Assembly (NCBI GenBank): GCA_951406725.2
Contig: OX597825.1
Location: forward strand, 1,674,001-1,738,000
DNA from: Octopus vulgaris
Lineage: Eukaryota
DNA length: 64,000 nucleotides
Direction of reading: 5' to 3'
Every line of letters starts with the position of its first letter. Within the stretch, counting starts at the first letter, position 1. The translations under genes were made by a program, and so were the position numbers. The notes under the pieces were generated by a model. That model was not told the DNA's origin and did not search any database. It worked only from the letters and a program-made list of their open reading frames with translations. Shown one piece after another: positions 1 through 64,000 of the stretch.

Positions 1-470
1 AAAAACGTATAACGTTTTATTTAATGACAAAGGACACCTATGTAATTAACGCCTAATTTTACTTTCTCACGCTAAATGAATACCTATTTGTCTTGTCAAC
101 AAAATTTTATAAGTAATTAGCTTAATAAGACAGCATTGAGGGACAATCAACTATCTTCACAATATCGCTAATGTGTCACTTGCTAACTAGCGGATAAATA
201 TACACGACAACATATCCTATTTTCTCTTTCTACACCATAAACTATGGCTATATTTATAGGCAGCGCTTCGCAGATACGAGCTACGGTAAAAAGAAGAAAA
301 AAATAAGAAAGAAAAATGCCTGTCATTAGATATTTAAAATATTGCTTCTTTGAGTGAAGTAAGGGAGAAAATAAATAAACGAATGGGTGTAGGATGTAAC
401 GAGCAAATGGTGAAGCATGTTCTGTAGTTCTACAAGCAAAGATGAAGCAAAGAACGGATAATTTGTTTTG

Positions 471-640
471 CTAGAATTAAGAAATAAATCTCCTTCAAAT
501 CAAGCCACAGCGTCTTAAAACCGGGAAGGAAAGGTGTAATATAGTCCTACATATCCTACATACCGCTAATAAGATGTGATGGTCACGGCATCTTTAATCA
601 TAGTTCTGCCTAATCACAGCTGTTCTTAAACTAAACAACA
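471..640 (+). mobile_element. Short retroposon family C ((AAC)n-tailed), degenerate copy
   Basis: Shares the recurring motif order TAGAAATAGCAGCCAAATCTCCCTCAAATC...AATGTAGTCCTA...CTTTGATCATAGGTCT...CTAAACAACA with many other copies in the window. Confidence 0.6.
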
Positions 641-832
641 TTAAGAACGTGTTCTGCAGTTTTTTCTGTCGAATGATAAAATTATGAGAAGGAATTCGAA
701 ATTACAAACGAACCAATGACCAAAAGCTTTCTCAAACGGAAGCGATTGACCAAACAATTTCGGCAAAAGCGATGTAATCTATATAATAATGATATTAGAA
801 ACTCCATTTGTTTTTATCATACAATGATGTAA

Positions 833-1020
833 AGGTGGCAAGCTTGCAGAATCGTCGGGAAAGATGACTTGTGGTATTTGTTCAGGCTCTTTACATTGAG
901 TTCAAATCCCTTCTAGGTCAATTTCACATTTCAACCTTTCGACCAAATAAAATAAAGTACCAGATGGAATTGACACGCCCCCTTCCCCAAGAATTGCTGG
1001 CCTCGTGTCTAAGTTAGACT
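833..1020 (+). mobile_element. SINE family B, old degenerate copy
   Basis: GGTGGCAAGCTTGCAGAATCG...TGAGTTCAAATCC...ATAAAATAAAGTACCAG aligns by eye to the intact copies at 20468 and 41952. Confidence 0.6.
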
Positions 1021-1422
1021 CAATAGTCCACTGATATATATAAGATTTATATGAGACACCCTGGTGCCTATAATGTGGTTGTCTTGGTTTCATAATATTT
1101 CGGGCGTGATTTTATCTTTTAGTAGTGCGACTCGCCTAATAACGACCTATCTCTCATGCGACCAGTTTCCTGCAAACGTTACCCAGAACTATTCTAGAAT
1201 AAGCATTTTATGGTCGGGTGTATCGACCTCAGTACTTGGGTGGATGATTATTTTATCAATGCTGGAAAGATAAAAAGCAAAGCTGATCTCAACAGGATTT
1301 TACCTCGTAAGGTAAAATGCTGTAAATAAATGCTGCAACGTAGCAGTGAAACACTAGGGTCGATAAAATCGACCAGCCCCTCCCCGAAAATCCAGGCCTT
1401 GTGCCTATTGTAGAAAGGATAT

Positions 1423-1478
1423 ATGCATGTATGTATGTATGTATGTATGTATGTATGTATGTATGTATGTATGTATGT
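1423..1478. repeat. (ATGT)n microsatellite
   Basis: Direct reading. Confidence 0.95.
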
Positions 1479-2364
1479 GCCATTTTATACGGAGATAAAT
1501 TTTCGTCTTTCTCCCGAATGCAAACACCGTAGTTATATATACGAGGGCGTTGTTTTGAGTATTCTCGAGTTAAGTTAAGAAAAGGAAATTTAATTTTGCC
1601 AAATATTTATGCAAGAGGAAGTATTCTTTGAGTGTGTTCACTATATCTTTAATCTCTAATTACTGTCTACATACTGAGAATGAACAACTTTGTATTTATA
1701 ATGTTATCTGGGTCTTTCTAGTTTTGAAAATGATAAAATTCGTAGGTTATCTGTGAAGCGTGCATCAAATATATTTTGAGAGAAATGAACTTATATATAT
1801 GTGTATGTGTGTGTGCGTGTGTGTGTGTGAGAGAGAGAGAGAGAGGGGGAAAGAAAGAGAGAGAGAGAAAGAGAGAGTTTCTGTATTTGTGTTTTGTGTG
1901 TGTATATTTATATATACATATATAGTTATACCTGTACATAACCAAACACACACACATACACACACGCACTCATATATACATACATATTTATCGTTGCCAC
2001 AGTTATTTATTTCACCATTATTCCGAATTATGCGTTTCCATACAATTAATGGCTCTCTTAAAGTACCTTAATGTCTCTGTGGATTCATGTCGAAATACGC
2101 TGTGAAAGAGATTTGGACTTTGCTTTCTTCCGGTTGTTTACAAGAATATACTCTTAAAAGCAGATGCTCTTAAGTCTATGAACCTTTCCCTAACAAAATG
2201 TATTAATACCTTGTTGAGGCGTCTGTCCTCAACTAGACATCAATCGATATTTGAAAACATTGTGTTGGAGTTGGTTATATAGTACCAGATACTCACCAAT
2301 GGTTTTATGACTGATCTCAGAAGTGTGAAAATCCCTTCCTTTCACCTCTTTGCCTATACTTTTC

Positions 2365-2990
2365 ATTTTCTCTATTCAGCAGGACACAACACAATAATTT
2401 GGGTAACTGATTGCCATGCATTCCTACAGCGTGGCCATCCCATTGAAGTTGATGTCGCATCATCATGGCTTCAATGCAGAAGATGTTACTTTACATTCCT
2501 GCTTTCTGCAATTGTAAATTCATGATTTTTATCAAGTGTCGCTAATGTTCTATGCCCAGTTGACGGGGATGTCGCCTACAACATGCTCAGCTTTCAAACC
2601 CGTAAAAGGGAATTGGTGTAGCAACAGCCTTGTGTACCCTAAGTTTGATTATTTGTCTCAGATTTTAATCTTCATCTAGCCATCTTCTATGACGACTAAA
2701 AGTTACATTGGTTCGTTATATTGGGTGTAGGATCTCCTCTGTCAATATTTGCGATCCATGATTAGTGCTTATCCATGCACCAAAATAGTTGGAATAGATT
2801 CCTGCTTGTTGATACAAGGTTATGTTTTTAATATGTATGCCAAGAGAACCATGCTCTCAAATACGTCAGTGAAAAACACTGCAGGTGTCTGTACTTTTAC
2901 TGAAATCGCAATAACTATGGCAACATGTGCGAACCAACGTTCAGTTACCCCTGCAGTTGTGGCCCCGCCTCTGGCACGGTGAGAACAAGG
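2365..2990 (-). mobile_element. RTE-clade LINE reverse transcriptase C-terminal fragment (decayed)
   Basis: Minus-strand translation across frameshifts gives IKLRVHKAVATPIPL-YGFES*ACCRRHPRQL and IEAMMMRHQLQWDGHAVGMHGNQLPKLL. These match the RTE pattern TKLxVYxAxVLxxLLYGxExW...RH and IEAMLxxxQLRWxGHVxRMxxxRLPKxL. Confidence 0.75.
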
Positions 2991-3389
2991 TTGAACAGCT
3001 TGTTATCAGTGCTGTATGGGATGTGATGTATTGCTTTATAGATTCTTTCTTTGTGTTACCCTCATAGATTGCTTGGATAGAAGTGAGAAGTGATAAAATT
3101 AAAATTGATAATATATTGGAGTTTATCAATAATAAATCAAAAATACGCGAGGAGGGTTAAAACAACCAGGGAGCCGCCATGTGCTCGCCCAACTTGTTAG
3201 AAATAGTGACCAAACCGAGTAGTTTCTAAAACTGTATAGTGAAGTTAAACCGGTTTGTATAGACATGCATGCATACATGCATACATACATACACACATAC
3301 ATACACACATACATACATATATACATACATAATTATATATATATAATGAGAGATAGAGAGGGGGGAGAGAGTCACATATACATCTGGTT

Positions 3390-4050
3390 ATACAGCTACT
3401 AGTAAATGACTAATATACAAAAGAGATAAAGAAGCCTTTGGAGTTCCAAAAATGCAACTGAAAATGTAGATTATGTCGTATTTCTGTGAAAGACATCACA
3501 CATAGGATTAGCAGCTGCCCTCCCCCACCACTAAAAATAGACTGCTGGAATAAATATGAACGCAAGGAATACTTATGGAACATTCCAATCAAAACATCTG
3601 TCAACTATAAGCATAGCAGGCAGGATATTGTTGTTTGGGATAGGCAAGAAATATGTATGTAGCGTCGTAGAGGTCAGCTGTCCGGCTCATAGGAAGATTT
3701 CTTTGAAAGTGAAGCAGAAAGAGGATAACTATGGAGAACTGCTTCGAAACGTCCAGCTTTTATATCCAGATTATAAATTCACAATTATACCAATAATAAT
3801 CGGTGCACTTGGTTTTGTGAGTAAATGCCTGATTGACAGTCTGAATAAGCTTGGATTTCAGATTTAAAAAAAAATCAACCTACTGACTCGCATATTACAA
3901 ATACAGTCTGTAAGTGGAATAGTAAAGATATGCAAAACTTTTCTCAAGTTTAAAATGTGACATTGTTTTCGTTATTTACATTTCAACGATGAAATTTTGT
4001 ATCTTTGTTAGAAACTAGAAGAAGAATTTAAATAATTCAAAACAGAAGAG
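3390..4050 (+). mobile_element. 3' end of an R4/Dong-like non-LTR retrotransposon (CCHC zinc knuckle + restriction-like endonuclease), decayed
   Basis: KCRLCRISVKDITHRISSC (CCHC, from 3462), then EYLWNIPIKTSVNYKHSRQDIVVWDR and VVEVSCP...KVKQKEDNYGELLRNVQLLYPDYKFTIIPIIIGALG. It ends SGIVKICKTFLKFKM* at 3960. Frameshifts are present and the segment after the CCHC appears deleted. Confidence 0.8.
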
Positions 4051-4591
4051 AACATACATATATACATACATATATATTCTCACACGTACAGATATAAACA
4101 TGCATACACACTACAGAAGTACACAGACACACAGAAATACACGCACACACACACACACATACATATATGTGTATAAAACGTCGGTAAGTACATATTGTTT
4201 AAGACATGCTATGAAACAAGTTTATAGCCAACTTCTAAAATTATACACTTCGTTAATATTGATATTACGCAAAGGCGTTCGTATGTAGATATACGCTGCC
4301 ATACACAACCACAAAGTTAAACGAACCTTTATCATATATATGCCCGCAAAAATCAATATGTACGCTCAGTTATATTCTCCTATATTCACAGATATATATA
4401 ACAATTTATTCGCACAATAACCATATATATGTAACATTGAACAGACATGGCTGCGTGCATAGTCGAAAATATTTTCCCAAAGAAAGCTCTTTCTATCTCT
4501 CATAATCACGTTACCTCGGAAACAATATGTCTCTAGCCAATATAATAGCGAAGGTGATTTTCAGCACATATACATAAATATATATATACAT

Positions 4592-4658
<67 letters not shown>

Positions 4659-6361
4659 GTGTGTGTGTGTGAGTAATATATGTGTGTATGCTGTCTCTGT
4701 TTGATGTGTGCGTTTGTGTGTGTGCACCACACGCACACAGCGATTTCAAAAGAACTCGTAAATGAAATTACAGTTGTGGCTCGGGTTTCAGTGATGTAAA
4801 AGAAAAAAAAAAGGCAGTTAACGTCAGGTAAACTATTCGTCTGATATCTCCTAATAAACCTCGTTTACGTAGTTATTGTACACGAACATTCTAAGAATTA
4901 CCCAGCCGCGACACTGACGATTGAGTGGAATAAAGGAAACCCTTAATGTCCAGTAAACATCGTTTCTCTATTTTCTCTTTGATCAGTGTATGCGGTATTC
5001 ATTATCGGAAAAAAAATCGCTATAATTATTCGAATCTTATTTTTATCATCTTTACTGTTTCACTCAAGAGAAAACGATGTAACTTTGAACATTAGCGTTC
5101 TAGAAACCTGAAGTGGGTTGTAAAAACTTTCAACATATATAGTTAGTTTGTTTAAATGGTGGTGTGTTAGGAAAGAAAGATCTGTGTATCGCTAGAGCAG
5201 GATTATTTTGCTTGATGATTCAAGTACAAATGGAATCGCAGAAAAAAATCATTAACATAGACATTATGCTAGTTGAGTAATTAGCAACATTAAGAGCGAG
5301 AAGCTTTTCGGGCTATGATCGTTGTCGTTTCGAATCCAGATTGCGACGATGCATTTGACCGACAATGTCAAACCTGATGAAAATAAGACACCATAGTTAT
5401 CTACATGAGGTTAATTATCTGGAAACTAGTAAGATTATTATTAATAACAGGGATTATCTCAAACATTTAATGTGTATTTATATATGTGCAAAAGTGTATA
5501 TGTGTGAATGTTTCTACATAACTGTATAAATGTATTTGTATTTAGGCAAGAGTATAAGTACGTATGTCTTTGTACAAGCATCTAAGAATGTATTTTAGTG
5601 TATAAATGTATGCTCTGAGCACGCGCGCATATGTGTATGTGTGTGTTTGTGTGCGTGTATGGGAGTGTATGTATGTGAGTGTATGTGTGTGTGTGAGTGA
5701 GAGAGAAAGAGAGAGAGAACGGGTGAGAGACACGGAAAGATAGAGGAGGAGAGAGAGGGGGAGGGAGGGTGTATCAGTATAAGCATTTATTCTCAGTTCA
5801 AATCCTTCTGCTGAAATTATCTTTGCCCTTCATCTTTCGGACTCGATAAAATTCCGTATCAGTCAAGTAAGTGGATAGCCTTTATTGATTATAATCACAT
5901 ACTACATGCGTGTAGCCTTTCATCTAAGTTGCAAATCCATATTATCAAGATAGTGTCATTTAGGCACACGATGAACCGTTTCATGCACTTGATAATTCTG
6001 TCTTTAAGAAAGTAAAGGGCGTGGCTTTACACGGACGGTTACATGAAAATTGTAAATTAATACAACCTTCATAGCAAAATGAAAGGAAAGAAAAACTGGA
6101 GTCCAATGAAACTAATGGTTATTGTTCATGAAAAACGGAGGAATCAGAAGATAGAAGACAACTGAAAGCATTTTGCTCTTTTTAATCAAGATTCCTTAGC
6201 CTTCGCGTTTACCGTTCATTTCATAATAAATTATCCTTTGAAGGGTAAAATGCGTGTAACTATCAAGAAGGGGCGTAATGCTTCAAGACAGGGGTGTGAG
6301 ATACGGCACAAGCTCATAGAGCAGCGTGCTTTCGTCGACTCAATAAGAATTCCTTGATGTA

Positions 6362-6725
6362 GTCGCTCGACCAACTAGAAATAGCGTCCAAATCTCTTTC
6401 AGTATACATCAGATCGTCTTACAAAATGAGGAAGTAATCGATAATAGATTCCTAAAGAGAGGAAAAGGTCTCTGAAAGAATACCTTCGTAAATGTGCTTT
6501 TGTCTCTCCAGCTGACGGAAGGAATGGACAATTATATCAATTTGAAACAACGATGATGACTCAACGCAGTTTCTCGATTAGCTAGAAGCAGCAACCAAAT
6601 CTCCCTCAAATCAATCCTACAGTCTTCATGAACGTGGTCAGAACGGCAGAATACTAATAGTTAAAAGATTTTGACAGTAAGTTTCTTGAATGGAGGCTAA
6701 TTTGAGGTTAAATAACGATAGCAAC
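6362..6725 (+). mobile_element. Two tandem degenerate family C copies
   Basis: CTAGAAATAGCGTCCAAATCTC (about 6375) and CTAGAAGCAGCAACCAAATCTCCCTCAAATC (about 6582), each followed by a degenerate AAACAACGAT-type tail. Confidence 0.55.
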
Positions 6726-7841
6726 CTTGTATCTTCCAATGATTACAATAGAACAGAAGACATTGCATTAGACCCCTCCCTACACATACAGCAAACACGC
6801 AAAAATACAACCACCTGCGCACACACACATAATTCATATAAAGACGCCCCCCCCCCCCAGTCACTCAATAATGCTGTGTATATATACATGCACAGACACA
6901 CAGACACAGACACACAGACACATACATGCGTATGTACGTACACATATGTATGTCTCTCTCTATATGTATATATGCATATATATATATATATATATATACA
7001 AACACACAAACAGAAATAAGAGATTCATTTTGGAGTAAAAAAATCTACATAAGTATGAAAAACAAATGCAACTCGAATACGAATTGCTTGCCTGACACAA
7101 AAAGCCATTTTTACTGAAGACTATAATTGACTTTTAGTCCTTGAGTAATAATCTAAGGAAAAAAAAAACAAAGAAAAAGCGAAATAAGACAAAACAATCA
7201 GAATCATTAACATAACAAATACAGCAGTTCCTTTCAGAAAGACATCTAAATTTAATCTCAATGACCATATTTAATCTATACCTATTTGTTTTAACCTCTA
7301 TTTGTTTGTGCAAAAATTCGCTAAGAGAATTTCATTATTCTGCTCCAGAAACCTTAAAAGGCTTCTGAATTTATAAGTAGAGCAATTAGTCCCCAATTTT
7401 TGTATATGTTAAACAAAAGATTTAATAAAAAGTACGCAACAAAAGCGTTATTGTTGCAGCTTGGTAAATTTATTTTCAAAATCTATTTAACGCGAACTAT
7501 TATAGGTTTTTTTTTACGTGTATTTCCTTAGACAAGACACAAATCTCTACAAGAAAAAAGCGAAGACCAAGAGGTGGTAATATATATTATCTTACCATCA
7601 GCTATTATGAGCGGTGTTCAGAACTCTTTATCAAAATAGCATTAAAATTAAGAGATCTAGATTTAGCTGGAGGTTGAATAAGTTTTAAGGATTGAGTTGT
7701 TGGAAGATACCTTAAAACTCGAACTGCTTTGTTGAGTAGAGTTGTTTGAGATTTTAGCACAATGCCAGCAACTCTATGGGTTGGGAGTTTGTGTTGCATT
7801 TTATGATTAAGTGTTACAAATTTTATGCCCACATTTTGTTA

Positions 7842-7995
7842 TAGGCGCAGGCGTGTTGTGTTTGTAAGCAGCTCGCCTCGCAACTACGGGGGTTTGAGTT
7901 TGATTTCCCCACATGATGCACCGGGTGTTTTCTATTGTAGTTTCTGGTGAAGTCTTGTTTGTTAATTTTGGTTGGCAGAAACCTCGGGGAAACTA
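7842..7995 (+). mobile_element. SINE family A 5' part, degenerate
   Basis: AGGCGCAGGCGTG head and TTTGGTTGGCAGAAAC match the family A copy at 19036. Confidence 0.6.
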
Positions 7996-8254
7996 CATTC
8001 TTGGGTTGTAGAATTAATCCATTGTTCGATTAAATTATACCACTTGGCTCTTCCGAGCTTTTAGCAAAATCTACTTTAAGCAGTTGAGTTAAATCTCCGG
8101 TGTGAGCACAACTTCCTCCCTTATTCGCACCGATTTCACTTTCTTTTATGACTACACAATAAAAACAAATTTAGAAAGCAAATTCTAACATTTTGTTAGT
8201 TCATTCATCTATGTATGCCATTGAATTTATCAGTTGCCAAATATCGCTTTTCAA

Positions 8255-8588
8255 TCATGTGATTTCAGTATCCCTCCAATCGCGAGATGCCTTTTGTAAG
8301 AGTTTTCCGTTGTACTACTCACCAACCAATAATACGTGAGTAAAATTTGGAAGAGTTGACGGAAGCCCTGCAGAAGCACGTGATACCAACATGTGTAGGT
8401 GTTGAGACTGTATGTGTGCCTCTGTTTATTTGTGTCTTTTTTTCCCACAAGTTTCCAGTTCAAGACAGCAACAGAAGAAATATGTAACTGATTGGAATAT
8501 ATCCTGGGATCAACAAAATTGAATAAACTGTTGAACACGATTCCCCAGCAGAGTTGCAGTTCAATGACTGAAACCAGTAAAAGGATTA
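8255..8588 (+). mobile_element. SINE family A, very degenerate
   Basis: GTGAGTAAAATTTGG...GGAAGCCC...CCCCAGCAGAGTTGCAGTTCAATGACTGAAACCAGTAAAAG matches the family A 3' end. Confidence 0.5.
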
Positions 8589-9380
8589 GATTAATGTCAT
8601 CGGGAAAAGGAATTGGTCTCTTGATTAAAGAAAGCTAAACCGATGTAGATAAAATACTTCATCCGCTCTAACATTCCAGTCTGTTGCTGGTTTTGTGTAC
8701 CTGGTACTTTAAGCCAAGAAAGCAATCTTCAGATGTACTGTTGTTAAACCAAAGACATTCCATTTATGATTTCCTTCTTCTCTTATGGACTGACATGACA
8801 TCATTCATGCGCTTTTAAGGCAGCGGGTATGAGAGAGGTATCGCTGCTATTACTAGCAACAGCATAGTGGTTCCCCTGTTGACTGATTATTCACTACTGT
8901 AGTCTCTTAGCTTAAAGCAGCGGGATTTAGTTGCGTATAGTAACTATTTACAGGTAATTGGACGGTACCATAGAGGCTTCTGACTTTACCTGAATAATTT
9001 TTACAAGGAAATTTCATTTCAGCTAGTGAGGTTTCGCATGGAAATGGTGAAATCTGTTTCAAGATAGAGTTATTCTAATAGCCAAAGGCGGAAAGGTAGC
9101 AGACTCATTAGCACATCGGACTAAATATTTAGCGGTATTTCTCTCCCTTCTTGATATTCTAATTTCAAATTCTACCGATGACCTCTTGAGCTCATCTTTT
9201 CAAGTACTGGGGGTCGATATAATCAAGTTGCCCTTTGTTTCAAAAATTACTGTTCTTGAGCCAGCATTTGAAACAATTATTTTAATAGCCAAGAACCATT
9301 ACAGACCAACTGGAAAATTGTGAGAAATGAGGACGAACACCTCCGTATTTTAACCTATTTACATAAACAAAATTCTCAGT

Positions 9381-9449
9381 TGGTTGGTTGGTTGGTTGGT
9401 TGGTTGGTTGGTTGGTTGGTTGGTTGGTTGGTTGGTTGGTTGGTTGGCT
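9381..9449. repeat. (TTGG)n microsatellite
   Basis: Direct reading. Confidence 0.95.
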
Positions 9450-10973
9450 GGTACCCAAACATCCACGCCCGACTAAACCTGTTTCAGATCTATACACATC
9501 ATTCGTAAACCATAATTTCAGCGACACATTGCCTTTCTACTTTTGTTCCATTACAGCTGAAATAGAAATAATAATATTAACAAATATCCAATGTAAACGA
9601 AGCCTCTGTTCATTTGTCTAGTTTTCACTTGATTTCTTCCAGCTAAGAAAATAATAATTTGGAAGAAGTATCACAAGTGCTAACATGAGTTTCCCCCAAT
9701 CAAACAAAACGATCTTTAATACAATTCTTAACGAAAACCCGAACTAGATTTACTACGCAGTTTTAAAATAAAGTGAAATATATACTAATCAATAAATAAG
9801 AAAAAAAAATTCAATACTGATCAGTAAACATATTACAGTATTGATCCAAGATTTATTTAACTTGCGATCAATACACATACTTCCTCATCTTATAGTCACG
9901 TTTCTCTTCTTCAATACACTCTCGATCTCACATCAGTTTTTCAAATTTCTCTTTTCTTTACGGCTGCTGTAGTTTCAACGTCTGCTCTTTAGAACCACCT
10001 ACAATGTCTTCACTTCCGATTAATAACGAATAATTTCAGTAAACAGCTACTTTTGAAAGAGACGCGAACTTATATAATCCGTCCATTCATTTTAGTCATG
10101 TAGTTATTAGCCAGCTAAATTCAATAGATTTGCTACAAGAGGCACGAAGTAATAACAAAAACAAAGGAAAACATTTAATAACAAAATATTTCGATGCGTA
10201 TATACAGATACGCACATACATGGTTGGAGTTGAATACATGCATACATACACACACAATAAATATATACATTCACACACATGCACATATGAATGTATGTAT
10301 GCATATGCATATATGCATATAAGTATATGTGCATGTGTAAATATGTGTATGTGTGTGATGTGCGTGCATGTATAGAGGGAGAGAGAGAGAGACAGAAAGA
10401 GAGAGAAAGAGAGAGAGAGAGAGATGTATGCGCATATACTGTAACAAGTGGTTAATTAATTCGATGAAATCATGTTTAGAGTGTTGCATTTCAATATACA
10501 TTATTTAAGCAGATAGACATTTACTTAAACTGGGTGGTTAAATTGATTTCCTACGAAATAATATTTTCAAATAACTTAAAATGTACACACATGCATATAA
10601 GTGGTTGCGTGTGTGATTGCTTAAATGTGTGTGATTGTTTGTGCGTCAATGTTGGTGTTATAATAATGGACATCATGAAAGTCAGAATAATGATTCAAGT
10701 AGCTTCAGTTTGTTATATATATATTAGTTACTTTTTGCTTCTTCTGTAAATGCAGATTCTCGCCAATGTACAGACACAGACACACACAAACACAGACACA
10801 CACACACACACACAGAGAGACATACACAGACACACAGACACAGACACACACACACACACGCACGCACACACACACATACACACTGTAAAGGCAATAAACA
10901 TAAAAGAAGCAACACAACAACTCTGTTGGGCAGATATTACAATAGTTTAATGCATGTAAGTTGTAAGGCATTG

Positions 10974-11010
10974 TCTTAACGTTTCGGCAGTTTCTCCTTC
11001 ATCAGAAAAG
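10974..11010 (-). ncRNA. Minimal type I hammerhead ribozyme motif (canonical core)
   Basis: Minus strand reads CTTTT-CTGATGA-A-GGAG AAA CTGCC-GAAAC-GTT-AAGAC: CUGAUGA and GAAA core, stem II, palindromic AACGTT at stem III, and stem I UUUU/AAGA. Confidence 0.6.
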
Positions 11011-11358
11011 AATAAACAGAAGAAAGATGAGGGAGAGAAAGAAAGTGGGAAAAAGTGAGCGCGGAAATGAAAACTAAAAAATCTACCAAATAACAACAAC
11101 AGTAAGGGTGGAAGTTTAGTAATTAAAAATCAGAAGAAATAAAAAAGGGAGAAGCAGGTACGTGGATAAATGTATAAATGTGTACCTCTGTCTGAAAATG
11201 AACATAAGTGAGTTTGATATCTGTTTGTGTTTAATTGTTGGTAGGGTAGTGTGCAAGTGTGTGGTGATAGAAATATGGGCGTCGGAGATAGAAACATGGG
11301 ACGGCGAGCAACACGAAACGTGTTATTTATGTGTGCAAGAATTTATATATGTATATAT

Positions 11359-11575
11359 AATAAAAATTTACAGAAAAGCAAAAAACGAAGGCAGGTGTAT
11401 AAACAACAAGCAGGTGTAATTAGTTTGACGCTCAGGAAAGTGAGAAAGCTTTTTACGCTTCGAGCCTACGCTCTTCAACAGAAAGGAACACGAGGAAATA
11501 TATAGAGAGAAGATTAAAAAATCAAAAAAACAGAGAGGGAATAACAGCAGTTTTGGAGTTAGCGGTCAATCATAT
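11359..11575 (-). mobile_element. Short non-coding HHR-bearing element (Penelope-terminus or retrozyme-like), same family as 59432-59590
   Basis: Homologous to 59432-59590 (ATTAGTTTRACGCTCRGGAA...CCTACGCTCTTC). Bounded by TA/TG tracts. Confidence 0.55.
11449..11485 (-). ncRNA. Hammerhead-like motif with variant core (CUGUUGA; GAAG)
   Basis: Minus strand: CTTT-CTGTTGA-A-GAGC GTAG GCTC-GAAGC-GTA-AAAAG. Perfect 4-bp stem II, two core deviations. Confidence 0.45.
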
Positions 11576-11589
11576 ATGTATGTGTATAT

Positions 11590-12005
11590 GTAGTGGGTAG
11601 CGATTTTCTTCACTATTTCAAGGAGTGACGACCCTGCCTGACACGAGTCCCGGGCTCAGCTCCTTCTGGCTGACAGTACCTGGTATGGGCCCCTATCCAG
11701 GGTTACGAAAAGGAGACAACCTTCAAAGAAACTCGGAGTGGAGCCCCGTAGGCGGTTTAGTGTTCGACTCAACACTTCCGGCAGCTCCTGCAACAAAGCT
11801 GGTGCCCAACGTAATGCTCTGCTCTCCTTTGGACTACATCAGCAAGGTCGAGAGAGGAATCCTGACGATTGGGCTACTCAGGAGTTTCTTACATCTAGCC
11901 CAGGCCTGCACAATACTGGAGAGGACATGAAATGCAAAAACCAGACTGGATTAGTTTATGCGCAATCCCATTGTCTCCCGGGACAAAAAGGATGCCAACA
12001 AGGAT
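11590..12005 (+). mobile_element. GC-rich insertion, probable RTE LINE 5' UTR-derived fragment
   Basis: Sharp GC-rich island between microsatellites. TCCGGCAGCTCCTGC...AAGCTGGTGCC-AACGTA resembles RTE 5' UTR sequence as I recall it. No credible ORF. Confidence 0.4.
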
Positions 12006-12007
12006 AT

Positions 12008-12075
<68 letters not shown>

Positions 12076-12814
12076 GTATGTATCCGTTAGGAAATAATGT
12101 ACTCAAATTATTTTGTAGAATGAAATTGCTGATTCTACGGTTTTCGAGTAGTATTCCTTTCGAGATTGTTAAAAATATAGTCAAAAGCACAGGAAAAGCT
12201 AAATTCAGTGATATTTGAACTCGAAATGGTAAGAGCGGTAACTAAATAAAGAAAAACACTTTGTGTGAGCCTTTACTAATTATGCTGTTTCGCCACCTCT
12301 TTATGACCAATCTAATTTATGGTATTTGGAGTTGCGAAGTCCAAACGTTAATATTTGCGAGAAAGATTTAAAATCAGATTGGTCATTAGTAACTCGTTCA
12401 CGAGTTTACTTTTTAGGGGTTCGTTATTGATTAGAAGTTCTATATATATTAGTATTAGTTTATGGTCTGGTAAATGCATTTTCCATTCTGTTTTATGAGG
12501 TTGCTGATCATGAGTTCAAGTGTTTTATAGTGCCTATGTAATGGATTCATGAAATAAGCTCTTAAGTGCGTTTTGTGTATTTTTAATACGAAAAGCGTCT
12601 GATATGTTGTCTATTGCGTTGTAATTCTCGTATGTATTGTTTTATGGCTTCATTCATTAGCGAAGGAAGCAATGCTCAAACGGTAACAAAATGACGCCAA
12701 CGTCACTTCATTCAGAAGATGGAACTGTGGGAATCTAGAAACACCGACTTGTATTTTTGAGTACCCTGAAAACTGTTAGAAACACACACGGAAAAAAAAA
12801 CTTGATAAAGATTC

Positions 12815-12882
12815 TTCGACTAAAGGAGGTGCTCCAGCATGACCGCAGGCAAATGACTGAAACAAGTAAAAGAGTAAAAAGA
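12815..12882 (+). mobile_element. SINE family A 3' tail fragment
   Basis: TTCGACTAAAGGAGGTGCTCCAGCATGACCGCAGGCAAATGACTGAAACAAGTAAAAGAG. Confidence 0.75.
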
Positions 12883-12993
12883 AAATTTTGAATGCACTCG
12901 AGTTGTTATTTTTGGTATTAAGAATCGAGTGAAAGAGAAGGCAGTATATAAACTAGAATATGCATACATACATAATACTTATACACGTATATG

Positions 12994-13031
<38 letters not shown>

Positions 13032-13522
13032 AACACACACATATAAACCAGTTGCAGGTTTATATGTGATATCGAGTGATATCAGCATGCAGGGCGCCAA
13101 GATCTAAGCATGCGTTACGTTTAAGCAACTCTCAGTTGACGTTTGTTGGTAGTAAACTATGTGAATATAGATGCACACATCGATCTATATATATATATAT
13201 GAATACACATATACAGATACATAATTATTAATTCTAATAATTATTATATACTATCAGGACTTTTTCTTCCCATGCTGCCACTAGATTTGGTCGCTATTCA
13301 AAACAACGATCTTATTCTTATTTATATACAGATACATATATACGTAGGTAGTCAATCCAATATGAACGGTAGATCCAACGCAGATATGGAACACATACAC
13401 AAAAGAACACAAGGAGGAGGGGGGGATTCATAACAAGCGTCTCGGCGCCATTTTATTGTTAAATTCTTAGATTACATCATGGCAAAAATTGGATATCATC
13501 AGGTAAGTTTTAAACATAGATA

Positions 13523-13705
13523 CAGCTGTGGCTGTGCGGTTAGACGCTTGCTTGCCAGCCACATGGTTCCGGGTTCCTTCCCTCGCCAGGCACTTTGGAC
13601 AGTCTCTTATACGATAGCCTTGGGCTTGTGAGTAAATTTGGAAGATGGAAACTGAAAGAAGCCCGTCGCATATATATGTGTGTGTTTGTGTCTGTGCTTG
13701 TTCCA
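13523..13705 (+). mobile_element. SINE family A 5' half
   Basis: GTGGCTGTGCGGTTAG...CCACATGGTTCCGGGTTC...GGAAACTGAAAGAAGCCCGTCG. Confidence 0.75.
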
Positions 13706-14127
13706 CCTTCTAACACTTGTTTAAAACTACCCTATGTTACGTGTTGCTATCTTAATTAGTTTAAAGCCCTGGCCGGTGATTAGGGATCATGCATGCTTGT
13801 ATGAAGTTAAAAGAAAAGAAGAAACGAGATAAAAAACATACCCTTGATGATCGTACACATAAGACACCACAGTAAAGTGCTTAGAAGGCGTGTTTCCATT
13901 CCTCCTACCTATATACATGTGTATATATATACGCACAGACACACACACATACACAAACACACACACACACACATGCACGCGCACATACACACACACACAC
14001 ACACAAATATATATACATGCTAACTCGGGAGCCTACTACGGATCCTTGGCTACAGCCTATGCTGTGACTTGGAACCTAACGGATGACCAATTATAGCACT
14101 TACACAACCATGAACTGACCTCCCCAT

Positions 14128-14158
<31 letters not shown>

Positions 14159-14426
14159 GTTTGTGCGCATGCGTTTTTTGAATGTATGTTCTAAGGTCAG
14201 AGGTTATCTCTCGTTTGGTGGTTTGCACCAGAAAATCAGAGTAGCGTAACCCACGGACTCTGGTCTTTAAATAAATGTTATTCCAAATTAATTAATAGTA
14301 TTCAGTACTTTTTGCTTAATTGCAACTTAACCCATGTGAAGCCTCAATCATATATTAGTTTATGTTACATGGTGAGTGTTTGTGCGTGAGTATATATATA
14401 TACATACATACATACATACATACATA

Positions 14427-14490
<64 letters not shown>

Positions 14491-14934
14491 TATATCACTC
14501 TCGCCCCTCTCACGCACACACATACACACACTTGTGCTCATTGATTTCATACTTGGGTTGTTGTAGGAGACGCATTTTGTGACATAATTCAAATATTGAC
14601 AATTCTGATCATGTTTAAAATTGCAATCTAATGAAGATTTAATCCTGCCTTTATGAAAACCCAACCAGCCAAGCCGCCGACCGACCAACCGACCGACCGA
14701 CCAACCAGCCAAGCAGACAAACAAGCAGCATTGTATGAAGTATGAAGTATATGTTAAATGTTCCTTCAGAATTACATTTCTGTTTCGAATGTGAGCTTCT
14801 ACACAAATACTTCATACTAGAATTATGCGAATTTCGCTCATATCAGAATTTCCCACTTGTTGTTTCGAAAAAGTGTGTGTGTGTGTATGTGTATGTGTGC
14901 ATGTGTGTGTGTGTGTATGTGTGTGTGTTTGTGT

Positions 14935-15361
14935 GAACTTTTTTGAGCTTTTGAAGGAGTTCAGAAAGAGATTTCGTCGCAAAAGGTCAGATTTCTTAAA
15001 CCGGGCCGGTGACAACTGCACCAGGACAACGCACCTGACCACAAGTGCATCCTGGTAACCAACTACTTCACAGATATGGGCATCAGAACTGTCCCTCATC
15101 CTCTTTTCAGACCAGACCTTGCTCCCCTGTGTTATTTGCCGTTCCCGAAGCTGAAGAACATTAGGGACAATGGTCTTGAAGAGATGGAGAAGATGAAAAA
15201 GGCTCTGACGGGGACATCTTCATTTCAGAGGACTTCCCAGGGGCCTTCGGGAAGTGGCTGCAACGCTACAGGTGCAATGAAGTCAAGTCAGTGTACTTAT
15301 TTGAAATTAATAAAAAATCTCTCCTGAAAAAAGTCCCAAAACATTTGAAATTCACTTTGTA
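14935..15361 (+). mobile_element. Mariner (Tc1/mariner, DD34D-type) transposase 3' fragment with probable right TIR, pseudogenised
   Basis: LHQDNAPDHKCILVTNYFTDMGIRTVPHPLFRPDLAPLCYLPFPKLK matches mariner LHQDNAPxH...HPPYSPDLAPxDF-LFPKLK. It is followed by FPGAFGKWLQRY-C and a TIR-like end terminating in TGTA. Confidence 0.85.
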
Positions 15362-16530
15362 GCTGTGACTTGCGATTGTCCTCCTGGCTCAGGAAGCTGT
15401 AATTTCAAATTCCATCGGTTAAGATTGTCTGCCATCCTTCTGAGAGTCGTTATAATAGTTTCAGGCAATTACTTGAATTAATCTGAACGATTCTTCAGTT
15501 CTTCTAAATTTCTGACCTTGCACCTTTCTCAAAATTTGTTACGTCAACTATATTACGTCTTCGATTTCATTCCATAGCGAAATGTGGTTAAAGTCTAACT
15601 TGCATGTATATCGTGGCAGATAGAATAATATGTTAGACAGATGCTTCAACAGTCCATGATTGTATAAACTATTTTGATATTAGCTAATTATAGTTATTTG
15701 GCGTTTTCTAGGGTTTTAGATATATTAAATAAACGTACACAAGAGATGTGGCGTGTCCCTAATCAAGTAACTGGTTTATTCCATCTTCGTCTGTGTATAC
15801 ATATCAGCGATTTTACACGGGTATGCACACATAGTTATACATACACACCACACTCAGACACCTATGTATGTGTACAAATAACCGATGATGAACAGGAGGG
15901 TATCTTACAACATTACATATTTATACACACCCATCCACACACACACACATATAGGTAGATATGCATATATATGTGTATATATATATATGTATATAAACAC
16001 ACACACACACATATATATATATATATTATACACACACAAACATATACACGCTCATATATATTTTTACATACATATACAGGCACATACACATCTATGTAGA
16101 GCGGAGATATATCTCTCGAAATTAAAGGTGTTAACACCTGTTTAAAGGTAAACTACAGTGTGTGTTATGTCTGCCATTTGATGGTAATATTTTAGAAGTC
16201 ATTATAAAGCATCAGTGACCCTAATTGTAAAGATAAGCTACTTCAATATGTTTGTTAAACATACAGTGTCATGTCGATAGTATGAAAATCTCATGCAAAT
16301 TTATGCATCGCATAGAAAATTTTGAATTTGCAACACGAAGAGTTATAATTTGACTATAATGATATACATTAAGTATACATTAATGAATACCAAAACAGGA
16401 AACAACATGATTGAAGAAAACATCAAACAGAAATATCGAAGAATATTTCCAACTACGATTTAAGTCGCACGGTATTCAAATATTCGTTTTATCTTGTGCT
16501 CGAAGCAAACTTTATTTATTGCATTTTAAA

Positions 16531-16540
16531 ATTGTTGTTG

Positions 16541-16587
<47 letters not shown>

Positions 16588-16636
16588 CTCATCATCATCC
16601 CCTCCTCCCCTCCCCCTCCTCCTCAGCATCATCATT
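16531..16636. repeat. Compound trinucleotide array (GTT)n(ATT)n(CAT)n(CCT)n
   Basis: Direct reading. Confidence 0.9.
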
Positions 16637-17194
16637 GTTATTTTTAATATTCCTAGTTTGAGAAAAAAACACGAAGAGTATCGCTTTTTTGTCATGTGAT
16701 TTTAGGTACATGTAGAACACGAGTATAAGCGTTGAAGTTTAACAAAATTATTCAAAGGGAAATATGCCACAAGTATCCAGAGTTAGCAAGAATATGTCAG
16801 GTGAAAGAAAGCGTTCGGAGTTTAGAAATAGACTTACAATTAACCGGGGGGGGGGGGGAATCGTTCAAGCTTAACACGTGTTCTGTAAGATTATCCTAAT
16901 ACCGCTTACTTATTCTGGTATTACTAGTTTTTTAGAACCTGCATGTCTATCCTTAGAGGTAATTTGTCAATGACTAGTTAAACACATTCCTTGACTGCTT
17001 AGCTTGTCAATTTAGTAGTGCACAACGGAACAGTCATGTGGTATTCATATGTCCATAATTAGCAATTTTGTGTGAGTTTAGTTATGGATAAGCATATTAG
17101 ATTTATGTATTATCCAGTGATCTGCCTGTATAGCATTCAGCTATATATTTTTCTAAATTAGAAGGAAACTATTGCCCTCTGCATTCTCTCTCCA

Positions 17195-17310
17195 TCATCT
17201 TCCCTCTTCTTCTTCTTCTTCTTCTTCTTCTTCTTCTTCTTCTTCTTCTTCTTCTTCTTCTTCTTCTCCTCCTCCTCCTCCTCCTCCTCCTCCTCCTCCT
17301 TCTCCTCCTT
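17195..17310. repeat. (CTT)n(CCT)n polypyrimidine tract
   Basis: Direct reading. Confidence 0.95.
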
Positions 17311-18358
17311 TTTTAGAGCATCGTACAAAATACCGTACGGCATATGTTCCAACCTTTTAGTTTCTGAGTTCAAATCCCGACTTTTCTTTCATCGTCTACG
17401 TCGTGGTCGACAAGGTAAATACGAGCCAACTTGCAAGAGTTTTATACATTCGACGGAAGCCACTGAAAGAATTAAAGAATATCCAGAATTCATTACTGAT
17501 AACATTTTGACATTTATAAATGAGGGGGTATTAAAATTATTGGTCTGGCAAAAGATTTCGGATAAATTGGATTTATCCACTATATATCCTCCGGAGTCCA
17601 ATAAAAGATTGCCCTGTAAGACAAATGTAAAACATAGCTTACAAAATTTAATTGGAATGTTATATGAAATCATTTTTGCTTCAGTAATTTCGTTCTCTCT
17701 TTTTTGTTTCTATTTTCTTTGTATTTATTTTGTTTCTTTTTCTTTGTTTTAAGTGATGCGGTTGAAGACATTGGGAGACAATTTTTTCTTCATTATTTTC
17801 TCTCTTTCGTCTTTCTTTCTGTTTTTGAAAAACATACTTTATATGCAAAATGTAATTTGTACGAATGATAGTTAATGGAGTGTCAAACTTCTGTCGATGT
17901 CCGTATCCAGTCGCCATCATTGCGCAGTAGTGCATTATCATCATAGGATCATTAAAGTTGTAAGTTGGTGCGACAGGACCATATGATTGACAGCATCTAT
18001 CAATACTAATAATACTCATTATTGGTTGCTTAGTCACGCTAGCTTATATGGAATTATACTTGCTTCCTCTCTCACTGCCTACTACAGTTGATATACCTCT
18101 TATATAACTGCAACAAATAGTGCGCCAACTCCACCTTCACTTCTAATGGTCACTACTTCTTTCTCTCCTCTTACCCTCCTCTTGTTTCTTCTACTACGAG
18201 TACCACTCTCGATATAAATGTTTTCATTTGGCGGAAGGATTTTGAAAAGGGAGACACCGTCACTTAGGATTTGTGTCTCCACAACCAAAAGGACTAACAA
18301 CATGTGGATGTATGTATGTGTGTGTGTGTGTGTCTGTTTGTGTGTGTGTGTGTATACA

Positions 18359-18440
18359 GTGGTCGTGGCCGAGTGGTTTAGAAGATGAACTAGAAATCCA
18401 TTGGTCTCTCCCCACATTGGCTCGAATCCTATCAGCGACG
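18359..18440 (+). pseudogene. tRNA-Ser(AGA) pseudogene
   Basis: 82 nt GTGGTCGTGGCCGAGTGGTTTAGAAGATGAACTAGAAATCCATTGGTCTCTCCCCACATTGGCTCGAATCCTATCAGCGACG is collinear with metazoan tRNA-Ser(AGA): A box TGGCCGAGTGG, anticodon loop CTAGAAA, long variable arm, discriminator G. All four stems carry mismatches. Confidence 0.85.
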
Positions 18441-18451
18441 TTTGACATTTT

Positions 18452-18820
18452 AGGCGCAGGAGTGGTTGTGTGGTAAGAAGCTTACTTCTCAACAACATGG
18501 TTCCGGGTTCAGTCCCACCGGGTAGTACCTTGGGCAAGTGTCTTCTACTATGGCATCGGACCGACCAAAGCCTTGTGAGTGAATTTGGCAGACGGAAACT
18601 GAAAGAAACCCGTCGTATATATATATATTTGTATGTGCCTGTGTTTGTACACCGCCATCACTTGAGAACCGATGTTGGTATGTTTACGTCTCCGTAACTT
18701 AGCGGTTCGGCAAAAGAGACCGATAGAATAAGTGCTAAGTTTACAAAGAATAAGTTCTGGAGTCGATTTGTTCGACTAAAGGCGGTGCTCCAATCAAAGG
18801 ATTGAAAGAAGTAAAAGAAT

Positions 18821-18822
<2 letters not shown>
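18452..18822 (+). mobile_element. SINE family A (tRNA head, CORE-like segment, internal microsatellite), near full length
   Basis: Pol III box-like TGTGTGGTAAG and GGTTCAGTCCC, CORE-like ACCTTGGGCAAGTG, internal (TA)/(TG), and a 3' module ending GTAAAAGAAT. Resembles the Octopus OR-type SINEs. Confidence 0.85.
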
Positions 18823-18882
<60 letters not shown>

Positions 18883-19035
18883 ATATCTATATATATATAT
18901 ATATTATATAAGTTAAATAATAAGGGTAGAAATTGATATTAATCACTTAAAACCAGTGGCTTAGCATATTTAAAAAATCCGAAGATTAAAAATATGTGAC
19001 ATATGTAACATAATTTTGTATATATATATATATAT

Positions 19036-19407
19036 AGGCGCAGGAGTGGCTGTGTGGTAAGTAGCTTGCTAACCAACCACACGGTTGCGGGTTCAGTCCC
19101 ACTGCGTGGCATCTTGGGCAAGTGTCTTCTGCTATAGCCTCGGGCCGACCAATGCCTTGTGAGTGGATTTGGTAGACGGAAACTGAAAGAAGCCTGTCGT
19201 ATATATGTATATATATATGTATGCGTGTGTTTGTGTGTCTGTGTTTGTCCCCCTAGCATTGCTTGACAACCGATGCTGGTGTATTTAGGTCCCCGTCACT
19301 TAGCGGTTCGGCAAAAAGAGACCGATAGAATAAGTACTAAAAGGTGGTGCTCCAGCATGGCCGCAGTCAAGTGACTGAAACAAGTGAAAGAGAGAAAGAG
19401 TAAAGAG

Positions 19408-19408
<1 letters not shown>
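19036..19408 (+). mobile_element. SINE family A, near full length with about 40 nt internal deletion
   Basis: Highly similar to the 18452 copy but lacks the GCTTACAAAGAATAAG...GATTTG segment seen at 18735-18775 and 61577-61612. Confidence 0.85.
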
Positions 19409-19459
<51 letters not shown>

Positions 19460-20467
19460 ATAATATAATATAAATATATTATATAAATACACACACAGAC
19501 ACACACACTATATATATATATATATATATGGAAGGAAAGATTATATGGGCGTGAATGCAGAGTTTGCATATTTATGGAGAGCGAGAAACACATGCATAAA
19601 TACAAGTATAACTTCGTGTATGTGTGTGAGGAGAGAGTGAGTGAGGGAAAGAGAGAGAGAGAGAGAGGGTGTATTCAATATCACTGACGATGACCATGAA
19701 TTCTAACGCTACTCATTATTGGTTATTTGGTTACACTAGTAACGATCTACTATCCAACATGGAATCCATCAATCTCTTACTTCTACAAACATACGCATAT
19801 TGCGAACGTAGAAATATGATTTTTTAAAATTTACTAACTTCTTAATTCTTATGATTATTTGTATTTGAGAAATTTGAATTAATTTCATTATTTTGTATAA
19901 ACTTTTTGTAATATGAAAAAAAAGGTAGACTTATTACCTCTGTCAATATCTAATTTTATTCAAATTGACAAAAGTATGTACAAGAATAGCAATCGTATGA
20001 CATATGACGCAGTCGTTATTATTAAATGAACTACCGTTTTACAAGTTTCAGTATTTCGGGATATATTACAAATGAAAATACACTGGAAGCAACTTACACC
20101 AAACTCCCGCATCTCTTTAGTCCGTCTTATTATTGAGTTCGAGATGTGATATTAATTGCAGTTATCGTGACCCCACGATAACATCAAATAAACTGCAGTC
20201 CGTGATAGTTCTTCATTGGTCAAAATCCATGTTACCGAAATACTTTTGTTTCAGCGACGATGTAAATTGAAGATGTTAATCAAACTCTATGTCTAAAACT
20301 TCAAAAACAACTTGTATTGATATTTTTATGTTATTAATATTTAAACGGAAAATATAATGATACTTCTGAATTTCAACTCCCACTCGTAGCTGTGTGTGGT
20401 TAAAAATCATTTACTTCAGGAAAAAAAATGCTTTCCTAAAGAAATCTCAATATTTGTACTGTATATA

Positions 20468-20698
20468 GGCGGCGAGCTGGCAGAAACGTTATCACACCGG
20501 GCGAAATACTTAGCGGTATTTCGTCTGCCGTTACGTTCTGAGTTCAAATTCCGCCGAGGTCGACTTTGCCTTTCATCCTTTCGGTGTCGATAAATTAAGT
20601 ACCAGTTATGCCCTGGGGTCGATGTAATCGACTTAATCCCTTTGTCTGTCCTTGTTTGTCCCTTCTACGTTTAGCCCTTTGTGGGCAATAAAGAAATA
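20468..20698 (+). mobile_element. SINE family B, full length
   Basis: GGCGGCGAGCTGGCAGAA head, B-box-like GAGTTCAAATTCC, GCCTTTCATCCTTTCGGTGTCGATAAATTAAGTACCAG central domain (Meta/MESC-like as I recall it), AAAGAAATA tail. Nearly identical to 41952. Confidence 0.9.
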
Positions 20699-22111
20699 AT
20701 ATACAATATCTTGTCACAACTACGTTATAAATGTAGCATACCAGTAACTGAATCATAGGAATCTTGTAGCCGACGGCGCTACCAATTGTGATATAAAATA
20801 TATATTAATAAACAATATGTCATGATATTGTGTTAATTCAAAATGAAACGAAATCTTTCGTTTGCACAATGATTGCTTTACCTTTTAACTGGGAATCGAA
20901 TGTAAATTCTTGACTCGGCCTGTTTCTGTAAATTTCAAGTAAATTGCTTGCTTCTACTTTACAACGCTCTCAAAGTTAAGTGTTTGAGAATGCAACTAGT
21001 GCTATTTCACCGCTATGATTACTCGCTGTATGGCATTAAAACATAAGCTAGGCAAAAACTGTGATCACTCAGCCTGAAATGTTGATAGACGAGAGTAAGT
21101 TATATGTTGTTCATTCATTTCTAACTGTCGATGCATCTGAAATAAATTGTTTGCATCAGCAATCACAAGAAAGTTATTATGACAATTTGCTTTTAATAGG
21201 CTGTGCCAATGACTTTTTCTCAAGAATCAGTAGTAAAGATGAAATCTTCATAATAATGAAAACTCAGACGTAAGCTCTAATAAGTGTCTAAACTATAAAG
21301 ATGTATCTAAATTTGTTTCCTCGTCAGCTCTGTCTTTTTCTATGATGGTTGAATCAATTACATGACGATTCACAGCCAAAGATATTTACCTTGGCTTAAT
21401 CATTCAAACTGGCTTTTATCTGGCGCGTGTAGGATACAATTATTCTCCTAGATTCAGCTATAGAATAAAGTAATTTCTGTACTACAAGTTGGGGTAATGC
21501 TAAAAGTGTTTCCAAAATAGGGAATACCCACCGAGAAGTTTAGAGTTCAAGTTGTCGGATATAAACACAAAGACGCACCCCAGTGATGGAATGCATTTTC
21601 CTGACACCACTTCGTAATCGGTATATTAGCAACTTAGTTACATGCGATATGCTACGAAAACCTGTACATCTTAAATAACTGAACGAATATAAATTTGAAT
21701 ATATTTACCGATAATTATACGATATTTGTTATTTTAAAGCGAAAGATATGATATAACTTCAATCAATTTTCAGATTATATTGCAAATATGTGTATAAAGA
21801 GAGAGTGAGAGATTGAGAAAGGGAGAGGAAGAGAGGGAGGGAGAGACAGAGAGAGATAGAACTGGAATCACTATATCTTTATATTTGTGTATTATAAATT
21901 CAAATGAAAAATAATTCGAGACAAAGCAACGAATATAATGACAAGTATGAGATAAAGAATTACTCTATTTGAATTAAAATATCATACATTCTTATACACG
22001 AGTACAAAAGATTAGATTACATTATAAATGGGAATTTTGATTATGCTATTAAAATGAAGGCTTTGCAAAATTACTTTAACTTATCAGGGCTGTACCCAAT
22101 GTGCCCGAGAT

Positions 22112-22300
22112 GTTAGATATAATAATCATAATACTTTCCCCAAATCACTCTACTACCTGAAAAGAAAGAGATTAAGGATGCATTGTATAATGTAGTCCTA
22201 CATATACTTAATCGAGAGAAATAGGCATAACTTTGATCATAGGTCTACTAGAGCACAGCTGATGATCAGTTGCTAACAACAATAACAACAATAAGAACAA
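22112..22300 (+). mobile_element. Family C copy with (AAC)n tail
   Basis: CAAATCAC...ATAATGTAGTCCTA...CTTTGATCATAGGTCT...CTAACAACAATAACAACAA. Confidence 0.65.
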
Positions 22301-23709
22301 TTTAGAAATCAATAGAAGCTAACAAATTACTCCTGGTATTCCTCTGATGAACAACACAGTGATAACATAAAACAGTGCCACTTGCCAATAAGATTTTAGG
22401 TGAAAATTCTAACAATGACTTCAATCGTATTTCGCATGAGAATTGTCTGCTAAAAGTGCCAACAATTTCTGCTTGATGCAACCCTCCGGATTAGAAACTT
22501 CCTGTCATCTCTGGTATATTTTTATTTTTTGACTAAAACAAAAGACTGTTAATGAAGACCGCTAACCTCGTTGGTTCGTGTTCTATAAATAGGCAATTGT
22601 TAAGAGTAGTTGATGTAATTTGCAAATCATCGTTGATTTAGCGAAGCTGAGACCAAAAATCTTCCAACCGTTAACGTCCAGCATTTATTCTTGATACAGT
22701 GTATCTAGAAACGCATATCCAATTGATACTTCCTTTTCGAGACAGAAGTGCGTAATGTTTTAGAGATTTGTCAGCTATTTTCAGCAGATCGAATAGTCTT
22801 GCAGAGGCTCTCTTGCACATTAGTTCCGCCTATAGAATATTTGCAGAATATTTCTTTGAAGTTCTGGTGTCTTTCTCTCCTATGCTATAGACAAACGATA
22901 AAATCAATAATATATATTGATTTCATTTCACTAATCATAACACCTTCTACATTAAGGTTAGAGATAATACTCAATCAATTTGACACAGTTTATCGAACTC
23001 GGATAGACGAAAAGAGATTTAAAATCCGGCAGTTTTTGAAGACAACTCTGTGAGGTAAGACCATAAAACGCCGATCCATGCAAATGTGATATCTACAAAT
23101 CTGTTTCACTCAGACTCTGTGCAGAAAATTCGCCGGAGGCAGAAATAAGATTGTGTGACATTCATGCGACTCGCAGACCTAAAAATTCGGTCAACGCATT
23201 AGAATGACTTCTTCTCTTTCCTTCACTGCTTTAGAGTTCCTGCAAAAGTCACTGACATTGCCTTGATCTTTGTGACTACATCTTCACCAAGACATTTGCT
23301 ACTTAAACCATGTAAAAATGTCTACAACAATAATTTACAATGATCCACAGACACAGATAGTCGTAAATCCTACTCAATACTATCTGTTTATGAACACAAC
23401 ATAGCCGGATGGTTAAGAAGTTTGTTTCGAATTCACGATGCGCAGGTTTCAATCTGCATTTGAACAATTGTCAGTTACCAGTGCCTCGAATCGACCCAAG
23501 TCTTGCGAATGAAATTGTGGCGGCGGAAACTAGTTGAAAGTTAGCCGGTTAAATTGTATTTGCAATGTAGAGGTCCAGCACTGTCACATGCCATGCCATG
23601 CTGTTTCTGCTTAAAGGTTATTTTAAGGGTATTGTGAGTACACGTCTGTGTTTACGAACTCGACGCGTATATTTACACACACACACACGCACGCACAAAT
23701 ACACCCACA

Positions 23710-23740
<31 letters not shown>

Positions 23741-23741
<1 letters not shown>

Positions 23742-23835
23742 CCTCCCTGCTTCCATTTCCTGAGCGCCTATTAATAATAATACTGTAATTGTTCCATTGT
23801 TGTTGTTTTTTTGTTCCCGTTTGGATTAAAATTAT
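23741..23835 (+). mobile_element. Truncated relative of the 11359/59432 element inside a (TA)n tract, opposite orientation
   Basis: Reverse complement reads AACAACAAC...GTATTATT...GCGCTCAGGAAA, like AACAACAAG...GACGCTCAGGAAA at 11402-11439. It stops before the HHR. (TA)n on both sides. Confidence 0.4.
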
Positions 23836-24193
23836 ATATATATATATATATATATAATAAACGGACTTGTACATTTTCCGTCAACATAATTCCACTCAGA
23901 AGCTATTGATGCACAAACCAGTGCTATGGCAGAAACGTTGATCTAACCTGAAAACCCCGGGTTTTCGAAACAAAACCCTAAACCTCATGACTAGTCCATA
24001 CTTTACATGCATTAATTAAAAGAATACGCTTAGCTTCATGTTTTATTTTTTGATATTTATTCCTCAAAATATTTACTGAACATTATACTATCTTATTTCG
24101 CGATAGTCTTCATGTTGTTGCTATTTAGTAACATGCCAACTCTTATTCAGCAGATCTAAGATGAAAGATATTCCAGGTGTAACTACCGTATGT

Positions 24194-24346
<153 letters not shown>

Positions 24347-26929
24347 TTCAGATATAGTATCTCTAGAATTACAATGTACAATACATGTATTCTTCTTGCT
24401 TATGATGGTAGATTGCGATTTGAAGGCGATTTGGCTGCTATTTCTAACATATCTGAGGATCACGTTGGTATTCTTATCATTTCTTTCTTATATACACTGT
24501 ATGTTATCATATCACATTAATGCAACCAACTTTCTGTTCAATAATAGTCGCAGTCATTGAGGTCTTTAGCCGAACTCCATTAAACTAATGCTGTCAACAG
24601 TTACTACTCGAATCATTAACTGTCATTAGGTCGGACAATATCATTTAATTATTCTTTTAATCCAAATTTACTTTATCACTTAATTCTTCCACGTGATTCC
24701 TTTATTTTGACATCTTCAAAACTTACATTTCACTTACGATAATTTTAAGCAGTTCTTTTTCTATTTAGCTTTCATTATGCAAACAAGTTTGACTCAATGC
24801 TTTAATCATTACTCGCCACAAATCAACGTCTAACCATTTGTAATTGCGTGCAGTGAAGTTGTATCTCGAGTATCAAATTGATTTCCTGTAGATTCTGTTT
24901 TAAAGTCGTATAAATGAATAATCTCAACTCTTAAAGTGGATCTATCAAAGTTACCCTACCAATCGATAATGTTTACTATTAGATGCACCAAATAACATTT
25001 TCTATGGAATTCAAGTAGAAAATAAAGTACATTTTGTAAGTATTTTAATCTGTAGAAGATAACAAATAATAGTTTAAAAGTAATGTCTTTCCAAAAGGTT
25101 ATTTCGTCGGAGATAGACGTTATAAAGTCAATACGAACAAATGCTATTAGCTCGCATCGGCTCAACGAACTTTATCCCGATCTTTTTGATCAGTTTTCAT
25201 ACGTTTTGTTTTCAAAATCAGATCAATCATCATACTCTGTGGGTATTCTTCTGAGTTTATTGATATTATTGATTTGGTTTCAAACCGAGCGTTCTTAGTT
25301 TTTAAATATATGTTTACTGCAAGTTAAACCGTGCATGAGAAAGTATCTTTCAACCAGAAGGTTTTTTTTTCCCAGCATTACAACCCTCCTTAACTAACAC
25401 TTAGAATGTTTAGTGTCTGAAATAAACTGGTGAGAAACTAACTCTTCCCAGTCTGAAATACTAGGTTTATTCAATGATATGAGTAAAGGACAGTGCAAAC
25501 AAAATAAAATTTTAAAAAAATGAAATTATAAAATAAAAAAGAGAGAAATCCCATGACATTATTTAAAGTTCCTCATAAATTAGAATGCTCACCAACTGCA
25601 ACAGTCATTTTAATTGCGAAATTAGACATTACGGAGACAGTTCCTAAAATCCTCTGGATGAAGCTGGCATCAAATTTCCATATTATTGCGATAATCATTG
25701 TGAATTATTTGAAAATTCTTTCTGTTTGTTAAGATGGTATTAATTTCTAAGGAGATTACTGAATGTCTAGTTTCTTAGTTTCCAATCGATTTCGTAGTTC
25801 TTAATCCACAAGTCAATTTCCATGTTGAAACCATTCATGTGAGGACAAATTATAACTAGAATCAAGGCACTTAACAATGTAAGCTAAATTTGCGTGCATT
25901 TGTCAACTGGAGAGTATTTTCATGTTTCAATGAGAAATATATTCTGATTATGAAGTTAGACATATCAACATGAATAACACACAAGTAAACCATTCATTCA
26001 GTAATAATTTCATTTTTAGGCCAAATCGACAGGTAAAGCTAAACATCCTGGTTTATATGGCATGAAATAAATGTATACATGTCTTTCGAAGTACGACTGT
26101 AGCTTTTTTTTTTTGTCTTGGGTTCTGAATAAAACCTTAATTAAAGATCTTTAGTAATTAAAGTTTATCCCTTCGCAGTTCGGCGGTTTCGTGTTCGATT
26201 TCACTGTTTACCCTGGGAAAGTGTCTTCTGCCATAACGTCGGACAAACTAAAGAATCTTGAGCGAAATTTGGTGAACGAAAATGGTGTAGATGCCTGTCG
26301 AAAAGAAGTGTCCTTGCTTTTGATAGGTATACTTAGGCCAACTCCTGGCTTATTAATACCATGGTTACTTCTAACATTTCCGTTGGAATCTACTCCGTTG
26401 GAAGCATCTAGGCCAGCTTTCCAGCTAGAGGTTAGCGTCTAACACTTTCTGTCACCAGTTTCGGCTCTCACAAAAAGCACTACGGTTGTTGCTCCTCCAC
26501 CTCTAACATAACAAAAATCAGGTACCGCTTCATTTGGGTGCCAAAATAATTCTTCCATTTTATTCAGTATCAATCTAATAATATTTGAACAAGGAAATTT
26601 TAGTCATAGCTCATATTTTATTATTAGTTACTATTAATTCCGAAATTCGACTGCTAATAACAGTATCATACTGACACCAAATGTAATAGTTTTATACAGG
26701 CTTTGATATTCTGAGTAAGAATACATTAATCGACCAACCGGTCTATCCAAATGAAGCTGAACCAGATCATTTAACAACAACAACAACAACAACTACTATT
26801 GTCTTCACAGTCCAGAGGTTACAGGTTAGTTTTCTGTAATACACAATCAATATAACGATTGACAAAACATCTGAGCATGTATTAGAGGGAAAACCTAATC
26901 AGCAGTCGGCTTTCATGTGGAGAGAAGAT

Positions 26930-27110
26930 TAGTTGTCGCTGCTGTTTTACGCCAGGTCAACCCTGATCAAGAAGATATATGATCAAAGCCTTCCTGGCAG
27001 TCACCATACTCACTTTGTTTCAGACATCTTATATTTAATACTGCATTTATATAGCTTTAAGATAGTGGCTTGTTAATTCAAAGGGATTGACTGATAGTTC
27101 AAGCTGCATA
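26930..27110 (-). mobile_element. Family C copy
   Basis: GTTGTCGCTGCTGTTTTACGCCAGGTCAACCCTGATC...ATGATCAAAG is the reverse complement of the family C 3' end. Confidence 0.6.
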
Positions 27111-27429
27111 TAAGTGTCCTCAATGGCTCGAGTTGGTGGGGAAAAACATTTAATTTGTATAGCTTTAATAAAGCACAGCTACATCTATATAGCTGAGTCT
27201 GTAATTATACATACATATAAATAGTTTTACGGTGTATATAAAAATGTTTCTTTGTACATGTAAGAACTGCTTATTTAATGATAAACTACGATCGCAATTT
27301 TGACAATGAAAGTCTAAACGTATTTACTATTATAAAAGTTGATGCAAGTAGAAGAGTGAATACATCAGATGATATGAGTGCGTAACTACTGCAACCCCGA
27401 GTTCAAAGCCAGTGGGTGAGGAAAGGTAA

Positions 27430-27692
27430 CGCGATGAATCAAATAACAAAAGGATCGATAGGCCACAACTCATGGAAATCAATATCCTGCATTACTTGTC
27501 AGACTCTGAACTGAAACCCAAAAGGGAGATAGAAGAAGGGATACCCTAAAGATAACTGGTGACAGGATACTGAGGCAGAGGTGACAAAGCACGGATCCAG
27601 CTGGAGACCAGCAGAAGAGACAACCCAGAATGGAGGACAGTGGAGAAAAGTCGTCGACAGCCTATTTTCCATTGGGGAGCGAAGAGCTTAAG
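27430..27692 (+). mobile_element. RTE-clade LINE extreme 3' end (decayed)
   Basis: IGHNSWKSISCITCQTLN*NPKGR*KKGYPKDNW*QDTEAEVTKHGSSWRPAEETTQNGGQWRKVVDSL matches RTE WIGHTLRK...ITRQALxWNPxGKRxxGRPKxTW...GxSW...AQxRxxWRxxV. Confidence 0.8.
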
Positions 27693-28178
27693 TGTTTATG
27701 TATTTTAAATGATTAACATAACTTTACCATGATGCAATGCAAGTAAATAGAAATTTGTAAAGTAGGTTAAAGGACGGGCGAGAAGAAATGAGAATGTGAT
27801 AAGAAAGAATGAAATGAAAGAGAAATGGCGTGGAACAGGAGAGAAAGGAAAGCAGAAACTGAAATTGAGAGATGGAGAAGGAGAGAGAAATGGAAAGAAG
27901 AAGGGGATAGGAGGAAGAAGAGAAATTCAAAAAGTGAAAGACAGGCAAACGGATAGATACAGAGAGAGGTAGAGATAGAGATAGAAAGATATATATATAT
28001 ATATAGTGAGAGAGAGAGAGAGAGATAAATATATATAGATAGATAGAAGGAGAGAGGGAGACGATAGTGAGAGCCAAAGTCGAATTGAGAAATACAAAGA
28101 GGAGAAAGAATGTGACAGAAGAAATGTGGAAACATAAAAAGGGATATAGCTAGCCAGTGCGGTAGATAGGTAGACTAG

Positions 28179-28179
<1 letters not shown>

Positions 28180-28243
<64 letters not shown>
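28180..28243. repeat. (GATA)n(GA)n microsatellite
   Basis: Direct reading. Confidence 0.95.
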
Positions 28244-28671
28244 CGGAGGGAAGATCTCTGATGTATTTGAAGACGAGAATGGAAAGCAATATTTAGATTT
28301 GCTGTGTATTTGTAGAAAAACTCTGTCAGCACTTTTCGTTGATATAATTCGGTGATCAATACCTGTATAAACATCCTCGGTGAGTTGTTTGTATTGAATT
28401 CAATGAAATGTTTAATTTACCTGCGTAGGACGTCTTTGATGCAAATGCAGTAGTAGATATATCCGAAATCATTTCAAATGGTATAACAAATGGCTTACCT
28501 AAAATTAGAAGAGAAAGTAGAAAAAGAAGATTGTTAAAATTGGATATCGAATGACCGCAACCTGAAAGCGAAAGTAGGCAACGTAAATAAGTCTTCATAA
28601 AGACGAGACAATAACAATAATAATCAGAGAGATAAGGATAATGATGATGATGATGATAATGATTATAAAGG

Positions 28672-28862
28672 TGCTTGAATTTTGGAACAATGCCAGTAAT
28701 TTCGGTGAAGCGAGTCGATTAGATCGATCCGATGCTCAACTGGTACTTATTTTGTCAATCTGGGAGGGATGAGAGGTAAGGGCGGCCTCAGCGGAATTTG
28801 AACTCAGAACGTAGAGAACGACGAAATGCCGCTAAGCGTTTCCTTCGGCGTGCTAACGACTC
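28672..28862 (-). mobile_element. SINE family B copy
   Basis: CTGGTACTTATTTTGTC...GCGGAATTTGAACTCAGAACGTA...GCCGCTAAGC...CGGCGTGCTAACGA is the reverse complement of family B. Confidence 0.8.
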
Positions 28863-28899
28863 CTGGTTAATTTTTTTCCAGTCACCGACTCATACTCCT

Positions 28900-29345
28900 T
28901 CAGAGTAATGCCGAACACTTCGATGCAGTCCTCAGTTACAGCCAGGAATCTTAAGCATTTCATTTCTCGCGGGATGCTTCTCGAAGCCTGCAAATGTTGC
29001 AGCAGTAACACTTATCAATACGGAAAGGAAGAGAAGGAACACCCTTCACCGAGTAAATTCATAATGTATAGTCTGACCACCGGACAAATGTTGCTGTACA
29101 TTGTAGAGATCTAGCTTCTGAAACGGACCCGAAATCAGACACCTTAAGGACAAGAATAAATGGTTGACACTATCAAACGTTTTTGACTGATATAAAAAGA
29201 TCAAGGCCCCACCAAAACATGGTTCCTTGACCAACTTTCTATAAAGTATATCGGGATAGATGTAGTTGAGTAGAATTTTATTCAAACAAAATTTTATCCC
29301 GTGATTCGAGTTTTATGCTATTGCGAACTTCAGGAGAATTCTCAT
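28900..29345 (-). mobile_element. Tx1/L1-type LINE reverse transcriptase fragment (decayed)
   Basis: GGALIFLYQSKTFDSVNHLFL, then after frameshifts VLKVSDFGSV and S*ISTMYSNICPVVRL and GEGCSFSSFPY. These correspond to LDQSKAFDRVxHxYL..VL...FG..F..WI..MY and QGCPLSPLLY. Confidence 0.75.
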
Positions 29346-29721
29346 CCGAAAATCTCCGTCGCTTGAAATTCAAATCGTAAATAATTCTGTTGCAATAAAC
29401 TGTATACTCCAGAGAACACACTTCCGAATTGCATGTGTGCATCTGTGCGTCAGTTTGTTTATTTGTGTGTGTGTGTGTGTGTATGTGTGTGTGCTAGCGA
29501 AAAATAAAGGCGAACCACTGACATGCCACCACCACCACCACCACCACCACCACCCCATCTCTGTAAAATCAAATTCTTCGCCGTTTTGCAAACACACACA
29601 CACACACAGATATACACACAGGCACGCATACACACAAATAGATAAACATGAATATGGTTATCTATCTATTTATCTATCTACACACACACACACACACAGA
29701 AAGAGAAATGCCTATCTGTAT

Positions 29722-29782
<61 letters not shown>

Positions 29783-30282
29783 TATATATATATACATACG
29801 ACCATACGATGTGCGTCGCACATTGCGCACGCGCGTCTGCGTGTGAATGACTGACATCTTATCATTTATTTCCTTAGAGGCGGCTTTGCTGCAGTTACCA
29901 AAGAATGCCTAACCCGAGATGGTTTGGCCTTCTGTTCGTGCGCTTTTGCCAAAGAAAGAAACCCTTACACTCTGCTGCAATATGTTTTGTGCTTTTTGTG
30001 TACATCATTAGTTCGAGTTTCTCTTTGTACACGGAATACCATTCACCCGATCGACTACTGGTATGAAGCAGTTGCCATTATGAATAGTGATGAATGGGTA
30101 CTAATTAATTGCTGAGGCGAAGCATGACTTAACTAGAACAAATCAGAGTCATTGATAAGGAAATTATAACCAAATACCAAAAACCAGCATTAGTATAGTC
30201 ATATAGTTAAGAAAGTTTCTTCGAAACCATGTGCCTACGGTTTCGATATCACACTGCAGCGACCTCTTGAACTTTGGTACTC

Positions 30283-30321
<39 letters not shown>

Positions 30322-30326
<5 letters not shown>

Positions 30327-30555
30327 AAAAACGGTAAGACAACCAAAGGATTAAAGAGACCTCGATATTATGTAAATAGAGGAATTTATCTGTAAATGTA
30401 ATATGTGACAATTATTCGGTAGCCATGATAAAACTCTGTGTTTCGGATGCCGATGGCTGGATAACTGAAGAGATGGCGGCGTGAATTTCCACCTCGGCAT
30501 CCGAAACTCGGAGTTTTATCATGGCTACCGAAGAATTGTCACATATTACACATAT

Positions 30556-30560
<5 letters not shown>
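30322..30560. mobile_element. HHR-bearing fold-back element inserted in (TA)n
   Basis: 57-bp inverted arms 30397-30453 and 30494-30550 with 3 mismatches; long (TA)n on both sides. Confidence 0.7.
30460..30520 (+). ncRNA. Type I hammerhead ribozyme motif with long stem II
   Basis: GATAA-CTGAAGA-GATG...GTG AATTTC CAC...CATC-C-GAAAC-TCGGA-GTT-TTATC. Stem I GATAA/TTATC is perfect, the core is intact, stem III is ACT/AGT. Predicted cut after 30515. Confidence 0.65.
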
Positions 30561-30615
<55 letters not shown>

Positions 30616-31339
30616 TATATATATACATACATACATCCACTCGGCAGAGCGCAGTAAATACTATCAAGTAGGTTGATGCAGTACCTCACCATATGTATGT
30701 GTTTGCGTGTGTGTATAAATAGATCGATAGATGGATACATGATATTATTTGTCGGTGTAAACATAGCGGCGAGTTGCGTTCTCTGAAGTCAAAAGTTACT
30801 TAATAATTATTAAGTACACTCAATCGCGCGCGGGCATACGCACACAGCCACGCACACAGCCACTCACACAGCCACGCACACACCCACGCACACACACACA
30901 CACACGATATGTTTGCTAATCTTCAAATGTCAGCCTCATTCAAACGTTTCGGTTTTCAGCTTAACCCTACATCTTAAGATCTTCATAGAAAACATTTATC
31001 ACGATGAGGTATTGTCACAAATAATAACAAAATAAAGAATAATAAATTAATAGAACCCTAAAGGGTAATATTCCGAGTATAATTAATAGATATTTGATAG
31101 CGATGTCAGGGACACTCGTGCTATCAACGATGTTATATTATAATTCACATATAATAATGACGTTGCCAATTCTGATATCGAAGAGAAAAAATTAAACGGA
31201 ATATAAAATAAGATAACTTAATTGTTAGTGATAAATTATATATGATATAATTGAAATAATAAATGACATATAGCTTAATTTTAAGCAATTAACACTCACA
31301 GACTTGATTGATGAGTGCAATAAATGACGAACAGATCAT

Positions 31340-31401
<62 letters not shown>

Positions 31402-31491
31402 ATGATCTCTTCGTATATTCGCATGTTTGTATGTATGTATGTATATATATATAAATATATATATATCTATATATATATATATATGTATATG

Positions 31492-31539
<48 letters not shown>

Positions 31540-31734
31540 TATATATATATGTATATATATATGTGTGTGCGTAGAGGGTATGAATGTACATTTTGTACCT
31601 ACGCGCGTACATACATGTGTGTATGTTGAATATCTATACGCATCATGCACACACACACACACGCATGTATAATTATGCTTAATTTCATTCATTAGATCTT
31701 AACAGTTGATTACTTTCTTAAATATAAATACAGT

Positions 31735-31812
31735 CGATGACAATGATTATGTTGATGATGATGATTTCGAGGAAAATGATGAAGATGAGGGTGAAAATAA
31801 TGATGACGACGG

Positions 31813-31844
<32 letters not shown>

Positions 31845-31980
31845 GTGATGGTGTAGATGATAATGATGTCGATAAAGATAATGATCATGCTCATTGTGAG
31901 GATGGTGACAGCGACAGCCACGACTACAACGATTATGAGGAGATGGTTAATTATTATAATAATGATAACGATGATGATTA
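31735..31980. repeat. Degenerate (GAT)n array
   Basis: Direct reading. Confidence 0.9.
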
Positions 31981-32884
31981 GAGCAAATTATAATGTTGCT
32001 AATCTTCTGATACCACCACTACTGCTACTACTGCTAATTAACGAAACGCATATATACATTTTTTGGGTTTTGGTTTTCATTTTAGTTAATAATCATAATG
32101 ATGACACCGAAGAATTTATTTTCCATTTTTAATTTATGTTTACAAATATTTAATACTCAAAGGATTTGGAGAGGACATATTAAAAAGTGATAAAGATGTA
32201 AATATATCCTTTTCGAAATATGTTGTCTCTTCTGCTTCGCTGCACGGAAATTTGGCAGAAAACATACTGAAACAAAATGATTTCCAGCGCATTTCTTTCA
32301 GAGCCAACTGATGAATGGTATTAGAGAGCAGGAGTCCAGTAGGTCTGACATCCCGAAAGCCTAATCACTGAGGAGAGAAACAGATTCAAAGATATAGGAA
32401 AAACGTTGCTGTCAAAATACTGGAAGCGCGGTGAAGGGTAATCGTTGAGAGGGTTATGTAGATTGCCCTTCTTGAGAAACCCAAGAGTGTTTCCAAACAT
32501 CAAGATATATCCAGGGTGAGAGAGAGAAAGTGAGAGAGAAAGAAAGAAAGAGAAAGAAAGAGAGAGGAAGAGGGAGCGAGAGAAAGAAAGAGAGTAAGTG
32601 GGAGAGAGAGACTGAAAAAATTAACGTGGATAATTATATATGCATGTGTGTGTGTGTGTGTGTTTGTGAGTGTGTGTGTGTGTGTATGATGCGTATAAAT
32701 ATTCAACATACACACATGTATGTACGCGCGTAGGTACAAATGTACATTCATACCCCCTACGCACACACATATAATTATTAAGTAACTCTTGAGAATATAG
32801 TACAAGTCCCACATTTTTTGTTTGTTTGCCGAGGTAATACCTACAGTAAAGAATAATTCATTGCGACAACCAGCCAGTTAGGAA

Positions 32885-33340
32885 ACTCGCATGGAAACGC
32901 TCTCCATGTTAGGAATATAAGCTAAATATTTCTCAAATTACAACCAAACCCTAAACCTAAACCTACTGTTTTAAGAAAAGAAAGATGCGTTGGATAACGT
33001 AGATTTAGGTAGACTAATGCTTGAATTAAAGATGAAAGGGTTACAGCTGAATCACCTCTGGAACATCTCTGATCATCTGTCACGCCGACGAAAGCTGGGG
33101 GTCTAGGAGTTAAAAAATAAGTCAAACAAGATCCTTTGGGAGACTGATGGAGTTGTTAGAAATTTCACGTTGCCAAATCTGCTTCAATCGCACGATATCA
33201 AATTTAAGAAAGAAAAAGATACACTAGATAATGTGGTCCTAAATATACTATGACAAAAAAGAAAGATCACGACGATTACCGATAACTTTAATTGTGCATC
33301 TGTCCCCTCGATGTTGACCTGAGAGGTAAACAACAACAAG
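32885..33340 (+). mobile_element. Two tandem degenerate family C copies
   Basis: Each has a CAAAT-type head and GATAATGTGGTCCTA-like core; the second ends TAAACAACAAC. Confidence 0.55.
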
Positions 33341-34879
33341 TGACTGTCATTTTGTTAAATTAATATTTCCATGTCACTACAAATTCCAATACTTTCACCG
33401 AACAATATACAGCCAACTAAATATTTCCATCAGAACAATATAATTGAAGAAAATATAGAATGTCATCTGGAATGGAATGGTTTTCTATCAGGCAAAACAA
33501 AATTTTGCGAAACTAATAGCTTTTGCATCAGGGTTTAATTGAAAATGTGTAGAAGAAATTAATTTTATTTTTATACATAGGACATCATAGCCTAAGACTC
33601 AAAACTATTTTCTTATTCTTACAGTAACAGACTTCTGTATGAATTCAGTGAGGGAAACATAATGTTTTGATTGTATAATTTGACTGAAGAATTTTATAGC
33701 ATATAAATTAAGCAAATAGTAATGATAAGAGAGCGAAAATTTATGAATAGAAGCAGATGCATCTGATGCTGTTGATGATAGTTGGTTCGGAATTTGATAT
33801 CTGCTATTAAAGCCAGCAGGCTTTATTGCGATTTTAATATGACTGCGGTGATGTCAAATCTTTTAGAAAATTGAATCAATCACTCAGACTACTTTCATTA
33901 CCTGTGAGCTAGTAGACAATTCAAGGTAAGAGCTTCGATAATCGAAAAATTATTTCATTTAGTTTCTTTTCCCGTCGGATATGCCGGTCACTGTTCATGT
34001 CACCTTAATACGAGGGAAACATCTGTGAATAAATAGTTAATGTTTACTGCTGCATCCTTGTCTTTTAGGACATAAATTAAGTTAACAAATATTACAGTGG
34101 TAATATAAGTTAGAGAAAAAATAAAAGAACATATAAACGATGTGGAAAACGACTTTAAACACCCAACGACGAGAATATAAATACTAAATTGAAACAACAA
34201 CTTAATGGCGAAATGACGAAGTGCGAAACATATATTCGCTGGTCGGACAACCGCGTCAACTATTAAAACTGTTTCTATACGGACCAACGAGGCAGACTTC
34301 ATAGAATTGCTCAACCTACTATTTATAACTAGAGAAAGGCATCCCACTGTCTGATTTAGTGTTATGTTGTGCACTAAGCATTGTATGAGTATCGTTTCTT
34401 TCATTAATCGTTCGCCTCCTCATAACATAAGATAAAGCATTAATGGATAGCACAATGCTAGAATAGACACACAGAAAACTTGCAATAGGTGCAAACAAAA
34501 CTGAAACGCTGACAGATGGCGGAATAATCGAACGGTCAAAATTCTGGCAATAACTTGTACACTAATCATTTCTTTCTTAGTCCGGCCTTCAATCAGAAGA
34601 TGGGTCTATGAGAGTCTAAAAGCTTAATGAATAACTTTGAGAATATTACTATATCAAAGATGCTGCAAAGGTCGCATAGAGAATCAAGGAAGTAAAATAA
34701 AAATTTATGAGGAAGTTAAAACTAGAACACTGTCGTATATTCATGGGATCACGTCTAAGAGGAAGAGTATTGTTCCTCATACATACATACAAACACACAC
34801 ACGTACATACATACATACATACATACATACTCACACATACATACATACATGCATGCGTGCATATATACATACATGCATA

Positions 34880-34927
<48 letters not shown>

Positions 34928-34949
34928 TATGCGTTATTTTTGTTTGAAT

Positions 34950-35455
34950 CATTGGTGTGCGGCGGCCATACTGGGACACCGTTCTGAAGGACTTAGTTGT
35001 GCAAATCGACCACACTACTTTTTTATTAACGTCTCGCTCTTTTCACAGCGCTTTGGTCGGAGCGAGCCTACAGCTGAAGACACTTGTCCGGAATGTTCCA
35101 CTTATATACTGTTATATTAATTTATCTTTTATTTGTTGGAGCTATTCAAATGCGGCGTTGCTGGGGTGCAACATTGAAATACCTTTTTTTTCAGGTCTGG
35201 TACTTATTCTATCGGACTATCGGTCTATTATGCTGAATCACTAAGTTACGGGGACATAAACATGATATATATTTATGTATATATATATGTGCACACACAG
35301 TGACTGGATTCTTTCACTATCCTTGTATCAAATCCACTGACATGGTCTAGGCCGTCCCGACGCTAGAGTAGAAGGCAATTGGCTATGCAGTGGAACTGAA
35401 CTTGAAGTCATGTGATTGGGAAGAAAAATTCTTACCACACCACACTCATACCTGC
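34950..35455 (-). mobile_element. Degenerate, rearranged SINE family A pieces
   Basis: GCGGCCATACTGGGACACCG, GTACTTATTCTATCGG...CTAAGTTACGGGGAC, CAAATCCACT and TTCTTACCACAC are reverse complements of family A modules. Confidence 0.65.
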
Positions 35456-35534
35456 GTAGATGTGTGTGTGTATGTGTTTGTGTGTCTGTCTGTGTGTCTG
35501 TCTGTCTGTGTCTGTGTGTCTCTCTTTCTTTCTA

Positions 35535-35875
35535 TTGAATAAATTGGAGTCAACAAGAGTCAACAAGAAGGAGTGCAGAGGAACATTTATTTGTAATCTC
35601 TACAATTCTTTCCACGCAACGCAGTTCTCCAGGTTTTTTTTAGGTATTTGGTTATGCAACCGCTTCCCTGCGACTACGCTGCGTGGAAACAACTGTAGTG
35701 GCTACAAATAAATGTTCCTCTCTACTCCTTCCTGTTGACTCCAACTTATTCAATTATCCGTTCACACACTACAGAAGCCCCAACACAAATCTGGCAGTAA
35801 CGTATAATACTTCTGCTCAATAGCACCAAGAGAAATTTGAACGTGGACGAACTGATAACAGAATATAACCTAACT
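35535..35875. mobile_element. Second fold-back element with degenerate HHR-like motif, between microsatellites
   Basis: Inverted arms 35535-35625 and 35673-35753 (about 80 bp; the left arm has a 10-nt duplication AGTCAACAAG). The right arm starts with TACG CTG CGTG-GAAAC-AACT-GTA. Confidence 0.6.
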
Positions 35876-35885
35876 GTGTGTGTGG

Positions 35886-35968
<83 letters not shown>

Positions 35969-36011
35969 CATATATATATATACATGTATGCATGTATATA
36001 TATATATATAT

Positions 36012-36072
<61 letters not shown>

Positions 36073-37164
36073 ATGTATATATATATACACGTATGTATGC
36101 ATATGTTTGTGTGTATATATGTATGTATATGTACGTATGTATTTATGTATAAAGAGTAAATATATGCCAAAGTAATAAGGAAATGTGCATATGATATGTT
36201 TGTATTTTCTACTCCTGTGCAATTTGTGTAAACTTGGCAATAATTTATGGTCTGCTTTAGATGTTTATATTTCTGCCAGGCAACGAAATTAACTTTTTTT
36301 TTTCATTTCTCTAGAAAACTTCTTTAGAAAAGTATATAAAACATCAGCGAAACATAGTTAGTACACGTCATTTACCTTGTAACTCTTGTATCTTTTTCAA
36401 ACTTAAGAAAGTAACACACCCCTTAGTCCAAGTTGTACATAAATCACCGCGAAAATATTCGAGTCCAAAGTTTATATTAGATATACACCTACAGAGAGCT
36501 AAAAATTGTTCTTCAGTGCCATTTTATGTGTTAATGTGTTAATGTGTTATATTTCCGAGCACAGAAAAACATGATTAGACGCCTACTGGAAATTGATAGG
36601 GAGCTATTCAAAGCGAACGCAACTGAAAACGGCAACATGTCAAATTCTGTTTATTCCATCTACTTAATTCCAAGGAATCAGGGATTCTAGTAATTTTGCA
36701 ATGTGTGTAGTGCAATTATGGTTATATATATCACCACATTTATAAATACACACAACCCCCATATAGGTATATATATATATATATAATATATATATTATAT
36801 ATACATACATACACATATGTATGTGAAGTGTGTGTGTGTGTGTGTATATATATCATATATACATACATACACATGTATATGTGAGGTGTGTGTGTGTGTG
36901 TATATATATACATGAATGCTTAAATCTATATGTGGGTGGGTGTATGTGTGTATAAACACTATGTATCATATGGAGAGCGAGAGATGCTTTGTTGTAGAGA
37001 TTACAAATGTGCCCGTGTGTGTACATATGTATGTATATATGTGTGTGTGTGTATATATATAAATAAATATATGCATGCATGTATAATTATATGCATACTT
37101 GTTTGTATGTCTGTCTGTGTGTCTGTCAGTATATATATATATATATACATATGCATGTATTTTC

Positions 37165-37210
<46 letters not shown>

Positions 37211-37222
37211 GCATGTATTTTC

Positions 37223-37258
<36 letters not shown>

Positions 37259-40129
37259 ATAATTGTATAAATTTGTACGCTTGTGCAAGTGCACACGAAT
37301 GCGTGCGTGCATTTACTAGTTTGCTTTCATCAAATCGCTTTGATGTAATTCAGATCGATGCTGATTGCTTCCTGATTATTCTATATCACAACCTTCCTAA
37401 GACACACTCTAAATTAACCATTCTGATTAGAAACAAATATATTTGTGTGCAAAGGCCAACTGCTTGTTAATCACAAACGATTCAGTTAGCTGCAAGTTAA
37501 AACAGAATGAAAGCATAGATTATGTTTATTACGGATGATTGTATTTCTATCTGAATTCAATTTAGATCAATGGCAGAAACTAGTGCTTCCGGTACCCTTG
37601 GAATATGCAATGATTTCCATGCTAGTAATGAACAGATCGAGCTAATAATTTCTATAATTTTTATGTATACACCATTCTTTTGGCAGATGGTTTTTCGTCA
37701 CCTTCCTTTTAATTTGAAGATAAATGCTTTACATGGTTTACAGATTGCCATTTAGGCAAATCAATGAGCCGTGCTTTTTAATCAAACTACTATAATTTGT
37801 TGTATAGAATGTGAAAATCGAATGAAATTGCTTTGTTTCTAGATCCAATCACGTATTTCTTCATCGTATACGCTTCTCAAGTTTCAAGTTAATTGAAGTT
37901 CTTGCAATCAAATCATAGCAGAGACTTAAATCATTGCTGATTTGACACAACCTTTCTTGTTCAACTCTACTCAAAGCAAATTTTCAATTCAAGGAGAATC
38001 CATGAACCATGGTTTCTTTCCCTTTTGCTTCCCTGCAATAAGCTAAGATCTTCTACAGTCTCTTCTCTGACTAAACAATAACAGCTAAAAGAATAAATTA
38101 TTTCGTAAAAGACTTCAACATGTTATTTGCATATGCATTTTAATCAATTTGCAGGTATGTTCTGTATTAACTCCATGTATGATGTGTATGTTAATTGAAA
38201 AATACTTGCCGTTGACTCGAATTTATCATTAAAGATGCCACTGGTTACAAACGTCTAGCAACAGAACTAGTCTACCGAGTAATATTGTAAAGTAGATATC
38301 GATACGAATATTATCGAACTCAGAGAAACCAGCAAATCTATTCTAACAAGAAAATATGAAATTACTGTCCAAGAACATCTGGAGTTGTGAAAGAACAGAA
38401 TTGATAACACTTTAAAACACACACACACACATATATGTGCGCGCGCACCTTGATGTTAATGAACGAGAAAGAAAAAACTTAGTGCTAGGGTAAAGTGGAA
38501 TAATGTATCTAGGCTCATTCAGTAGGTTGTTACTATTGGGTTACTCGGTCGTGTTACTGGAAACTGGTATTGTCAGCCTCGTGCGATTGAATATAATGTG
38601 AAACACAAGTCGAAAGGAAATGAAGCAAGTTAATTTATCCTAGACTTGAACAAATTATTAGAAAGGCAATGAAAATTCTCCCAGTGTGATTTATGAGGCA
38701 AAATATTATGGCAAAATATTGAACGTACTTAGCATCGTTTAATGTGGTAGATAACGCCATAAACTTGACGGTTACGCCTTGAGTCATGTAATCAACACAT
38801 TTATTCAATGGGTGTGCGCAACAAGTAATTAGGAATGTGTGTGTCTGCGTGCGTGTATCTATTTCTATATACATGTATACACACACAGAGACATGTGCGC
38901 ACCTATAAAAATGCCCATTCGTATGTATATGTGTGCACGAATATATATATATGTGTGTGTGTGTGTTTATGTAATAACACACACACATACATATATACGC
39001 TTATAAAAAAAAAAGAAGCAGAAAACGAATTGTTGAATAAGGTGAAACAAATACTAATTTGTCATGTTCATGCCTTTAGCGTGAGTATTAACGACATAAA
39101 AGAAGTTAAATAGATCAAAATCGAAACCATAACACTGGCCTGCGGACTCAGCCTCCAAGAAAGAAAGAAGCGGGGGAGAGAGAACGAGAGAGAGAGAGAG
39201 AGAGTGTGTGAGAAAGTGAGGAAGTCTGAGGGTGAGAGAGTTGGAGAGTACTCTTTGTCTTCGGGACTCATTTTTATTTATCATTCATCATGAAGAATCA
39301 TTAGCAGTCAGTAGAGATATTTACGCTAGTTGAATAGTATGCTACCGTTTTACACGAAATGTGGTTTTATTAGATAGAGGACAGAAGAAACATTTGCCCG
39401 CAGGCAGCTCGGAGTCTCTCTTCTGGATCAGGCAACTCTGTAATTCCGTCGCCAGAGCAAATGAACGCTACTTTGAGATCGGGCCAAGAATATCTGACTG
39501 CACAAAACGTCGGTAACGCAGAAAATAATTACAAAATAAATAAACAAACAACTAAAACAAAATAGATAAATGTCTAAAAGAGATAGAAATACAAGAAATT
39601 GCAAAATGTCATGATCAAAATTTCTGATCTTCTCTTTAAACGGTATGGTGAGCCAATTAGTACTTGTAAAATGTATCGACATAATTTACAGTACTCACTT
39701 TTTCTCACCAAAGGCATAAACACCCATCTAATTGCTACATATGACAAGCTGATTGAAGTTTTGAGTTTACAGGGATGTATTTTCTTTTTTATGTATTTCT
39801 ACACTTTACATTTTCTTATTTCTTTTACTTATACTTTCGCCATAGTTTTGGTTCATTATTGCAAAATATAACATTTTCTTTGTGAAATAGCTTTAACGAA
39901 TATCAAACGGTTGACAGAACGGTTGAAGAATTTCAGTGTTTTAATTAATGTTGTCCTTAAACAAGTAAACTAAACATTGTGCAAAACAAAAAACAAAACT
40001 GCGAATTTAATTTTTGAATTTCCAATTTCAAAATATTGTAAATTATTTTAACAATGACATCAGCAAAAATTTATTTTAATGTAATTCGATTTCGCTTTAG
40101 CTTCAATTTTGTACTCCGGTAAATAGACG

Positions 40130-40258
40130 TATGTATGTATGTATGTATGTATGTATGTATGTATGTATGTATGTATGTATGTATGTATGTATGTATGTAT
40201 GTATGTATGTATGTATTTATGTATGTATGAATGTATGTATGTATGTATGTATGTATGT
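40130..40258. repeat. (ATGT)n microsatellite
   Basis: Direct reading. Confidence 0.95.
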
Positions 40259-40803
40259 ACGTATATTTGAATATGTATGTGTGTGTGTGTATGCACAGCT
40301 GAAGTTTGTTGCATCGTATTTCTGAATTTCAAATTGCCATTTACTCAAGAAATAGGTGTAGTGAGGAAGATATAGAAACATCCTTTCCTATCCTATCTAA
40401 ATTAGGATAATTTCCAGCAATGGCGGGGCTTGGTGGACGATGGACACGACACACACATACGTAAGTAAATACGTAGGTACATGTATACACACACACACAC
40501 ACAGACACACAGACACACACACACACACAAGTAACTTCCAAAACGTTGAGGAGGGGAAGGAAGGTAGGTGTGAGGAAGGGGAGAAGGGGTTAATATGTTG
40601 ACAACAGATGTTCACATGCAAAGTTTCTGTCGTCCATCATAACGGAACTCCCACACACATACGTATGTACATACATACATATATAACCACACACGCCTGC
40701 GACATACACATACATATATACATACACACACACAAACACACACCTACGTACCCCCAAGCACATATGTATACTATATAATGAGAATGTATGTTTGTATATA
40801 AAT

Positions 40804-40837
<34 letters not shown>

Positions 40838-41951
40838 CTATCTGTGTGTTTGTGTGTGTGTGTACGTCACGTCTTCTGTCAGTCTACCTGTCGTGTCTTT
40901 TCTGGTAGAAGAAATCCATGTTGTCGCTATTGTAGCTAAGAATAGACTACACTTCTAAGAAATGCATGAAGTCTGTTGGGGTCATAGCTTGTAAAGGAGT
41001 GTGGTTCATTTTAAATGTATTAGTATTTTTATCAACTACTAAATCTAGATTAGAGGACTATGTCTGTTTAGAATAGAGGGCAGGAGTGAGTTGACAGCTC
41101 ATAGCTAGGTATGGTCATAAATATTGTCAAGATTTTAGGAGTATTATTAAAGTAACTGTCTATAAAGGAGGCTGGGTAGGGGAAGACACCGAATCAAGAT
41201 GTTAAAGGGGCAAAACGCTAATAAAACCTATGGTGTTAAGACAGAGGAAATTTTATCATTGTGTACTGTGGGTGATTGTTTATAAACAATATTGTTATGT
41301 TGTATAAAGATAATTTTAAGATTATCAAAAATGATATAATCAAAATAGATAAAATGTGTATATATTTATTAATTTTCAACATTAAAAAGGGAAGATTACA
41401 TAGAATCAGTTTGATATTCATGTACTTAATTATTTACTTATTAGGTGGTTTCTATAAAAACTGCTCTGGGAATTTACTTATGGAATACTGGAAAGATAAA
41501 CATGCTATCCATATATTAATTTTAAGCTAAGAATCAGAAAAAAAATGAAAATTGTGTAATGATAAACACACATATTTATCTATGTGCACACGCAAACGTA
41601 CACAAATATTTATACGTTACTATGGATATATTATAATCAACTGGCATAGACTTAAGTAACTAGAAAGTATATAGATCTCTGTTTAAGAACAGTAACAACT
41701 TATAAGAGATAAGAGGTTAATAGGTAAGGATATCAAAATAAGAAAACAAGATAATACGAATTTATTGAGAATAGTACGAAATATATATAGCTTACATTTA
41801 AAGAGACCGAGTATTAAGGTTTTAATATAGGGAAGAGATAAAGATAATCCCAAAGAGGAAGCAACAGGTATGGGAGAGGCTGAAAGAAAGAAAGAAGAAA
41901 GCTAGCGGTGTGAAAGTTATTGCTATGACGTTGTGTGGTACGTTAATTGAA

Positions 41952-42240
41952 GGCGGCGAGCTGGCAGAAAGGTTAGCACGCCGGGCGAAATACTTAGCGG
42001 TATTTCGTCTGCCGCTACGTTCTGAGTTCAAATTCCGCCGAGGTCGACTTTGCCTTTCATCCTTTCGGGGTCGATTAAATAAGTACCAGTTACGCACTGG
42101 GGTCGATATAATCGACTTAATCCGTTTGTCTGTCCTTGTTTGTCCCCTTTGTATGTAGTCCCTTGTGGGTAGTAAAGAAATAGGTATTTCGTTTGTCGTT
42201 ACGTTCTGAGTTCAAATTCCGCCGAGATAGTAAAGAAATA
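41952..42240 (+). mobile_element. Young SINE family B insertion with extra partial copy and 15-bp target-site duplication
   Basis: Full copy 41952-42182 plus partial copy 42183-42240. GGTACGTTAATTGAA occurs at 41937-41951 and 42241-42255. Confidence 0.92.
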
Positions 42241-43246
42241 GGTACGTTAATTGAAAGAATAGATATAACAGATTGAGAGAAAAATGAACCTGTTAAAGGG
42301 AGAGTCAAAGAAAGATTGAGTGAGTGTTGACTGAAAGCAAGTACATAATTCTAAATGTCGTATAATAGAATATTGTGACAGAAATTTAAAACAACAGTTT
42401 ATTTGTTGTTAAAAGTTTTCATGATCAGCCGTTTCTATATCTTCAATCGGTCGATGTGCCTCTGTGGATTGATAGATTCCTTGGCGGATAGGAAATAGAT
42501 AGACGGGCGGCTATATATATCGACAGAACTAACTTAAAGTGAAATGATCTTAGCTAATCTGTAGATGTTACTTTTACCTTTCCTTGTGTAGCATCCCAAA
42601 GGCTCAGTCCATGCTGGGGCACCGCAATTATTTAGGTATTTTACCTGCAGTTGATTGTTTTAAATGTTTGTCCTTATTGTTAGAAGAGACAGATGCATAC
42701 ATCGACAGAACTATAAGTAGAATAGAGAGATAAATCCATAGATAGACACACACACACGTACAGATAGATAGTCAGATAGATAGATAGATTGACAGACGGT
42801 CAGATAGATAGATCGACTGATAGATAGACAGACAGACAGACAACTGCACCTTCAATATTATCTCCTATGTGAATTTTTACACGTTCTCAGCAATCAAATG
42901 TTTTACAAAAATATACAATTCCATCATCTAATTTACAAGATAACCGTGGAATTTCCACAGGTACTGCTAGTATTAATAATTATTTTAAAGAAATACACCT
43001 GTCTTAATACGTAGTCATATCTAATATCTAATACATATATACAAATATTGTGTTTGTGTGTGTGTATGTGTGTGTGTGTGTTTGTGTATGCGTATCCATA
43101 TATATATATATACGGGTGTATACACACAAACACACACACACATATATATATGTATATATTTATACTACATACTCATAAATAAACGCATTCACACACAAAT
43201 ATATTTGCTCAACGGGAGAACAAAGTAGAGAGATCGAAAGATATAC

Positions 43247-44080
43247 TGAAGGATGGAAGGAATGAAGGAAGAAGTGAAGGAAGGAAGGAAGGAATGAGTG
43301 AAGGAAGGAAGGAAGGAAGAAGTGAAGGAACGAATGAGTGAAGGAAGGAAGAAGTGAAGGAAGGAAGGAAGGAAGGAAGAAGTGAAGGAAGGAAGGAATG
43401 AGTGAAGGAAGGAAGGAAGGAAAGAAGGAAGGAAGGAAGGAAGGAAGGAATGAGTGAAGGAAGGAAGGAAGGAAAAAGTGAAGGAAGGAAGAAGTGAAGG
43501 AAGGAAGAAGTGAAGGAAGGAAGGAATGAGTGAAGGAAGGAAGGAAGGAAAGAAGAAAGGAAGGAAAGAAGGAAGGAAGGAACGAATGAGTGAAGGAAGG
43601 AAGGAAGGAAGAAGTGAAGGAAGGAAGGAAGAAATGAGTGAAGGAAGGAAGGAAGAAGTGAAGGAAGGAAGGAAGAAGTGAAGGAAGGAAGGAATGAGTG
43701 AAGGAAGGAAGGAAGGAAGGAATGAGTGAAGGAAGGAAGGAAGGAAGGAAGGAATGAGTGAAGGAATGAGTGAAGGAAGGAAGGAAGGAATGAGTGAAGG
43801 AAGGAAGGAAGGAATGAAGGAAGGAATGAGTGAAGGAATGAGTGAAGGAAGGAAGGAAGGAATGAGTGAAGGAAGGAAGGAAGGAAGGAAGGAATGAGTG
43901 AAGGAATGAGTGAAGGAAGGAAGGAAGGAAGGAAGGAAGGAAGGAAGGAAGGAAGGAATGAGTGAAGGAATGAGTGAAGGAAGGAAGGAAGGAAGGAAGG
44001 AAGGAAGGAAGGAAGGAATGAGTGAAGGAAGGAAGGAAGGAATGAGTGAAAGAATGAGTGAAGGAATGAAAGAAGGAAGT
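43247..44080. repeat. Long (GGAA)n array interrupted by TGAGT/GAAGT units
   Basis: Direct reading; about 830 nt, almost no C on the plus strand. Confidence 0.95.
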
Positions 44081-44683
44081 GTGGTGGTTTATTTAGATTG
44101 GTAGAGCAATGTTGTAAGGAGTGTGGTCTTTGTGATGTTTGTTGATTGCGTGGTTATTGAGCAAACTATCTGGTGGTGCGGAGTGTTTTTGCGCAAAGAC
44201 AATGGCATTGTTCTTGAACATTATAATGTGCCTTAGTTGACCGATTCCAGCGAAAGTAACAATAACGACACGAGAGAGAATAGCCTGTTTGCACACAAAC
44301 ATAACCATTAATTTGTTAATCAATAGAAAGAAGAAAAAATAAAACGAAAGAGAAGAGAAATTATTCTTCCTGTGACTACATGACGCCACATACCTTGGTC
44401 GCTGAGATGAAGAGACTAAGTCACGTGTGATGTGTGATGGCTGATGTGTGACGTATGCGGGCATTTGTTTTTAGCAGAGGAAAACGATATTATGCACACA
44501 CACACCCACACACACACACACACTCACACACACACACACTCACACACACACAGTCCCATACACACACAGACACGTAATATATATTCATACACTTACATAT
44601 ACATACATACATACACGCACACACACACATATATATATAGCGTGTGTGAGAGAGAGAGAGAGAGAGATGGAGTGAGAGAGAGA

Positions 44684-44729
<46 letters not shown>

Positions 44730-45499
44730 ATAAGAATTATTAGAAATTAAAAATAGTAAAGTTCTTTAATTACTTGCTTTAGTGGAGCCTCAACAACTAT
44801 GAATTATAGGAATTGTTGCTTAAACAAACGGTTTTGCAGCGCAGGGTGACGGGGGTTGCTTTTTTGACGGTTTTAATTGTTGTCTTCTTGAATTGTATTT
44901 TGATTTCAGTTTATACTTTGACTAACTAACGGGAATTTTTTGCTTTTTTTGAAGTTGATGAACTAATATGACTTCTGGGTATTGTTATTAATATTTGTTT
45001 CTTCGTTTATAAACTGATTCTCCTTCGTCTTCTTGATGCTTAATTGCCTTTATTATTGTATTATGTTGTTGTTGTTATTTTTTAACAGTCTATTTCCGCT
45101 TAGTAATGTGCAATTTGGAGGCTTGCGACTGACCTCTGTATCAAATAAATTCTTTTCCTTTTTGCTGTTTTTGTTTTAAAACAAATGAATATGACCAAAC
45201 CTTATGGCCTTTGTTACTTGTGAATATTGAAAACTTTCACAATTGAATACTATCAGATAATAAAATAACGTGACTAAAGCATCTTATTTGTTTATTTTTG
45301 TTTTTCTGTACACCATTAGCAACGAATGTAAAGATAACACGATGTATGCGACCAGTGTGTATATGCATGGTATCCCATCATGGGATATTCCTGTAGTTAA
45401 CTTGAAACTAGAATCGAAAATTAGGAACGAAACTGTTATCTTTCTCCACAGATACGTTGCTAAATATCTCAACATTTTCATGTATATGGAACGACACAT

Positions 45500-46920
45500 C
45501 CCTGAAAGACCACTAAGGTAATTTTACGTAAAACTTCTGCTGTATATTGATAAATCCCACGAAAAGCGAAATAGGCATTTTCAGAAACAACACCATACGA
45601 CACACCAAACCTTATTCAATGGATATACAGCAGTGCAACCATTGAATGGTTCAAGTAAATCGAAGCTATGCCCAAATGCAAATATATGCAGTTCCATATC
45701 GTGGAGTTTTACCCTTCCATCTCCAAACACCTACTTCAAAAGGTACTAATACACACATAGCCCCTTATAATGACTGCAAGGAAATCATTACTTTTTGAGG
45801 ATAATTCCTATTGGGCTAAAAAGAATGGGGATTGACTCTTTGATGTCACGATGAGGAGTTATGATGGTGCAAAGATGGCAGATCTGGTTTACCTTTACAG
45901 CTTAGATGTCCTTACAAGCGAGATAAGTTTAGCTGACATACGGCTATGTAGGGACGACTGTCTTGGAAAAGTACATAACAAAAATGAACACGTTATGGGT
46001 AAGACAAGTAAATAATTATGCAAAATATTTAGGAAAGTGAACCTAAGAACTACAATGAACACTAATTTTAAAATAATTAATTTCCAAGACATTAATATCA
46101 ATGTTAATACAGGCAAATTTAAACTCGACCATAAATCGGATGATGTCACTTCCTCTATTGTCATAGGTTCTAACCACCGACTGTCAATATTCAAACAATT
46201 ACATAATAAAATTAATCGGCATGTTTCCAACCTATTCCCTCACAAAGCATTTTATAAAAGGCTGCCTCATACTACAACGTTGCATCAGAAAAGCCCACTT
46301 TAAAGAGCAGTATAACGAATATCGAATCAAATGTAGATCGACCAAGAAGACGTAGACACAGGAAAATGTTATGGTACAATCCCTCATATAACCTGAACGC
46401 AGCCATGAACATAGCTAGTAAATATAACCACTTCCCTCACTCACATAAATACAACAATATCTTCAAATGTGGTTAAAGCTAACTACAGTTGCCTCCTAAA
46501 CATAGAGTTGATCGTTTTCAACTACAATAAAAATAACAACATTAAGAATATCTTCTGTAATTGACCCCTGAAAAATTAGGTTCGTGGAGACAGAATTAGT
46601 GTATAAGGCCAGCATTACGGATTTGAACAGAAAAACAAAGACTTACAATGCAATGACGGGAAACATATTCAAAGAGAATATGCACAGCACGTGGCTTCAC
46701 TCAGAGATAAAAACATAAAACAGAGAACTCTTTTATCCAATATGGTAAGGACACTTAAAGAGAGGAACGTGAGCAACACCCATATAAAGTGGAGCATTAT
46801 AACTAAGACCAGCAAGTACACGGGACGGTGCAGCAAATGCGAGCTCTGCATTACCGAAAATCATACATACATTATAATGTTACGTTATAACCACATGGAC
46901 TGAATTTGGATCAAAATTTG
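45500..46920 (+). mobile_element. Penelope-like element remnant (RT + GIY-YIG endonuclease), pseudogenised
   Basis: Across frameshifts: QWIYSSATIEWFK; YMQFHIVEFYPSIS; FDVTMRSYDGAKMADLVYLYSL...RLCRDDCL; INFQDININ; WYNPSYNLN; HFPHSHKYNNIFK...ANYSCL; VYKA...TYNAMTGNIFK; TLLSNMVRTLK...IKWSII...KCELCITE. These follow the PLE motifs FDIVEFYPSI, FDVTMGSxDGAE, YRDDGL, WFNPPY and the GIY-YIG region in order. Confidence 0.85.
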
Positions 46921-47459
46921 TGGAACTAAACAATTATGTACACATATTACAACGCGAACGAAACACATAGTATAGGTGTGTATGTGTTCGCGCGCACGTG
47001 TTTATGCACATATATGTGTATGTGTGAGCTCATATTTTGTACAGATGTGCATATATAGATACATGTGTATTTATATATATATATACATAAATTTGGACTT
47101 GCACAAACGTTCTTATATAAATTGACTAAGGAATTAACTCATCTTGAAAGACGTTCGTTGTAAAGCTTGTAAGGGAGACAACAATTAATATTTCCTTATA
47201 AGTTGCCTTTCATGATCCTTATATTTATGTATCCTGTAAACCCGAACAGTCTCGCGTAATTTCGTGCATTCTCATTGACAATGAAGACGAGTGCCAACGC
47301 TTCCATGCAACAGGATTTAAAATTATTAAAAGACCGCACTTTAAATGAAACCAATAGTTGCTTTGTTATCCCACAAATAAAGCAAATGATATCCACAAAA
47401 GCAGTGTTGAACACTCAGTATCGCTGTTCGATATTAGCGTGTATATATATATGTATATA

Positions 47460-47531
<72 letters not shown>

Positions 47532-47580
47532 CATATATATATATGTGTGTGTGTGTATGTGTGTGTGTTGCGTGTGTGTG

Positions 47581-47612
<32 letters not shown>

Positions 47613-48252
47613 AAAGATATATATTTATATATATATATATATATATATATAGATAGATATATAGATGCACATACTCTCTCATGCACTCATATATATATAT
47701 AAGATATTAATATAATAGTGTGTGATGTAACATTAATATATACGTATTCAATATTGGACAACATAAAAAAGTTATAGCTGAGAATAACTTAAAATGACAA
47801 TAATTGGTTTTCAAACGACAGCACACAATTTCAGCAAAATAGACATTTTTTTCATGAATCCCAAGCGTCGGATACGCTGTCTCCTCAATTTGGTGAAAAA
47901 CAAAACAAAACAAGAGAGCACACACGCACACATGACGCGCTTTTTTTCTCTACGTTCGTCAAATAGAGAATTAATTCCATGAGAATTCTTTAAAAGAAGA
48001 GAATAGTTATTATGGCAATAAAAAGCACAGTAAAGGACTTTGTAATGGCTGCTTTATTTGCAGCTGAACCAATACAGACATTTTTACAGCCCATTCTCCA
48101 AGTATTCGACTTGTAAATTGCTAGATTTAGAATGCAATTCTCAGATTAGTCGACTTGTAAATTGATAGATTTACAACAGTTATAAATATGTTTCACTATA
48201 TATCATCATTTATATGTGTGAGTATATATAAACTGGATACACATATACATGA

Positions 48253-48325
<73 letters not shown>

Positions 48326-48607
48326 CATACGTATACATGTCTATATATCTATATTCATATAATCTTATAATACTTTCAAAACTTCATATAAAATGTTAAA
48401 GATTAAAACCGATACTCATTCAATACGGGCTTCTTAAAAGCGGAAGCCATGCTACGCTATGCAGCAGAGAAAATGTTCCGTCACTCGGAGCTACTTTGTG
48501 GTTTCGATTCTGATAGAAGTTAATTCACTTCACTTCACTTACGTCACTAAGGAGCTTAAGAAATGCACCGAGTCTCACTATTCCATACCGCTCCACTGTA
48601 AATTCGT

Positions 48608-48770
48608 GGTTATCTTTGTTGTTTAGCTCCACGTCAGGCTTGATCCAGCGAACCTATAATCGAAGGTATTTGAATCACGACTATCCGTATCTTTTTTTCA
48701 GAAATATTTCTTCTCAGACCATAGTATGCTGTGTATCTTACCTTTCTAGGACAGCAGGATATTTCTGTTA
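48608..48770 (-). mobile_element. Family C copy
   Basis: TTGTTGTTTAGCTCCACGTCAGGCTTGATCCAGCGAACCTATAATCGAAGGTATT. Confidence 0.6.
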
Positions 48771-51159
48771 GGTTGAATGTCAATGTGTTATTGAAATTAC
48801 ATTAACAATATATATCAAATAGCTGAGCCCCTCAACAAATTTAACAAATCATTCTACTGTTTATCTTGGTAGGTTTTAAATGCTGACGACATTTTCGAAC
48901 GATTAGATAAACAAGGTCATTTTGAAGTATCTCTACCATTGGAAAGAGCATTTTGCATTATAAGTATCTAAAATTACTCATCTAACTAAATAGCAACCGA
49001 ATATTCCTAAATTGACACCCTAACATCAAAAATAAAGGTCAGTTTGGACTAATTTGAGACAGTAAAACGAGATGATCCCTTTGAAAAACCCTTGAACATA
49101 TATCTGCTCTAGTAATCTGCAACAACAACATCAACTATCGTTACCATAGGTACATTATAATACTAATCATGCTATAAATAATCGTAGCCCTTTCAATCAC
49201 CATTTCATTATATTACCTACTTTGAACTTCAAACAATCCTCTAAACTAAAGACGTCATCTAACCCCTCATGATTTGGAAGATCATCGATGAAAGTTTCTC
49301 TGTCCACATAATAGGACGAAGGGAAGTCAGTCTGGCAAAGCTATTCTCTCCTTGGACACAGAAAGAATAATTAAATGGAGAAGCAATGCCTCATTTGGGT
49401 ATCGAACGCATAACAATTGCAAGGAACTAACCACATATTTTACAGCACTCAGGGGAATGTCGAAATTGGCTTTTCAGAGAACTGGTGCGGGAAGAAGCAT
49501 CGCATTTCATGTAAAAGAATGATATATTGATTCTAATAACCTTTTCCTGTGAGGATAGCATTCGCCAATTTTAATCTTTAGAATTTGGTAAATTTTACTG
49601 TAGTTGTATAATTCTTTGGAGAAATCTAGATATATTGTAATATAATATCCATAGGAATATATTAATTTAGCGTTCTTTTACTTCAAGTAAGTAAGTAGCC
49701 AAACGTTTCGATGTTTATATCTTTGGACTCATAACGATGGCGAATGAAATTTTCTTTCAGACGCATGATGGGTTTCAATGTGAAAAACAGATTTGTGAAA
49801 GATAGCAGATTTGTAGGAGTAATAAAGTGATTGAAAGCATCAGAGGTCATTTCTTCGATTCGTTGCGCATCTCGGCTCCACAATTGATAAACAAGGGAAA
49901 TAAGGAATGTGAGATAAAAGAACAGTTCACCTAGGTGGGTAGTTACTGTTAATATTGAAATGAATGTCGATTTAGAAAGCTCCTACGAGTATAAAATGGA
50001 GAATAAAGAGATAGAGAGAGATAGATAGAGAGAGAGAGAGAGGTGCAACTGGGAGTTGATTAAAATAATCTTTTTAAGCCACAAGTTATTTTGAAACTAT
50101 CATCACAGTTTTGTAAACCATTAAATCGGATATAAAAACTGTCATAGATGTGTTGTATATACAGAGCATTTGCATAATTTGATGATCTCTCAAAACACAC
50201 TGCATTGAGTAAATAGAAATTGTTTAAATAGATTTTTATTCACTCTTTTATGAAAGTATATTTAATCTCTTTCTCAGCTTCATTTCTTTATCAATGTTTT
50301 AATATTTACACATCATTGAAGTAGTGTTAAAATAATTCACTGTCCACCGTTTTATGTTCCGTCCTTTCAAAAGATTTTCTTTTAATGAAAGTAACTATGA
50401 AAACATTATTTTATTGTAAAATTCTAACACAGGGTGCCGTATTGACAGAAGCACTAGAGTGGTGCACAAAATGCTTTCCATTATTTCGTTAACGTGGTGT
50501 GCTTTGGAGTTCAAACTCCGCTGAAATTGATTTAGAATTTCTTTTTTCTAGAATGGTAAAATAGTCACCAATGAAGCAATAGGCGATGACAGTCCACCGC
50601 CTTCGCGAGTTTTAATATTGGAAGCCATTATATTAATTCACAAAGTCGCGAGATGAAAGCTGAAGTCGTCTTTGGCTTTCATCAGTGTTGGATTGATACA
50701 ACGTAAACCAGTGAAAACTGTTTGTCCTTCTCATTCTTTAAATTTGTGGCTTTATGTGTGAGTTAGATATAATTCACTAATTCTGGTACAGAAAATTTTA
50801 TTAATAGAATTAATATTTGTTGCAATCTTTTTTTTTTTTTTTGCTACTGACTGGATATGTAGGGACAGAAAGATTGAATAGGTAAGATATTCATTGGTCT
50901 AGCAATACATAGTCAGCAAGATGAATTACACTATGGATGTGTTTAGAGAAAAAACACTGCATCGTAATCAGTTCAATGCTGGGAATAAATATTCGAATAA
51001 CCTGTGACAAAGCGACGACCTCTCCTTTGAAAAATATCTCTTATTTTAAACACCATGTTTAATACCAAAGCTAACAAACGATCTATATAATAAATCACAT
51101 TTTTGCATATCACAGGGAACGAAAGATTGATAAATGAAAAATCTGATTGATGCTGTTGG

Positions 51160-51325
51160 TTTTATTTAGCCCCTATTTACTCTGAACAAACCAATTTATG
51201 ATCAAAAGGCATTCCACCAACGACTATCCCGCCTTGTTTTATCTGGGACAAACTTATCCGATGTGTTTTACCTTTTTAAAGACGTGTATGATTTGGAAGA
51301 GATGTTGCTGCTATTTCTAACATAC
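51160..51325 (-). mobile_element. Family C copy
   Basis: TTTAGCCC...TATGATCAAAAGGCATTCCA...GATTTGGAAGAGATGTTGCTGCTATTTCTA. Confidence 0.65.
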
Positions 51326-52209
51326 TGTGCAACCTGTTAGATGTGATCAGATTTAATTCTCATATACATAACAACATAAATACCGAGGCTAACCACTAAC
51401 TTTTGCACATCACTAGGAATGAATAATTGCTCAATAAAACAGTATGAGATTAATGTAAATCACTATGTAAGTATCAAGAATTTCAACATAACGACCGCCT
51501 ACAGAACCATTTTTCTCAACGCCAAGACTACAGAATGCTTTTAGAAAAGAATGCTTAAGTTGAAATGAAATATTCGGATGGCATCGCTATAGATTTTTCA
51601 CAGTAATTGAGTACTATTTGCAAGATGTATTTTCCCTCCGCTACGTTTTCAATACCAACAGTTACCATCACTACTGAATTGTCTGTTCAGTTATTAAATA
51701 ACAGATTATTACAGTGAAAAGACCACAACTTTCGAATTTCTTTGGTTTGACATTATACTATGACATTTTCAATAAAAGTAACATGACTGTTCTCTCTCTT
51801 TCTTTCCCTCCACTTTTTCTCTCTCTTTCTCCCCCCCCCCCCCCTTCCCCTCCCTCATGTACTACTGAATATTAAATAAAATATTACAAATATAGAATAT
51901 TCCATTGCTCAACGAGTACATTAGCATTTCAAGAAAATATTCAGCATACACAAGGTGATAAAATTAAATAAATTTGCCACTGTATGCATCTTGTTAAATA
52001 CAAGATCACATACTTTATATACAAATTTTCTAAAAGATCTTTTCTTTTTTATGTAATGCGGCTCTAATAGAGGATATCGGTTTTGTGGTCTACTCTTTTA
52101 TTTCGCTGATATATTTAAACTGTTATTGTATATTTGTGAAGAAGTTTTAAATGAATATATTCTGAACAAATGCATCGGTATATTACTTTCAAAGAAATCT
52201 ATGACTGAT

Positions 52210-52430
52210 CGCTCGACTTTCTGGAAGATAAACAACTGTATATTCGTCATATTACACCCAAGACGCCTCAAAAGGCAGCGAAAGAAAACTTTAAATAGTG
52301 TAGTCCTAGATATAGATATACTCCATCTGAAAAAGACAAAGAAAAAAGAAAGGAAACGACTGCACGAATACACTGAAATGCCTTTGATCATACGTCTGCA
52401 TAATCAGGGATGGCCTGGGGTCAAATAAAA
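52210..52430 (+). mobile_element. Family C copy
   Basis: TGTAGTCCTAGATA...AATGCCTTTGATCATACGTCTGC...CAGGGATGGCCTGGGGTCAAA. Confidence 0.65.
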
Positions 52431-52764
52431 TGTCCGGAAATGGAAAGCAAAAAATGTCATTTCCTTATGTGTTTATATATCTCTCTGGTATTACATCTGT
52501 TTTGATTTAGTAAAATACGAATTTGAGTAGATTATTGACAGTTTGAGTAATAAAAGTAATCCGTGCTCCAGTTTAACACAACCACCTGAGCCATGGGTAA
52601 TTTTAGTGAAGTCCACTTTGTTGCAAGCATTCGGTTTGGGCCTCCTGACTGAGGATAATTCCTTCTCTTCCCCTTCCAGAGTAATCGAAAGCTCTGAAAA
52701 ATTCCTTTCTCTCTCTTCCTCTTATTAAGTCATAAAAAAATATAACGGATAAGAATGTAAATAG

Positions 52765-52945
52765 TTATTGTTTAGCACCAGGTCAGCTGTGATCCAGCAC
52801 ATTCATGATCAATGGCGTTCCAGATCAAATAACCCCAGGTTCGTTTTTCAGATATAAGGTGTCTAGAACTACATTACAAAATTTGACTTTTTTTTAAAGA
52901 CTAAATGATTAAGAATTATTTGGCAACCATTTCTCTCAGATGGAG
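52765..52945 (-). mobile_element. Family C copy
   Basis: TTGTTTAGCACCAGGTCAGC...ATGATCAATGGCGTTCCAG...GTGTCTAGAACTACATTA. Confidence 0.65.
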
Positions 52946-54584
52946 AGATCGATAAAGATGCAGAAGTAGAACATTTCACTCAAGATTACATGAATTATTG
53001 TGTTGTGGCCATTAAAAATGATTTATTTATTCTTTATCGTGAGACTATTTAATTTATTATTTATTATATATTATGGTTCTTTATTTAATCAAATTATAAC
53101 TATATAATTCACCTTACGCGTCCGTTCTTCCTATTTGAGCCATTTCTAGTTTTGACATTTTGTATAAGCGAAAGTATGTTTTCCTTCTGCGAAAGCCAGC
53201 TATTCAATACTTACCTCTATTATCATTTTACGGCTAATGGAGTAAAACTTACACAAAGACCTTGTGTTCCGTATTACTACGCATCCCCGACCAGCCCTGG
53301 CAGTGCCATCATTGTTCCGCCTTTCCTGGCGTAGTTTATCTCGGACGACTGCATTATTCAATACGTCGTTCCTTTCTTTTGAAGGCAATACGGTTGTGGT
53401 TTGAAAAAGATTTAATTGTGATTTCTAGCAAGCTCAGACTCCACACACATTCTCTCTAATCTATTTAAATCTATACCTTTTCGTGGTGTAAATTTTAATT
53501 AACACATTCCTAATTTTGCATATAACAAATGTTTTTGAGGTTATTATTTTCTTTTAAATTCTATCTTTTAAATTTTTGCTTGTTTGTGGGTATCAGAAAC
53601 TACATTAGATTTCAAGTGTGAATTCAAAAGAGGATGACATGAGAAAATCGACACGATATTTTATAATGATAGAATACAAAGTCAAAATAAACTGAGGGAA
53701 ATGTAGGGCTCCGTACAATATTTATTGAGCCAATAAAATATTTAGACACATTCTCCTACCTCGCCTTCTAGAAAATTCTTGCAAAGTATAGCACTGTTTC
53801 ATCCTCCTTTGGAATCAACAGTATGACATAACTTGAGACTTATAAAATTATCTAAATTCAATATTCTTCGAAGTTACTTCTATAGAGAAAATAGTTTGTA
53901 GCTTAAAAAAACATATTTGAGCTTTTTCATTCTTAATCGCTAACCGTTTAGCTCTGAGAAATAAACTATCACATAGACACAATATTTTAGATTTTGAGGC
54001 AGATAGGAAATGGAAATTTGTGATATATATTTTGCCAGGACACGGAAAGTCAGAGTGCGATAAATAGCCGTAGATTGGAATCAAAATTGACTTCATTGCT
54101 CTAACCTAAAGAATTTCCCCTTAAAACACGATATTATTGAAATAATGATGCTAATTGTTATTTATACTCCGTACACTGTTATATACCATAACGATTTTAT
54201 ATACGTCTAGGAATATAAAATTGTGTTTGTGTGAATAATAAATTAGAAAACTACAGAGTCACTTTGTAATTTTTTAACAAGTGTTAAGTTTCTCCATAAG
54301 CAGTTTCAGTCAAGATGACAACAGATCAACAAAGAAACGGTACACAATATCCGGTGACCTGATACCCATCTGACTATCGGTTCGTGTACCGCAACGCTTA
54401 AAAGATTTGACAGGTCAGTACAAGATGAATGGTTCGCTTTCCCTCGCAGAGTCGATGTCACGATTTCATTTCCCCAGTGTATTTCTATAAATACAATAGC
54501 GAGTGTATGTGTGTTTGTAACTAAGTGCGTACGCACACACGCGCGCACTCACACATACGCGCACACAAATATACATACATACAA

Positions 54585-54646
<62 letters not shown>

Positions 54647-55281
54647 ATATAAATACACACACATACATACATACAAACATACATACATATATTGACCTGA
54701 AGTATCTTATGATTTCTTTGTTCGTTAAAATTTCTTTAACAAAAGCTGCAGACATCACGCTTTTCTTCTTCGTCGGAAATTGTTGAGTAAACATTGCCAG
54801 AAATCGAGATGAAGAAAACTATAGATTAAAATCTAATATCACGGTATATACCCGACACCAACAATTTGATCACGTAATGCAACTATCGTTAGTGAAATCA
54901 CCACAAACTTTCCTTTTTATTTATCTACCAACTTAAAATAAATGATTTTATAATATATAATAATTTGCATGACCATAAAAGATACGATATCTAAAAAAAA
55001 ATATATTCGATTGAAAAAGGAAACAATATTGCCATCGGCTCTCGCAAAAACTTTTGGTAAGTTTGCCAAAGAGAAAGCCAACGTGAGAGCCTATACGTGG
55101 AGTTTCGATCTGCTAGAAATAGCAACTCGAAATATCATTCTCAAATTTCACCCGCCTTCGAAAAGTTATACCCATCTCGGAGATGGGCGTGAGCCGCGTC
55201 ACTCACCCGTGAACCTAAGTCATGTGGAGTCGAATCAAAATAACATGTGTGTGTGTGAGAGAGAGAGAGGGGGTGGGACTC

Positions 55282-55320
<39 letters not shown>

Positions 55321-55734
55321 TGGAGTGTGTGTGTATAATTGTATGTAAATACATAAGAGAAAAGTGGGGTTCTTAAATTATTTAATTTCCTGAAATTGCT
55401 TTAATACGATTCACATATATTTTTAAAATTTCTTACAACTTGAACATTGTAACTTACGTTGTCCTGTACATTGCTTCGAAATCTATTCACGACAGAAATC
55501 GTCGATGCAAACCCCATACATCTTATATTTATCTTTATCTTAAGCAAGTTCTATTTCATCGAGCGGCTTCCATAAGATTTTCTTTATACGATATTTACTC
55601 TTTTGTAATTGTTCATTTCTTTCAGCTTTCTTGACTAATTCCTTTTATTTCTTTTATAATCTAAACTGGTTATAATGATGGTTTGTCGAGCATGCCTTGC
55701 GTTTGAACTCGTCTCTTCTAAAACAATGAGAAAA

Positions 55735-55905
55735 CTAGTTTCTAGCCATGTTAAAATTGACAGACAAATTTTCTTCAAACCACACCTCACCATCTTAAAA
55801 CAGGAATTGAATAATGTAGGTATGTATAGATCCTGTCTCAAAATGATGGTGCAATAACCATGTCTGGTAAAGCCTTCGATAAGACAAATAAATCAAGGGT
55901 TAAAC
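55735..55905 (+). mobile_element. Family C copy
   Basis: TCAAACCACACCTCACCATCTTAAAA...ATAATGTAG...TAAACAA. Confidence 0.55.
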
Positions 55906-56214
55906 AAGAGGAAAGACTGCCGCCGTTTTGGGACCTTTGATGTGAAACCAAGAAAAAAATTGTTTTCCTTGTTTCAGTTATCAGAATCATATCATAATTC
56001 AATCTTGACGAGACATTTGAATTGAATATGTCCAAGTTTTGTGGTGTATATTTATGACTTTGAACGTATAATCCGCTTTTATTTACTATTCATAATCTCA
56101 CTTGCAACTGTTTATATCACTGTTCATAAAACTTCCTATGTGTGTAAACTGACAAACTACAGTTCTAATACTGTTGTCTTACAATAATACTTTTAGTGTG
56201 AGAAGTTTTCAAGA

Positions 56215-57150
56215 TGCTAGACCAAGGAAGTATTTGACGGAGGTGAAGAAGAAAGATCAGAGATGAAAGTTAAGTAGAGCAAAGACTAAGAGTGAATAAA
56301 AGCCGTCTGAGGAGAGAGTGAGATGAGGTAAGCCTAGTAGAGCAATAAAAGACCTCGTAGGTTGGGCAAAGTAAAAATACTAAGCAGAGAAAGTCAAGGT
56401 GTAGGAAATAATGACTACGAAAGGTTTGCACATGGAATAAATGAAGATGACAAATCACTTGGTCAAAGGAAAACCAGGTCGAGATAAACTGGCAGAGTTT
56501 ATCAGATCGAGGAAATACAAAGCTGAAGAAAGACTAAGCTAAGACAATCCAGAGCCGATGATGGACCAAGGAAAGACTAGCCAGAAAACAGACTAAATTG
56601 AGGTTAAGGAAAGACTAGAACGAGCGAAAACAAAATCAAAGAAAGGTTAAGTTAGCGAAAGACTTTCCAGAGTAAAGTCTGCGTGAAGGAAAGATTGCAG
56701 TGGGGAAAATCAAGAACCAGATAAGACGAGACTAAGAAAAAATGCAGACAGTTAAAAACTAGGCGGAGGACTAAATATGTCTAGGAAAACTAGAAGACAG
56801 AAAGGTAAGGCTGAAGAAACATTGGTTTACTACAATTCTAGACTGAGATCAGTCTTAGTCGAGAAAAAACTAAGCAGAGAAGCATTGGGCCGAGATTAGA
56901 CTATACTAATGAAAGTGTAAGACGATGAATGACAAAACAGGGAAAGATTTATACATTGGGAAAATGTAGACCGAGAAAAGTTAAGAAAAGTCTAAACCTA
57001 CAAAAGACTCGACAGACAAGAAATTAGAATGAGAAAAAAGATAGAACAGAAGACTTTCCTGAGGAAAAGCAAGAAGCGTAGAATCAACCGAGGAAACTCT
57101 AACTTGATGAAAGACAAGACCGAGGACAGAGTATACAGTAGGAAAATGTT
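56215..57150. repeat. Ancient degenerate 16-bp minisatellite (consensus about GAAAGACTAGACCGAG)
   Basis: Contiguous 16-mers from 56641: GAAAGGTTAAGTTAGC / GAAAGACTTTCCAGAG / TAAAGTCTGCGTGAAG / GAAAGATTGCAGTGGG / GAAAATCAAGAACCAG / ATAAGACGAGACTAAG / AAAAAATGCAGACAGT / TAAAAACTAGGCGGAG. Confidence 0.7.
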
Positions 57151-58124
57151 GCTACAAGTTTCTCCTTTATATTCGAAAGGATTTTTTTATAAAGGGGTTA
57201 ATAGCTCCATCAGTTGTAAAGTGATGACACAAATTCATCTTCATTTCACTTCGGTTTCTATTAAGAAATCGCAATTTATTTTCATTGCAGACTTCGGAAT
57301 GTCGATCATTTCTGATGTTACTGGTCTTTTATGAGATGTTATAATAATATTCCATGATTCTTCATAAAACGGCTCCATAAAGACTATCAAAATCTTGCTT
57401 AAATCAATAAAAAAGCTTTAATAAGAAACGCAGTAGAATGTTGATCTGCAATTTAAACGGTGATTTAATATAGACAAGTTATCGTTGGTTGGAATGAAGT
57501 GAAGCTTTCTAGAGGTATTCTGTCGCATATAATCTTACAGAATATATTTAGACAGAAGCATACCCCGATTAGATTGCGGAACCAAAAAGAGATTGAAAAT
57601 GGAATTGAACATGTACAAATATTTCCCATTTTCTATAACAAATATACACATCTGTTGTAAACTATTTCATATATATAACTATTTAGAGGCAGTCATCAGA
57701 TTTACTGTTTCCTATTCCAGGTAACCCTATAATTTATAATTATGCGCGATTTGATTAATTATATTTTGAAAAATTTCAATTTTCGTTACCCACGTCTCTG
57801 TGTAGTTTTTGTTTCACACCAACGCTTTCCTTTCAATTTTCTTAATTCAGTTACTGCTATGCCCATCGTCGTAGATATCCCTACCTAAATACAATTCAAG
57901 ATAATATGTGGCTAGTTATGACCAATCGTCATTTTACTGGAAATTTAATGAGGGAGACTTTGAAGACTCAACGGCCAGCTTATGTTGAGTTTATCTCTTG
58001 TTGATTCCTCGGCATTAGCTTAAGGAAATGAAGATATCTTATCGCTAATTTATACAACATGCACGATATATATACATACATGCATACATACATACGTACT
58101 TAAACACACACACATCAACATAGA

Positions 58125-58174
<50 letters not shown>

Positions 58175-58175
<1 letters not shown>

Positions 58176-58330
58176 TTTATTTAAAGCAGCGGAAAATTCA
58201 ACAAAACCTGTTACTCTGAGTTTCACGTCCCCGTTCGTCGGGCAGTTTTTGCTAAATAAAGCATATTACTCTACCACTGGTATTTGAGTACTCTTTTTCC
58301 ACCTTGTTTCACATTTATGTGTTTATTCGG
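58175..58330 (-). mobile_element. Short HHR-bearing element inserted in (TA)n
   Basis: Unique about 155-nt insert with (TA)n on both sides; contains the HHR motif below. Confidence 0.55.
58202..58251 (-). ncRNA. Type I hammerhead motif with variant core (CCGACGA)
   Basis: Minus strand: CAAAAACTGC-CCGACGA-ACG GGGA CGT-GAAAC-TCAGA-GTA-ACAGGTTTTG. Extended stem I pairs 8 of 10, stem II has a GNRA loop, GUA cleavage triplet. Confidence 0.6.
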
Positions 58331-58683
58331 TATATATATATATGCATATATGTATGCAATTCTATACACACGCACACACACATACATATATGCACACACA
58401 CATACAAGCACACACACAAACACACACGCATTCAAATACACACACACACACACACACATATGTATGTATCCATATATTTGCATACATTCAAAAATGTATT
58501 GAAGTTAATGTGTTTCAGTTTAATCTCTTTTATTAAAGATATTTAATTATTTCATATTTATTTTGTCATTTATGATTAATTTAGAATAACATTCCAAAAT
58601 GCTCTCGGCCTAATCTTCTCAATGAAGTCACTCGCTCTTTCTCTGTCTGCCTGTCTGTCTGTCTGTCTGTCTCTCTTTCTCTC

Positions 58684-58717
<34 letters not shown>

Positions 58718-59431
58718 TCTCTAACTCTGTCGTTTCCTCTGTTTTCCTCCTCTTGTGTACGTGTATATGTTTGCGCTTAACATACATGTACATATGAATA
58801 CACATATATGCTCATATGCATACATAATCACATATCTCAGGAATATATATATATATATATATACACATACACATACATATATATATATATCCCTTTTCTT
58901 CCCTCCCTCTTTCAACGCTTTTCGCGTCCCCTTTCTCTTCTTCTCTCTCTCGTTGCCCACATGTGACCATCGTCCATCTTCCTTTTCGACACGTGACCAT
59001 CTTCCTTTTCCTGCACGGACGGTCAAAAGACTGGGCGTTTTTTTATCTCTCCTCTATCTTTTCTCTTTTCAAAGATAACATTACTCCCAGCGTTCAATAT
59101 TTTCCTATCGTTCTGGTCTAACGACCCTCCGTGTCTGTTTTCGTTCGGTTTCTTTGTATGTCTCCATTGTTCTGTTTCTGCTCCCAATTTTGACCCTTCA
59201 TAAACCCTAGATTTTATTTTAGAATTTATCGGAGCATCTGTCTTTGAAGACTCATATTGTCGTTGAATGCTCGAAATGAAGAGTATATAGACAGCCGACA
59301 ACTGATGACGAGTCACCTCTTTGTGCTTACTTTCCTGTTTTCCATTTTCTCTCTTGTTTACCTATTTCATGTTGTTGCACAGTTGGTGACGTCATGGATC
59401 CATATATGCACACACACACATATATATATAT

Positions 59432-59590
59432 ATAGGGAGAATTCACAAAAGAAAACAAAATGGTGGTGTAGACAACTAACAAATGTATTAGTTTAACGCT
59501 CGGGAAGTGAAAGAGTCTTTAACGTTTCGAACCTACGCTCTTCCACAGAAAGGAGCACAAAAAGAAACAAGGAGAGAAAATAAAGAGTGT
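59432..59590 (-). mobile_element. Short HHR-bearing element, same family as 11359-11575
   Basis: Homology to 11359-11575; flanked by (TA)n and (TG)n. Confidence 0.6.
59517..59552 (-). ncRNA. Minimal hammerhead motif with variant core (CUGUGGA)
   Basis: Minus strand: CTTT-CTGTGGA-A-GAGC GTAG GTTC-GAAAC-GTT-AAAG. Stem I CTTT/AAAG is perfect; palindromic AACGTT. Confidence 0.55.
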
Positions 59591-61004
59591 GTGTGCGTGT
59601 GCATGTGTGTCTGTGTGCGTTTGTGTGTATAGAATAGCAAGTAAACAATTTCGTATGCTTCCATGCACGCACCCTTACTTTTGAGTGGTCTGCTATTTGG
59701 CAGAATCTACCATATAATCTCAGTTATTGAAGTAATTTCGTCACAGAAATTGTTTTAAAAAGTTCCTCCAATGAAAATTCGAAGCAAATTAATTACAATC
59801 GCATCACACCGTTTCTGAAGCAATGATAGACAGATTAAGAAGTTAGGTGTAAGTAGTCTCTACCCATCAATTTAAGGGTTTCACATACTATATGTTTACC
59901 TGAAGTGAATATAAGAACAAGTTTTTACACAACAATTTCAAGCAGATTTTGTTATTGCTGATGTTATGCTTTGTTGATGAAGTTTAGTCTCTGGTTAGCC
60001 CCGAGCGAATAAAGTTTTGATCAAAGATCTTCGAACAATGATCATACCGAATTTTTACGGAGATTCTGCACATTGGAGAACATTAATGTAGTAAGATGAT
60101 AGAGTGTAATTCGAGTGAAAGTTAGCAAATAAAAAAATGTTGGTTCGTCATTTATATTGCAAAGATAAAACTGTATACAACTTAATATAAAAAAAAATAT
60201 TCTCGAAAACTCGATAACTTCAACCTAAGTTTTTTATCATATATTTTCGCAGAACACTACCAAAGCAATATTCACTAAGCAATTTTCCACTACAGCACAA
60301 CTTAACATGTTGCAGCCTCATTTAAATGTATTCATATACAGAACTTGATTTATCAAAGGTATTTTATTTCATCAAAGTGGGAACACAAATAGACAAAAAT
60401 ACTTTAAGTATAGAGGATTAAAAAATCTGTAATTGTCCACAAAATATATATGTCTTTGATATTTCAAAAAATACAGGTTTATTATAGACTTCCGGTAACG
60501 CATGCGCAATGATATACAGAAACCTCTTTTACTGTCCTCGACTGTGGTATTCAGAGATGTTCTTATAAAACTAGCCCTATGACACACACACACACACATT
60601 CATAATATATACATGTGTGTGTGTGTGTGTTTGTGTGTGCATGTGTGTTTGTGTGTGTAAATGTGTGTGTGTGTAATGAATACATATACATTGTAAGGAA
60701 ATGTATCGTGGTACATATGTACATACATGTGTGTGAATACACACACACATACCAGACACATACATACACAAACAAACACTCATACACACACACACACACG
60801 CACACATTTATATGTATATTTCGGCGCATCTATGAAAATTAGAACTCTATGCAAATATTTGATATTTGTTCGCAGTTAAGTCAGAAAGTCAGACTCTGAA
60901 AACTAATAGGCTTGCTTAATCGAAGCTAATAACAGTATTTTGTTAGAATGTAACATTTGTTGATCTCAAAATATTGCTTCATTTTTTGGCTCAAAGCTGG
61001 TTAT

Positions 61005-61185
61005 GGTAGCGGGAGGAGGCAAGTCGATTGCGCTACTTTCGATCTTTCGCTGGTTCTTTATTGCATCGACCCAGAAGATAAAAGTCAACGTTAACCTCGA
61101 TGCAGTTTACACGCAGAACTTAAAGAGATGGAGAAAATGCCGCTAAGTATTTTGTTGGCGCGCTTTGAGCATTCCACCACCTCGC
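61005..61185 (-). mobile_element. SINE family B, degenerate
   Basis: CTGGTTCTTTATTGCATCGACCC...CAGAAC...GCCGCTAAGTATTT. Confidence 0.6.
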
Positions 61186-61535
61186 TTCAAACTATTACAG
61201 TGTAACTTCCTGAACCACCGAAATGTATCATAATGGCGAAACTTGGTGAAAAGTGAAAAGCAATTTAACATCCAGGGTTAGAATTTAATTCGTGTTTCTT
61301 TGGTTTTAAGAAGTGCCTGAAAAATACACTGTTATATGCAGGAATACAATCTGTAACATTTGCTCTTTTGTGAGGAAAATCCAGGTGACCTCCACAGAAA
61401 CCTTCAACTCGCACTGATTGCTAGAACAGGAGTCATCCATCGTCCTTTTAACAATACAGTCTACAAATGCTTGAAGGAGCTTAGGTTGGGTGAATTGCTT
61501 GGTTAAAGAAACACTTGAAGTGAATATAAGCAAAC

Positions 61536-61666
61536 ACTTAGCGGTTCGGCAAAAGAGACCGATAGAATAAGTACTGGGCTTACAAAGAATAAGTCCCGAG
61601 GTCGATTTGCTCGACTAAAGGCGGTGCTCCAGCATGGCCGCAGTCAAATGACTGAAACGTGTAAGA
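61536..61666 (+). mobile_element. SINE family A 3' half, well preserved (5'-truncated)
   Basis: ACTTAGCGGTTCGGCAAAAGAGACCGATAGAATAAGTACT...GGCGGTGCTCCAGCATGGCCGCAGTCAAATGACTGAAAC. Confidence 0.85.
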
Positions 61667-62014
61667 GTGTATACTGCTTACTCCTGAAAAAAAAACCAAA
61701 AAAAAAAAAAGGCAGTTGCTTTAATGCTGAGTTCAAGTACGAAAGAAATTCTGCATTATCGAATATCTTGTCCACTATCAAAGGGCTCAGGAACCTCTTT
61801 CTGCTCTGTTGCTACTGATTATGGTCTTGTGGATCATAATGTGTTTCAAAGATTACATATTACATATTACTGCAAAGCATCAGTAACTACGCCACCTGTG
61901 GCCGAATTTAAATAGCTAAAATTCCGTATCGCTCTAGTATTCCACAAAACAATCTAAAAATTTAGACACCTTCCTCTCAGTTATTCTCACACGCGCATGC
62001 GCATTTTGTACTAG

Positions 62015-62103
<89 letters not shown>

Positions 62104-62294
62104 GCATACACATATACACACACACATACACACATAGAGAGAGAGAGAGGAAACCACCTTTCGGGTATCACAGTCATTTCAGAAGCAGTTTTTCTTTCCG
62201 TCTTCCAAGGGTGCATAATGCTAGTCATTGTAAGGATATACAATTCGCAGTCAAATACGTACATGTGTGTATGTTGTGTGTGTGTGTGTGTATG

Positions 62295-62350
<56 letters not shown>

Positions 62351-63264
62351 TAGTCAACCTTTTATATATCTCAATTACTTGTTCTAAGGTTCCTTTTCCT
62401 AATTTAAGATTGCAGAGTATAATGGTGATCACCAATTAACAACTTACGCTCCACGTGGAGTCAAATGAATTAATGAATAATGGATGTTATCGGTTTCTTA
62501 TAACACTGAGCAGCTTGAACGGTCGCCTCTGACCACCCATTTAACAAAATTGTCCACCAAGGAGCAATTCCACATCTTTTTTCGCTTTCTCCCGTTTCCT
62601 CCGTACCTTACATTCCCTCGCTTTCAAAGCTTCAGTTTCATATTTTCAAAGTAGGTAGATAAAGTGGTATGTTGGTTCTTGCATTACCTTTAGGAACAAT
62701 ATGGGATTTGACTTACTTTAGAAGGAGAGGGTTTCGATTGCATTAGAGGTAGTTCATGATATATATATATATAACAGGCATTTCTTTCTATTGATAATGT
62801 GGATTCCTTTTCAGTTGAAATTTTCAAAGCTTTTTTTTTGCTTTAGATACATAAAATATTCTTTTTTATCTTCTTCCTTGCCGTAGTCATAGTAACAAAA
62901 ACGAAAAGCAAAATAAAAATTAGTAATCTTGAAGCATCGGCAATTTTCAAAGGATGAAGTAAATATTTCAGTATCGTTTTTTTTTTTTTTTGCTTCCTTC
63001 TTTTTCTTTCTGATGTTGCAATTAGTTAACAAAAGCGTCGTTGATTGGAAAATCCCAACGGGAGAAACACTTGTTCTTTGCATTTCCAAGGGCAGGAATA
63101 ATAACTAGTTACAATTACTCGGAGCAGAACGACTGTCTTATATTCGCAGGTTCACATGTTCCAAAGATGTGTGCATGCGTGTGCGAAGACCCGCGCGCGC
63201 GCACGCATGCATGCACAAAAGCACTCGCACACACAAACACTCACATATATATAGAGATGGGGAA

Positions 63265-63303
<39 letters not shown>

Positions 63304-63399
63304 AACATGATGGATAATGCTTTCGTTTCCCAGGTTCCATTCACAAGTTATTGGCCAACATGAGACTATGGTAGAATATCATCGAATAACTTGCTACGT

Positions 63400-63434
<35 letters not shown>

Positions 63435-63689
63435 TGTGTGTGTATGCATTGAATATGAATTTCACTATACTAATGCAATAAGTAATGTGAATATTCCCCT
63501 GTTGATTAGAATCAGTTGATTATCGTGTTATGGTTGTCTGCCTGGGTAAACTCTAGACGTCTGCAGCCTTTACGTAATCCCCAGGTACAATCAGTGTCAC
63601 AGTATGTCAAAGCTGTTAGGAGCAATTTGAGAAAATTACTTTGTAATATTACTGGATCTTGATGTGGTTAGCTAACAGGATTGTTACTG

Positions 63690-63860
63690 AGCAGCATGAC
63701 GTCCGTCCTTACAATTTGAGCTAAAATTCTGCCGAGGTCGACTTTTTCTTTCATCCTTTCGGATAAATTAAGTACCAGTAGAACACTGGGGTTGATGTAA
63801 TCAACTTACTCCCTCCCCCGAAATTGCTGTCCTTATGACAAAATATGAAATCAATATTAT
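63690..63860 (+). mobile_element. SINE family B variant copy (alternative 3' tail)
   Basis: GCCGAGGTCGACTTT...TCATCCTTTCGGATAAATTAAGTACCAG...CACTGGGGTTGATGTAATC followed by CCCTCCCCCGAAATTGCTG. Confidence 0.75.
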
Positions 63861-64000
63861 TGAACCTGAACGTTGTGGACTGGCACAAGCGTTAGCAAAA
63901 TACTTAGGGGTTTACCTCATGATTCTTTACGTTCTGATCTCATATCCAGCCGTGGTCGAACTCGGAACTTTTTAACCATTAGGCCATTCGCTCTTGTATG

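Follow-up and report, generated by a model that had tools for sequence, protein, structure and literature searches.

Insertions of Penelope-like elements (PLEs) have been described as carrying an inverted, 5'-truncated copy together with a tail on one side only (Fig. 2 legend of PMC8557442). Craig et al. 2021 tabulated the Hydra clade (PMC8557442 File S2) and annotated an inverted 5'-truncated copy for Penelope-13_HM; the same table lists Hydra-1_Obim, a family of octopus source with a (TA)n target. Pairs of PLE hammerhead motifs on opposite strands, 100-700 bp apart, were already noted in passages of PMC4209133. Moreover, the parts of PMC11167929 that deal with the anole Penelope protein describe that it cuts and extends both strands in vitro, and that reverse transcription starts at two adjacent internal sites which bound the tail.

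Here we analysed a fold-back with a hammerhead motif in a window of Octopus vulgaris DNA (contig OX597825.1); the window is the whole stretch of 64,000 nucleotides under analysis and consists of non-coding, microsatellite-rich animal DNA. The insert consists of two 5'-truncated 3' ends of a very high-copy hammerhead repeat, joined head to head with a 4-nt overlap inside (TA)n, and is most likely a dead Penelope-like stub, probably of the Hydra clade or of a non-coding derivative moved by one. The locus is most likely an ordinary fold-back stub, which is a published insertion form of Penelope-like elements. An inverted, 5'-truncated duplication of Penelope-like type had been proposed in the first-pass annotation, and the two 3' ends standing head to head, the one-sided tail and the (TA)n surroundings agree with this proposal. 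Neither this repeat family nor a PLE ribozyme gated by a hairpin was found described in the literature; related motifs may be listed in supplementary file 1 of PMC4209133.

Anatomy of the insert

The insert spans 30323-30558 (236 bp). Read from left to right between the two (TA)n tracts, it begins with an antisense 3' end of 131 bp that carries the tail, passes through the 4-nt seam and closes with a sense 3' end of 109 bp that has none. This extent had been overlooked in the first reading, as had the tail of the left copy and the 4-nt overlap. The following features were assigned (positions in the window):

30285-30322, no strand: (TA)n microsatellite to the left of the insertion site
30323-30453, minus strand: left copy, a 5'-truncated antisense 3' end reaching from the long terminus to the 3' strand of stem II
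30323-30386, minus strand: tail of about 65 nt, present on one side only and bounded by the long and the short terminus
30397-30453, plus strand: left hairpin arm
30450-30453, no strand: seam, the 4-nt overlap CCGA common to both copies
30450-30558, plus strand: right copy, a 5'-truncated sense 3' end that ends at the short terminus of the family
30454-30527, plus strand: type I hammerhead motif, predicted to be cut after 30515; stem II is long, stem III palindromic, and stem I contains an internal loop
30494-30550, plus strand: right hairpin arm
30559-30633, no strand: (TA)n microsatellite to the right of the insertion site

The parent family was followed in contigs of four public DNA runs with four organism labels (A, B, C and E), which were compared with 30150-30540 at 80% likeness. 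Contigs of the left flank stop at 30269-30276 in all four runs. As (TA)n lies on both sides of the insert, a target duplication is not readable within the repeat. The short terminus is marked by 50, 54 and 49 contigs in the runs X1, X3 and X6, respectively, which start at 30387 and are preceded by (TA)n. Its mirror image is found in the right copy, since 30387-30390 corresponds to 30557-30560, which is exactly the point where the right copy and (TA)n meet. For the long terminus, family depth continues to 30332 and the family extends to about 30323, so that the two termini are about 65 nt apart. On the sense side, family contigs match the right copy from 30450 onwards; loose ends before this position numbered 40 in X3 and 25 in X6, and two listed contig records start at 30450. 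An overlap of at least four letters is expected at 2.2% of random joints (null chance 0.022). Within 30323-30353, 21-50 contigs per run diverge to the left of 30353 into a related but different tail end. By this divergence the family comprises at least two tail subfamilies.

Other repeats were seen in the window as well. About 1 kb to the right of the insert there is an inverted repeat of 77 bp (31570-31646 and 32686-32761, 96% identical, 1,040 bp apart), which is either MITE-like or another inverted insertion. A decayed palindrome of 185 bp with a self-complementarity of 71% is located at 35557-35741. Furthermore, dispersed repeats of 81-91% identity and a 208-copy GAAG array were found at 20467-20698 and 41951-42182, at 18451-18738 and 19035-19340, and at 43248-44079.

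The hammerhead motif and the hairpin

The sense copy contains all core bases of CUGANGA, GAAA and NUH in type I order, namely CUGAAGA at 30465-30471, GAAA at 30503-30506 and GUU at 30513-30515 of the plus strand, with the strand order of the whole motif being that of an ordinary type I hammerhead. GUU is listed among the active NUH sites in PMC3138052. Stem I is formed by 30460-30464 and 30516-30520 and is extended by a distal helix of 30454-30458 with 30523-30527. Stem II comprises 30472-30502 with one G-G mismatch and one bulged C, and stem III (30506-30514) is palindromic with a 1-nt centre. A complete hammerhead had earlier been placed at 30460-30520; the core is indeed complete, and the distal helix makes the true extent slightly larger. 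The inverted copy had been reported to break off inside stem II, and we located the break in the 3' strand of this stem. The left copy thus carries the 3' half of the hammerhead only, with a stem III mismatch at 30439, and the minus strand of the insert has no complete hammerhead. The mismatch in stem II (30476/30497) seems to be kept with other letters in another subfamily, as judged by eye from the loose-end consensus at 30449, and may be a structural feature of the family.

In a hammerhead descriptor search 30454-30527 was one of two matches in the window, with no match in any of ten shuffled windows. Rfam gave no hammerhead match at the gathering score or up to E = 10 (0 of 31 rows), and a core-pattern scan of metagenomes returned 0 matches. 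Elsewhere in the window, a short core of the minimal type lies on the minus strand at 10975-11005 in a decayed repeat of another family. Two repeat copies with 76% identity (11397-11514 and 59466-59581) have a minus-strand motif that resembles a hammerhead, with U in both at A6, a position that is normally fixed. A core-like word at 32308 failed the descriptor.

Folding of the sense copy alone predicted pair probabilities of 0.89 and 0.96 for helices I and II. A stable helix III is absent in the monomer because of the 1-nt centre; in the predicted homodimer two molecules build it together, and the double-hammerhead fold of this dimer is 8.9 kcal/mol better than two monomers. A second intact copy in cis was not found, as the locus has one complete motif and no other family copy was present in the window. 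These models suggest that 30454-30527 is a hammerhead of the dimer type, and its cleavage is a prediction.

Direct comparison of the arms confirmed the 57-bp fold-back that had been described: the two arms are reverse complements with mismatches at 3 of 57 positions (30414/30533, 30437/30510 and 30439/30508) and enclose a spacer of 40 nt. The hairpin at 30397-30540 has a folding energy of -82.8 kcal/mol compared with -34.2 +/- 3.8 kcal/mol for 200 dinucleotide shuffles (z = -12.8). If transcribed, a duplex of 57 bp is a plausible substrate of ADAR or Dicer.

The first-pass annotation went further and suggested that the left arm sequesters the ribozyme and that a read-through transcript has two mutually exclusive folds, either an active ribozyme or a long double strand for Dicer or ADAR; taken as a model, this would be a regulatory two-state RNA. 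Sequestration is borne out in silico, with a predicted pairing probability of 0.0 for stems I and II when the left arm is present. It is also true that both folds can be drawn, that each excludes the other and that the sense copy has kept its core bases. However, the folding results do not support them as alternatives in a working sense. The cost of the hammerhead fold above the ensemble is 54 kcal/mol with the left arm and 8 kcal/mol without it, an additional 46 kcal/mol in a model that does not score the catalytic core. Moreover, the hairpin is the minimum-energy fold of nascent transcripts as soon as they reach 30505, when the cut site at 30515 is yet to be made, and therefore wins co-transcriptionally, while stems I and II are freed only if the RNA starts at 30447 or later. 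Neither folds of similar energy nor a kinetic access to the active fold were seen at the locus. The dimer-type motif lacks a partner in cis, and PMC4209133 gives in vitro results in which a minimal PLE hammerhead did not cleave as a single motif. Of the arm mismatches, two are transversions and the third is a CpG variant common in the family; they are not an editing footprint, nor was such a footprint found at the differences between locus and family majority (30439, 30458 and 30484). A regulatory switch is accordingly highly improbable; the models rather predict that in plus-strand read-through RNA the hairpin locks the ribozyme permanently.

The parent family and the origin of the joint

Relative to the unique left flank, peak summed contig depth over the element was 24,000- to 234,000-fold in all four runs, a ratio that is not a copy number. 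The parent repeat is very abundant in all four runs. Ordinary copies do not end at 30449 but enter the antisense hammerhead, as seen from 64, 37, 41 and 44 loose ends in the four runs, and depth collapses at the seam in each run, in X1 to 886 at 30452 compared with 118,000 at 30439 and 213,000 at 30458. Therefore, the family monomer is collinear and the seam at 30450-30453 is not a family trait. All 12 common variants (at least 10%) within 30454-30527 are unpaired, lie in loops or keep the pair, and the core is untouched (P = 0.0007 for this compatibility versus random transitions, with subfamilies that are not independent). Since the variants spare the hammerhead pairs, the family conserves the hammerhead fold, and the locus copy has the hammerhead core of the family.

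At least 16 other head-to-head joints were detected at scattered places (11 skip rows and 5 further rows listed), a count which excludes 4 rows on the opposite strand and 2 rows of another geometry. They are mostly single contigs with a short side of 22-50 letters at 80% likeness, and 11 of the 16 come from one run alone. The joint from 30399 to 30505 occurs in three of the four runs (organisms A, B and C), in two of them near flank depth, and is probably one older shared locus elsewhere. The antisense piece of 4 of the 16 listed joints consists of the tail alone, its end lying at the short terminus (post hoc, P about 0.004). We also considered the front edge of the ribozyme as the general turning point of fold-backs. 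This idea fits 30450, but was rejected as the sense starts of the 16 listed joints range from about 30435 to 30506.

The likely course of the insertion would begin with a GIY-YIG endonuclease cutting the (TA)n target on both strands. One target 3' end would then prime reverse transcription at the long terminus and give a cDNA of 131 nt, and the other would prime at the short terminus and give a cDNA of about 109 nt. The 3' ends of both cDNAs could anneal via CCGA/TCGG before repair fills in the remainder, and the hairpin would be a by-product of the head-to-head geometry. The tail is found on the left arm only and the sequence of the 40-nt spacer on the right copy only. As each arm has sequence that is missing from the other, two separately primed cDNAs are favoured over a simple snap-back. 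Such a course agrees with the in vitro action of the anole Penelope protein on both strands and its two adjacent start sites (PMC11167929). Similar steps were described for L1 twin and dual priming, in which two target ends prime separately and an inverted junction results; in the passages of PMC2837659 on twin priming, however, the L1 pieces do not overlap and have a poly(A) end, whereas our locus has an element overlap of about 66 nt and two fixed internal starts.

The closest competitor of two separately primed cDNAs is one long cDNA which folds back, primes itself via the 4-nt match and later loses the tail from one arm. Self-priming is favoured for head-to-head junctions and was proposed for Penelope inversions in Adineta in the relevant part of PMC3846280. 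In addition, the overlap closes the 40-nt loop exactly as a snap-back would, although the four letters are equally compatible with the annealing of two cDNAs. A single cDNA fold-back cannot yield the arrangement of tail and spacer by itself because a later trimming step is needed: the would-be template arm, which has the spacer, lacks the tail that is present on the copied arm. Moreover, the tail-only inverted pieces follow the non-overlapping pattern known from twin priming (PMC2837659, in part). We therefore regard self-priming as unlikely. Less probable by far is that the joint is an assembly or library artefact. Among the 32 contig pieces listed, no near-identical one spans the seam, as would be expected for an artefact; this also counts against our preferred reading. 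On the other hand, a chimeric fold-back read gives identical arms, whereas those of the locus differ at 3 of 57 positions. Their different outer ends match two real family termini, their meeting point is an overlap templated by the family, and several of the runs have contigs with similar joints. Given the differences between the arms and the two genuine family termini at which they end, such an error is extremely improbable.

It could also be argued that the fold-back itself is mobile, as a MITE-like unit or as passenger RNA, and was copied with its seam to many places. Two X3 contigs cross the seam region at depths far above the flank (6.5): 30387-30513 with 19 differences, no gap and a depth of 98, and 30422-30539 with 21 differences, 1 gap and a depth of 255. 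Since a collinear copy would show 28 mismatches in 44 positions there, both are true fold-backs of like geometry. Nevertheless, they are merely about 82-85% alike, an equal summed length suffices for a gapless alignment of any fold-back, and the collapse of depth at the seam in all four runs is at odds with a copied unit. The inverted repeats do not lie at the termini, and the remaining listed joints are different, so that terminal inverted repeats and an internal structure fixed across copies, which characterise MITEs, were not found. A mobile fold-back is thus very unlikely. We assign an equally small chance to the more far-reaching idea that Penelope-like enzymes copy hairpin-locked ribozyme cassettes with the 30450-30453 seam as whole units, and that their read-through double strands silence or edit the parent family. 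If it were true, this cassette subfamily would be a self-made off switch of a retroelement.

Taken by itself, the locus matters little: it is predicted to be dead debris of a retroelement in a form already published, and its value is that of one data point on the integration of Penelope-like elements. The tail on one arm, the seam of 4 nt and the tail-only inversions together fit priming from both cut ends at two fixed RNA sites, and a family of this size could discriminate between twin priming on one RNA, dual priming on two RNAs and self-priming.

Comparison with Penelope-like elements

In 145 of the non-repetitive open frames of the window, Pfam detected no reverse transcriptase or GIY-YIG domain, and a low-complexity repeat was the only entry above the cut-off. 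Likewise, no host exon or reverse transcriptase fragment was found in these frames, through which short exons would escape. As no reverse transcriptase or GIY-YIG domain is linked to the family at the locus, the assignment to element and clade rests on non-coding traits. With the insertion units of EN+ PLEs, as portrayed in parts of PMC8557442 and PMC3846280, the locus shares an inverted 5'-truncated copy joined at the 5' end, a tail at one end only, a microsatellite target, a hammerhead near the 3' end and microhomology at the junction. It differs in that it has neither an open reading frame nor a tandem pLTR and that its copies are merely 109-131 bp long. Two further differences count against a PLE: the tail given in the text of these papers is 30-40 bp compared with about 65 nt here, and the PLE consensus has an extra base after CUGANGA, which 30454-30527 lacks while having a bulged C on the 3' side instead.

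The motif also resembles the minimal dimeric PLE hammerheads covered in sections of PMC4209133, which are of type I with a long helix II, a small palindromic helix III and a predicted action as dimers. In contrast to these, it has no unpaired base between A9 and G10.1 and possesses a second stem I helix beyond the internal loop. Animal non-LTR retrozymes, according to 10.64898/2026.07.22.740005, are likewise non-coding with a type I hammerhead and a proposed origin from PLE pLTRs; however, their tandem units with two complete motifs are absent at the locus. It is possible that the parent family is a derivative of this kind, non-coding and retrozyme-like.

The locus also resembles the Hydra clade. 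This clade is defined in the text of PMC8557442 by protein motifs (RWK, DKT, no CCHH, CxCX5C linker) that are absent at the locus. A hammerhead of canonical order near the 3' end and (TA)n targeting are present, and both are typical of the clade and not unique to it. In our own by-eye comparison with the table in PMC8557442 File S2, no row equals the family of the locus, whose stem II is longer than that of Hydra-clade hammerheads and has an internal mismatch and a bulge on the 3' side. Nevertheless, a 4-bp palindromic stem III with a 1-nt centre occurs in 16 of the 25 families, in two of which all nine letters are identical to the locus, and a U is found at the cut site in 10 of 25. For Hydra-1_Obim, the first 11 core letters are the same. 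The distance from the motif row to the end of the consensus is 6-23 nt in 10 of the 25 families and 61-129 nt in 11, and the corresponding distances at the locus are 17-20 and 84 nt. Together with the stem III type, this match between two end-distance classes and the two termini points to a Hydra-clade PLE as the likely mover of the repeat, as far as sequence comparison can tell. Hydra-1_Obim, Hydra-2_Amil, Penelope-13_HM and Penelope-16_HM are examples of described elements that share with our locus the (TA)n target, the type of stem III, the U at the cut site and the two classes of end position.
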